Notes: generated by a model from the sequence alone, not told the origin. A stretch of 64,000 bases of DNA from Heteronotia binoei (GCF_032191835.1 NC_083237.1:66774001-66838000), one strand, 5' to 3'; positions 1-64,000 are shown, counted from the first letter of the stretch. Numbers and translations: made by a program.

Positions 1-1
1 G

Positions 2-2568
2 GTGTGCGCTCTGCAGAAGGTCATCGTCAGCCAGGCCCCTGTGCAGACCCCCACACAGCTTTTCATGTCTGACCTGGAGGTAAGGGGTCTGGAGAACCAA
101 CACAGCTGTCCTTGGCTCCCCAGCATTCGTTCAGATGATGATAAAAGAAAGAGAGGAGCACTAAGACATGGAGAGGTTTTGCAAGGACGCATTGTGTTTG
201 GGTGGGGGAGGGGGGGGAGGGAGAATGCTCCCCAGCTTAAACCCCCCCCCCCCAAAGGTCTACTGTCTCATGGCAGCTGGATAGATGCAGGCTGTGGATG
301 CCGCCTTGAGAGGGGAAAGCATTCTGCACGCTCTTCCAGGGTCCAGGACTTCAGGGGCTGACATAGATCAGAAGTGAGCTCACTTTCCCCGGGGAGGAGA
401 AAGCTCTTAATGCTTAGTAAGATGTGAGACGATGTTGTTGGCTTTGATTTCAGCTTTGTATTTTCGTATTGCTGGTTTCATTGTGGCTTGGATGGATTGT
501 CAAAATGTATAACTGAATGAGGAGATCTGCTTGAGGAAGGGGGTTGTTTACTTGAAAAAAAAAGTGGCAAGTGAATTAAGTAACAACAGCAGGCTTGGAT
601 ATCGGTACACCTCTGGTGCTGCCCAAAGTTTTAAATTAAATAATCCTGCCTGCAGCAAGTCAGGGGCAGCCTTGCCTGCCTTCTGTAGCCCCCCCTCCAC
701 CCACTTGGTCTGCTGTTCCTAGAAGCAACAAGGATCTCTGTGAGAATAGAAGCCATTCCCATAGTGGACAGACTTCCTGGAATGGTTGCTGTAGGGAGAT
801 GCTGGGATTGAATCTCTAGGAATCCCGCATAACGAAGCTAAGCTGCTGCACAGAGGGTCTCTTGATTCTGTTTTCCTTCTTTCTCCTTTTTCTCTCCCAG
901 GAGAACCACAGGAGTCCAGAGATCCTGGATCGGATTTATCGTAATAACCCTATCCTCTGCTACACAGCTGGCCCCCTCTATGCACCCCTGTTGCCTTTCC
1001 CTTATGGCGTCGGTCACAATGCAGGTACCCTCCCAGCCATGCTCTGCTTACGGGGCTGGAAATGGGAGCACAGAACTGGGGAGGGGGCTGGGGCTCTCGG
1101 GACATGGGGCCTTGGCTAATGGCTCCACTTCTGCCCCCCCGTTCTGCAGATGCCAGCAGCCGCGGCTATGCAGCGCTTCGCGATGAGGCTGTCAAGCTGT
1201 TCCACTCGCTGCAGCAGCTGGAGGGGGTGCGGGAGCCGGCTCTCCTCATGCAGGGGGTGCTGCAGACCTGTCTCGACCTCCCTCCGTTGGTAGATGAGAT
1301 CTACTGCCAGCTGGTGAAGCAGACTACAGAGCCACCTGCACCTGGGACCCCTGCCGACCTGCGTTACTGGCAGCTGCTCGCTTGCATGAGCTGCACGTTT
1401 CGACCCTCCCCACCTGTCCAGGGTTACCTGCAGCTGCACCTCCAGCGGTGAGGAATGTGGGAGGGCTGAGATCCCTGCAGGGTGAAGGAAGAGGGGCACT
1501 TCCTGTCTCCTTTGGGGACTCTGGGGGGCAAAAGGGGAAGCATTAGGGTTTGTAGAATCTTTCGGGCTCAAGTGCCGTGTTCTATTGGAGAAAGTTTTCC
1601 TTCCAGACGTTTCGTTCTCAGCTGCGGAGAACATCCTCAGTGGCGTTGCAGCTGGAGCAGGCGCTCTGACCTTCTTGGCTGCTGTGCATTGAGTGAGGCC
1701 AGGGCTGCTGGAGAGCTGCTATTTCTAGGCTGGAGGGGGTGTGGTGAAAGGGCAATAGGTTTGTGGATGTGCCTTTCACCACACCCCCTCCAGCCTAGAA
1801 ACAGCAGCCCTCCAGCAGCCTGGGCCTCACTCAACGCACAGCAGCTAAGAAGATCAGAGCGCCTGCTCCGGCTGCAACGCCACTGAGGATGTTCTCCGCA
1901 GCCGAGAACGAAACGTCTGGAAGGAAAACTTTCTCCAGTAGAACACGGCACTTGAGCCCAAAAAATTCGACAGACCCTAATGATGTTACCAGCCGTGAAA
2001 ACCTGAAATCTTTGATAAAAGGGGAAGCCTTTGAGCAAAGGAATTAACGCGGCCACAAGGGCTCTGTGACTAGCAGCCTCCTCAGCAGGATGGACAGCAG
2101 GCCCTGAAAAGCAGCCTCCTCAGCAGTGTCTTCTAGGGCTGAGTTACCCAAACCTGGTTTAGCCGCAGGGGAAGGTGATTTTGTCCTCTTGCCCTGCTTG
2201 AGCACTGCCTCGGGTCCAGCTGCTGCTGCTTGATTGACCCAAAGCTGAGCTGGATGGAGCATTGGCCTGCTTTTGGAGTGTCTCTGAAGCGGGGGGGTGG
2301 AATGCTGTGCAGGGTTCCCATGAATGGGGTTGTAGCCAAAGATCTTTGTGTGGTCTTCCTCTGCCCCAGCAGGACAGAGGATCGGTTCCCAGGCTCAGAG
2401 ATGGCACGATACGGACATTTCATCAAGGAAGCTCTGCGCAAGACTGAAGGACGGGAATGTGTCCCATCGCTGGAGGAGATTGCAGGGCTGATGGGACACC
2501 AAGAAGTGGCGGCGTGCCCCGGGCCTTGCCCAAGCACAGCCATGGCTTACCACACCACAGCACAGGAG
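2..2568 (+). CDS. PLEKHH3: PLEKHH3 (PH, MyTH4 and FERM domain protein H3), open MyTH4-region exons. The gene starts upstream of the window. Exons: <2-79, 901-1024, 1150-1447, 2373-2568
   Basis: The spliced peptides CALQKVIVSQAPVQTPTQL, ILCYTAGPLYAPLLPFPYG, RDEAVKLF..LMQGVLQTC..YWQLLACMSCTFRP and RTE..FIKEALRKTEGRECVPSLEEI..HTTAQE match the PLEKHH3 MyTH4 region as recalled. All junctions are GT-AG with compatible phases (0,1,2). Position next to TUBG1 fits human 17q21 synteny. Confidence 0.9.
1603..1643 (-). ncRNA. Mirror copy of the minimal hammerhead ribozyme motif on the antisense strand
   Basis: The reverse complement reads CCACTGAGGATGTTCTCCGCAGCTGAGAACGAAACGTCTGG, with the same intact core and stems. 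Confidence 0.7.
1880..1920 (+). ncRNA. Minimal type I hammerhead ribozyme motif, Penelope-associated, on the sense strand of the PLEKHH3 intron
   Basis: CCA-CTGAGGA-T-GTTCTC-CGCAGCC-GAGAAC-GAAAC-GTC-TGG gives the CUGANGA core, a 6-bp stem II, GAAA, a palindromic ACGU helix III and a 3-bp stem I. The predicted cleavage site is after C1917. Confidence 0.7.
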
Positions 2569-3021
2569 GTGAGGCTGGGCCCAGGGAGCCTGAGAGGTTG
2601 CAGAAAGGGGGCAAGGAGGAGGAGAAGTCTTCAGCAGGAGAGCTCACTGGGCGTCGCAGGCCTCCCTCAGGGGTGCCACTGAGCAGTGGGGAGGGGCAGC
2701 AGAGGTGAGCCTTCCTCCGAAGCACCAGCTGAGTCCCTGAAGCAGAACCTGTGTCCCCCCCCCCCGCCCTGTCCTTTCCTGGGCACATTTTGACCTTGTC
2801 TGCGTCCCTTTTGCAGCGCTGATAGCCCTCCTGCTGGGCGTGGCTGGGCTCGCTTTGTCCCGTTCCATGTGGTCCAGGAGTTGATGTCACCCCTGGGATT
2901 GGTCTGCAGCCCCAACTGCTTTGCCCTGCATGGGGCATGTGCCTGGTGGCAGACATGCTTATCAGGTAGATCAGCGTGGCCCTTGGCTGCCACTGAATGG
3001 GGCGGAGGGGCTCAGGAGTTA

Positions 3022-3242
3022 AACATAAACATATAAACATATGAAGCTGCCTTATACTGAATCAGACCCTTGGTCCATCAGTCAGTATTGTCTTCTCAGA
3101 CTGGCAGCGGCTCTCCAGGGTCTCAAGCTGAGGTTTTCCACACCTATTTGCCTGGACCCTTTTTTGGAGATGCCAGGGATTGAACCTGGGACCTTCTGCT
3201 TCCCAAGCAGATGCTCTACCACTGAGCCACCGTCCCTCTCCC
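3022..3242 (-). mobile_element. tRNA-derived SINE (Squam3-like), full-length monomer
   Basis: The reverse complement has A box TGGCTCAGTGG, B box GGTTCAATCCC, a body and the tail ..CAGTATAAGGCAGCTTCATATGT. There are many near-identical copies in the window. Confidence 0.85.
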
Positions 3243-3900
3243 CTAGTTGAGAAAGAATTCTCAGAAAAAGTCCTATGGCCCTGGGGAACGAAGATGGTTT
3301 GGCAGGCACGTTAATAGGGACAGCAAATGGTTAGAGCTGGGGGTAGGCTGGGCTGGGCTGTGAATGTGTGATTGCGATGGTGGAACTGTCAGTCCTAAGG
3401 TCTGTGCTCCTCTCCCCCACCCCTTCGGCTAGTGGAAGCAGAATAGAGCTTGCAAGGAAGCCCACGAGGGGCACATTTGTTTACCCAGGACAGGTTTGCA
3501 GTTTTTAAAAAATGTGAGATATAGGTGAGAAAAGTCTGTGTGACTTTATTTGGTGGGATAATAGGAAAAAAGGAATGTTGGCTCCTGTACTCAGGGCTGG
3601 CGCATGGGAGTAAGTGAGGTAGGCGCCTGCTTAGGGCGCTACCACACCTGGGGGAACCACTAGGCGCCCCCTTACTTCCTTAGGAAGCCTTTGAAGAATG
3701 CGCCATTTTAGCAGCGCCCCGCTGCTTAGTTTCAACCCAGACTAGTGGGGCACCGCTAAAACGTCGCACTCTTCGGAGAGCGTGGCGTTTTAGCTGCGCT
3801 TTGCCATTTTCCTCCCAAAAGTGGCCGGGTGCGGCTAAAATGCTGTGCTCTCTGAAGAGCATGGCGTTTTAGCTGTGCCCCGTTGCTTTTGGGATGAAAG

Positions 3901-4475
3901 TGTCACGTTCTCAGGATGCAGGCAGCTGGGAGTCCAAAGCCAGTCCAAGATCAAAGTCCAGGAAGTCAAACGGGAGCCAAGTCACCAAAGCAAAATTGCA
4001 AACCAGAATCAGAAGTCAGTGTCCAAAAGTCAAAGGGTCAGGGGCGCTGCTAAAATGGTGCATTCTTCAGAGGCTGCCAAGGAAATCAAGCAGGTCAGGA
4101 TCAGGAAGGAGCGTGGATGCAAGCCAGAGAATAGACTTGTTGCTTCCACAAGGTTACCAGGTCCTGGGTGGGAGCTATATGGGAGCCTCAATCAGCCTGC
4201 TCCCTGGGTGGCAGCGACTCTGCTAGAACTCAGGGCTGAGAGATCTGAAGCATCGACGTGCCTCGTGTCTTCGCTCTGAAAGTTCTTTCCGAAGCCTGCT
4301 TCGAACTCTTGAGATGGGAGGGGGAGAGCTTGGAGGAGATTGATTGTCAACAGCTGACACTGGTGCTTGGAGAGTGCTTGATGGGCCAGCTGCTGTTTGT
4401 TCAGCTGAGGAACTGGCTGGCAACTCTTCCAGGTCTGTTAACCCTTCCCGCTCCTTCTCGTCAGGGCTCATGACA
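3901..4475. mobile_element. Possible solo LTR-like element next to a hairpin-rich MITE-like block (about 3630-3900)
   Basis: It begins TGTCA and ends TGACA, with CAGGAGTC/CAAAGTC-rich low-complexity repeats. No TSD was found. An inverted repeat pairs about 3684-3720 with about 4043-4079. Confidence 0.35.
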
Positions 4476-4664
4476 CTAGGCCCCAAAGCCTGCCTAGAGT
4501 TTGAGACTCCTCCAACTACTCCCAGATAAACGTAGGCCCCAAATGGTGTTTCTCCACAAACCTAAAGAAACCAAGTTGGCTCCATAAGCAGCTCTCTAAA
4601 AACTTGAGAAATAAAGGCTCCTTTAGGAATTGGAAGGAGGGCCTTATAACCAAGGATGAATATA

Positions 4665-4860
4665 ATTTGGGAGAACTGGGTTTGATTCCCCACTCCTCCT
4701 CCACGTTCACCTGCTGGGTGACCTTGGGTGTTACAATTCTTGAAAGAGCTCTCCCAGCCCCACCTCCCTCACAGGGTGTCTGTTGTGGGGAGAGGAAGGT
4801 AAGGAGATGGTAAGGCGCTCTGAGACTCCAAGTGAAGGGCGGCGTAGAAATTCCATCTCT
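4665..4860 (+). mobile_element. tRNA-derived SINE (Squam2-like), 5'-truncated
   Basis: It contains GGGAGAACTGGGTTTGATTCCCCACTCCTCC...CTCACAGGGTGTCTGTTGTGGGG, shared with the copies at 37.6-38.5, 47.3-48.9 and 59.5 kb. Confidence 0.7.
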
Positions 4861-7800
4861 CCCCTTCAGTGGAATTGAAACTGGCTGGCATCTATGTGGC
4901 ATCTGGCAGTGTTAATTTGTTGCATTAATAGACAGAAAACCTGGGAATGGTGGGACTTAAGTCCTTGTCATTTGGCAATGTGAAGGTGTTGAATGGGGGT
5001 GAGGCCTAAGCTCACTCCCTTCACTGTCAGCAGGTGACAGAATGAGGTAAAGACCTCCTCTGGCCTTCACCGCCACCTAATCAGGCATCGGACAGTGAAC
5101 CAGAAGGGCCTTTATCCTGTGCTCAGTTTCCAAGTCTGTATTAGGTTGGGGAGACAGAAGGAAGTCTAGCACATGCTTTGACTTCAGTCTCAGCAAGAAA
5201 GATGGGATATAAACCAAGGAAATGCTGCCAGCATCCTTAGCTTAGTTTGCACAAACTGGGCTGCTGAGGAGGCAAAACCAGGTGGCACTAGTTGTGGCAC
5301 AACCTCAGGAATCGTTGGGGAGGGTGGCTGTCCTTCAGTCCTGAGCAGCTGGAAGAGAGATCCTCCAGAGGGTCAAATGGGGGATGGGCACGGCAGCACC
5401 CAGGTGGAGGAGCCCATGGGGGCAAACTCCAGTCTTCTGTTCCTCCTTCCCAGCACTGTATGTGGCGTGAAGAGAGAGAAACAACGGACGGGCTGTGGCT
5501 CAATGCTAGAGCCTCTGCTTGGCTTGCTAAAGGTCCCAGGTTCAGTCCCCAATGAATGATCAGGGCGTAGGTGATGTGTGAAAGATCCCAACTTGATACC
5601 ATGGAGAGGCACTGCCGGTTGGGTGTGATGGACCAAGGGAGTGGGTGGGATTCCGTATAAGGCAGTGTTCTTCACGTGTTCTGGGACTTCGAAGGGAGAT
5701 GAGCTCCTCCCAGTCCTTTTGACCTGCTGAAGAGGTGGGGGTGGTCTGGAGACTGAGAGCGGCTGTCCCCTCCTTCCTGCAGTGCCTGCCCTCCAGGAAA
5801 GGAGAGAGGACACCAGGAGGAGTGGGGCTGGACTGGGGTTGGCAGTGGGCATCCCTGCACTGATGGGCTGCCTGTTTGCCTGTCTGTCCTAGCTTAGCTG
5901 GCGAAGAGCCCCACCGGAAGCCCCCTGGCAGACTCTGCTTCAAGCACTAGGGATGCCCAGACATAGACAGCATCCCCCGTGACAGCCAGGAGCGCCTGCT
6001 GTTGTTTGAGCAGGTAAGGAGGGGGAAGCCGGGGCAGGGGGGCCCTTCCAAATGCCCCCTCTCTGCAGGCCCACAGACTGCTCCTCCGTGGCAGCGGGCG
6101 GCATCTGAGGAAACCCTGTAACTGCAGGCAGGCTTGTGCTTGCTGTGCCAGAGCGGCTGCCTCGACTGTTCCCTCTGGATCGGCTGCACTCCTGCCTTAG
6201 TCCCCACTGGCACCACCCTCAGATCCCAACGTTTCCTCTTGCACCTTCAGGGAGCATTTGCTACTGAACTATGGGCGGGGGGGTGCCACCCCTTTTGGAC
6301 AAGCAACAGGTGAAGCAGAAGCAACACCTGCAGGGGTGTCCCTGTGTACAAAGGCAGGGGCCACGGCTGCCTCTGTCGACCTGGTGGGGGGAGAGCCAGA
6401 CTTGGCTCCACTCTCCTTGACGTAGCCGCTCCTCAGGGGAGTTCTTGCACCTGCCTTTCTACACTCTAGGCTCGGCTTTGAGCCGTGAAGGGGGAGAGGC
6501 AATGACAAGAGGGGGATTCGGGAAAGTCGCTGTGAATGGAAAACTGTGCAAGAGAGACGGTGCTGGGGACCTGGGGGGTGCGGGTGGAGTTTTGTTGTGG
6601 GGGAAGGGAGGGCTGCTGCCCACTACTGAGGACAAGGGCACTGCAAGCCTCACTGCTGGCGTTCTGCAGCTTGAGCATGGCATGGCAGTTAAATGCCCTT
6701 GCCGTGGGCAACTCTTGCAACAACGGCATTCCGTGTCTCTCCCCTTCCCCTCTTTGGGGCCAGGACTGCCAGCCTCTGTGGCTTGTGCTGAGCCCCACGG
6801 GATGCTGCCAGCTACGGCTACCTCGGACCACGTGCTGCAGCGACGGGGCCGGGGTGATCAGGAACTCCTCTGGCACATACCCCAGGTGAGAGAGAGAACT
6901 GGAGACCAGTGCTGGCTGTCTCATGGGAATCCAGCATGCATGCTGCCGGGGCTCTCGGGGTAGAACGGCACACCCTACATTTGTATGCAAGGAAAAGCCA
7001 ACACAAATAACTTCTGTCTGATTTTAATGACGTTATAGAAATCGGGTACATTCGAATAACTGCATGAAATCATTCCTCCCGCCCTTGTTTCTACTGGTAG
7101 ACTGGCTTTCCTTTTGGACAAACTGGAATCTGCCACCAAGCAGGAAAGGAACAGCAACTGGGGTGAGAGGAAGGGGGCTTGGCTGGAAACAGGGGCAGGG
7201 ACAACCCCTGGGGGGAAAAGGCCTAAAAAGCAGTCTGTACCTTGTGTAGAACTATGCCACTTTCCAAGTTTCAGGTGCAGTGAAACTGAAAAAATTGGGT
7301 GCCTATAAAGAGGGCTGGACGGGTTTGCTATCCATATGTCCAGGCTTGCCGCAGAATCTCTTGAGTTCTACAAAAGGGTGCATTTGCCTCTTGGAAAGTG
7401 ACCTGAGGCAGCTACAGTGGACTGTTGCTAACTGTTCTTCACCCTTAGATGTTTTGGGCCCTCAAAGCCAGCAGGAAGTTGCATGAATCTGATTACTCAA
7501 GACCATTGGCATCCTCTGTGTGTAGGTGGATATTGCTTCCGCTAGCCCTTGAACATTTCACAATCCTGTTAACCACTTCTTCAGCAACCACACTGGCTTC
7601 AGCCTTGAGAGCTAAATATTTTCCCTCTCCCTTAGTGAAAACTGACAATTGTTAAGGCCCAGCTCTTTACAGAAGCCACAGTCCTCTCCCCCCCCCCCCC
7701 CACCGTGGCTGCATGTGGCGAAAACGGGTGACTAAGATCTGATGGCTTTCTGTTTCCATTCCAGGCCAAAGAAATTATGCAGCTCTTACAGGCACGCATA

Positions 7801-9005
7801 GCCAACAAAAAGCTATCCAGTATCCCAGTGGCCAAGCTCCAAGAGGGACTGCATCTACTCATCAGACTGCCTTTCCTGGACTTACTGCCTCTTTGTTCCC
7901 CAGGGCCAGTGCCTTAGCTGGACAGATGCTGACAGAGCGAGCACCGGTGGTTCACTGTGCTCCCAAGGAGCTGTGCCTGTCGTCTCATTTGCAATGACCT
8001 GGAGAGGCTCTCCAGCCTCTTGTGAAAACATGATAGTTGTGCACTTTCTCTGTGTGCTGCTTCCCTGTAGCATTCAGTAGCTAGTTGTTCCTAACACAGC
8101 TGCAGGCAGCTGTGCTTCTACACTGGCACCTTATTCATTCTGGTCCCACTGTGTCAGAAACACTAGGGGTGCAACAGTTGCCTGGACGGACCTGCCCAGT
8201 GTGGTGGCGTCCCTTTTGTAAAAATCTTTTTTTTTTAAAAAAAAAATAATAATAATAAACGAGGATGGAAAGTAACGTTTGCTCAGTGCCTCATTTTGTT
8301 CAGGGAAAGAATGACACTGTCCTATCTGATTGGACACCTTTCCTTGGCAGGTGTTGCTACCACTGCTGATCTTGTAGAATGGTAGGTTTGCTTACTTCGT
8401 CCCCTGCTCCCACTATGCACAGCAGTTATAACACAACTTAGGAGATCCTGTGCTTGTCTGACCCTTAGCGGCAGCAGAGCTGGGGAAACAGAACAAAGAA
8501 AGAAGTCACAGGGGAGGGCCAAAGACACACTGGAGGATTCAGTACTAAACCACAGTGGGTGGCTTTGATAGCTTCCCAAGCAATAGAAAGTATAAAACAC
8601 ATTATATTATATGGCAGAAGTGAAGATGGTCTTTTTTGGGCCAAAGACTTCCAAATTCCATTCCTGTAACTGGCCTCCAAGTTTCCTAGAGTCCCTAATT
8701 CTCAATCAGTCTGAAGGGGTCTCTTCCTAGGCAGAAAAGCTACCCGGATCCCACAAAGGTGCTTCAGCCCCTGCACAGCTGCTGCTTATGGCCACGCCCT
8801 CTCACTGTCCTGGTATCTCCACACTCACTATCAGCCCGTGTGTAGCTGAGACATATTTACTGTCTCAGAGACAGAGCAATGCAAAACGGCCAGTGGGGTG
8901 GCATGCTATACAGAAATACAGGCTCAGATTTGTTTTGTTTTAAATGGACAAGTGTTTCATTTGTCTACAGCAGTGCCCAAGTCCACCCAGGAGTGTGTTT
9001 CCTCA

Positions 9006-9039
9006 AATAAATACTGTTGCCGAAAGGAAAGCATTTAAT
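9006..9039. terminator. Candidate opposed poly(A) signals: AATAAA (+, 9006-9011) and ATTAAA (-, 9034-9039)
   Basis: Both hexamers are seen directly. The minus-strand one is about 290 nt after the TUBG1 stop codon. Confidence 0.4.
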
Positions 9040-9327
9040 GAACTACATTTGTGAGAAGTAGAGGGAACAAACAGGGAAAAACTTACTAGACCCAGTGAAT
9101 TCCACTTTAAACAGAGATGCCATACAAAACGTATGGTTTTCACCATCTCTAGTAAGACAGACACCCAGTGCCTGGACTCTCAAGGGACAAGGGGGATGGA
9201 TGAGAGGCTAAGCTCTACAGCCACACAAACTGTTCAACTCAGGGACTCCCCCTGCCTGCGTTGGAGGGATGGCGGAGGTGGCTGCATGCTTGTGAGAGAG
9301 TAAGAGACTCAAGCCTCCAAAAGCCGC

Positions 9328-19761
<10,434 letters not shown>

Positions 19762-19927
19762 GGCCGCCTGCCTTCCCGCCGCTCCCGGACTCCCTTCCGA
19801 CGGCGCCGCGCACGCGCACCAGAGCCGGCTGCCGTACAGCAAGATGGCCCCTCCCAGCCGGGCGGCCGCTTGTGACGCAACGACGCGCGCCGGCTCCTCC
19901 CTCCCTCCCTGGCGGGGGCTGCGAAGG

Positions 19928-22900
19928 ATGGCGGCGGGTCCGGGCGGCGGGGCTCCCCCGGCGGAGGCGGCGTCGGCGTGGCGGGAGCGGCGAGTGCGGG
20001 AGCTGAGCGCGGCGCTGAGGAGCCGCCTGGGGCCTTACGAGCCGCCGCTGAGCGCCCTGCAGGCCCTGCTGGTGTGGGAGAGGCCGCGCCGCAGCGCTCT
20101 CGCCTGGGCCGCCGCGCACGCAGCCTTCGGGTGGGTCCCCCGCGCGGGAGAGGAGGGCGGGAGACTCCGGGAGGGAGGGCGGGAGACTCCGGGAGAGGAG
20201 GGCGGGGGACGCCGGGAGAGGACGGGGGGGCACAAGCGCCGCCCCTCGTGGGCAGGAGGCCGAGAAAGGGTAAGAGCCACACGAGTCCGCAGAGCCAGCG
20301 TGGCCGCCCAGCCTCTGCTTAAGACCCCCGCGGAAGGGGAGCCCTCCGCCTCCCAGGGAGGAAGCCCCCCCAACAGTCGGGCAGTTCTGCCTTGGAAGGG
20401 ACCTCCAGGGTCACCTAGCCCAACCCCCTGCACAATGCAGGAAACTCACAAACCCCTCCCCCTAAATTCACAGGATCCTCATTGCTGTCAGGTGGCCATC
20501 TAGCCTCTGCTGAAAAACCTCCAAGGAAGGAGAGCCCACCACCTCCCCAGGAGGAAGGCTCTTCCACTTAGGAATTGCTAGAGTTGCAAGGGATCTCCCG
20601 GGTCATCTAATGCAACCCCCTGCACAATGCAGGAAACACACAAACACCTCCCCCTAAATTCACAGGATCCTCATTGCTGTCAGAGGGCCATCCAGCCTCT
20701 GCTTAAAAACCTCCAAGGAAGGAGAGCCCACCACCTCCTGAGGAAGCCTCTTCCACTGAAGAACCACTCTAAACTCACAAAACTCCTCCCCCTAAATCCA
20801 CAGGATTCTCACTGCTGTCAGGTGGCCATCCAGCCTCTGTTGAAAAACCTCGAAGGAAGGAGAGCCCACCCCCCCCAAGGAAGCCTGTTCCACTGAGGAA
20901 TCCCTCTAATGATCAGGAAGTTCATAGAATCATAGAGTTGGAAGGGACCTCCAGGGTCATCTAGTCAACCCCCTGCACAATGCAGGAAACCCACAAACAC
21001 CTCCCCCTAAATTCACAGGATCTTCATTGCTGTCAGATGGCCATCCAGCCTCTGTTTAAAATCCTCCAAGGAAGGAGAGCCCGCCAGCTCCCAAGGCAGC
21101 CTGTTCCACTGAGGAATCGCTCTAACGGTCAGGAAGTTCTTCCTAATGTTGAGCTGGGAACTCTTTTGATTTAATTTCAACCCATTGGTTCTGGTCCTAC
21201 CTTCCGGGGCCACAGAAAACATTTCCACACCATCCTCTATATGACAGCCCTTCAAGTACTTGAAGATGGTGATCCTATCACCTCTCAGCCGCCTCCTCTC
21301 CAGGCTAAACATCCCCAGCTCCTTCAACCTTTCCTTACAGGACTTGGTCTCCATAGCTTTGCAACAAGGAAGGTTTAGCTTTCTCTTTTCCATGGCTTTT
21401 CCCTTTTCCATGGCTTTGCACCAAGGAAAGTTTTCTCTTTCCTTTCCCCCCTAAGTATGTTGGTTTTGTCTGTTTCTCTTTGGGTGATGGAAAACAGTCT
21501 TAAAGCTTGAAGAAGCAAGTTTTCATATTTTCTGACAGATGCCAACATGTGCACGTGTGGGTTGGTTTCAGTCCTGGATGAATGGTCAGCGCCTCACTGT
21601 TGTAATGGGCCTCATGGTAGGGAATGAGTCCTGACCTTGCAATCCTATGCAGTGACCTCCAAGACGGAGGAGTAATCCTGCTGGAGAGTCAGTCAGGCTG
21701 CTGGCTGCTTATTCCCTTTTGCAGGGAAGAATGGGCCCTTCATCCTTAGGCACTGTCCCAGGTCACCAGACTGCCCCTTGACTGATGTAAACTCCACATA
21801 GAACTGAATAGTGAGCAGCTCTTGTTAAATTTAAATATATTGCCATCATGCTTGTCCTTTGACAATCTTAGAGTGATTCTGAATAAAATCCTATGGTAAG
21901 AAATACTAACGGAGAAGGGAGTTGAAGAGGGTGGAAATTCCTTACAGGTGAAATATTGAAAGCACAATCACAAACAATTCCTCTGAGAAGGAAAAATGGG
22001 AGGAGCCTAAAAAAAAGCCAAGGTGGCTCCATAAACAGGTCTCTAAAGATTGTTGTAGGTTTTTCCGGACTGAATGGCCGCGGTCTTAGCATTGTGAGAT
22101 ATGACGTTTCACTAGCACCTGTGACTGGCGTCTTCAGAGGTATAACCCAGAAAACTGAGTTCTCTCTGGGTCAAAGTGAGAAGATGGAATCCATAAACAA
22201 ACCCAATTTCAACAAGAAAGAAGAGTGTTTAAAAATGATTAGGGCATGACTTCCAGTCCGGAAAAACACAAAATGCTCTACATCTTGCAGCAGCACTACA
22301 GATAAGATTAGAATTTCAATATCCAATCTATATACAAAAGAACCTCCTCAGGAAAGCTCCTCCATCAGCATGCCATAGCCTGGGAAGCTCCTACAAGATA
22401 ATAACTCAGACCTACCCCACCTTCCTGAGTAGATATTAATTACCTGCCTACCATCTTCTCACTTTGACCCAGGGAGAACTCAGTTTTCTGGGTTATACCC
22501 CTCCTTAAGTATTTCTTACCATAGGATTTTATTCAGAATCATTCTAAGATCGTCAAAATTTGCTTTCCTTATACACAAGTCCAGCTTATACATCTGGCTA
22601 TGTACAGCTTTTCCCTTCCCCAAGACTGTAAATTCCAAAATCACGTGGTCACTACTACCCACTTATTTCCACCTCATCAACCAGTTCATTCCTGTTGGTG
22701 AGGATCAAGTCCAGGATAGCAGATCCCCTTGTTTTCGTCTCCACTTTCTGGAGAATGAAGCTGTTAGCAAGACAAGTCAGAAATTGAACTTTTGTTTTTA
22801 GCAGAGTTGGACTTCCAACAGATGTCTGGGTAATTGAAATCTCCCATGACCGCCATGTCCCATTTCTTTGAGAACTTTGCAGTCTGTTGTAGGAGTATCT

Positions 22901-25900
22901 CATCTAAGTCCTCTGCCTGACGTGGTGGTCCCCACCATAATATCACAGTTATTTCTTACTCCTTTTATTTTTACCCAGAGACACTCAACTGAACTGCCAT
23001 GCTCTGATTCACTTATTTCCTCACATGTATATACCTCCTTCACATATGACATTACGCCTCTGCCCTTCCTTATTTGTCTGTCTCTTTAAAATAAGTTGTA
23101 CCCCTCAATCCTAATATTCATGTGGTGAGTGTCATCCCACCAAGTTTCAGTAATGCCTATTAGGTCATAGTCCCCTTCCTGTATTAGGACTTCCAGTTCT
23201 TCCTCCTTGTTTCCCATGGTCTGGGCATGAGTGTAGAGTCATCAGAATCCATGTTTTATGCACCCTGAGGTTTTTGTTTCCTTATGTACCTGTGAGTTAA
23301 TGTTACCTAGTGTATGTGCCACTCCCTGCAAAACTTTAGCATCCTTATCTCTAGTTATTGGCATTGTACTAGGCATTGCATTATTGTCTCGCTCCTCATG
23401 CAGTTCAATTTTAAACACTCCTTGTTAGGTTAGCAAGACTCTTACCAAACACTTCCCCCCCAACCTTTGTGAGGTGCAAACCATCTCCCAATAGAAGAGC
23501 TTCATCTTGAAAGTGTAAGTCATGGTCCAGAAATCCAAATCTTTCCTGATGGCACCATCTACATAGCCAGTCATTTATCTGCAGTATTTTTCTTTCCTGT
23601 CCTAAGCCACGGCCTTCGACAGGAAGAACTCACATAAATACAGTATGTGCTCCCAGTTCCTTTACCTTCTGACTCAGAAGCAACATAGTCTCTTTTAATG
23701 CATTCCAGTCTGTGCCGGGTGGTATCATTTGTTCCCACATGGATCAGCAAGAAAGGATAATAATCCATGGGCTTGACAAGTCTTCCTATCCTTTCTGCTA
23801 CACCCAGTAGCCAGCATACCTCTCGAGACGACAATTCCAGTCGGCACACGTTGGGCTCTACCCCTCCATCCCCAATTACCAGCACATATCTTCCTGTATC
23901 GGGGAGCAGAAGCTTGAGTCTTCTCATCCACGGGCCTGAGAATTTTCTTCACGCTTCATGGAGGGCGAGGAAGTAATTCTTGTTCTAGTGGTTCAGAATC
24001 AGTATCCACGGGAGATCTCGGAACCAATTGCTTAGCAGCAGACAGTCCCCATTGGGTATAATTGAGCTGAATAAATTCAGCAATACCAATTCAGGAATAT
24101 CATCAAATGTCGATTTTTTTCTGGGTTTGGTATATCTGAACCCGGAAAAAAACTTCTTTGTGCATACCCCTATCAGATACACTTGATGTACAGTGAGTCT
24201 TAATATAAGTTTAATTTTTTTTTAAAAAGAAAAAGCCTTGGAACAGGCTGCGCCCCTTCTAGTCAGTCCATCAAAGCCTTAATCTTTTATCTCCATTTTT
24301 TGTAAGCTCTGGACTCAGACGTGCTAAAAAGAAATTCCCAGTTTTTCCTTTTGAGATACCACACCCTTTAAAATGCTGCTGTAAGATAAATGCTGCTGTG
24401 CCGGACTGGTACCGGTCCATAGCAGTCTGGTTGCTTGAGATAAAATAGAGAAGTGCTTTAATTCCAGGGCCATGGTCATAATAACCTGCAGTTATAGCAA
24501 AAGTGCCATTTGTTTACTTAGCTGCCAGAGAGGAAGTACTTCTTCACCCAAAGGGTGATTAACATGTGGAATTCACTGCCACAGGAGGTGGTGGCGGCCA
24601 CAAGCATAGCCACCTTCAAGAGGGGGTTAGATAAAAATATGGAGCAGCGGTCCGTCAGTGGCTATTAGCCACAGTGTGTGTGTGCCACTGTGTGACACAG
24701 AGTGTTGGACTGGATGGGCCATTGGCCTGATCCAACATGGCTTCTCTTATGTTCTTATGAGAGAAAAGCCTACAGTCAGCAAGAATGCAGTCTCCTTTCT
24801 CCAGAAGCACAAAGGTGCCTAGAAGGAGGCTGACCGAGGAGCTCACAAAATAAACTGCTAAATGGGATCTGCTGCTTGCAGGCTGAAATCTCTCCCCCCC
24901 CCCACCCTTACTGTTTCAATTCTGTTTGGTAGCAAATTTGGTGGTAGTGACTTCCTGTGCCCTTATTAACGAAAAACAAACTAGAAGAGGTCTATGTGGG
25001 CAAGTGGTAGAGCTTCCCAGCAGGACCTTTTCATGCGTGTTACTCCAGTGGAGTGGTACTTCCCCATGCCATTACTGACACCAAATCAGTACGTTAATTA
25101 GAGATGCTGCCCGGGGTGAAAGCTGCAAATCAGCCGTCTTTTTTTCAGCGATCTAAAACATTTCAATTTTTCCTCAGATTCTTTGCTCTGACATCTCTCC
25201 ATCTGGTATTCTTGGTTGCTTTCATCCTGATACTAATAGTATGTTTTGACCAGTGGAAGAATAAAATCTGGCCTGAAATTAAAGGTGAGTACTAAACAAA
25301 GGGTGGGTACCAGAATTTCAGCTCTGGCCTCCCATGTCTCCAGAGTGCTCTTCTCTTCTCTTCTCTTCTCTTCTCTTCTCTTCTCTTCTCTTCTCTTCTC
25401 TTCTCTTCTCTTCTCTTCTCTTCTCTTCTCTTCTCTTCTCTATAATCGGGCTGCAACTGAGCTTGAATTTCCTTAATCGAAGCAGGGGCTAAAGATAAGG
25501 CAGGGATCCTGTCGGCAGGCTCTTTCCCTAATGGAAGGAGACTTGGGCACAGAGAAGCACCGAAGGTGGCACTAGCCTGGAGAAAATTTCTTCCTGACTC
25601 CAAAGTGGCGATCGGCATTTCCCTGGGTGTGCAGGACAGGGCCAGGAGAACTAAGCACTGATACAACCCTCCCTGTTCTCCATCTCATGATCTGCCCAAT
25701 TTCGCAGGATCCACATTCATGTCAGATGGCCATCGAGCCTCTTTTTAAAAACCAACAAGGGAGGAGAGCCCACCACCTCCCGAGGAAGCCAGTTCCACTG
25801 AGTAACAGTTAGTCAGGAAGTTCTTCCTAATGTCCATATCCTTCTTAAATTGTGGTGCCCAAAACCAAACACAGTACTCTAGGTGAGGTCTAACCAGAGC

Positions 25901-28900
25901 AGAGTAAAGCGATACCATCACATCACGTGATCTGGACACTATACTTCTGTTGATACAGCCCAGAATTGAATTTGCCACCTTTTTAGCCACCCCATCACAC
26001 TGCTGGTTCATGTTTAGTGTACAGTCCATGGGCTGTACACTAAACTTCCTAACTTCCCAATCCTACCTTCCATGGCGGCTGGCCATAGTGTACTCGAGGC
26101 ACTGCTTGTCCGCTCCCAAAGGGCTTAGTTCCACTTTGGGGGGGGAGCGAGGGGAGAGAAGAAGTGTAGCTCGCCACATGTCAGACCATTGCCATGGCAA
26201 CTCCGCTAGACTGTGGATTCCCAGCGTGGAGGCCAAGGTGGAGGCAACAGGAAGGGAGGGCCATCCCAGGCCCCCCAGATTGGCCAGTCCTGGCGCAAGC
26301 ACTATGAAACATGACACTCAGGGGTAGGAAGAGGCAGCCCCAGAGAGGCTGATCGCCTTTCCCCACCTTGTATGCAGAGCCCCTGGAGGCCAGGTACCTG
26401 TTAGGACTTGGAAACAGAAAAGGTTAGCCACAGAGGAGAGACTTCGCTCTCCTCCTTGCAAGTCAAAGAGCTCGCTCTGTACTGTCTAAGTGCCCTCGCT
26501 GTGCAGCCTCCACCACCAAAGTGCCTTGGCCCTCACTCTACATCCGCACTGCACAGAGCTCCGTGACAGAGTCCCGTGCTGTGCGCCCTACCTAAAGAGT
26601 TTTGCGGGGCTGGTGCAGAAGGGCTCATCCCGTCCAGGGCATGTGGGGATTGGTGTACCATTTAGTTGGCTCCCTAAGGGGTTTCGAGGCTGCACCAGGA
26701 GTGGCAGCAAACTTTGTTTTCAGGGCCTCTAGGGGATATGCGAGCATTTTCCTTCTCATAACTTTATGCCTCTTGGGGGCATTCCCAGGCTGAAAGGTCT
26801 TAGGGAGCTGACTAACGCTGGCCACGCCCCTGGGGCCACCCCTCGTATGCAGCATAGCTGCCTACACCCCTGTTGCACCGCAGGCTGGACGTGGCGCTGC
26901 TCTGCCAGCAGCCATGGGCGGGCATACACTGATGAGCTCATCCCTAGATGAGTGCAACTCCCATTTGTGCTGGCGTGGAAGGAGTTAGAATGGTGCGAAT
27001 TGCACTTCTACCGACGTAGTGGTTCCTTTGCTTCCAAAGCACTTTGCCCCCCCCCCTTTAGGATTGTGCTGTAAGACCCCTAGATCATAGAATCATAGAA
27101 TTGAAAGGGGCCTCCACGGTCAGCTAGTCCAACCCCCTTCACAATGCAGGAACTTCACAAATACCTCCCCCCCACACACATACATCCCCAGTGACCCCTG
27201 CTGCATGCCCAGAAGATGGCAAAAACCTCCATGATCCCTTGCCAATCTGACCTGAAGAAATATTGCTGACTGACCCCAATTTGTCAACCAGCATTTCCCT
27301 GGGTGTGTAAGAAAGGGCCACAAGAATTACGCACTGATGCAGCCCCTCCTGCCCTCATGAGCTGCCTATTTCACAGAATTATTAGAATAAAGACAGATTC
27401 CGGTGTAAATATGAGTAACACCATAATCCACCAATATAATATAATAAACATGAACAGTGTTACGTCTTACAAAATGTATAATTGTACAGAATGAATCACA
27501 AATACTCTTAAGCAACAGAATATGCACATGGTGAGACAAATAGTCCTTTCCAAATAGCTTCCGGGATTCTGTGGGACCACTGGCACTTTAAATCTGTGTG
27601 GCTTCAGTAATACTTCTAAGGAGTTCACAAGTCCAAAAAAATTGTAGAAAATTCAAAATGAGCCCACACCCATCTATAGGCAAGAATGTTTTAAAAATGC
27701 AGGACCAATACGTATATACTAGTGGAAAGTCCATGGGAAAAAATCTCTGAAGAGAAGAGAACTCGTTAAATCCGGAACGTGATGATGGTTTTGCTGTCTT
27801 TGTCTCCTCAATCTCTCACAAAGCAAACATTCTTCACAGAGCTATATAAATACAAAATAATTACCAAACACATAGAAAAAATACATCTCACCTCCCAATC
27901 CATCTACATTCACAACCTCAATAACTCACCCACAGTAAATCTTACACATATTCAGATCAACGTATCACCGGGTGTTTGTGCACCCGGCTCTTGCCGTTTA
28001 CTGTGGTTTCCTCATTAAGTATCTGACCCCTGTTTTCATCTTAAAGGCATATTTCCTTTTGCAAGAATGCTGAATATTCAATGTTGGCAGTAAGTCCCAA
28101 AGGTGATACTGTTTTTAGTCTATATGTCCAATAGCATTCTTGTTGTAAAAGTACGTACTTTGTTAATATCCTCTTTCACAAATGGTTTAGGTTGGTTTTT
28201 ATACGAACAGTTTTTTTAAGTTTTTAAGTTAATGTTTTGTTTCATTAAAATATACAAACATTGGAGATTCTGAAACTGCCCTTTCAAGTCTCAATCTATG
28301 CTCCGTCACTCTTCCTTTTAATGTTCTGTGTCATTCCCATATACCATAATTTACCATAATGTCGTTCCCATATACATATGGCAGCATACACTAATTGTTT
28401 AGAGTTCCAATTAGAGACCTCAGTTGTATTATTTCGCCTGTAGCTGGATTATTAAATGCTTTAATGGATAACATCATCTCACATGCCTTGCATTGTCCAC
28501 GTGGTTAATATCCTATAACTGTCTCTTCTTATGTCTTCAATTGTATCAGTTCTACAGTCAGCTCTTATCAGCATGTTCTTTAAGTTCCTAGGATTTCTAA
28601 AGCCTATATTTGGTGGCACAGAGGACCCTGGAATATGTGATGCTATATGCCAAAATTTCTGTATAGACCTACTAATCCTATAGGCAATGGATGAATTTAA
28701 AAATCCACATGTAACTTGGTCTGATGTAATTTTAGGATTTTCTTGCAATAAGGTATTCCTCTGTTTACTTTCAGCCCTCCAACATGCTTTGTATATCTAT
28801 AGGATATCCTCTATCCTGAAACGGCTAATCCTTATTATGCACAAATTTGGTTTTATAGCAGATTTATAGATGATTTGTTCATTATTTTTTAAGACTGTAT

Positions 28901-31900
28901 AACATTGGTCAATTTTTTAATTTGGATAAACAATCTTCATACTTGTATTAATTCTGAGAGCAGATGGAGTAGAGATGAAATTAACTTCCTGGACACAATG
29001 ATAAAATGAGATTAAAATATTAGACTGTATGTTAAATCATACACAAAACCTATCAACAGAAATGGTCTTCTACAATTTCAGTCCTATCATCCTAAACATT
29101 TACACATTAACTTACCATATGGACAGTTTCTGCGTAGCAGACAGAATTGTACTAAAGAGGAAGACTAGAACAGAGGCTGAAAAATCAGTAGAACACTTTC
29201 AGGACAGAGTATATCCCATACAGGTTCCAGCTGGCTTGGTGCCAGGAGTGTGTGGCTTAATATGCAAATGAGTTCCTGCTGGGTCTTTTTGTAGAAATCT
29301 GCCGTTCACCTCTTCTGATGGGCTGTTGTTTTGAACGCTGCTTTAAGTGCATGTTTCCAGTTTAGTTCTGTATAACCATATTATTTAACTAGGCCAAAGG
29401 AAGTTCTGTTGTGGTGTCCTGGCTCCAGAGAATGCCTGTCTATGGCAATCCTTGACAGGATAAATGTCGTCTTACCTAAGGAAAGAGGCTGCAGGCCTTG
29501 CCTTTCGTACATCCATAGGCTGAGAACAGAAACATCTTGATAAAATTTTGTATTAGTCTGCACATAATGAGATCAAACGAACAAAATTAAGGAACACTTT
29601 TATTATTGAGGTATTTATTTATTTTATGTTACTTGATTTATATCCTGCCCTCCCCGCAAGGTCACATAATATCATGATGAGAAACAGAAGATAAAGCTTG
29701 GAAAATCCTGACATTTAAAATTAAAATGCCGTGCTAAAAACCAAGTAAGAGTTACCGCAATAGTAACACAGAGATAGAAACCTTCTGGGCAGAGTTGTGG
29801 AATGTTGAGCTGCTAACCCCTCAGCGGAGCCGATGGCAGGGAAGGCCAAAAGATGTGAATTTGGGCATTGGCTGCCTCAGCTGAAAGCCCAGTGGAACAG
29901 CTCCATTTTACAGGCCCTTGGAATTGCGGTAGATCCTTCAGGGCCCTGATCTCAGGTGGCAGCTTGTTCCACCAGGCTGGGTCCAGGACCAAAAAAACGG
30001 TGGCCTTCATTGACGTTAGTCAGGCATCCTTTGGTCCAGGAATAACTAGACTGTGTTAATTGAGCGCAAAGCTCTGTGGGGCACACATGGGAAGAGATGG
30101 TCCCCGAGATCCCTTGTACTCCGCTTTGAGCCCCCAATGGGGGAATGAGCAGAATATAAATAAACTAATAATAATAATAATAAAAGGTAAGGAGGTCCCT
30201 GGCTGCATAGGGCTTTAAGAGTCAGCACTAGAACCTTGAACTGGATCCAGTACTGGGTACACACTTGAATTTAGCAGATGCAGAAAAGGGGATTTTTTTG
30301 TAGGGAACCCCCCCCAGAAGGAACTCATTTGCATATTAGGCCGCACCCCCTGGTGCCAAGCCAGCCAGAACTGTGTTCCTGCTTAAAAAAAAAAAACCAA
30401 ACCAATGCAGTAGGAAAGCAGGACTTTGGCTGCAACCACCTTAACACACTTTTAAACGTCTGTTGGATGTTTTACTGTATTTACTCAAAATGAAGGCAGC
30501 CCTGAATAAGATAACACCCCCCCTGAAATGTTATACAAAAAAGATTTTTATTATTGGACATAATTGTATGTTGTATGAAAATTTAAGATGTTCCCCTGTT
30601 TTTTATGGGATACTGGGGTGGAAACTAGTTTTGCATTTTGAGTAAGTACAATAATTAGGCAGCTCAGCAGTTCCCTCGTCATTTTCCTTGCAACTAATCC
30701 TGATGTGTTTTTAATGTTCTAGTGGCAAGACCTGACGAATTAGACAGTGAGAGGTAGGAGACACTAATTCTGATCCCCCTTTTTTGTACTGTGTTGTCTG
30801 TGTTTATGTTGCATAGCAGTCCTTTTTTGTGAGTTCAAGCTTCTTAGCAGGGAAAGTCATGCAGTAACTGGACTGAAGGAGTGTGTCTTTGCTCCCTCTT
30901 GCCCTGGTATTTTGCAACTATGGTTGCAATCTTCTGATGCTTAAGAGCAAAACTTGTTTGAATTGAATCCTAAGTAAAACATTTATTGGGACTGGTCTGG
31001 AAATCCCTTAAGGCCTGTGCACGCGTGTATCTACGTGTTTTACTGTAATAAACTGACTTATTTAAATGCCTGGTACGACTTTTTGCTTCGTGTCCTACTG
31101 AAATTGGGGGCATAAATTCCTATGCCTTCTGGAAGGTTTCTCTGCAAAAGTCTCTTTGTTCAGTCATCGGCTGTTTATGCTGGCAGAGCTGCTTTTTCTC
31201 CATTTTTATGTTAAAAGAACGGTAGAGCTACTTGGATTAAATGTTTGGATTAAGCTGAGACATGCTGCAAGACAACTTTCTCCTAATGTGCCCCAGTGAG
31301 AGGGAGCCACTGTAGGGCAGGAAGCAGAGCTTTTGATTACGGTCCCAGGTGCTAGGGGTCCATGGCCCATCTCAGCCTTCATTCTCCCTCTGTAAAACAG
31401 TCGCGGCCTTGTGTGGATGTGTGTAAGTGTAATAAGCAGAGCCACTTTGAATTACTATGGATGCTCCTTGCCCTACTAGGACATTAATGTGCCCTTCTTT
31501 TTCATCCTTCCAGCTGGGGCTACGTCCATCCTCAGCAACTTAGTGTTCCTGAACTGTGTCACTATTTGGCAGAAGGCTGGGTCACAGGAGACAGCTTCAT
31601 GAGGAGCATGCTGGGTTTCAAAAGACACAATCCAGGCAAGGTAAAAAAATACCCAAAACAACGTTGTCTGGGAGTAGACAAGAGGAAAGAAAGGGAGGGT
31701 TAAGACACAGTGAAGACCTAACTGTGGCAGGTCTTTTTATTCCCCTTTGCGTGTGTTCAGGAGAACACATACTAAATCTGTAATTGTCCTCAGAAATGTT
31801 CCTGTGCAGGCCTGATGTGGGGATGCTTTAGAGGATTGCAAGTGAGGGAGTTAAACACAGGGGCAGGCAGAGAATACAGCAGCTGTTTTGCTTGGGGGAA

Positions 31901-34900
31901 TTGTCTGCAGACTTTTGTCCCACCTACCTTCCTAGAGGTTTTGCCTCAGTCTGTTACCTCATCCAGAACTTGGTCCAGACATAGCTCTTAAATTCCCCCT
32001 ATTGCATTCCCAAAGCCTTCTCAAGTGTCATGTCCTTGTTTTGGTCTTGATACTGAATAGCAACAACCAAAGCGTGTCTGTACAGGTTTGCTTGGTTCCC
32101 ACAATATCAGAAAACTTGACTCTGGATTTTGTTTCTCCAGTTTTGCCTTCTAGCCTGTAGCGTCCTTACCTTTTTGGCTGTCTTGGGCCAGTATATTCCC
32201 GGAGTCTGTCTTGCCTATCTAACAAGTGAGTATCTGTGGTTGTGTCCTTCACTCAGTAGGGCACAGAAGGGTTGAGCTCTGGGTTGACAGTAGGGTTTAG
32301 CCAGGCCCAGCTTACAATGTGCCATCCTTAATACATCCTTGTCTGCCCCAGAATGCTACTTTGGTGTCTCACTTTTTTTAATAGATCCAAGTGGGTTGCT
32401 GTGTTGGTCTGAAGCAGCAGAACCAAGTTTGAGTCCAGTGGCACCTTTAAGACCAACAGAGTTTTTATTCAAGAATAAGCTTTCATGTGCACACACATTT
32501 CTTCAGATACAATGAAACAGAAATCGGCATAGATAGAGGGTGAACAGTAAATTAGCATACAACATAATGACAATGTTTAACAGATTCAAGGACCAAACGG
32601 GAATAACAAGCTTAGTTTATAAGGTTACCATTTGTTTGGGTTTAATTCTGAGGGGAAAACATAGTGAAGGAAATAAATATGTCAGTATTTAAAATATGGG
32701 CAGATGTATCCTTAAAGGAGATGGATGGAGAGTGATGGCAGAGTCTCAATTCCTCTCAGCATCTCACTTTCACTTTTGATTGCCATTCCCAGCAGGTGGG
32801 ACAAGATATGCTTTAGCTCTGTCTAGTTGAAGGGAAATATCCCATAATCTCTGCTTAATTATAGTTTTAGCTTCTTGATAGCCAAGATGCAAGAAAGCTA
32901 TGCTGGAAAAACCTAAACATGGAAGTTTGTCCTCTATTGTCTCCAACCACCTTGAACACAAACTGTCTACCGGAATTAAGGAAGTTAATCTTGAAGGGTA
33001 AAGATTTCGCTTCAACCAAAAACAAATGCCTTGCAGCCAGATCCGTGGTTCTAGGGTTACCAAACCCGCTTCTAGTCTGAGCGTGGCATTGGATACACAC
33101 GAGGAGGTACTCCAAATAAGGATCTTAAAAATTTAGACTGAACAGCTTCCAGTTTTTGGTAATCCCTATGTAAACCGACTTGTGAATCCAATACGTAAGT
33201 TGGGGCATAACCTTGCCCTGAAAAACTTTCAATATATGAAGGATATGAGAGCTTCCTTTCATGTGGAAAACTCATAAGTTTATTAGAGCGGATTCCAAAA
33301 CTTGAGAAAGTCGGGCAGCCTGTGTAACGGAGGCTTGAAAGACAACACCTAGATCACTTTAATTGTCCAGTGTACCTTTTGGCAAATGCAAGTATTTTTA
33401 TTTTAGAAGCGTGTGTGCACATGAAATCACACAACTTAATAAAACTCTGTTGATCTTAAAGGTACTCCTGGGCTCCATCTTTGTTCACTTTTTAAATGTT
33501 TATTGAGTAGAAGCATTTTGATTTGTCAGTTGGGGAGGGGCCATGACTCAGTGGCAAGAGGGCCTGTTTGTGTGCAGAGGGTCCCAAGGCCACTCCTTGG
33601 TATCTTCAGGTAGAAGGCTAGTAAGTGATGGAAAAGACATCTGTCTACCTGAGGCCCTGACTTCCTGCATCCCCTCCGCCCTCCCCTTACCACCTCTGGC
33701 CAGGTTCAACGTTGCCTCCATGCATCTGATGAAGAGGGCTGCGTTTCTCAAAAAGCTTCTGCTACAATAAAAATTCTTAGTCTTAAAGGTGCTAGCTCAG
33801 CTCAGTGTTCCCTCTAAGCTGTTAGTGTGAGCTCGCTCACAGTTTTTTTAGCTTCTGGCTCACACATTTTTGTCTCAGCTCAGGATAAAATGGCCCCAGA
33901 GCAAACTAATTTAAGCAGCAGCTCACAACATTAATGCCAGTAACTCACAAAGTAGAATTTTTGCTCACCAGACTCCACAGCTTAGAGGGAGTATTTACTA
34001 TGCTGCAGTCCTGACTTTGATAGTGCAGTGGTCTGATTTAGCATAAGGTAGCTTCATGTGTGCCTATCTTCTTCTTCCTCCTCCTCCTCTAGTGCTTTCC
34101 TTCCTCCTGTGGCCCCTTGCTGTGTACCACCACCTAGGTCAGCGCCTGTACACCAAACTGGAGCCAGCGCTGCAGCGATTGGACTTCAGTGTTCGTGGTT
34201 ATATGATGTCCAAGCAGAGGGAGAGGCAGTGTGAGTCTGGTGCGGGGCTGGCGTTCTGACTCGCTAGCAGTTATGGGATGGGAAGCATATTTGGCATCTG
34301 GAGCTTGTTGGTTCCCTCCTCCTTGCTGGTGATATGAAGGACTTTGGCTCTAGCCTGCTTGGATGAAAGAGCTGAATAAGCTTGTGGCTATCTCTGACCA
34401 CTCCTCCTTCCCTAACCACTGCTTCTTGGAAGAGAGCTCTGAATTCTTTCCCATGCTCAGGCCTCGTTTTAGGGCAGAGCTGCCTGGAGCGCAGCTCTGG
34501 AAGCCTGACGACGGAGTGGGGGAGGCGGTGTGTGCGTGTGTATGAGCCGTCTCCCCATTGGCAGCGCAACCCAGCACTCTTCGCCAGGCCAGTGCTGTTA
34601 GGGGGAGGCGGTGTGTGTATGTGTTCAGAGGAATGGCCTGGTGAAGAGCTGTTGGGGGAAGGCGGTGTGTGTGTGTGTGTTCAGAGGAATGGCCTGGTGA
34701 AGAGCTGTTGGGGGGAAGGCGGTGTGTGTGTGTGTGTTCAGAGGAATGGCCTGGTGAAGAGCTGTTGGGGGAAGGCGGTGTGTGTGTGTGTGTTCAGAGG
34801 AATGGCCTGGTGAAGAGCTGTTGGGGGAAGGCGGTGTGTGTGTGTGTTCAGAGGAATGGCCTGGTGAAGAGCTGTTGGGGGAAGGCGGTGTGTGTGTGTG

Positions 34901-37900
34901 TGTTCAGAGGAATGGCCTGGTGAAGAGCTGTTGGGGGGAAGGCGGTGTGTGTGTGTGTGTTCAGAGGAATGGCCTGGTGAAGAGCTGTTGGGGGAAGGCG
35001 GTGTGTGTGTGTGTGTTCAGAGGAATGGCCTGGTGAAGAGCTGTTGGGGGAAGGCGGTGTGTGTGTGTGTTCAGAGGAATGGCCTGGTGAAGAGCTGTTG
35101 GGGGAAGGCGGTGTGTGTGTGTGTTCAGAGGAATGGCCTGGTGAAGAGCTGTTGGGGGGAAGGCGGTGTGTGTGTGTGTGTTCAGAGGAATGGCCTGGTG
35201 AAGAGCTGTTGGGGGAAGGCGGTGTGTGTGTGTGTTCAGAGGAATGGCCTGGTGAAGAGCTGTTGGGGGAAGGCGGTGTGTGTGTGTGTTCAGAGGAATG
35301 GCCTGGTGAAGAGCTGTTGGGGGAAGGCGGTGTGTGTGTGTGTGTTCAGAGGAATGGCCTGGTGAAGAGCTGTTGGGGGAAGGCGGTGTGTGTGTGTGTT
35401 CAGAGGAATGGCCTGGTGAAGAGCTGTTGGGGGAAGGCGGTGTGTGTGTGTGTTCAGAGGAATGGCCTGGTGAAGAGCTGTTGGGGGAAGGCAGTGTGTG
35501 TGTGTGTGTTCAGAGGAATGGCCTGGTGAAGAGCTGTTGGGGGAAGGCGGTGTGTGTGTGTGTTCAGAGGAATGGCCTGGTGAAGAGCTGTTGGGGGAAG
35601 GCGGTGTGTGTGTGTGTGTTCAGAGGAATGGCCTGGTGAAGAGCTGTTGGGGGAAGGCGGTGTGTGTGTGTGTTCAGAGGAATGGCCTGGTGAAGAGCTG
35701 TTGGGGGAAGGCAGTGTGTGTGTGTGTGTTCAGAGGAATGGCCTGGTGAAGAGCTGTTGGGGGAAGGCGGTGTGTGTGTGTGTTCAGAGGAATGGCCTGG
35801 TGAAGAGCTGTTGGGGGAAGGCGGTGTGTGTGTGAGTACCTCTGTGTGTGTGTCAGGGGAAGGCGGTGTGTGTGCGTGCATGTGAGAGCTGTCTCCCTGT
35901 TAGTAGTGTGGCCTGGTGCTCTTTGCCAGGCCAGCGCTGTCAGGGGGGAAAGCAGGGTGTGTGTGTGTGTGTTCAGGGGCTACGGTGGATGTGAGAGATG
36001 GGAGTCGGTGCACGAGAACAAGCTGGGCACAGGGCCAGGGGTGGGTGCGGAAGGAGGTGGCGGCGCTGCTAGCTCTGACTTCTGTGGCAGCTGCTTGAGC
36101 TGCTGAGGGAGTGAAAGGCACTTCACAGCTCTCCCATCCTCCACGGCCTGAGTGGGGTTCCGCCCCCTAAAACTGACCAGCGATTCCAGTCAGAAGCCTT
36201 TGCCTTTGTTCTCTGATGCCATGCCAGCACACACGCAGCTGTTGCTCTCATTAATTTGCAGCTGAGAGATTGGCAGGATATATAATACTGCACGTTCCTG
36301 TCACCACAAACGTCTCTGTTGCCTGTCCCCTCATTGAATGCAGAGTCGTTTAAGATATGCCCCGCTGAAGAAGCTTGCAACGCTTGGTAGGCCAAAAGAG
36401 AACTCCACTGAGTTTCTTCATGCCAGAAACTGTCTCCACACCACAGAGATTTTACCTCGCCCCTCAAGTCAACAAAGGCAAATGAATACAGCTTCAAAGA
36501 TCCGGAATTTGATGGCAGAAACTTGTTTTGTCCTTGATATTGATAGCAACCAGCTTCCGGCGATGTAGGGGATATTGCATATGCGCATGAGCCCCAGCAT
36601 GTCTCTTTCTGCAAAATGACCCCTGCCCGCACTGTAGTCGTTTATTATCCCAAGAGAGATCATGATGACTGTGGTGGGAGTGCCTGTCCCTGCTCTCTGC
36701 AGCTCCTGGGTTGGAGTGTCAAATTCTTTCTCAGTTGTCTGGCTTCGGCTCCAGCCTCTTTTTTTCTTGGCTCCCTTGAGGACATACTGAGCTTTTCCCT
36801 TCCCTTCCCTTCCATGCCATAATTTATCTTTGGGACTCTGATTTCACTTGCAGTGCATTACCAGATGTGGAGGAAGCACCCTGCTGCTGGTGATGAGAGT
36901 GACAGCGAAGAAGAGCTTGCTGCTTTCTGTCCTAAGGTGACTGCTCAGGCCAAGCCTTTTGCTCAAGCGGGTGGTGGGTAGGCTGCCGGATTTAAGGGTA
37001 AGGGAGCTCATCAGTTTTGTTCAGCCTTTCCTGATTAAAGAGTGGCTGGCCAGTTTTTTTAAAGCAAATAAAGCATTGTTTTGCATGGTACCCCTTTTTG
37101 CGTAGAGCGCTGGCTTTGCTTAACGGTCCAGTTGAGTCAGATTTTGCTTCTGACTGAGTAAAATATGCAGGGATCTTGATCTCCCTGTGTTGTTTCTATT
37201 TTCTGACCCAAAATAAGTTTCCTAGAGCTGTGCTTGATACCTTGATTTCTTTCCAGCTGGATGATGCTGCAGTTGCCAAGGAGCTGGCGATTTCTGATTC
37301 GGAGCACTCAGATGCTGAAGTCTCCTGTACTGAGAATGGAACATTCAATCTCTCACGTGGCCAGACTCCCTTGACTGAGGGTTCAGAAGGTAAGGCCAGG
37401 GGCAGGAAGAGGGCAGGAGTGATAAAGTTGCTGTTTCTTTTGCATTTAAAACCAGAGAGTTGCCATACTGCGTGGCAGAGATGTGTCCCTATGCTAAAGA
37501 GTCTTCTGCAGGTTATGGTGGGTAGAGGAGGCAAGGACTGAGCAGGGGAGAAGACAAATAGCGAGAGACCACTCCCTTCCAGTTTGGTGTAGTGGTTAAG
37601 TGCATGGACTCTTACCTGGGAGAACTGGGTTTGATTCCCCCCTCCTCCACTTGAAGATGAAGAAGAAGAAGATATTGGATTTATATCCCGCCCTCCATTC
37701 TGAAGAGTCTCAGAGCGGCTCACAATCTTCTTTCCCTTCCTCCCCCACAACAGACACCCTGTGAGGTGGGTGGGGCTGGAGAGGGCTCTCACAGCAGCTG
37801 CCCTTTCAAGGACAACCTCTGCCAAAGCTATGGCTGACCCAAGGCCATTCCAGCAGGTGCAAGTGGAGGCGTGGGGAATCAAACCTGGTTCTCCAAGATA

Positions 37901-39056
37901 AGAGAGCTCTGGCTGACCTAAGGCCATTCCAGCAGGTGGAAGTGGAGGAGTGGGGAATCAAACCCGGTTCTCCCAGATAAGAGAGCTCTGGCTGACCCAA
38001 GGCCATTCCAGCAGGTGCAAGTGGAGGAGTGGGGAATCAAACCCGGTTCTCCCAGATAAGAGAGCTCTGGCTGACCCAAGGCCATTCCAGCAGGTGCAAG
38101 TGGAGGAGTGGGGAATCAAACCCGGTTCTCCCAGATAATGGCCTTGGGTCAGCCAGAGCTCTCTTATCTGGGAGAACCGGGTTTGATTCCCCACTCCTCC
38201 AATTGCAGCTGCTGGGATGGCCTTGGGTCAGCCAGAGCTCTCTTATCTGGGAGAACCGGGTTTGATTCCCCACTCCTCCACTTGCACCTGTTGGAATGGC
38301 CTTGGGTCAGCCAGAGCTCTGGCAAAGGTTGTCCTTGATAGAGCAGCTGCTGCGAGAGCCCTCTCAGCCCCCACCTACCTCACAGGGTGTCTGTTGTGGG
38401 GGGAGAAGATATAGGAGATTGTGAGCCACTCTGAGTCTCTGAGATTCGGAATGGAGGGCAGGATATAAATCTGCAATTCTTCTTCTTCTTCCATGCTGGC
38501 CCAGCTCACAGCTTTCGTGGAGACTCAGTGTAGATTGATAATATTTGAAGCTGCTAAACCTCCAGATCGTGGCTCTAACTGTCATATTATCTGCCCCCGT
38601 TTAGACCTCGATGGCCACAGTGACCCTGAGGAGTCTTTTGCCCAGGATCTGCCAGACTTTCCTTCCATCAACCCTGAGGTGACGGGAATAGATGATGAGG
38701 ATGACACCAGCATAGGCATTCCAAGCCTTGCCTTCCGTGCCCAGGGCCAGGAAGATCTCCGGCTCTCGTACGACAAAGAAGAAATGCCCTCAGAGCCACT
38801 CCTTGGGGCAGTGCCACCCACACACAACCTAACAAATGACTTAGCTGGTTTCGTGACAAGAGGGATGATCCAGCTGGCCTTGGCTGGGGGCTCCCCATTG
38901 GGGTCTGCCGGTGGCAACAGGCAGCAGCACAGTTCCAGAGCCTTCCTGCGGACCTCCAGCTCAGAGCTGGATACAGATGCTGAAGGAGATGACTTTGAGC
39001 TGCTTGACCAGTCAGAGCTGAATCAGATGGACTCTGCCAGTTCCCGTGGCCAGTAA
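19928..39056 (+). CDS. RETREG3: Reticulophagy regulator 3 (FAM134C), complete, 452 aa. Exons: 19928-20130, 25178-25284, 30723-30753, 31514-31640, 32141-32225, 34093-34230, 36854-36936, 37257-37389, 38605-39056
   Basis: It has reticulon-homology peptides ([27 protein letters not shown]), the motif [12 protein letters not shown] and the C-terminal LIR DDFELL. The nine GT-AG exons have consistent phases and total 1359 nt. Confidence 0.96.
20391..21355 (-). mobile_element. Tandemly reiterated CR1 3'-terminal segments (about 4 copies); the last extends into ORF2
   Basis: The block GGAAGGGACCTCCAGGGTCA..AACCCCCTGCACAATGCAGGAAAC..CCCCTAAATTCACAGGATCC recurs. The [25 protein letters not shown] lies at 21013-21411. 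Confidence 0.85.
22050..22505. mobile_element. Penelope-like terminal fragments with a short inverted duplication and a decayed hammerhead motif
   Basis: TTGTAGGTTTTTCCGG..GACGTTTCACT..CTTCAGAGG is a Penelope-type end. Positions about 22140-22188 are inverted relative to about 22451-22500. Confidence 0.55.
22640..23990 (-). mobile_element. Decayed 5' part of a CR1 LINE (ORF1 SGNH-esterase plus endonuclease region)
   Basis: The peptides [14 protein letters not shown] (GDSL/SGNH) and [11 protein letters not shown] / [13 protein letters not shown] (APE endonuclease region) are present with frame breaks. Confidence 0.8.
24520..24760. mobile_element. CR1 3'-end fragments
   Basis: The sequence matches the block at 14640-15075 (GAATTCACTGCCACAGGAGG..; GGACTGGATGGGCCATTGGCCTGATCCAACATGG). 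Confidence 0.7.
25348..25441. repeat. (CTCTT)n pentanucleotide microsatellite, about 18 copies
   Basis: It is read directly and begins about 64 bp after the RETREG3 exon 2 donor. Confidence 0.95.
25530..26030 (-). mobile_element. CR1 LINE fragment
   Basis: The [53 protein letters not shown] is canonical CR1 ORF2. Confidence 0.85.
28440..29100 (-). mobile_element. Decayed Penelope-like RT fragment
   Basis: The peptide [25 protein letters not shown] resembles the Penelope RT thumb/linker motif. Confidence 0.5.
29700..30250 (-). mobile_element. L2-type LINE 3' fragment
   Basis: The peptide [14 protein letters not shown] is an L2 ORF2 C-terminal signature. Confidence 0.6.
32770..33275 (-). mobile_element. 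Decayed non-LTR retrotransposon ORF2 C-terminal fragment (clade uncertain)
   Basis: The peptides [16 protein letters not shown] and [10 protein letters not shown] resemble LINE ORF2 post-RT regions. Confidence 0.4.
33803..33996. mobile_element. Short MITE with CAGTGTTCCCTCTAAGCTG-type TIRs
   Basis: The left end is CAGTGTTCCCTCTAAGCTG and the right end is CAGCTTAGAGGGAGTATTT, an imperfect inverted match. Confidence 0.5.
34600..35830. repeat. Compound minisatellite: about 22 copies of a 41-bp core plus a variable (GT)n tract, in RETREG3 intron 6
   Basis: The unit is TTCAGAGGAATGGCCTGGTGAAGAGCTGTTGGGGGAAGGCG followed by GT dinucleotides, with a period of about 54-58 bp. Confidence 0.95.
37577..38490. 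repeat. Two head-to-head Squam2-like SINEs with internal 79-bp tandem units forming a fold-back, in RETREG3 intron 8
   Basis: The minus arm spans about 37660-38138 (4 units) and the plus arm 38139-38490 (about 2.3 units). The orientation switches at 38138/38139. A short plus-strand head fragment lies at 37577-37655. Confidence 0.9.
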
Positions 39057-41104
39057 GACAACGGACCTCTTCGCTTCTGTGGAGCAGAGATGGATATGGC
39101 CTGGAGGAGAACAGGCTGGTGTTCTGTTCATGGGGTTGTGACTTGGCAAGGTGAATGGGATTGTTAGAATAAACTTCTCCTGAGCACATTCAGAGATTGG
39201 TTACCGAATGTGTGCGCGCCTCACTTAGGTTGGTGTCTCTTGCACTGTTCGTTCAGAGGCAAAATGTTACTCCTACTTGGAGGCTGTTCTTTGTTAAATA
39301 GGCATACAAGAGGTCATTAAGTCTCCTAGCGCCTCCTGAATAGAAGTCAGGTGAAGGAGTTTGTCGTTTGGAAGCCAAGTACTACGTAAAGCAAGTTCTA
39401 AAGTCCCTTGAACAATGAAGGTGACTGTCACACCCTATTCCTAAATAAGATTTTACTCTCCTGATCCTATCAAATGTGTTTGCGCTCTGTGTATGTAAGA
39501 AAGCTTTGACTTGCCACCTCTGGGATGTTGGAAGCTACTTCTCTACCCCCCCAGTAAATATTTGCATTTGCAGTGACTCCAAATTCATACCTTGCAAAAC
39601 CCTAGCCAGGCTCTTTGCTGTACAGTATGTTTTTGGAAGATGTAAGTGCTGGGCTGGCCCTTCCCACATCAGTTCCTTGAAAGTTCAGGCTGATGCAAAA
39701 TGCTGATGGCGGGGATAGGATGGCCCTGTAGTTGGAGGTCAGCTCAGTTCTCTTCCTGTTCCCCTAGCAGCTGCCAAAGTCTACATTTCTGTGATAGCCT
39801 CCTCACTGAGCAGGACTCAGCCACCCGACGGGAGCATATGATCCTTTTGGCAGAGGCTGGCCAGTTGGACATGCTCAATAGCTGCAGCTTTTAAATCTCA
39901 TGACCTTGAGCTCAGGTGGCCCCTTCTTATGCTGGAGAACCCTCTGCTGAGTGGTCCCTTCTTACGCTGAGAATTGATAGTGTGGAAGAGTTCAGCTACT
40001 AGCCCAGGTCACAAATGTCAACTGGTAATAAAACCAGATGTACAAGGCCAACTGTCTACAGGTCTCTGGCTCTCCCAAAACACGTGCAGTTTTTTAAAAG
40101 AAGATAAAAAAGTGGGCCTTCGGGTTTTGAGAAGATCTGAGAAGAAAGGTGTTGGTAATACCAATTGGAGTGTGATGCACCTTTATTTCTCGGAGGACTC
40201 TGTAACCTTATGGCAGCTATGTTTCGATTAACTTTTAAGAACAATTTAAAAACCAAATTCAAAATGGGTGACAGATTTGGGGATTCCTGTTCTTGACTGC
40301 ACTGCCTGCATTGCTGGGAGATGTTACCACATTCCTCAAGAACAAACTGTTTTCAGATGGTATCGGGATCTGTTGTTGCTCCTTGTGTGGGTAAGATTGG
40401 CATGGGTTGTGATCTTTAACCAGCATCTCTGACCCGCAAAAGAATATGTTTCCCTACACTGTGGAGACGCTACTGCTAAGAAGTTTGCAATTCTGGTGCT
40501 CTGTCTCTTGCATAGAATTCCACATATAAACATTGAGAGTGGATGTTGTATGCAAAATGATTAGAATGGACCCCCCAGAAAATACAGCTTAGCACAAAGC
40601 CATACTGGTGAACATCTGTGATTACCACAGACTTGTGAGAATGCTATGATGGCACACCTTAGAGTTTATATCCACGACCCTGTAATAACATGTGAATCTG
40701 CAGAACTGAACCATTTCTAACTTTAGATCCTGCTGGAGAGCTTGGCAACCAGGTCCTCTAGTTCCACCCTAACTTGCACCTCTTTTGGGCTCAGTAGAAT
40801 TTTTGACAGCAAGTGAAGACCTTTGCTGTACTCTGTTGTTTCCTTGACCAGGCAGAAATGTGACTGTAAATTCCATATGCCTAACAAATGTGCGCAGAAA
40901 CCTCTCGGTGGTGCTTTGTAAATGGCTTGATTTTATAGCATATCATGGTATCAACTGCCATTTCTAGTGTTTATAAGTAGTCGACATTGTGATTGTTCAT
41001 AGGTCAATTTGTCACAGTACAGGTCTTTTTAAAAAGTAATTTAAAATGCTAATAACTTTGAGGTGAGTAACTGACTTTATCAGATTTTGTGTTCTGTGGA
41101 TTCA

Positions 41105-41110
41105 AATAAA
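41105..41110 (+). terminator. Candidate RETREG3 poly(A) signal AATAAA (a second one lies near 41206)
   Basis: The hexamer sits in an AT-rich 3' UTR end about 2.05 kb after the stop codon. Confidence 0.45.
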
Positions 41111-42666
41111 ATTCTAATGCAATAAGACCACACATTTTCCACTATATTAATAGTGAGATGTTATTTCTGTTTCTATTAAGTGTTTTTCTTCCCTAATTTG
41201 GTGCAAAATAAAGCGTTGGAAACAAACTCAGTTCCTTTGTTTATTCCTCCACTTGTAATATTGAGCCTTGCTTTGAAGAATGTTTATGTTGGCCCATGTT
41301 GCAGTGAAACAGTCAGTTTGCTTTGTTTCTGTTCTTCCACTATCACAGCCATCCTCTCCCAGCCCACAGCAGAAAATATAATTAAGTCCTTTACAGATTA
41401 AGCCGTGCTCCAGAAAGTGCAGAAATTGGAAGAAGTTGTCCTTCGAACTTTGCGCTGTGTTCTGCTCTATGAGATTGTGCTGGCTTACAACAAAGGATTT
41501 TCTCTTGGTCTTTCAGCCCCAGCTCTTTTTGGAAGCTGAGTTACATTGGATTTAGAACATTGTAATACTGTTTAGGCTTGCACTGGTAATCCTTGAAACC
41601 AACCTTTTTAAATCCTCAAATTTCCTTTTTAACAGATTGTATTCTTATAGAATACTAGGAATAAGGTCTGTTGTGGAGAAAAATACAGTGGGCTCTAGAA
41701 AGAGGCTCTGGGTGAGTCTTCCCACCCACACAAGTGAAGGCATTCACTCCCCCCCCCACCTCAAGGGGAGCTGCTCTCTGCCATCTGACAAGCAGTTATA
41801 ATTCTGAGTGATCTCCAGCCCTCACCTGGAAATTGGCGACAGTGGTTCCTATGAGGAAATGGCATTGTACCTGTCTGAGGTCTCACCCCTCCTCAAACCC
41901 GACCCTCTCCAGGACTCCTATTGGCCTTAACTGAGCTATGAAAATCTTAGCACAGTATTGTCAGTCCCAGCATGTGGAAATTATCAGAAGTTGAAGGTCC
42001 TAGTGTTTGCCAGTAATCCCAAATTATACCAGTGGAGGATCAATTCAGTAGATATTGAGCAGGTGTGATGTTTTAAATATTTACGAATAGTCTTTCAATC
42101 TTCTGACTCCAGAAAGGCACATGTGGACTACATTACCACAAATGCCACTAAAAATGCAGGTGCAATTATGAAATTTTATTGGAACTTGGGAGGGGGGGTC
42201 GGAATGCAGTGGCAGCAGTCAGGATCTTTAAGGCTGCCCAACTTCTGTATGGGGCTTCCTTGAGTATATCACCATATCAATCACACTGGCAGGCACTTGA
42301 AAAGTTCTTAAGGCGTATTTTTCAGGCCCCTTCTCTGGATGACTCTAACCTTACGATTAGCCTGGAAACAGGCATGGTCCTTTGTGGATTGCAGCAATCA
42401 GCCTCTGTAATTCCAGTGGGTCGACAACACTCCCCATCACCTAAAGCCCAGGCACCCCACAGGAGGGAAATAATGCTGGAGAAGTCTTCTCCATCCCTGG
42501 CACAAGCAGCAGTAACGGAGCAACTTCATAAGGGGGTGTAGTTAGCTTGTTTTAATTGTGTTTGAAGAGTTTGCTCCAGTGGTAGGATTGCCAACATAGG
42601 TTTGGGGAATTCCTTGAGATTTGCAAGTGGAGACTGGGGAGAGCAGAGTTGGGAAAGAGGGCAAGC

Positions 42667-43199
42667 TAGGGTTGCCAGTCCCCAGGTGGGGGCAGGGGAT
42701 CCCCTGGTTTGGAGACCCTCCCCCCGCTTCAGGGTCGTCAGAAAGCAGGGGGAGGGGAGGGAAATGTCTGCTGGGAACTTTATTATTCCCTATGGAGATT
42801 TATTCTCATAGAAAATCATGGAGAATTGATCTGCGGGTATCTGGGGCTCTGGGGGGGGCTGTTTTTTTGAGGTAGAGGCACCATATTTTCAGTATAGCAT
42901 CTAGTCCCTCTCCCCAAAATACCCCCCAAGTTTCAAAACGATTGGACCAGGGGGTCTAATTCTATGAGCCCCCAAAGAAGGTGCCCCTATCCTTCATTAT
43001 TTCCTACGGAAGGAAGGCATTGAAAAGGTGTGCTGTCCCTTTAAATGCGATGGCCAGAACTCCCTTTGGAGTTCAATTATGCTTGTCACAGCCTTGCTCT
43101 TGGCTCCGCCCCTAATGTCTCGTGGCTCCACCCCCCAAAGTCTCCTGGCTCCACCCCCAAAGTCCCCAGCTGTTTCTTGCCTTGGACTTGGCAACCCTC
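42667..43199. mobile_element. Non-autonomous hAT (Blackjack-like) MITE
   Basis: The TIRs are TAGGGTTGCCA..TGGCAACCCTC, with a perfect 8-bp TSD GGGCAAGC at 42659-42666 and 43200-43207. Confidence 0.9.
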
Positions 43200-43800
43200 G
43201 GGCAAGCGGAGAGGCGCCAGCATCAGGCAGGGGCTGCAAAGGCCACGCGGGGCCTCCCCAAGCACCTCCCCTCTCCAGGCCTTCCGGAATGGAGACCCCT
43301 TCCCCCACCGGCACGAGGGGATGCCAAACCTGGGCGCCCCGGAAGCGCCCCTCCTCCGGCCCCGCCCCTTCCGCTGAAGCCCATTGGCCGAGCGCCCGGC
43401 AGCGGTGCGCAGCCCCGAGTCCTCCCCCGCAACTGCTTCCCCGCCCAAAGGTTCCTCCCCGCCCAACGGGAACCCACCAGCCGCGAAGCAAGCGAGAGCC
43501 AGCCGAGTGGCCTCCCCGCTGCCGGCGGGGATGACGAGCGGCGGAGGAAAGGCCCGCGAAGGTGAGGCGGAGGAGGAGGGCCGCCCCGTCTCTCTCCCTC
43601 TCTCGACCCCCCTGACGCCGCTTCCTCCCTTCCCCTGCAGGCGCCGGCGGGGCGGCCGCCATCCTCCTGCGCTACCTCCGCGAGCAGAACCGGCCGCACA
43701 GCGCGCAGGACGCCTTCGGGAACCTCCAGCGGGAGCACGGCCTGGGCAAGACGGTGAGGGGCGGCCGGGGGAGAGCCTCCCTCAGGCTGCAACGCTGCTC
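43200..43800 (+). promoter_or_regulatory. PSMC3IP CpG-island promoter
   Basis: The region is CpG-rich around exons 1-2, with a GC box CCCCGCCCC near 43360 and an inverted CCAAT near 43383. Confidence 0.75.
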
Positions 43801-44599
43801 CCTCCTCCTGCTGCAGGCACCGCTGAGCCTCGTGCAGCGTGACAGACAGCACCTTTCCACCTTGCCCTGGCTCCTTACAGCAACGCTTTCATTGCATGTG
43901 GCAGAAGTCAGCAGGGCAGGAGGCAAATGGGGTTGCTTCTGGCACAGGCCTCACCGTGCATACAGTACACGGGCATTGCGACCAGGGTTCACCTGGCAGG
44001 CCTCCTTTGAGGCATAGTGGTATGGGGAGGGGTGGGTGGGTGGGAACAGTGATTCCCGGTTTTGACCAAGATGCTCTGAAGTGTGTGTCTTTTCCTTCTC
44101 TCGCTTTAGGCTGTAGTGAAGGCTTTGGAGCAGCTGACTCAGCAGGGGAAAATCAAAGAGAAAGTTTACGGGAAGCAGAAAATCTACTTTCCAGACCAGG
44201 TAAGCAAGGTCCCCTTCCGTTCCTGTGGGAAATAATTGTTTGTTTCAGTTACTGATTTTAACTACCTGTGAGAAATATTTCAGAGACAACGGGTTTTTTT
44301 TTTTCTCGTAGCGTTTGATTTACAAATCTACACTGTGATTAGAATGAATTTGTATTAGTAGGGAAAACAGTATTTACATAACGTATTTTGGTTACTTTCC
44401 TGTATTACACATATGTTTCCATATGTAAACCTTAATTTTGTTTTTGCTGGTCTTAATATTTATGAGACAGTCACCACAAGAGGCCCTTTAAAATAATTGA
44501 ACTAAGCTTTATAACACAAGTTGTATTGTATTGTATTGCATTTATATGTTGTGAGCCGCCCTGAGCCTGCTTGAGCGGGGAGGGCGGGATACAAATAAA

Positions 44600-44631
<32 letters not shown>

Positions 44632-47600
44632 CGTTGTTTAGTAATACACTGAAACACTTTCAGTGTTACAAAGCAGGAAATGTATTCTTCATGGGATTTA
44701 ATTTCTCTGTAAGTTACTGCTTGTTATTTGTGGAGAGGTCTGTGGTATGCTGGCAGAACACCTTTGGGGGAGGAGTCTGGCTGTCCACATCAGGACTTAC
44801 TGATATATCCACCCTTTCCTGGCAAAATGGGTTGCTGGCCAGCAAAGTCCGTGATGTGGCAGCAGCTACTGTACCTTGCCTACCAGCTGATTTGTCAAAT
44901 GAATAACCTTCCCCATCACTTTTGTAATCTAGGATCACTTTCCCAGCGCAAGCGACTCAGAGCTCAAGGCCCTGGACAATGAGATTTCAGATCTGTCTGG
45001 CAAAGTGCAAACCCTCCAGCAGAACTGCTGTCTTATGGAGTCAGGTGTGTTCAGTCGGGTTGTCAGTCTGCTGCTCTGGCCTTGTATGAAATGTGGATGT
45101 GCCCGCTTGTGCTCCCAGACAGCATGTCACCTTTGTGAATGGAGTGTGCCTTGGCCGAAGTGCACAAACACGTCTGTGGTCTTTCCCACTGACAGATGCC
45201 ACATCTGCCGCTTTAACGAGCTATTCCATTTCAGAACTGAAAGAACTGAAGGGCTCTATGACAACCCCAGAGATGGTGAAAGAGATTGAAGAGTTAAAAA
45301 AAGATTGCGCCAATTATACAGAGAAACTGGAGCGGATTAAATCTGCTGCCAATCATGTGACCCCTGAGGAGAAAGAAAAGGTAACACGGCCGTAGCGGGA
45401 GGGCCCAGTAGCAGAGGCTAGCATGGTTTCTGGCTCCCCTTCTGCCGTTTCTCCCCCCTCCCCATTTAGGGGGCCCTTGTGGTGTTGTATGAACACAAGA
45501 CCCAAGAGATGCGTTAGGGCTGAGACTCATGAAAAAAAAATGACAACGTGCTTTGGTGCCTTCATGACATCTGGATGCCTACAGTACCAGCATTCATGGT
45601 CTGGCCAGCCTTGAAACTGAACCCAAGTTCATCCAGGCTGGATGAATTGAAGAAAGATGCCCACTTAATCAGGCACTTAAGACAACCAATGTGCCCTTTC
45701 TTTCACTGCCCTGCCTGTTCATTTGCTAAACAGTCTCTGCTTTTATAAAGGCAAGACTGTTTTCCATTTCTCTTTGTCCCTATTGTGAATGCTCCATTCC
45801 CTGTGTTGTTGTGCCTCTGGTTCTCAGCCTTCCCTAGCCATTCTGCTGGGTGCTAGGAATAAAAGAGCTCCTCTCTCTTGCTGGTTGCAGGTGTATAATG
45901 AGAAGAAACTGTATTGCAGAGAATGGCGACGCCGGAAGAGAATGGTGAGCAAGCGCTGTATCTGTACAAAGGTGGGAAGGAGGAATTGCATCCATAGCCC
46001 CCAAGAGGGATCTTCTCATCCCATGCTTGAGATCCTCATATTGTACTTGATGAGGCGGGAAACAGTGCCTTCGTGATAACTTACCATGTACAAATGCTGT
46101 TCTGGTTTGCATGCAGAGTCCTGATTTAGTGGCTTTCTGCTGAATCAGTTAAAGAGCAGCACATGGGTAGTCGTGTCCTGACTGGCAAATTCTGCCTCTT
46201 GTATCAAGTTGCCAGCCAGCTTGTTTTAGGAGGCATTTATTCCCAAATACCACCATCCCAGAACTAATCATCTCTCAACTCAGAAGCAGCATTTTCATTG
46301 TCACCATTTTAAAAGTTTAAAATGCAGTTGTCTCAAGATACAGGTGTGCACTGCATTGGCATGCCTGGGAATGTATTAACATGTCCTTACCGGGGAGGAG
46401 AGGGGGGACATGACAGCTCGTTATTTGCATGTGTAATGTCCCATCTTTTTCTCTGCAGGCGATTGCAAACAGTCACTTGCCTATCTGGCAGCTTCCCTTC
46501 AAGCCTATTTGGTTTTGCTCTTTCATATTCTGAGTTATATTCTGTATCTCCAGGGACTCTGTAATTGTCTGTAGAACAAGCTAGAGTTTTAAAAATGGAA
46601 ATATACTGGAATCTCAAGCCTCAGTTTGGGGTTTAAGAGGTGTGGGATGGCCTGCATGAGGTCAGGAAGGCTACCACACTTCTGTCGTTTTGCAAACTAC
46701 ATGAAAGTGCTCTCTTGAACAGTTGTTTTTCAAAGGCTTCAGGGCTGTATCGGTTCTGGAAGCTGCTGCTGTAAAAGGAATGGGTTTGTAGATTTTACTG
46801 CTGGGTATTGTGTGTGTTTCCTGTTGCTGCATGAACACATGAAGCTGCCTTATCTTGAAGCAGACCATCAGTCCACCAAAGTCAGTATTGCCTACTCAGA
46901 CTGGCAGGCAGGCATTCTCCAGGGTCTCAGGCTGAGGGCTTTCACATCATCTACCCCTTGATCCTTTTTCAAAACTGGGGATGCCAGAAACTGAACCTGG
47001 GACCTTCTGCATGCCAAGCAGAAGCTGTAACCACTGAGCCTGTCTGCATTATTCTGCTCTCACTGCATGGCATTTCTAGTTATGTAATGCCATTTGCTGG
47101 CCCTGCCTTTCTTTCTTTAGATGATTTGTATTCTGCCTTTTCCCAGAATGGGTTCAGGGCGGATAACATATTAAGTAACAATTCAGATTATACAATTAAA
47201 AACAGATAAAATGTATACTTTTTTACTATGTCATACTTTACTGATTTTTTTCAGAGGGCAGGGGGCGGAGGAGCAGCTTGCTACCACGATTTCTAAACCT
47301 GCCCTTACAAGTCAGCCTGCAATCCCTTGCATGGTGGTGGTTTCAGAGATGACATTTATATCCCGCCCTCCACCCTGAATCGCAGAGCAGCTCCCAATCT
47401 CCTTTCCCTTCCTCCCCCACAACAGGCACCCTGTGGGGTGGGTGGGGCTGAGAGGGCTCTCACAGCAGCTGCCCTTTCAAGGACAACCTCTGCCAGAGCT
47501 ATGGCTGACCCAAGGCCATTCCAGCAGGTGCAAGTGGAGGAGTGGGGAATCAAACCTGGTTCTCCCAGATAAAAGAGCTATGGCTGACTCAAGGCCATTC

Positions 47601-49475
47601 CAGCAGCTGCAAGCGGAGGAGTGGGGAATCAAACCCAGTCCTCCCAGATAAGAGAGTTCTGGCTGACCCAAGGCCATTCCAGCAGGTGCAAGAGAAGGAG
47701 TGGGAAATCCAACCTGGTTCTCCCAGATAAGAGAGCTATGGCTGACCCAAGGCCATTCCAGCAGGTGCAAGAGGAGTGGGGAATGCAACCTGGTTCTCCC
47801 AGATAAGAGAGCTCTGGCTGACCCAAGGCCATTCCAGCAGGTGCAAGGGGAGGAGTGGGGAAATCAAACCCGGTTCTGCCAGATAAGAGAGCTATGGCTG
47901 ACCCAAGGCCATTCCAGCAGGTGCAAGAGGAGTGGGGAATGCAACCTGGTTCTCCCAGATAAGAGAGCTCTGGCTGACCCAAGGCCATTCCAGCAGGTGC
48001 AAGTGGAGGAGTGGGGAATCAAACCCGGTTCTCCCAGATAAGAGCTCTGGCTGACCCAAGGCCATGCTAGCAGGTGCAAGTGGAGGAGTGGGGAATCAAA
48101 CCCGGTTCTGCCAGATAAGAGAGCTATGGCTGACCCAAGGCCATTCCAGCAGGTGCAAGAGGAGTGGGGAATGTAACCTGGTTCTCCCAGATAAGAGTCC
48201 GCGCACTTAACCACTACACCAGACTGGCTCTCCTACAAACACCCTGCGGGGTGGGTGGGGCTGGAGAGGGCTCTCACAGCAGCTGCCCTTTCAAGAGAGT
48301 CTCAGAGCGGCTCACAATCTCCTTTACCTTCCTCCCCAACAGACACCCTGTGAGGTGGGTGGGGCTGGAGAGGGCTCTCACAGCAGCTGCCCTTTCAAGG
48401 ACAACCTCTGCCAGAGCTATGGCTGACCCAAGGCCATTCCAGCAAGTGGAGGAGTGGGGAATCAAACCCGGTTCTCCCAGATAAGAGAGCTCTGGCTGAC
48501 CCGAGGCCATTCCAGCAGCTGCAAGTGGAGGAGTGGGGAATCCAACCCGGTTCTCCCAGATAAGAGAGCTCTGGCTGACCCAAGGCCATTCCAGCAGCTG
48601 CAAGGGGAGGAGTGGGGAATCAAACCCGGTTCTCCTAGATAAGAGAGATCTGGCTGACCCAAGGCCATTCCAGCAGCTGCAAGTGGAGGAGTGGGGAATC
48701 AAACCCGGTTCTCCCAGATAAGAGAGCTATGGCTGACCCAAGGCCATTCCAGCAGCTGCAAGTGGAGGAGTGGGGAATCAAACCCGGTTCTCCCGGATAA
48801 GAGAGCTCTGACTGACCCAAGGCCATTCCAGCAGGTGCAAGTGGAGGAGTGGGGAATCAAACCCGGTTCTCCCAGATAAGAGTCCATGCACTCAACCACT
48901 ACACCAAACTGGCAGCTGTATTGTCAAAGGGCAGCCATATTGGTCTGCAGAAGAGCTAGATTCTAAGAAGCAAGCTGTTGCAAGTTGTTGACTCTCATAT
49001 TCAGTAGTACTTTAGAGACCAACTGGGTACCTGATGAAGGCAGCTTTGACTTTCAAAAATTCAGATCTGGAGAATCTTGTTGGGTCTTTCTAGCTCTTTT
49101 ATGGTGGATAAATTATTTCTGTATTGTATACCTACAGGACTATCTTGTCATGAGAGTCTGGGGCCTGTGCTGTAATATTTCCTCAGTTGGAAGGTATAAA
49201 TACTAAGATGTGTGTCTTGTCTCTTTAGGCAACAGAGCTACTTGATGCAATCTTGGAAGGCTATCCTAAAAGCAAGAAGCAGTTCTTTGTGAGTACATAT
49301 GACTTCATTTGACGTGGCCATAGAGACTGTTCTTGCTAATGTGCTGTATCTTAGACCAGCTACAGAACACATTTGTCTGCCATGAATCTTAAGGGATGCG
49401 TGTTTTTTTGTTGTTAAGGAGGAAGTTGGCATTGAGACTGATGAAGATTTCCATGTTACTTTACCTCCCATCTGA
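43531..49475 (+). CDS. PSMC3IP: PSMC3-interacting protein / HOP2, complete, 220 aa. Exons: 43531-43561, 43641-43753, 44110-44199, 44933-45044, 45235-45380, 45891-45944, 49229-49288, 49419-49475
   Basis: Peptides include ILLRYLREQNRPHSAQD, GKIKEKVYGKQKIYF, EWRRRKRM and GYPKSKKQFFEEVGIETDED. The eight GT-AG exons total 663 nt and end in TGA. Confidence 0.96.
47345..48912 (-). repeat. Two consecutive Squam2-like SINEs with internal ~79-bp tandem arrays (about 9 and 6 units), in PSMC3IP intron 6
   Basis: The unit CTCTGGCTGACCCAAGGCCATTCCAGCAGGTGCAAGTGGAGGAGTGGGGAATCAAACCCGGTTCTCCCAGATAAGAGAG recurs. Each array ends in the tRNA head (..CACTTAACCACTACACCA). Confidence 0.9.
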
Positions 49476-50290
49476 ATTAAGGGCTCTTCTGGTACACGAA
49501 ACAGCAGCCACCTATTTAGCATTCATCTTCCATCTCTGTAAATTTTTTTTAATCCTTTGCATGCAGAAGGGGGGGGGGAAGCAGCCCCTACGAAACTCCC
49601 TACTAATTCCAGTTGTCCTCCCCAAGCGTCTGGGGCTGATTGTCATTTTATTCTTCAAGCTGTTTGTTCCACTATGTTGGATTGTTGGTAAGGACTGGAG
49701 AAAATGGTGGTGGTAAATAAATATTTAAATTGCTCTGAGAGCCGAGTCATTTCTTTGGGTAATATTATTTATCCATTTGTGAATTGCCCAATCCCTGCTA
49801 CTGCAGGCCTCTGGACATAAGGTTAAATACATTATAAAAACAGATGGCGAGTACAATTCTTTGTTCCAGTATGCGAATTACAGACTGCCAGCCACTCTGT
49901 GAGCAGGGGGAAAGGGGAAGCAGACAGGAAGAGCAGTGGAGGATGCCAGCCAGGATGGAAACCATTGCTGTCCTCAACCAAAAGCCTGGGGAATATCTCT
50001 GCTTTGCAGGCCCTGCAGAACTGCATAAGATCCCAAAGAGCCCTGATGGAATTTGGCAGAGAGCTCCACCAGGGTGGGGCCAGGACTAACCTAGTTGAGG
50101 AGAATCTTTAAGCATGTGTATGATGTGGGAGGCCTGTTCCTCTGGCTTTTACATCTGTGTTTTCTTTATATGATCATGTTGAATGGCAACAAAACTCAGA
50201 CCTGAACTGCAGTGGCTTCTGGTTCAAAAGAACAAAGCTTAGCACTGGGGCCTTCTGGTAGGTCAACATACATCAGGCATAAACACAAGT

Positions 50291-50310
50291 AATAAACGCC
50301 AAACTTTATT
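50291..50310. terminator. Opposed AATAAA signals: + at 50291-50296 (PSMC3IP, distal) and - at 50305-50310 (MLX)
   Basis: The sequence AATAAAcgccaaacTTTATT lies between the convergent stop codons. A proximal + AATAAA also lies at 49716-49721. Confidence 0.55.
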
Positions 50311-51129
50311 AGAACTGCTTATTATATTATAAAAATGTTTTTAAATTTTCACAGCTGAGGTCTGTTTAAGTCCAGAAAGGGGGTACCTCTGAAAGGGCTT
50401 ATTGTCTTTATAATGGAAAAAAGAAACAGAAAGCAGCAGTTCCCTCGAGGTTAGCTTCGTCTTACTGGTGCTTGGAAGGACTGAAAATACTTCTTCCCCT
50501 TTCAGCCGTGAATGACCCTGAGGGCCAGGTGTGTTCATAAACATACCAGACCACTGAACTTAAAATAGGGCCCTAAACACACGAGAGGATTTGATAAATC
50601 AATTAAGGAAAAATGAACAAAAGCTTAAAGCTTTTTCAAAGAACTGGGCTTTAGAGTTGCTATGTGCTCTGAATTTTGCTTTCCCTAGCACACCAAGTTG
50701 CATACACAAAAGTCTGCTTTAAAGTTGCTTGTTTCTAGTTAACATCTTTAAAGCCAAGATTCACGTGACAGTTTAAGATTACAGCTTTAGATCGAGTTGA
50801 GGGGAAGGATTCGGAGGAAGTCTGTGCCTTTGAGAAAGGAGCCAGACTCCTTGTAGAGTCCTGGGGCTGGCGGCATGTTGTAGATGAACTTCTCAGAAAT
50901 GCAGGTCTAACGCAACAGAGACAAGGCTCAGAAGCAAGCCACTGCAGTTGTTGACTCTCAAAGATATTCATTGGCTAGCTGGAGCTCACTTGAAGGGCCA
51001 CAAGTGAAGAGTAATTCAGAAGAAAATACAGTCAGTAGGTCTATCAAAAACTCAAAGAGGAAGGAGCATCATCTTTCTTGTCCCCATACAGCTATGTACC
51101 TCTTAGGCTACCAGACATGAAAGTGAGGG

Positions 51130-54100
51130 TTAGTAGAGCTGGCTCTTCAGTTGTTGTAGGACGCTGATTACTATATCCCGCAGGGTCTGGAAATAGACAA
51201 TTCACAGCAAGAACAGTCAAGGAGGAGTGGGAAGACAGGCTAGGATTAAAAACTGAAAAGACTCCTGTCCAGTGACAGTGAGGCAGCCCTGAGAAGGGGA
51301 ACACTCTTTGTTTTTCCCTTTGTAATACAACAGTAGGAAGAACAGCCAGAACTGTTCCCCAAAGCTATGCTGAACGGTTCCGTCTCAGACTGGTTTGGCA
51401 GTGTCTTGAGAATCTTACAACTTAAAAATAATTTTCTAGACCACACGTTGGCAAATAAATGTTTGCTTAAAGTTAAGCAAACCTCCTGAGTATTTTCTTC
51501 TACTGTCCTAAACATGAAACAAGTGAAAGATTCCTTAGAAAACGTCTGTTGAAATATTAATCTTTTCCTGATACTCAAGATTAATGCTACTTTTGAGCAA
51601 CCTCTTTTTAAATTCCGAACATTTTATGGTATATGGCTTATGGGCTATTAAACCTAAATAAATAAACTGAAACTGAGTAAGCAGAGCTGTGTCTTCTACA
51701 TGATCAGAAAAATGTTTTATATTCACATCTTCTGAAAAATTAGTTTAAACACCTAAAACTCTCATGATTTCTGATTAGTGACTCTGGACTAAAACGTTTG
51801 ATGAAACTACTACTTTCTCTAATGGACAAGTTGGGCAGAGATGGAGGATATTTTAAGGCTGCTCTTAGGGATAAAGAAAATACAGACATTCTGTATAATC
51901 ACTAGTGCCTGAGCGCGGAGATCACTAAAGGTAGGCAGTGCAACTGGACCTTACCTGTGGCTTGCAGTGTTCCTCGATCCAACTGAAGACACAGGCTGAG
52001 AGTTCCTGAAAGCTTGTCACTGAGATGGAGGCATTGAAGGACTGGAAGAGGGAGTCCATGATGCCTTGGAAAACGTTGAATTTCACCTGATCAGAGACCT
52101 GGTTCTTCCCCTCGTTAGGGTTGTCCTGATGAGCTTTGACTATCTGTTCATAGTTCCTGAAATGCATGAAGGTTTGCTGTGAGCTTAAGGGAAAGCGCAG
52201 GGCCTAACTTTTGGGCTTGGAGAGAGAGCCCGTGTCCAGAGTCTACCAGAGTCAAGCTGCTGAGAAACAGGCTCACACTCTCAAGACAGAAAGAAAGGAG
52301 CCTTTTGTTCACAATTCAGAGTTTCCTCTCCAATATTCAAAGGGAGGCTAGTATTGAAGCAGGATATTTCTACATGTGTGTGAATGTTTCTGTAAGCACA
52401 CAAGGCCTTACACTTTCATGATTTTCAAGGCCATCACATCTTTCCGGAGTATGGAGACCTCTTCTTCCTGCTTCTTCTTTTCCTTGTGCAAGAACTGAAT
52501 ATAGTCAATAGCTAAGGAAGGAAGGAAGAAGGGTGATAGGTTAGAGAGCCTTAGGAGCCAGCTGGTTCTGGGGGAAGGGTGCTTCACTGGCCCTGCCACC
52601 TCCATCCTCAGGAGACAAAACACCTTGACCAGCACTAAGAGTCCCTCACTCAGAGTACAGAAAAGAGTCACCAGGCGACTGGGAAGTCATGACAACAATA
52701 AGATTACTGCCGGGGGGGGGGGGGCGGCAGCTAGAGTGACATTCTTTCCCTCCAGCACACCCTTGCCCCTTTTACTCACTCTTCTGTAGCACAATTGCCT
52801 TGCTGAGCTTCTGAGAGCCTATTGAGAAATCCTGCTGCTGACACGTGGGCACAATCGCTTGCAAGTCGTCATAGCCTTTCTGGAAGAGGAGCAGAGCGGC
52901 ATTAAAGTCAAGGCCAGGCTATCCCACAAGGCAAAGGAATTGAATACCAGCAGTCGTGTCACACCCACAGTGTGCGTGTGTGTTCCCTTTCCATGTTCCT
53001 CTGAAAGAGGAGCAGCACACATAAAGGAATGCAGGACAGAACTGGGCTGAGGCTCATTCCGAATTCTCACCTTAATGGCATCCCTCCTCTTCTGCTCTGC
53101 CTGGGTGTGAGCACGACGACGACGGTCCTTGTATATTTCTTTATAGGTCTCCTGCTGGTAGTCGGAGTCTTCGTCATCTGCAGCAGGAGAACAGTCTTTG
53201 TCAACTAAGGGGACAAGGCAGAGGGAAGGGATCTGAGGGAAATACTTGCAGGGGCTCCAGCCACTCCTGACCCACAAGACTGCAGGGGGCTCAAGCGGCT
53301 TAGTCGCTTTTGAGAAATTCTTTCGAGGGGGGGGGGGAACCAGGAACAAACGCACTTATGACTCTTCACCCTTCTCAATGTAATCAACTTCCATGGCCCT
53401 GAGAGAAGGAGGAAGGGGAAAAGCCCAGAGCCTCAGGCCTGCCGGCACCTTGTAAATTAAGGGACAAGCTGACTCAGCCACATAAAACCAGAAGTGCCAC
53501 TTGCAAGAATCACTACCCAACATCAGTAACAGCCGTGGCATGAAGCCACATTTTGCACAAGACAGTGCCCCAGTATTGCTTTTATTCCGTGTGATCTTCC
53601 CTACTGGGAACACTGGCCCCCCTTTGCATGCAGCGACTCAGAGGGAATAAGGTGGGTACTCCTATCTGTTGCACAGCTGCGGTTTCCCCCAACCGTGGCA
53701 ATCCCAGAGAGAGGGGAGCCAACGATTCCTTACCTGTATTTGGAACAGAAGAGGCACTAGTGGAGCCAATGCTGTTAGCCCGAGAAACGATGCTCCCTTT
53801 CCTCCTGCTTTCCGCGAAAAGAGCTGAAAACGGCAGAGAACATCTGACCAAGTGTGCTGGTCCACATCCATGAACTGACTACCTCTTAATACTCTTCAGC
53901 TGCTCTTTTCTATTGGCAGTCAGGGTGACTAAGCAGAAAGACCAAGGGATTCCCTTCCCCCCCATACTTTCAGGGCATCTGGAGTCAAATTCTAATCAGC
54001 TTCACTGATGAAGCTACGGGATAGCAGCTACTCTAACGAAACCAATGCAGAAGGCAGGAACGTGTTCAGAACGGTGTATGTGGTCAGTGCTGAATACCCC

Positions 54101-55834
54101 ACAACACAAAGGGGACCACAGCTTCAGTCACCGTAGCCACCCCACCCCTTACAATCCTCCCTCTCAACAGCTTGCTTCATGTGACACTTTGGAAGCACTC
54201 AAAACCTGTGATGTTACACTCAAATGAGACCTTCATAGAATCACAGAGTTGGAAAAGGCCATACAGACCATCTAGCCCAACCCCCTGCTGCATGCAGGAT
54301 CAGCCTAAAGCATCTCTGACAAATAATCATCCAGTCACATTTTGAAGATTGTGAATGAAGGGGAGCTTCCTTGGCAGCTGGTTCCACCTCTGAACTACTC
54401 TGACTGCAATTGCCCCCTCCCTAATATCCAGTCAGTACCTTTCTGCTTGTAATTTGAGCCCATTACTTCAGGTCCTATCCTCGGCAGCCAAATGGAACAG
54501 CTCCTTCCTCTCCTCTAAATGACAGCCTTTCAAATATTGAGAGAGCGCCATCATGTCCCCCCTCAGTCTCCTCTTCTCCAGACTGAACCTTCCCAAGGCC
54601 CTCAGCCTTTCCTCAGAGGGTTCTTCCTCCAGGCCCTTGATCATCCTCGTTGCTCTCTTCTGCACCCACTCCATTTTGTCCACATCTTTTTTGAAGTGAA
54701 CCTTATTCCATTCCTGCTGCCAGAATGGGGCAGGGGTGGGGAGGAGAGGAAGTATCATTCTGACCTAAGGTGCCCTTTGAAAGTATTCTGAATACTTCCA
54801 AAGCTCAACCAAGCCAGAAAGAAAATCTGGCTCCTGCACTTTGTCTGTACAAAAAACTGAGGAGCGTCGGGGTGAGCAGCAAGCACAAATATGATCTGGC
54901 TATGGAGAGCAGCTGACGTGTGAGGCAAGGAACCAGCACCTGCCAAAGACCCGCCAGTCAGAGGAGGAGGAGCAGGACTTAGAAAGATTTAGCAAGAGTG
55001 CAAACAATCAAGTCAGGAAGGGCAACTAGCGCAGGTGTTACCAGGGAGGTGGGTTCAAACACATGCTGTAAAGACCCCTGGGTGACCCTTGGCCAGTCAT
55101 AGACTCTGGCCCACTTCACAAGCTTCCTGAGAGGCTAAAAAGGGTGGTGTCTGCCAGTCTGAGCTTCTGGGTGGAAGGGAAGGAGAAACATAACCGAGAC
55201 AGGTATTACCAGGCACTTACCAGGATCCAGCCCGTTGTCACTAAAGGATGGGTCGACCTGCTTTGTTGTGCCAAAAGAGAAAAATTAGTTTCCCCTTCCA
55301 ATGGAGTCAAGTATGAACAGATGTCTCCTGAACTATGGTTAAGTTTTAAAAGTGCTTTGCCAGGGGGTTGGCAGGCCTAAAATTCCACAGAGTTTTTCTA
55401 CAACCAGATTGCAAAATCTCTAGAACGAATGCACGAAGAGTTATGCTCAACAAGCGCGCCACAATATCACACAGAACAATACTGCGAATAAGGAAATCAG
55501 AAACTTGCAGCCATTTCAGTGTTCCTGGCCACATGACCGCTGCATTTAGCCTCTTTCAAAACAGGCAGCCCCACTGAGGATGCAAACTCCCGAGAAGGGA
55601 GCTCTGCACACAAAGGGGATTTGGGGGAAAAAAGGGGAAGGAGACAACACCCCTCCCAGGTTTGGGGGAATGGCCCCGCAAGAGAGCAATGCGCTGGGCT
55701 GGGCTGCAACGGGGAGCTGCGGAGGGCCCGGCCGGATCCCAGCAGGGAAGCCCACCCCGCCCCTCCCGCTCCGGCCGCGCACTCACTTTGCCCCCCCAGG
55801 GCTCCTCCGGGGAGACGCTCGGCGGCTCCACCAT
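51130..55834 (-). CDS. MLX: MAX-like protein X (bHLH-Zip), complete, 246 aa. Exons: 55834-55787, 55257-55221, 53823-53734, 53177-53071, 52879-52780, 52511-52412, 52156-51955, 51186-51130
   Basis: Peptides include SRANSIGSTSASSVPNT, the bHLH RRRRAHTQAEQKRRDAIKKGYDDLQ..KLSKAIVLQKTIDYIQFL and WIEEHCKPQ. The eight GT-AG exons total 741 nt and end in TAA. Confidence 0.96.
54235..54700 (-). mobile_element. CR1 3' fragment in MLX intron 2
   Basis: The ORF KMEWVQKRATRMIKGLE..LGRFSLEKRRLRGDM is CR1 ORF2. Confidence 0.85.
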
Positions 55835-55931
55835 CTTGGCCCTCCGAGTCACGTGCCGGCCGGGCCCAGCCAATCCGCCTCCTGGGAGGCCACTTCCGGG
55901 AAGGGCTGGCCGGGCACTTCCGGGCAAGGAG
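55700..55931 (-). promoter_or_regulatory. MLX core promoter / small CpG island
   Basis: Within about 97 bp upstream of the ATG there is an E-box CACGTG (~55850), a CCAAT (~55870) and two ETS-like CACTTCCGG sites (~55891, ~55915). A YY1-like GCCAAGATGG spans the ATG. Confidence 0.7.
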
Positions 55932-56998
55932 TAGGGTCGCCAAGTCCAATGCAAGAAATAGCTGGGGACTTTGGGGGTGGAGCCAGGAGACTTTGAGGGT
56001 GGGGCCAGGAGACACTGGGGGTGGAGCTAGGGTTGCCAAGTCCAATTCAAGAAATATCTGGGGACTTTGGGGGTGGAGCCAGGAGCCTTTGGGGGGGGAG
56101 CCAGGAGACACTGGGGGTGGAGCTAGGGTTGCCAAGTCCAATTCAAGAAATATCTGGGGACTTTGGGGGTGGAGCCAGGAGACTTTGAGGGTGGGGCCAG
56201 GAGACACTGGGGGTGGAGCTAGGGTTGCCAAGTCCAATTCAAGAAATATCTGGCGACTTTGGGGGTGGAGCCAGGAGACTTTGAGGGTGGGGCCAGGAGA
56301 CTTTGGGGGTGGAGCTAGGGTTGCCAAGTCCAAATCAAGAAATAGCTGGGGACGTTGGGGGTGGAGCCAGGAGACTTTGGGGGTGGAGCTAGGGTTGCCA
56401 AGTCCAAATCAAGAAATATCTGGGGACGTTGGGGGTGGAGCCAGGAGACTTTGGGGGTGGAGCTAGGGTTGCCAAGTCCAATTCAAGAAATAGCTGGGGA
56501 CTTTGGGGGTGGAGCCAGGAGTCTTTGGGGGTGGGGCCAGGAGACTTTGGGGGTGGAGCTGGGAGCAAGGGCGTGACAAGCATAATTGAACTCCAAAGGG
56601 AGTTCTGGCCATCACATTTAAAGGGGCGGCACACCTTTTTAAATGCCTTCCTTCCATAGGAAATAATGAAAGATAGGGGCACCTTCTTTGGGGGCTCATA
56701 GAATCGGACCCCCTGTTCCAATCCTTTTGAAACTTGGGAATTATTTTGGGGAGAGGTGCTGGATGCTATACTGGAAATTCGGCGCCTCTACCTCAAAAAA
56801 CAGCCCCCCCCCCAGAGCCCCAAATACCCACAAATCAATTATCTATTCTTTCCTATGGGAATAAGTCTCCATAGGGAATAATAGAGTTCCCGGGAGACAT
56901 TCCCCTCCCCTCCCCCCGCTTTCTGATGACCCTGAAGCGGTGGGAGGGTCTCCAAACCAGGGGATCCCCTACCCCCACCTGGGGATTTATCAACCCTA
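55932..56998. mobile_element. hAT (Blackjack-like) MITE with its left terminal segment amplified 7 times
   Basis: TIR copies start at 55932, 56028, 56124, 56220, 56316 (96-bp period), 56390 and 56464 (74-bp period). The right end is at 56998. The flanks GCAAGGAG and TCCAGGAG are a 6/8 TSD match. Confidence 0.88.
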
Positions 56999-57150
56999 TC
57001 CAGGAGGCTTTCCTCCAGTTGAGGGGTTTTAAAGTTGCGAGGAGAAAATATGTTTCAGGTCAGGTTTCCAGGCCTGCTCCGACAGCATAGCTGGTGGCAC
57101 TTGCTTTTGTGAGGGATAGAACAAAGTAGGAATCAAGTGGACCTTTAAGA

Positions 57151-57658
57151 TAGGGTTGCCAATCCCCAGGTGGGGGCAGGGGATCCCCTGGTTTGGAGGC
57201 CCTCCCCTGGGGGGAGGGGAGGGAAATATCTGCTGGGAACTTTATTATTCCCTATGGAGATGTATTCCCATAGGAAACAATGGAGAATGGATCCGCGAGT
57301 ATCTGGGGCTCTGGGGGGGCTGTTTTTTGAGGTAGAGGCACCAAATTTGCAGCGTAGCATCTGGTGCCTCTTCTCAAAATACCCTCCAAGTTTTAAAAGG
57401 ATTGGACCAGGGGGTCCAATTCTATGTGCCGCAAAAGAAGGTGCCCCTATCCTTCATTATTTCCTATGGAAGGAAGGCATTGAAAAGGTGTTTGGTCCCT
57501 TGAAAAGTCATGGCCAGAACTCCCTTTGGAGTTCAATTGTGCTTGTCACAGCCTTGCTCCTGGCTCCACCCTCAATGTCTCCAGGCTCCACCCCCAAAGT
57601 CTCCTGGCTCCACCCCCAAAGTCCCCAGATATTTCTTGAATTGGATTTGGCAACCCTA
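57151..57658. mobile_element. hAT (Blackjack-like) MITE inserted into a Penelope-like remnant
   Basis: The TIRs are TAGGGTTGCCAA..TTGGCAACCCTA, with a perfect TSD CTTTAAGA at 57143-57150 and 57659-57666. Confidence 0.92.
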
Positions 57659-58499
57659 CTTTAAGATCAACAGAGTTTTATTCAGAATGGAAACTGTCAT
57701 CTGAAGTGTGCATGCGCACGAAAGCTGGCATTCTGAATAAAACTTTGTTGGCCTTAATGGTGCACCTTGATTCCTACTTTGTTCTGCTTCAGACCAACAC
57801 AGCTGCCCACTTGGATCCATCTTCTGTGAGGAAGACATTTCTCCGTTTAAATGAGAAAGGCCAGAATTTCCCCTTGCGTCTCTCCGACATCAGAATCTTG
57901 AACCTGTTCCATTTCTTCACCGTCAACCTTAAGAGTTGAGTAGTTCCTCAGTAGTCATTACTTTTGTCTTCTTGATGTTGGGCTGTAATCCCACTGTTGG
58001 CACTTTCTGCTGTAACCTTCATCAGGAACCCACTCAAGTTTTCGCTATGGGGGGGTGTGTGTGAGGATTCTTCCTGTTCTACTCCTGTCCTGGTCAGCTG
58101 ATTTCCAACCCCTTCCTTTGGGAAGCATCCATGTGATGCAAAGCTGACCAAAGTTAACTTGAACTAACGAAACAGACAAAGGAAATACTCTTTTGCACAG
58201 AGAGTGATTCAAATGCGGAATTCGCTGCTGAAGGATGTCATGATGGCCACTGTTAGGTATCATAGTTCTCACTAGGGTACTAGGCTTGAGCTTGAAGCAT
58301 GCTTCCGTTACTCTCTAGGATCCTGGTGCCTACATTCTGATTGGCCATTCTCTGGTGGGGTGTTTTTTTTGTAAATTAACATTTTGAGTTTAAAAAAACC
58401 ACACACACAACACAAAACAAAAGCCATGTATCAACCACGCTTAAAGCTCTGAAACTGAGAAATCAATAAGAATTCAATATACACATAGACTCACAAAAG

Positions 58500-58925
58500 G
58501 TATTAGAAAACATTCAATCAAGCATTACAAACTGATTACCAAAGCCCTAAATCATTTATATGTTCGGGTATTTCATCCTGATCAGTTAGGTATTCTATTA
58601 TGGGAAGCCATATGGAAACGAAAGCAATACATTTAAGGTTATCTGTTAATTTTGCCATTGTACGCGGCTCCCAAATGTTATTATGCCTTTGACGAACAGA
58701 AGGAGTGATGGCAGTTTCCCAATTCTTAGCAATGCATGTCTTTGCAGCAAACAGCAGCAAGGAGATTCTTTCAATTGTTGCAGAAGCGTATTTATGTGAG
58801 ACCCACCCATTTAATAAGAAGAGGTGTTTTGAATGTCAACATGTGAAATAGATTTAATTGGAATGAGCACTGAGTCCCAGAATTTTTTGATATTCGGACA
58901 GGTGGACCAATAGTGTATGGACAGC
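58500..58925 (-). mobile_element. L1/Tx1-type LINE ORF2 C-terminal fragment
   Basis: The peptides IHYWSTCPNIKKFWDSV (CCHC-region motif) and LFAAKTCIAKNW..SIWLPIIEYL are present. Confidence 0.7.
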
Positions 58926-59529
58926 CCAATCCAAACATACATGGCGGCTGGCCACTCGGGCGTGGACGGATCTACGGCGCTGCTTGTTGGCTTCCAAAGG
59001 GGTTTGGGGCGCCAGAGCACAGCGCGGTCAAGCTTCGGCCACCGCCAGTAGATGTGTGAAATATGCTGGAGCATGACCTCCCTGAGTGGCATGAGGGCGG
59101 GGACAGGAGGGGGTGCTTCCACAGGGACAGCAGGGATTGGCTGGCGGTGGCCAGGGAGCCGGCCCACATGGCACTCTATTCAGAGGGGGGGCACAATGGG
59201 AGGGCTTCTAGCCCCACTGGTGGACCTCCTGATGGCACTTGGTGTTTTTGGCCCCTGTGTGACACAGTATTGGACTGGATGGGCCATTGGCCTGATCCAA
59301 CATGGCTTATGTTCTTAGTATAGGGCGTGGTAGCAATCCATTATCATCATCTTCTTCTAATGCATTTTTCCGTATGTTCATCTATATTAATTGCTAATGA
59401 GCAAGATTTGGATTGATTGACTTGGGAGACGAGAAATCATACTAAATGCTTGCAGGGCTTGTTGCAAGTTTGATATAGATATCAGGGGTTGTGAAAGAAA
59501 TATCAGAAAATTTCAAATTGTATTCTGTA

Positions 59530-59892
59530 TTTGGTGTAGTGGTTAAGTGTGCGGACTTTTATCTGGGAGAACCGGGTTTGATTCCCCACTCCTCCACTTG
59601 CACCTGCTGGAATGGCCTTGGGTCAGCCATAGCTCTGGCAGGGGTTGTCCTTGAAAGGGCAGCTGCTGTGAGAGCCCTCTCAGCCCCACCCACCTCACAG
59701 GGTGTCTGTTGTGGGGGAGGAAGGTAAAGGAGATTGTGAGCCGCTCTGAGACTCTTCGGAGTGGAGGGCGGGATATAAATCCAATATCTTCATCTACCTC
59801 ACAGGGTGTCTGTTGTGGGGGAGGAAGATAAAGGAGATTGCGAGCCGCTCTGAGACTCTTCGGAGTGGAGGGCGGGATATAAATCCAATATC
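59530..59892 (+). mobile_element. Squam2-like SINE monomer (single 79-bp unit) with a duplicated 3' part
   Basis: It has the head TTTGGTGTAGTGGTTAAGTG, the body and the tail GGGCGGGATATAAATCCAATATC. The tail is repeated at about 59796-59892. Confidence 0.85.
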
Positions 59893-59934
59893 GTTATCGT
59901 TATTTCATAAACAAACCCCACGAATGTTTTGTTT

Positions 59935-60490
59935 TGCAGCAAGTGGTTCTGTTGCCAAAGCAAACAATAAGGGCAATAATGGGCAGCCCTGTCGAGTTCC
60001 CGTTGCAATATTATAGTTTTGGATTGTACAGCCTTTATCTGTGGATTGGCAGTTGGTGCAGCATAGCTTGCATTGATGGCCATTAAAAAGCTGTTGCCAA
60101 AGCCAATTTCAGTTAGCAAAGCTTTCAGGCATGGAATTCCCACAGAATCAAAGACTTTTTCAACGCCTAACGAAAGCAAGGCCACCTCTTGTTCCTGGGT
60201 GTGGCAATGCTCTACAGTGAGCCCTTTAAAGGTATTAGCTGAAATCAAAGATTTCAGGTTTTCACAGCTGGCATCATCCTTAGGGTTTGTAGAATCTTTC
60301 GGGCTCAAGTGCCGTGTTCTACTGGAGAAAGTTTTCCTTGCAGACGTTTTGTCCACAGATAAAGGCTGTACAATCCAAAACTATAATATTGCAACGGGAA
60401 CTCGACAGGGCTTCCCATTATTGCCCTTATTGTTTGCTTTGGCAACAGAACCACTTGCTGCACTTATAAGAAGGGAACAAAAAATATTAG
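59935..60490. mobile_element. Composite of an L1 RT fragment (-), a Penelope-like fragment (60244-60349) and an inverted duplicate of the L1 RT segment (+)
   Basis: The peptides ..EKVFDSV..LKALLTEIGFG..AINASYAAPTA and GTRQG.PLLPLLFALATEPLAALIR are present. Positions 59935-60045 and 60352-60462 are reverse complements with about 1 mismatch. Confidence 0.8.
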
Positions 60491-60599
60491 CTGAAATGTC
60501 TGCAGCAGCATAAAGCCCACTTGCTCTGGCGCCATGTATTGTGTTATAAAAGAACTGAGTCCTTTCGTTAAGATTGGGGCAAACATTTAAACACCAGCA

Positions 60600-61060
60600 C
60601 GAAGCAGAGCTATTGGTCTGTAGGACGCAGCGAGGGTCGAGCCCTTTCCTGGTGCAGGAAGATCCTTTCCAGCGCCGCAACGTCTCCCAATGGAGCCTCG
60701 GGGAGGGAGGGGCCAGGCCAGCCGGCCAATGGGATGCGCCTCCATTCTCCAGCCGGAAGTGAAGGGGCGGGGCGGAAGGGTTAGCGCTCAGTCAGGCGGC
60801 GCACCGGAAGTGCCCGTGGCGTATGTTCCGGCCTCGGCGCGGGCGGATGTCGTCACGGGAAACGGCGCAGCTGAGCGGAAGGAGGCGGGATGGCGGAGCC
60901 GGCTGAGGAGCTCGTCAAACTCGAGTATTTGTCGCTGGTTTCGAAAGTCTGCACCGAGCTCGACAACCACCTGGGCATCAACGACAAGGACCTCGGTGGG
61001 TGAGCGGGCCGGGAGGCCTTCCCGCTGGAGCCCCAGGGGTGGCTTGTCCTGCCCCGGGGC
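60600..61060 (+). promoter_or_regulatory. DHX8 CpG-island promoter
   Basis: It has CCAAT boxes (~60686, ~60726), ETS CCGGAAGT sites (~60753, ~60804) and a GC box GGGGCGGGGC (~60763). Confidence 0.8.
60890..60995 (+). CDS. DHX8: DEAH-box helicase 8 (PRP22), exon 1; the gene continues beyond the window
   Basis: [35 protein letters not shown] matches the highly conserved DHX8/Prp22 N-terminus. A phase-1 GT donor lies at 60996. Confidence 0.93.
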
Positions 61061-61176
61061 AGCTCGGATGTTTTTCTTCCCTTTCATTGCATACGGAAGC
61101 TCACACCTTGAATAGGCACTGGGATAAAGGCGCCGCTGGATCCTTAACTTTGTTCTTCTGCTTCAGACCAACAGAG

Positions 61177-62198
61177 GGGAGGGACGGTGGCTCAGGGGTA
61201 GAGCGTCTGCTTGGGAAGCAGGAGGTCCCAGGTTCAATCCCCGGCATCTCCAACTAAAAAGGGTCCAGGCAAAGAGGCGTGAATAACCTCAGCTTGAGAC
61301 CCTGGAGAGCCATGAATGGGGCTGTGGCTCAGTGGTAGAGCATCTGCTTGGGAAGCAGGAGGTCCCAGGTTCAATCCCCGGCATCTCCCACTAAAAAGGG
61401 TCCAGGCAAAGAGGTGTGAAAAACCTCAGCTGGAGACCCTGGAGAGCCATGAATGGGGCTGTGGCTCAGGGGTAGAGCATCTGCTTGGGAAGCAGGAGGT
61501 CCCAGGTTCAATCCCTGGCATCTCCCACTAAAAAGGGTCCAGGCAAAGAGGTGTGAAAAACCTCAGCTGGAGACCCTGGAGAGCCATGAATGGGGCTGTG
61601 GCTCAGGGGTAGAGCATCTGCTTGGGAAGCAGGAGGTCCCAGGTTCAATCCCTGGCATCTCCATAAAAGGGTCCAGGGAAATAGGTGTGAAAAACCTCAG
61701 CTGGAGACCCTGGAGAGCCATGAATGGGGCTGTGGCTCAGGGGTAGAGCATCTGCTTGGGAAGCAGGAGGTCCCAGGTTCAATCCCCGGCATCTCCAACT
61801 AAAAAGGGTCCAGGCAAGTAGGTGGGAAAAACCTCAGCTGGAGACCCTGGAGAGCAGGGGAGGGACGGTGGCTCAGTGGTGGAGCATCTGCTTGGGAAGC
61901 AGAAGGTCCCAGGTTCAATCCCCGGCTTCTCCCACTAGAAAGGGTCCAGACAAATAGGTATTAAAAACCTCAGCTTGAGACCCTGGAGAGCAGGGGAGGG
62001 ATGGTGGCTCAGTGGTGGAGCATCTGCTTGGGAAGCAGAAGGTCCCAGGTTCAGTCCACGGCATCTCCAAAAAAGGGTCCAGGCAAATAGGTGTGAAAAA
62101 CCTTAGCTTGAGACCCTGGAGAGCCGCTGCCAGTCTGAGAAGACAAGACTGACTTTGATGGACCAAGGGTCTGATTCAGTATAAGGCAGCTTCATATG
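61177..62198 (+). repeat. Head-to-tail array of 7 Squam3-like SINE units (period about 135-140 bp) in DHX8 intron 1
   Basis: Heads lie at about 61177, 61318, 61455, 61592, 61726, 61858 and 61993. Each has A and B boxes, and only the last carries the 3' tail. Confidence 0.92.
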
Positions 62199-62264
62199 CC
62201 CACCTGGATCCACTAACAGGCCAGTTTGGCCTCTGATATTTGTATGTGCCTGGTGACCGCGTAG

Positions 62265-62759
62265 TAGGGTTGCCAAGTCCAATTCAAGAAATATCTGGGG
62301 ACTTTGGGGGTGGAGCAGGAGACATTAGGGGTGGAGCCAAGATCAAGGCTGTGACAAGCACAACGGAACTCCAAAGGGAGTTCTGCCCATCACATTTCAA
62401 GGGACAGCACACCTTTTCAATGCCTGCCTTCCATAGGAAATCATGAAGGATAGGGGCACCTTCTTTGAGGGCTCGTAGAATTGGACCCCCTGATCCAACC
62501 ATTTTGAAACTTGGGGGTTATTTTTGGGGAGAGGCAGTAGATGCTGTACGGAAAATTTGGTGTCTCTACCTCAACAGAGCCCCAGATACCCGCAGATCAA
62601 TTCTCCATGATTTTCTATGGGAATAAATCTCCATAGGGAATAACAGAGTTCCCAGTAGACATTTCCCTCCCCTCCCCCCGCTTTCTGATGACCCTGAAGC
62701 GGGGGGAGGGTCTCCAAACCGGGGGATCCCCTGCCCCCACCTGGGGATTGGCAACCCTA
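62265..62759. mobile_element. hAT (Blackjack-like) MITE
   Basis: The TIRs are TAGGGTTGCCAA..TTGGCAACCCTA, with a perfect TSD CCGCGTAG at 62257-62264 and 62760-62767. Confidence 0.93.
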
Positions 62760-64000
62760 CCGCGTAGAGTGGCATGGGAGTTAGTCCTTTGAAACTCACA
62801 CACTAATAGCCTTATATGAGATAGAGGAATGTGGTGTTTTGTTGACTGTGGGCTCTTCCTACCTAAATGAAAGCAGCCACATTGTATGCTTGTGTTCACG
62901 CACACACACCTGTAATTTTAACTAAAAAAATAACCAGGACCACTCTAGCAATGCCAGATGAACGTCACACGCACCTTGTCCCAAGAGGTGATATTTCCTA
63001 TTGGCTGGTAATTATTCCCATACTCTAGATCCCAAGCAGTGATGTGGGTTTTTCTGGGACAATTTGGATAGGAAAATATTCTCAAAAAAATTCCAAGTCA
63101 GATTTAATGTTCACAAAATTTAACTAGTTTTAGCAAAAGAAGACATGTACATCACCTACAAGCACTAGAGCTTGGCGATGCTTCAGATATCTCATTCAGT
63201 GCATCTAAGTGATTGATTGATTTGCAGGACAAGATCCCTGACAACTGTAGATAAAAACACAATATGTATGTAGAGTGGAAATTTTTCTATGGAGAAATAC
63301 AGCATCAGAAATTTCTCCATTTTCCCCTCGCCAGGTCCCTGGAGAGTACACTCCCTTTACTCATCTGGACAGCCCTTACTGACTAGGGTCAAGAAGCCAA
63401 AATGGGAAGAGGTCAGGTATTGATGGGTGTGGGCTGCATTCCTCCCACAAGCTAGTCCATAACATCAGCTTCAATCACTGAAATTCTTTTGAGTAATTGT
63501 GATTAATCCAAGCCCCATCAGTATCTCGGCAATGACCAGCTAGCACTGCAGCATCCAGTTCTTGGCAGATAAAAGCTATTTTATCCACAAGTGCTTTGCA
63601 AATGATTTACAACTGTTTGTATGCAAGCCTGTGCTAAATCTTCCATGGTATGGTAAGCAGTTTTCATGCTTTAGTGTTGGGTGAATTTGTAAGATGCTTT
63701 TTTTAATGTGACAAATATTTTTATTACCATTTTTGTACAATAATAAAAAAGAAAAACAAGACAAAAAACCAGCTACTCACAAAGAGAAACAACTACAGTT
63801 GTAGAAGAAGGAATTAATATCTGACTTTCTCCACTACTAGACTCCATACATTTACTTATTACAACCTTAGTCCCAAATCAGACCGAAGGACATTTATCAC
63901 CTTTCTGTATAATCTTATAATCTTTGCCTTTTAATTTTTTGTAAGATGCTTAACTTGAAACCAAAATGTATTTGTTTATATAAAGTGATCTTGACTATTC

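What the first reader, a model, noticed from the sequence alone, without database searches (positions are those of the whole stretch)
2869..7917. PLEKHH3 has lost its FERM-region exons: candidate lineage-specific truncation or unitary pseudogene
Seen in sequence: the four upstream MyTH4-region exons are open and splice in frame, but the downstream exons are disrupted. The exon at 2869 has acceptor CCAT instead of CCAG and an internal frameshifting deletion (FALH, then 11 nt, then LVADML). The exon at 5893 has an in-frame TAG at 5948. The exon at 6069 shifts frame near 6100 and reaches TAA at 6119. The exon ending at 6885 is shortened and out of frame. The last exon (AKEIMQLLQARIAN) is open but unreachable. 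A cryptic acceptor at 2814-2816 would give an immediate R-stop. Established: the human protein has PH-MyTH4-FERM architecture. Inference: this lineage makes either a FERM-less PH-MyTH4 protein or no protein. Point substitutions (AG>AT, a TAG) and large deletions are not typical indel sequencing errors, and the four neighbouring complete genes are intact.
Basis: partly seen in the sequence, partly recalled or inferred. Interest (0 to 1): 0.8.

Follow-up and report, generated by a model that had tools for sequence, protein, structure and literature searches.

The report
Gecko PLEKHH3 without its FERM domain
In Bynoe's gecko the PLEKHH3 gene has lost its whole FERM domain to exon decay but is still transcribed and strongly conserved as a shorter PH-MyTH4 protein, and every lizard and snake checked has lost part or all of the same domain, whereas the tuatara has not.

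Summary
The window is the 3' half of Heteronotia binoei PLEKHH3, next to gamma-tubulin as in other reptiles.

- **Intact exons:** E5 to E8 (2-79, 901-1024, 1150-1447, 2373-2568).
- **Decayed exons:** These are an AG>AT acceptor, deletions, a TAG, a frameshift with a TAA, and a GT>GG donor.
- **RNA:** reads join 2568 to 5893 and 6013 to about 6763, then run on unspliced. The reading frame ends at TGA 5980-5982, 29 codons after MyTH4. This matches the 371-residue RefSeq model.
- **Not a dead gene:** in the retained exons dN/dS is 0.09-0.13 between geckos. Changes private to Heteronotia are 14 synonymous against 3 nonsynonymous. Constraint stops at the domain boundary inside exon 8.
- **Not gecko-specific:** scincoid lizards lack the F3 lobe. 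Anoles, lacertids and anguimorphs lack F2 and F3. Colubroid snakes and geckos lack the whole FERM domain. Tuatara, turtles, crocodilians and birds keep it.
- **Lesions differ between lineages,** so the erosion was probably repeated.
- **No intact second copy** turned up in any squamate.
- **No paper** in the searched library reports this.

It is a real case of domain loss, of moderate interest.

The parts
2..79 (+). 3' part of coding exon E5 (end of the PH region and linker; VCALQKVIVSQAPVQTPTQLFMSDLE). The window starts inside this exon.
   Evidence: It matches the RefSeq protein P0156 exactly. tblastn with orthologues hits here.
901..1024 (+). Coding exon E6. The orthologous donor is at 1024|GT. 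The RefSeq model uses an in-frame alternative donor after 1012, which drops the residues GHNA.
   Evidence: No reads were laid here, so donor usage was not tested.
1150..1447 (+). Coding exon E7, the core of the MyTH4 domain.
   Evidence: Pfam MyTH4 at E=4.2e-20. It is 91% identical to Gekko kuhli and 88% to Pogona.
2373..2568 (+). Coding exon E8. It holds the end of MyTH4 plus, over about 2491-2568, the relic of the first strands of FERM lobe F1. That relic has lost 5 codons relative to other sauropsids and evolves almost neutrally.
   Evidence: Alignment. Omega is 0.53-1.05 in the tail against about 0.1 in the core, Fisher p=0.0005-0.014. Three of 4 differences between RNA individuals in this tail change the residue.
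2869..2967 (+). Dead remnant of E9 (F1 lobe, first exon). The acceptor is AT at 2867-2868, there is an internal gap of about 32 nt, and the donor is lost. It is not in the mRNA.
   Evidence: Alignment. Read depth is zero over 2700-2899, and the RNA joint 2568>5893 skips it.
5893..6013 (+). Remnant of E10 (F1 lobe, second exon), still used as an exon. Because E9 is skipped it is read in a shifted frame (LSWRRAPPEAPWQTLLQALGMPRHRQHPP), with the stop at TGA 5980-5982. In the ancestral frame there is a TAG at 5948-5950.
   Evidence: RNA joints 2568>5893 (7 reads in X10) and 6013>about 6763 (9 reads plus one contig). The tail of P0156 matches. Alignment.
6069..6434 (+). Dead remnant of E11 (F2 lobe, 453 nt in turtle). 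It has a 1-nt deletion near 6100, TAA at 6119-6121, several larger deletions and a GT>GG donor. It now lies within an intron.
   Evidence: The RNA joint 6013>6763 skips it.
6763..6885 (+). Remnant of E12 (F3 lobe). It is 123 nt against 192 nt in turtle and is out of frame. It is now the first part of the untranslated terminal exon. Other individuals carry an extra C after 6840.
6763..8100 (+). Terminal exon and 3' untranslated region as seen in RNA. Reads and contigs run from 6763 across the former intron 6886-7763 without a splice. The true 3' end, somewhere near 8100-8260, was not determined.
   Evidence: one X1 contig covers 5891-6010 joined to 6761-7148, further contigs cover 7119-7558, and depth continues to about 8100. 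Some of the depth beyond 7700 could belong to the convergent gamma-tubulin gene.
7764..7917 (+). Remnant of the last coding exon E13 (AKEIMQLLQARIANKK...). It is an open frame, but it lies downstream of the stop and is not translated in frame.
9328..16030 (-). Neighbouring gamma-tubulin gene (TUBG1-like), convergent with PLEKHH3. This is the same arrangement as in the six other squamate loci fetched with wide flanks (L001-L006).
   Evidence: Open frames with a gamma-tubulin C-terminus (9328-9600) and N-terminal region (15725-16030). Pfam Tubulin genes lie downstream in L001-L006. blastn shows collinearity with Gekko.

Best explanation
This is the true (syntenic) PLEKHH3 orthologue of Heteronotia binoei. 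The five exons that encoded the FERM domain (E9 to E13) no longer contribute FERM sequence to the protein; four of them (E9 to E12) are visibly decayed.

**How the transcript is built (shown by RNA).**
- E9 has lost its acceptor (AG>AT) and is skipped.
- Exon 8 therefore splices to the E10 remnant in a shifted frame.
- Translation stops at TGA 5980-5982, 29 codons after the MyTH4 domain.
- The E10 remnant then splices to the E12 remnant.
- That remnant, the retained former last intron and E13 together form a long 3' untranslated region.

**Inference about mRNA stability.** The stop lies 31 nt before the last exon junction, so the mRNA should escape nonsense-mediated decay.

**The product.** The predicted protein is PH-MyTH4, at least 371 residues by the RefSeq model.

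**Selection (shown).** The PH-MyTH4 part remains under strong purifying selection, including on the Heteronotia branch itself. Constraint ends at the MyTH4/FERM boundary, which lies inside exon 8.

**Likely function (inferred from homology).** The closest solved relative is the myosin-X tail, where MyTH4 is reported to bind microtubules and FERM to bind receptor tails. On that basis the gecko protein probably keeps the PH and MyTH4 activities and has dropped whatever the FERM lobes bound.

**Wider pattern.** This is one endpoint of FERM erosion seen in every squamate examined:
- F3 is lost in scincoid lizards.
- F2 and F3 are lost in iguanians, anguimorphs and lacertoids.
- All three lobes are lost in colubroid snakes and geckos.

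The disabling lesions differ between lineages. This points to relaxed constraint on FERM early in squamates followed by independent decay (inference).
For: **Identity and synteny.** P0156 (RefSeq, H. binoei, 371 residues) matches the window exons exactly. Gamma-tubulin lies downstream on the minus strand, as in the six other squamate loci fetched with wide flanks.

**Decay.** Searches show the lesions listed under the observation check.

**Transcript structure.**
- The joint 2568>5893 (GT..AG) has 7 reads from 5 start points in X10.
- The joint 6013>about 6763 has 4 reads in X9, 5 in X10 and one 518-nt contig in X1. These come from two separate studies.
- No reads fall on 2700-2899.
- Depth is continuous over 6763-8100.

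**Selection.**
- Over 202 codons, NG86 omega is 0.128 for Heteronotia-Gekko (bootstrap 0.08-0.20), 0.122 for Heteronotia-Paroedura and 0.086 for Heteronotia-Eublepharis. The turtle-alligator baseline is 0.17.
- Maximum-likelihood omega is 0.112, with lnL -2146 against -2321 when omega is fixed at 1.
- Changes private to Heteronotia are 14 synonymous and 3 conservative nonsynonymous.
- The exon-8 tail has omega 0.5-1.0 and differs from the core at Fisher p=0.0005-0.014 in geckos. It does not differ in turtle-alligator or anole-cordylid comparisons.

**Domains.** Pfam finds MyTH4 at 1.6e-25 and PH at 3e-4 in P0156, with no RA_2 or FERM_M. Tuatara has all of them.

**Squamate-wide pattern.**
- The longest isoforms are at most 715 residues in about 30 squamate species.
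- Decayed E11 is seen in Anolis, Eublepharis and Thamnophis. Hemicordylus has an intact E11 (omega 0.16-0.20) but a decayed E12.
- An F2-F3 query from tuatara finds no gecko, snake, iguanian, anguimorph or lacertoid protein.
Against: - There is no protein-level evidence.
- Expression is low, at a depth of about 1-2 reads when 6% of each run was read.
- The first exons of the gene lie outside the window. The RefSeq model starts at an internal Met in E3, so I could not confirm an intact 5' end in this species.
- The RNA runs come from individuals that differ from the reference by 1-5%.
- No independent DNA reads confirmed the single-base lesions.
- Pairwise omega averages over two branches. The estimate for the terminal branch rests on only 17 changes.
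- The claim of independent erosion rests on not finding shared lesions in alignments of heavily decayed sequence, with DNA from only 4 geckos, 1 cordylid, 1 anole and 1 snake.
Confidence: 0.85

Rival explanations
1. The whole gene is a unitary pseudogene or a non-coding transcript. On this view the open PH-MyTH4 exons have simply not yet been hit by mutations, and no functional protein is made.
For: The C-terminal half is destroyed. Expression is low. The RefSeq model lacks E1 and E2. There are no protein data.
Against: Omega is 0.09-0.13 across gecko-gecko comparisons with dS of 0.5-0.6. Heteronotia-private changes are 14 synonymous to 3 nonsynonymous. Fixing omega at 1 is rejected by 2*delta-lnL of about 350. 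All splice sites of E5 to E8 are intact. The selection boundary coincides with the domain boundary inside exon 8, which neutral decay would not produce.
Confidence: 0.07
2. This locus is a decayed duplicate, and an intact PLEKHH3 with a FERM domain exists elsewhere in the genome.
For: I could not search the whole H. binoei assembly.
Against: Synteny with gamma-tubulin is conserved, and in Paroedura also with a 7tm receptor gene upstream and RETREG downstream. RefSeq lists one PLEKHH3 for H. binoei. A tuatara F2-F3 query against 5.8 billion proteins returned no gecko protein. Three other geckos show decay at the same syntenic locus.
Confidence: 0.03
3. The lesions are assembly or sequencing errors in the reference, and the real gene is intact.
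For: No independent DNA reads covered 2867, 5948 or 6119.
Against: RNA from two studies uses exactly the splice pattern that the lesions predict and skips E9 and E11. The lesions include multi-base deletions of 19-58 nt and changes at splice sites. Gekko, Paroedura and Eublepharis, from independent assemblies, carry their own lesions in the same exons.
Confidence: 0.02
4. Other, unrecognised exons or an alternative isoform restore a FERM-like C-terminus.
For: Only 6% of each raw RNA run was read, so rare isoforms could have been missed. Thirteen weaker joints were not displayed.
Against: tblastn with four full-length orthologues finds no further FERM-like segment between exon 8 and the gamma-tubulin gene. 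Only two intron joints passed the read threshold, and neither restores the ancestral frame.
Confidence: 0.02

Closest known systems
Vertebrate PLEKHH3 (PH-MyTH4-FERM), for example tuatara P0158 (780 residues), turtle P0178 (790) and alligator P0214 (778)
   Same: It is the orthologue by synteny and by sequence. The PH and MyTH4 exons are 60-90% identical, and the exon structure E5 to E8 and the splice phases are the same.
   Different: The FERM domain is gone. E9, E11 and E12 are dead, E10 is read out of frame, and E13 is untranslated. Pfam finds no RA_2 or FERM_M. The protein ends 29 residues after MyTH4.
Myosin-X tail (MyTH4-FERM cassette; PDB 3AU4, 3AU5, 3PZD)
   Same: It is the closest solved homologue. 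E=5e-66 over P0156 residues 113-343 against chain residues 4-242, which is the MyTH4 part of the cassette.
   Different: There is no motor and no FERM. From my own knowledge, in myosin-X MyTH4 and FERM pack together as one unit and FERM binds receptor tails. Here MyTH4 stands without FERM.
PLEKHH3 of other squamates (RefSeq models: Eublepharis 427 residues, Paroedura 467, Thamnophis 424, Anolis 580, Hemicordylus 715)
   Same: The PH-MyTH4 part is conserved in all of them, and all have an eroded FERM domain at the same syntenic locus.
   Different: The extent of loss and the lesions differ. The cordylid keeps F1 and F2. The anole keeps F1 and has a new tail encoded by the decayed E11. Heteronotia has its own lesions: the E9 acceptor AT, the E10 TAG and the E11 TAA.
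ARHGAP39 (Vilse/CrossGAP), a protein with a MyTH4 domain but no FERM
   Same: From my own knowledge only: it is a precedent that a MyTH4 domain can work without an adjoining FERM domain.
   Different: It belongs to an unrelated family (WW-MyTH4-RhoGAP). It was not compared here.

Membership tests
PLEKHH3 orthologue group (by descent) | Best sequence match to PLEKHH3 rather than to PLEKHH1, PLEKHH2 or MYO10 | tested here: met
   The top named hits are all PLEKHH3. Exon 7 is 88-91% identical to lizard PLEKHH3.
PLEKHH3 orthologue group (by descent) | Conserved gene neighbourhood (gamma-tubulin downstream, convergent) | tested here: met
PH-MyTH4-FERM architecture (PLEKHH family definition) | PH domain | tested here: inconclusive
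   Only the last 26 codons of the PH region lie in the window. In the RefSeq protein P0156, Pfam PH scores 21.6 bits against a cut-off of 25.1. Full-length orthologues score about the same, 23-27 bits.
PH-MyTH4-FERM architecture (PLEKHH family definition) | MyTH4 domain | tested here: met
   Pfam PF00784 at E=4e-20 for the exon and 1.6e-25 for P0156. Omega is about 0.1.
PH-MyTH4-FERM architecture (PLEKHH family definition) | FERM domain (F1/RA_2, F2/FERM_M and F3 lobes) encoded in frame | tested here: not met
   There is no RA_2 or FERM_M hit in P0156. E9 to E12 carry stops, frameshifts, deletions and dead splice sites. The mRNA frame ends before them.
Unitary pseudogene | Neutral evolution (omega close to 1) across the whole former coding sequence | tested here: not met
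   Omega is 0.09-0.13 in E5 to E8. Only the exon-8 tail and the E9 to E12 remnants look neutral.
Unitary pseudogene | No functional copy elsewhere in the genome | tested here: inconclusive
   No FERM-bearing PLEKHH3 from any gecko appears in the protein database. The whole assembly could not be searched.

The most novel reading that the evidence does not exclude
The FERM domain of PLEKHH3 became dispensable in the squamate stem lineage. It was then eroded independently at least three times: F3 in Scincoidea, F2 and F3 in the ancestor of lacertoids, anguimorphs, iguanians and snakes (with F1 lost further in snakes), and F2 followed by F1 and F3 in geckos. Throughout, the PH-MyTH4 half stayed under purifying selection in some 11,000 species. 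That would make squamates a natural separation-of-function experiment for a MyTH4-FERM protein. It would also point to an unknown FERM ligand or pathway that was lost or rewired at the origin of squamates.
Probability: 0.55. Interest if true: 0.6.

Novelty: new variant of a known kind. Interest (0 to 1): 0.45.

Why it matters
MyTH4 and FERM domains almost always occur together and are thought to act as one structural unit. PLEKHH3 itself has no established function.

A clade-wide natural truncation that keeps PH-MyTH4 under selection says two things. The N-terminal half has a function of its own. The FERM-dependent function was dispensable in lizards and snakes but not in tuatara, turtles, birds or crocodilians.

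This gives a concrete comparative handle. One can look for the FERM ligand in chicken or tuatara and ask what happened to it in squamates.

It also warns annotators that the short squamate PLEKHH3 models are real and not assembly faults. Gene-loss screens that score a gene as simply present or absent would misclassify it.

Tried and rejected
- **Locus look-ups that failed.** Look-ups of P0002, P0180, P0153 and P0160 found nothing, because only the longest isoform of a gene is indexed. I solved this by listing cluster members and using the X1 isoforms.
- **DNA run X4.** It covered only the SINE-like repeats (3030-3240, 4500-4900) and 7239-7548. It gave no independent DNA check of the point lesions.
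- **TAG at 5948-5950 in RNA individuals.** I could not confirm or exclude it. The X1 contig over 5891-6010 has 4 differences, of which only 5942 and 5979 were displayed.
- **Literature.** 76 papers mention PLEKHH3. None of the top results that combine it with squamate, gecko, snake, lizard or pseudogene actually holds the gene name.
- **Earlier notes of this scan.** There was nothing on this finding.
- **A lesion shared by all gecko families in E9 to E12.** None was found. Only the three gekkonids share an insertion in E11. The loss therefore cannot be dated to the gecko ancestor by a shared mutation.
- **Not run.** No structure prediction or complex prediction was run, because neither would change the verdict.

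Full report
**What the window is**

The first 8.3 kb of the window, on the + strand, carry the 3' half of a vertebrate PLEKHH3 gene.

- Four exons (2-79, 901-1024, 1150-1447, 2373-2568) read open and join in frame.
- Exon 1150-1447 matches Pfam MyTH4 at E=4e-20.
- A profile-free search of 1.8 billion representative proteins with that exon returned PLEKHH3 relatives.
- A named search identified the species. RefSeq protein P0156, 'pleckstrin homology domain-containing family H member 3 [Heteronotia binoei]', 371 residues, matches the window exons residue for residue.
- On the minus strand from 9328 onwards lie gamma-tubulin exons. The six other squamate PLEKHH3 loci fetched with wide flanks show the same convergent arrangement. 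This is therefore the syntenic orthologue.

**Exon map**

Mapping turtle (Macrochelys, 790 residues) and alligator proteins onto their own loci gives 13 coding exons.

| Exons | Encode |
|---|---|
| E1-E5 | N-terminus and PH |
| E6-E8 | MyTH4 |
| E9-E10 | FERM lobe F1 |
| E11 (453 nt) | F2 |
| E12 (192 nt) | F3 |
| E13 | C-terminus |

The window holds the end of E5, then E6, E7 and E8 intact, followed by remnants of E9 to E13.

**Check of the observation**

| Exon | Window coordinates | Lesions |
|---|---|---|
| E9 | 2869-2967 | Acceptor CCAT where turtle, cordylid, anole and Gekko have CCAG; internal gap of about 32 nt; donor destroyed |
| E10 | 5893-6013 | Both splice sites and full length kept; TAC>TAG at 5948-5950 |
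| E11 | 6069-6434 | 1-nt deletion near 6100, which brings TAA 6119-6121 into frame; several larger deletions; donor GT>GG |
| E12 | 6763-6885 | 123 nt instead of 192; out of frame |
| E13 | 7764-7917 | Open |

The cryptic acceptor at about 2816 does give Arg then stop. The similarity of the remnants to real exons is far beyond chance. blastn against cordylid exons gives E=4e-28 for E10 and 9e-12 for E9. tblastn against tuatara gives E=5.5e-11 for E10.

**What the RNA shows**

Two raw RNA-seq runs of the same species label and one assembled RNA run from a different study were laid on 2300-8290.

- Exon 8 joins directly to 5893 (GT..AG; 7 reads from 5 start points).
- Nothing at all lies on 2700-2899, so the E9 remnant is not used.
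- The 5893-6013 exon joins to about 6763 (9 reads in two runs and a 518-nt contig). This skips the E11 remnant.
- Reads and contigs then continue from 6763 through the former last intron to at least 7558, and depth continues to about 8100. No supported splice was seen at 6885.
- Skipping E9 shifts the frame. The E10 remnant is translated as LSWRRAPPEAPWQTLLQALGMPRHRQHPP and ends at TGA 5980-5982, exactly as in the RefSeq model.
- The stop lies 31 nt before the last exon junction. By the usual 50-55 nt rule the mRNA should not be a target of nonsense-mediated decay. This is an inference and was not tested.

**Is the rest of the gene alive?**

I extracted codons for Heteronotia, Gekko kuhli, Paroedura, Eublepharis, Anolis, Hemicordylus, Thamnophis, Macrochelys and Alligator from their loci.

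- Over the 202 codons of E5 to E8 that lie in the window, excluding the last 26 to 31 codons of E8, gecko-to-gecko dN/dS is 0.128, 0.122 and 0.086. Bootstrap upper bounds are at most 0.20. The turtle-alligator baseline is 0.17.
- A codon model gives omega 0.112. Fixing omega at 1 costs 175 log-likelihood units.
- At codons where the other three geckos agree, Heteronotia has 14 synonymous and 3 conservative nonsynonymous private changes.
- The last 26 to 31 codons of exon 8 encode the first strands of F1. There, gecko-gecko omega is 0.53-1.05, and the ratio of nonsynonymous to synonymous changes differs from the core at Fisher p=0.0005-0.014. No such contrast exists in turtle-alligator or anole-cordylid comparisons, where F1 is retained.
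- Three of the four fixed differences between the RNA individuals and the reference in this tail change the amino acid.

Selection therefore follows the domain boundary, not the exon boundary. PH-MyTH4 is maintained and FERM is not. This argues strongly against a unitary pseudogene.

**How wide is the loss?**

The named search and the cluster listings show that the longest annotated PLEKHH3 isoform in about 30 squamate species is never full length.

| Group | Longest isoform (residues) |
|---|---|
| Geckos | 351-586 |
| Colubroid snakes | 422-441 |
| Pythons | 553-568 |
| Anolis, Sceloporus, Pogona, Elgaria, Podarcis, Rhineura | 573-584 |
| Scincoid lizards (Hemicordylus, Tiliqua, Lerista) | 711-715 |
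| Tuatara, turtles, crocodilians, birds | 775-812 |

Genomic checks confirm that this is decay and not an annotation fault.

- Hemicordylus keeps E9 to E11 intact (E11 omega 0.16-0.20) but has only traces of E12.
- Anolis keeps E9 and E10 (omega 0.22), but its E11 is full of stops.
- Thamnophis has stops in the E9 and E11 remnants.
- Eublepharis has a nearly full-length E11 remnant with stops and dead acceptors at E9 and E10.
- Gekko and Paroedura have large deletions.

Pfam agrees.

| Species | PH | MyTH4 | RA_2 (F1) | FERM_M (F2) |
|---|---|---|---|---|
| Tuatara, cordylid | yes | yes | yes | yes |
| Anole | yes | yes | yes | no |
| Garter snake, Euleptes, Heteronotia | yes | yes | no | no |

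A search with tuatara residues 505-740 (F2-F3) returned 90 proteins. The only squamates among them were the three scincoid lizards, which matched over F2 alone. No intact paralogue is annotated in any squamate.

**Order of events (inference)**

- The lesions in E9, E10 and E12 differ among the four geckos. Only the three gekkonids share an insertion in E11.
- Scincoid lizards branch between geckos and the remaining squamates, and they keep a constrained F2. The F2 losses in geckos and in the anole-snake group must therefore be separate events.
- E12 is still well recognisable in geckos but nearly erased in the cordylid, which suggests separate F3 losses as well.
- The simplest reading is that constraint on FERM was relaxed early in squamates and erosion then proceeded independently.
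- In Heteronotia the probable order is E11 first (shared with gekkonids), then E12 and E9. E10 came last: it has one stop, no indels, intact splice sites, and is still spliced.

**Comparison with known things**

- The closest solved structure is the myosin-X MyTH4-FERM cassette (3AU4 and 3PZD; E=5e-66 over the MyTH4 part).
- The gene is a PLEKHH3 orthologue by descent, but it fails the family's defining architecture because FERM is not encoded.
- The truncated product is already present in RefSeq.
- I found no paper in the searched library that links PLEKHH3 to squamates or to a FERM loss.
- I class it as a new variant of a known kind. It is an ordinary evolutionary mechanism, domain loss by exon decay, applied to a domain pair that is normally inseparable, and it is clade-wide.

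**Limits**

- There is no protein evidence.
- Expression is low.
- The 5' exons are outside the window.
- No independent DNA reads cover the point lesions.
- The whole H. binoei assembly could not be searched.
- The count of independent losses rests on seven squamate loci.

Noticed in passing
L004 31640-31852 (Anolis); proteins P0276, P0171, P0002, P0198: Anolis, Podarcis, Pogona, Elgaria and Python share a C-terminal tail of about 70 residues (..WSIVCWTV..VVGLWxCPL). In Anolis it is encoded inside the decayed E11 remnant in a shifted frame. This looks like a shared ancestral lesion that became a new terminal coding exon.
   Followed up: partly
P0151 (Euleptes), P0152 (Sphaerodactylus), P0035: E11 is 453 nt, a multiple of 3. 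The sphaerodactylid gecko models read E10 to E12 to E13 in frame without F2, and so does a 641-residue representative (P0035). An E11-skipped isoform may have been fixed before the exon decayed. No DNA was available to test this.
   Followed up: no
window 2491-2568: The RNA-seq individuals differ from the reference at 2500 C>A, 2514 G>A, 2519 C>T and 2549 A>C. Three of these change the residue (Q>K, P>L, Y>S). Most reads are 95-99% identical to the reference, which indicates divergent lineages under one species label.
   Followed up: partly
window 6840: An extra C after 6840 in the E12 remnant is seen in the X10 reads and the X1 contig. It is an indel polymorphism in a dead exon.
   Followed up: no
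window 1541-1982: A large inverted repeat sits in intron 7 of PLEKHH3. Another note of this scan (s1-322625) describes it as a Penelope-derived palindrome with hammerhead motifs. The two arms are visible by eye.
   Followed up: no
window 3030-3240 and 4668-4699: SINE-like, tRNA-derived repeats in the long intron draw hundreds to thousands of reads and produce many false 'goes back' joints in the read tables.
   Followed up: no
window 1012-1024: There are two in-frame donors for exon E6. RefSeq uses 1012|GT, which drops GHNA. The orthologous donor in other geckos is 1024|GT. No reads were laid here.
   Followed up: no
window 9328-16030, minus strand: Gamma-tubulin (TUBG1-like) exons appear intact, convergent with PLEKHH3. 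The two 3' ends lie within about 1 kb of each other.
   Followed up: partly
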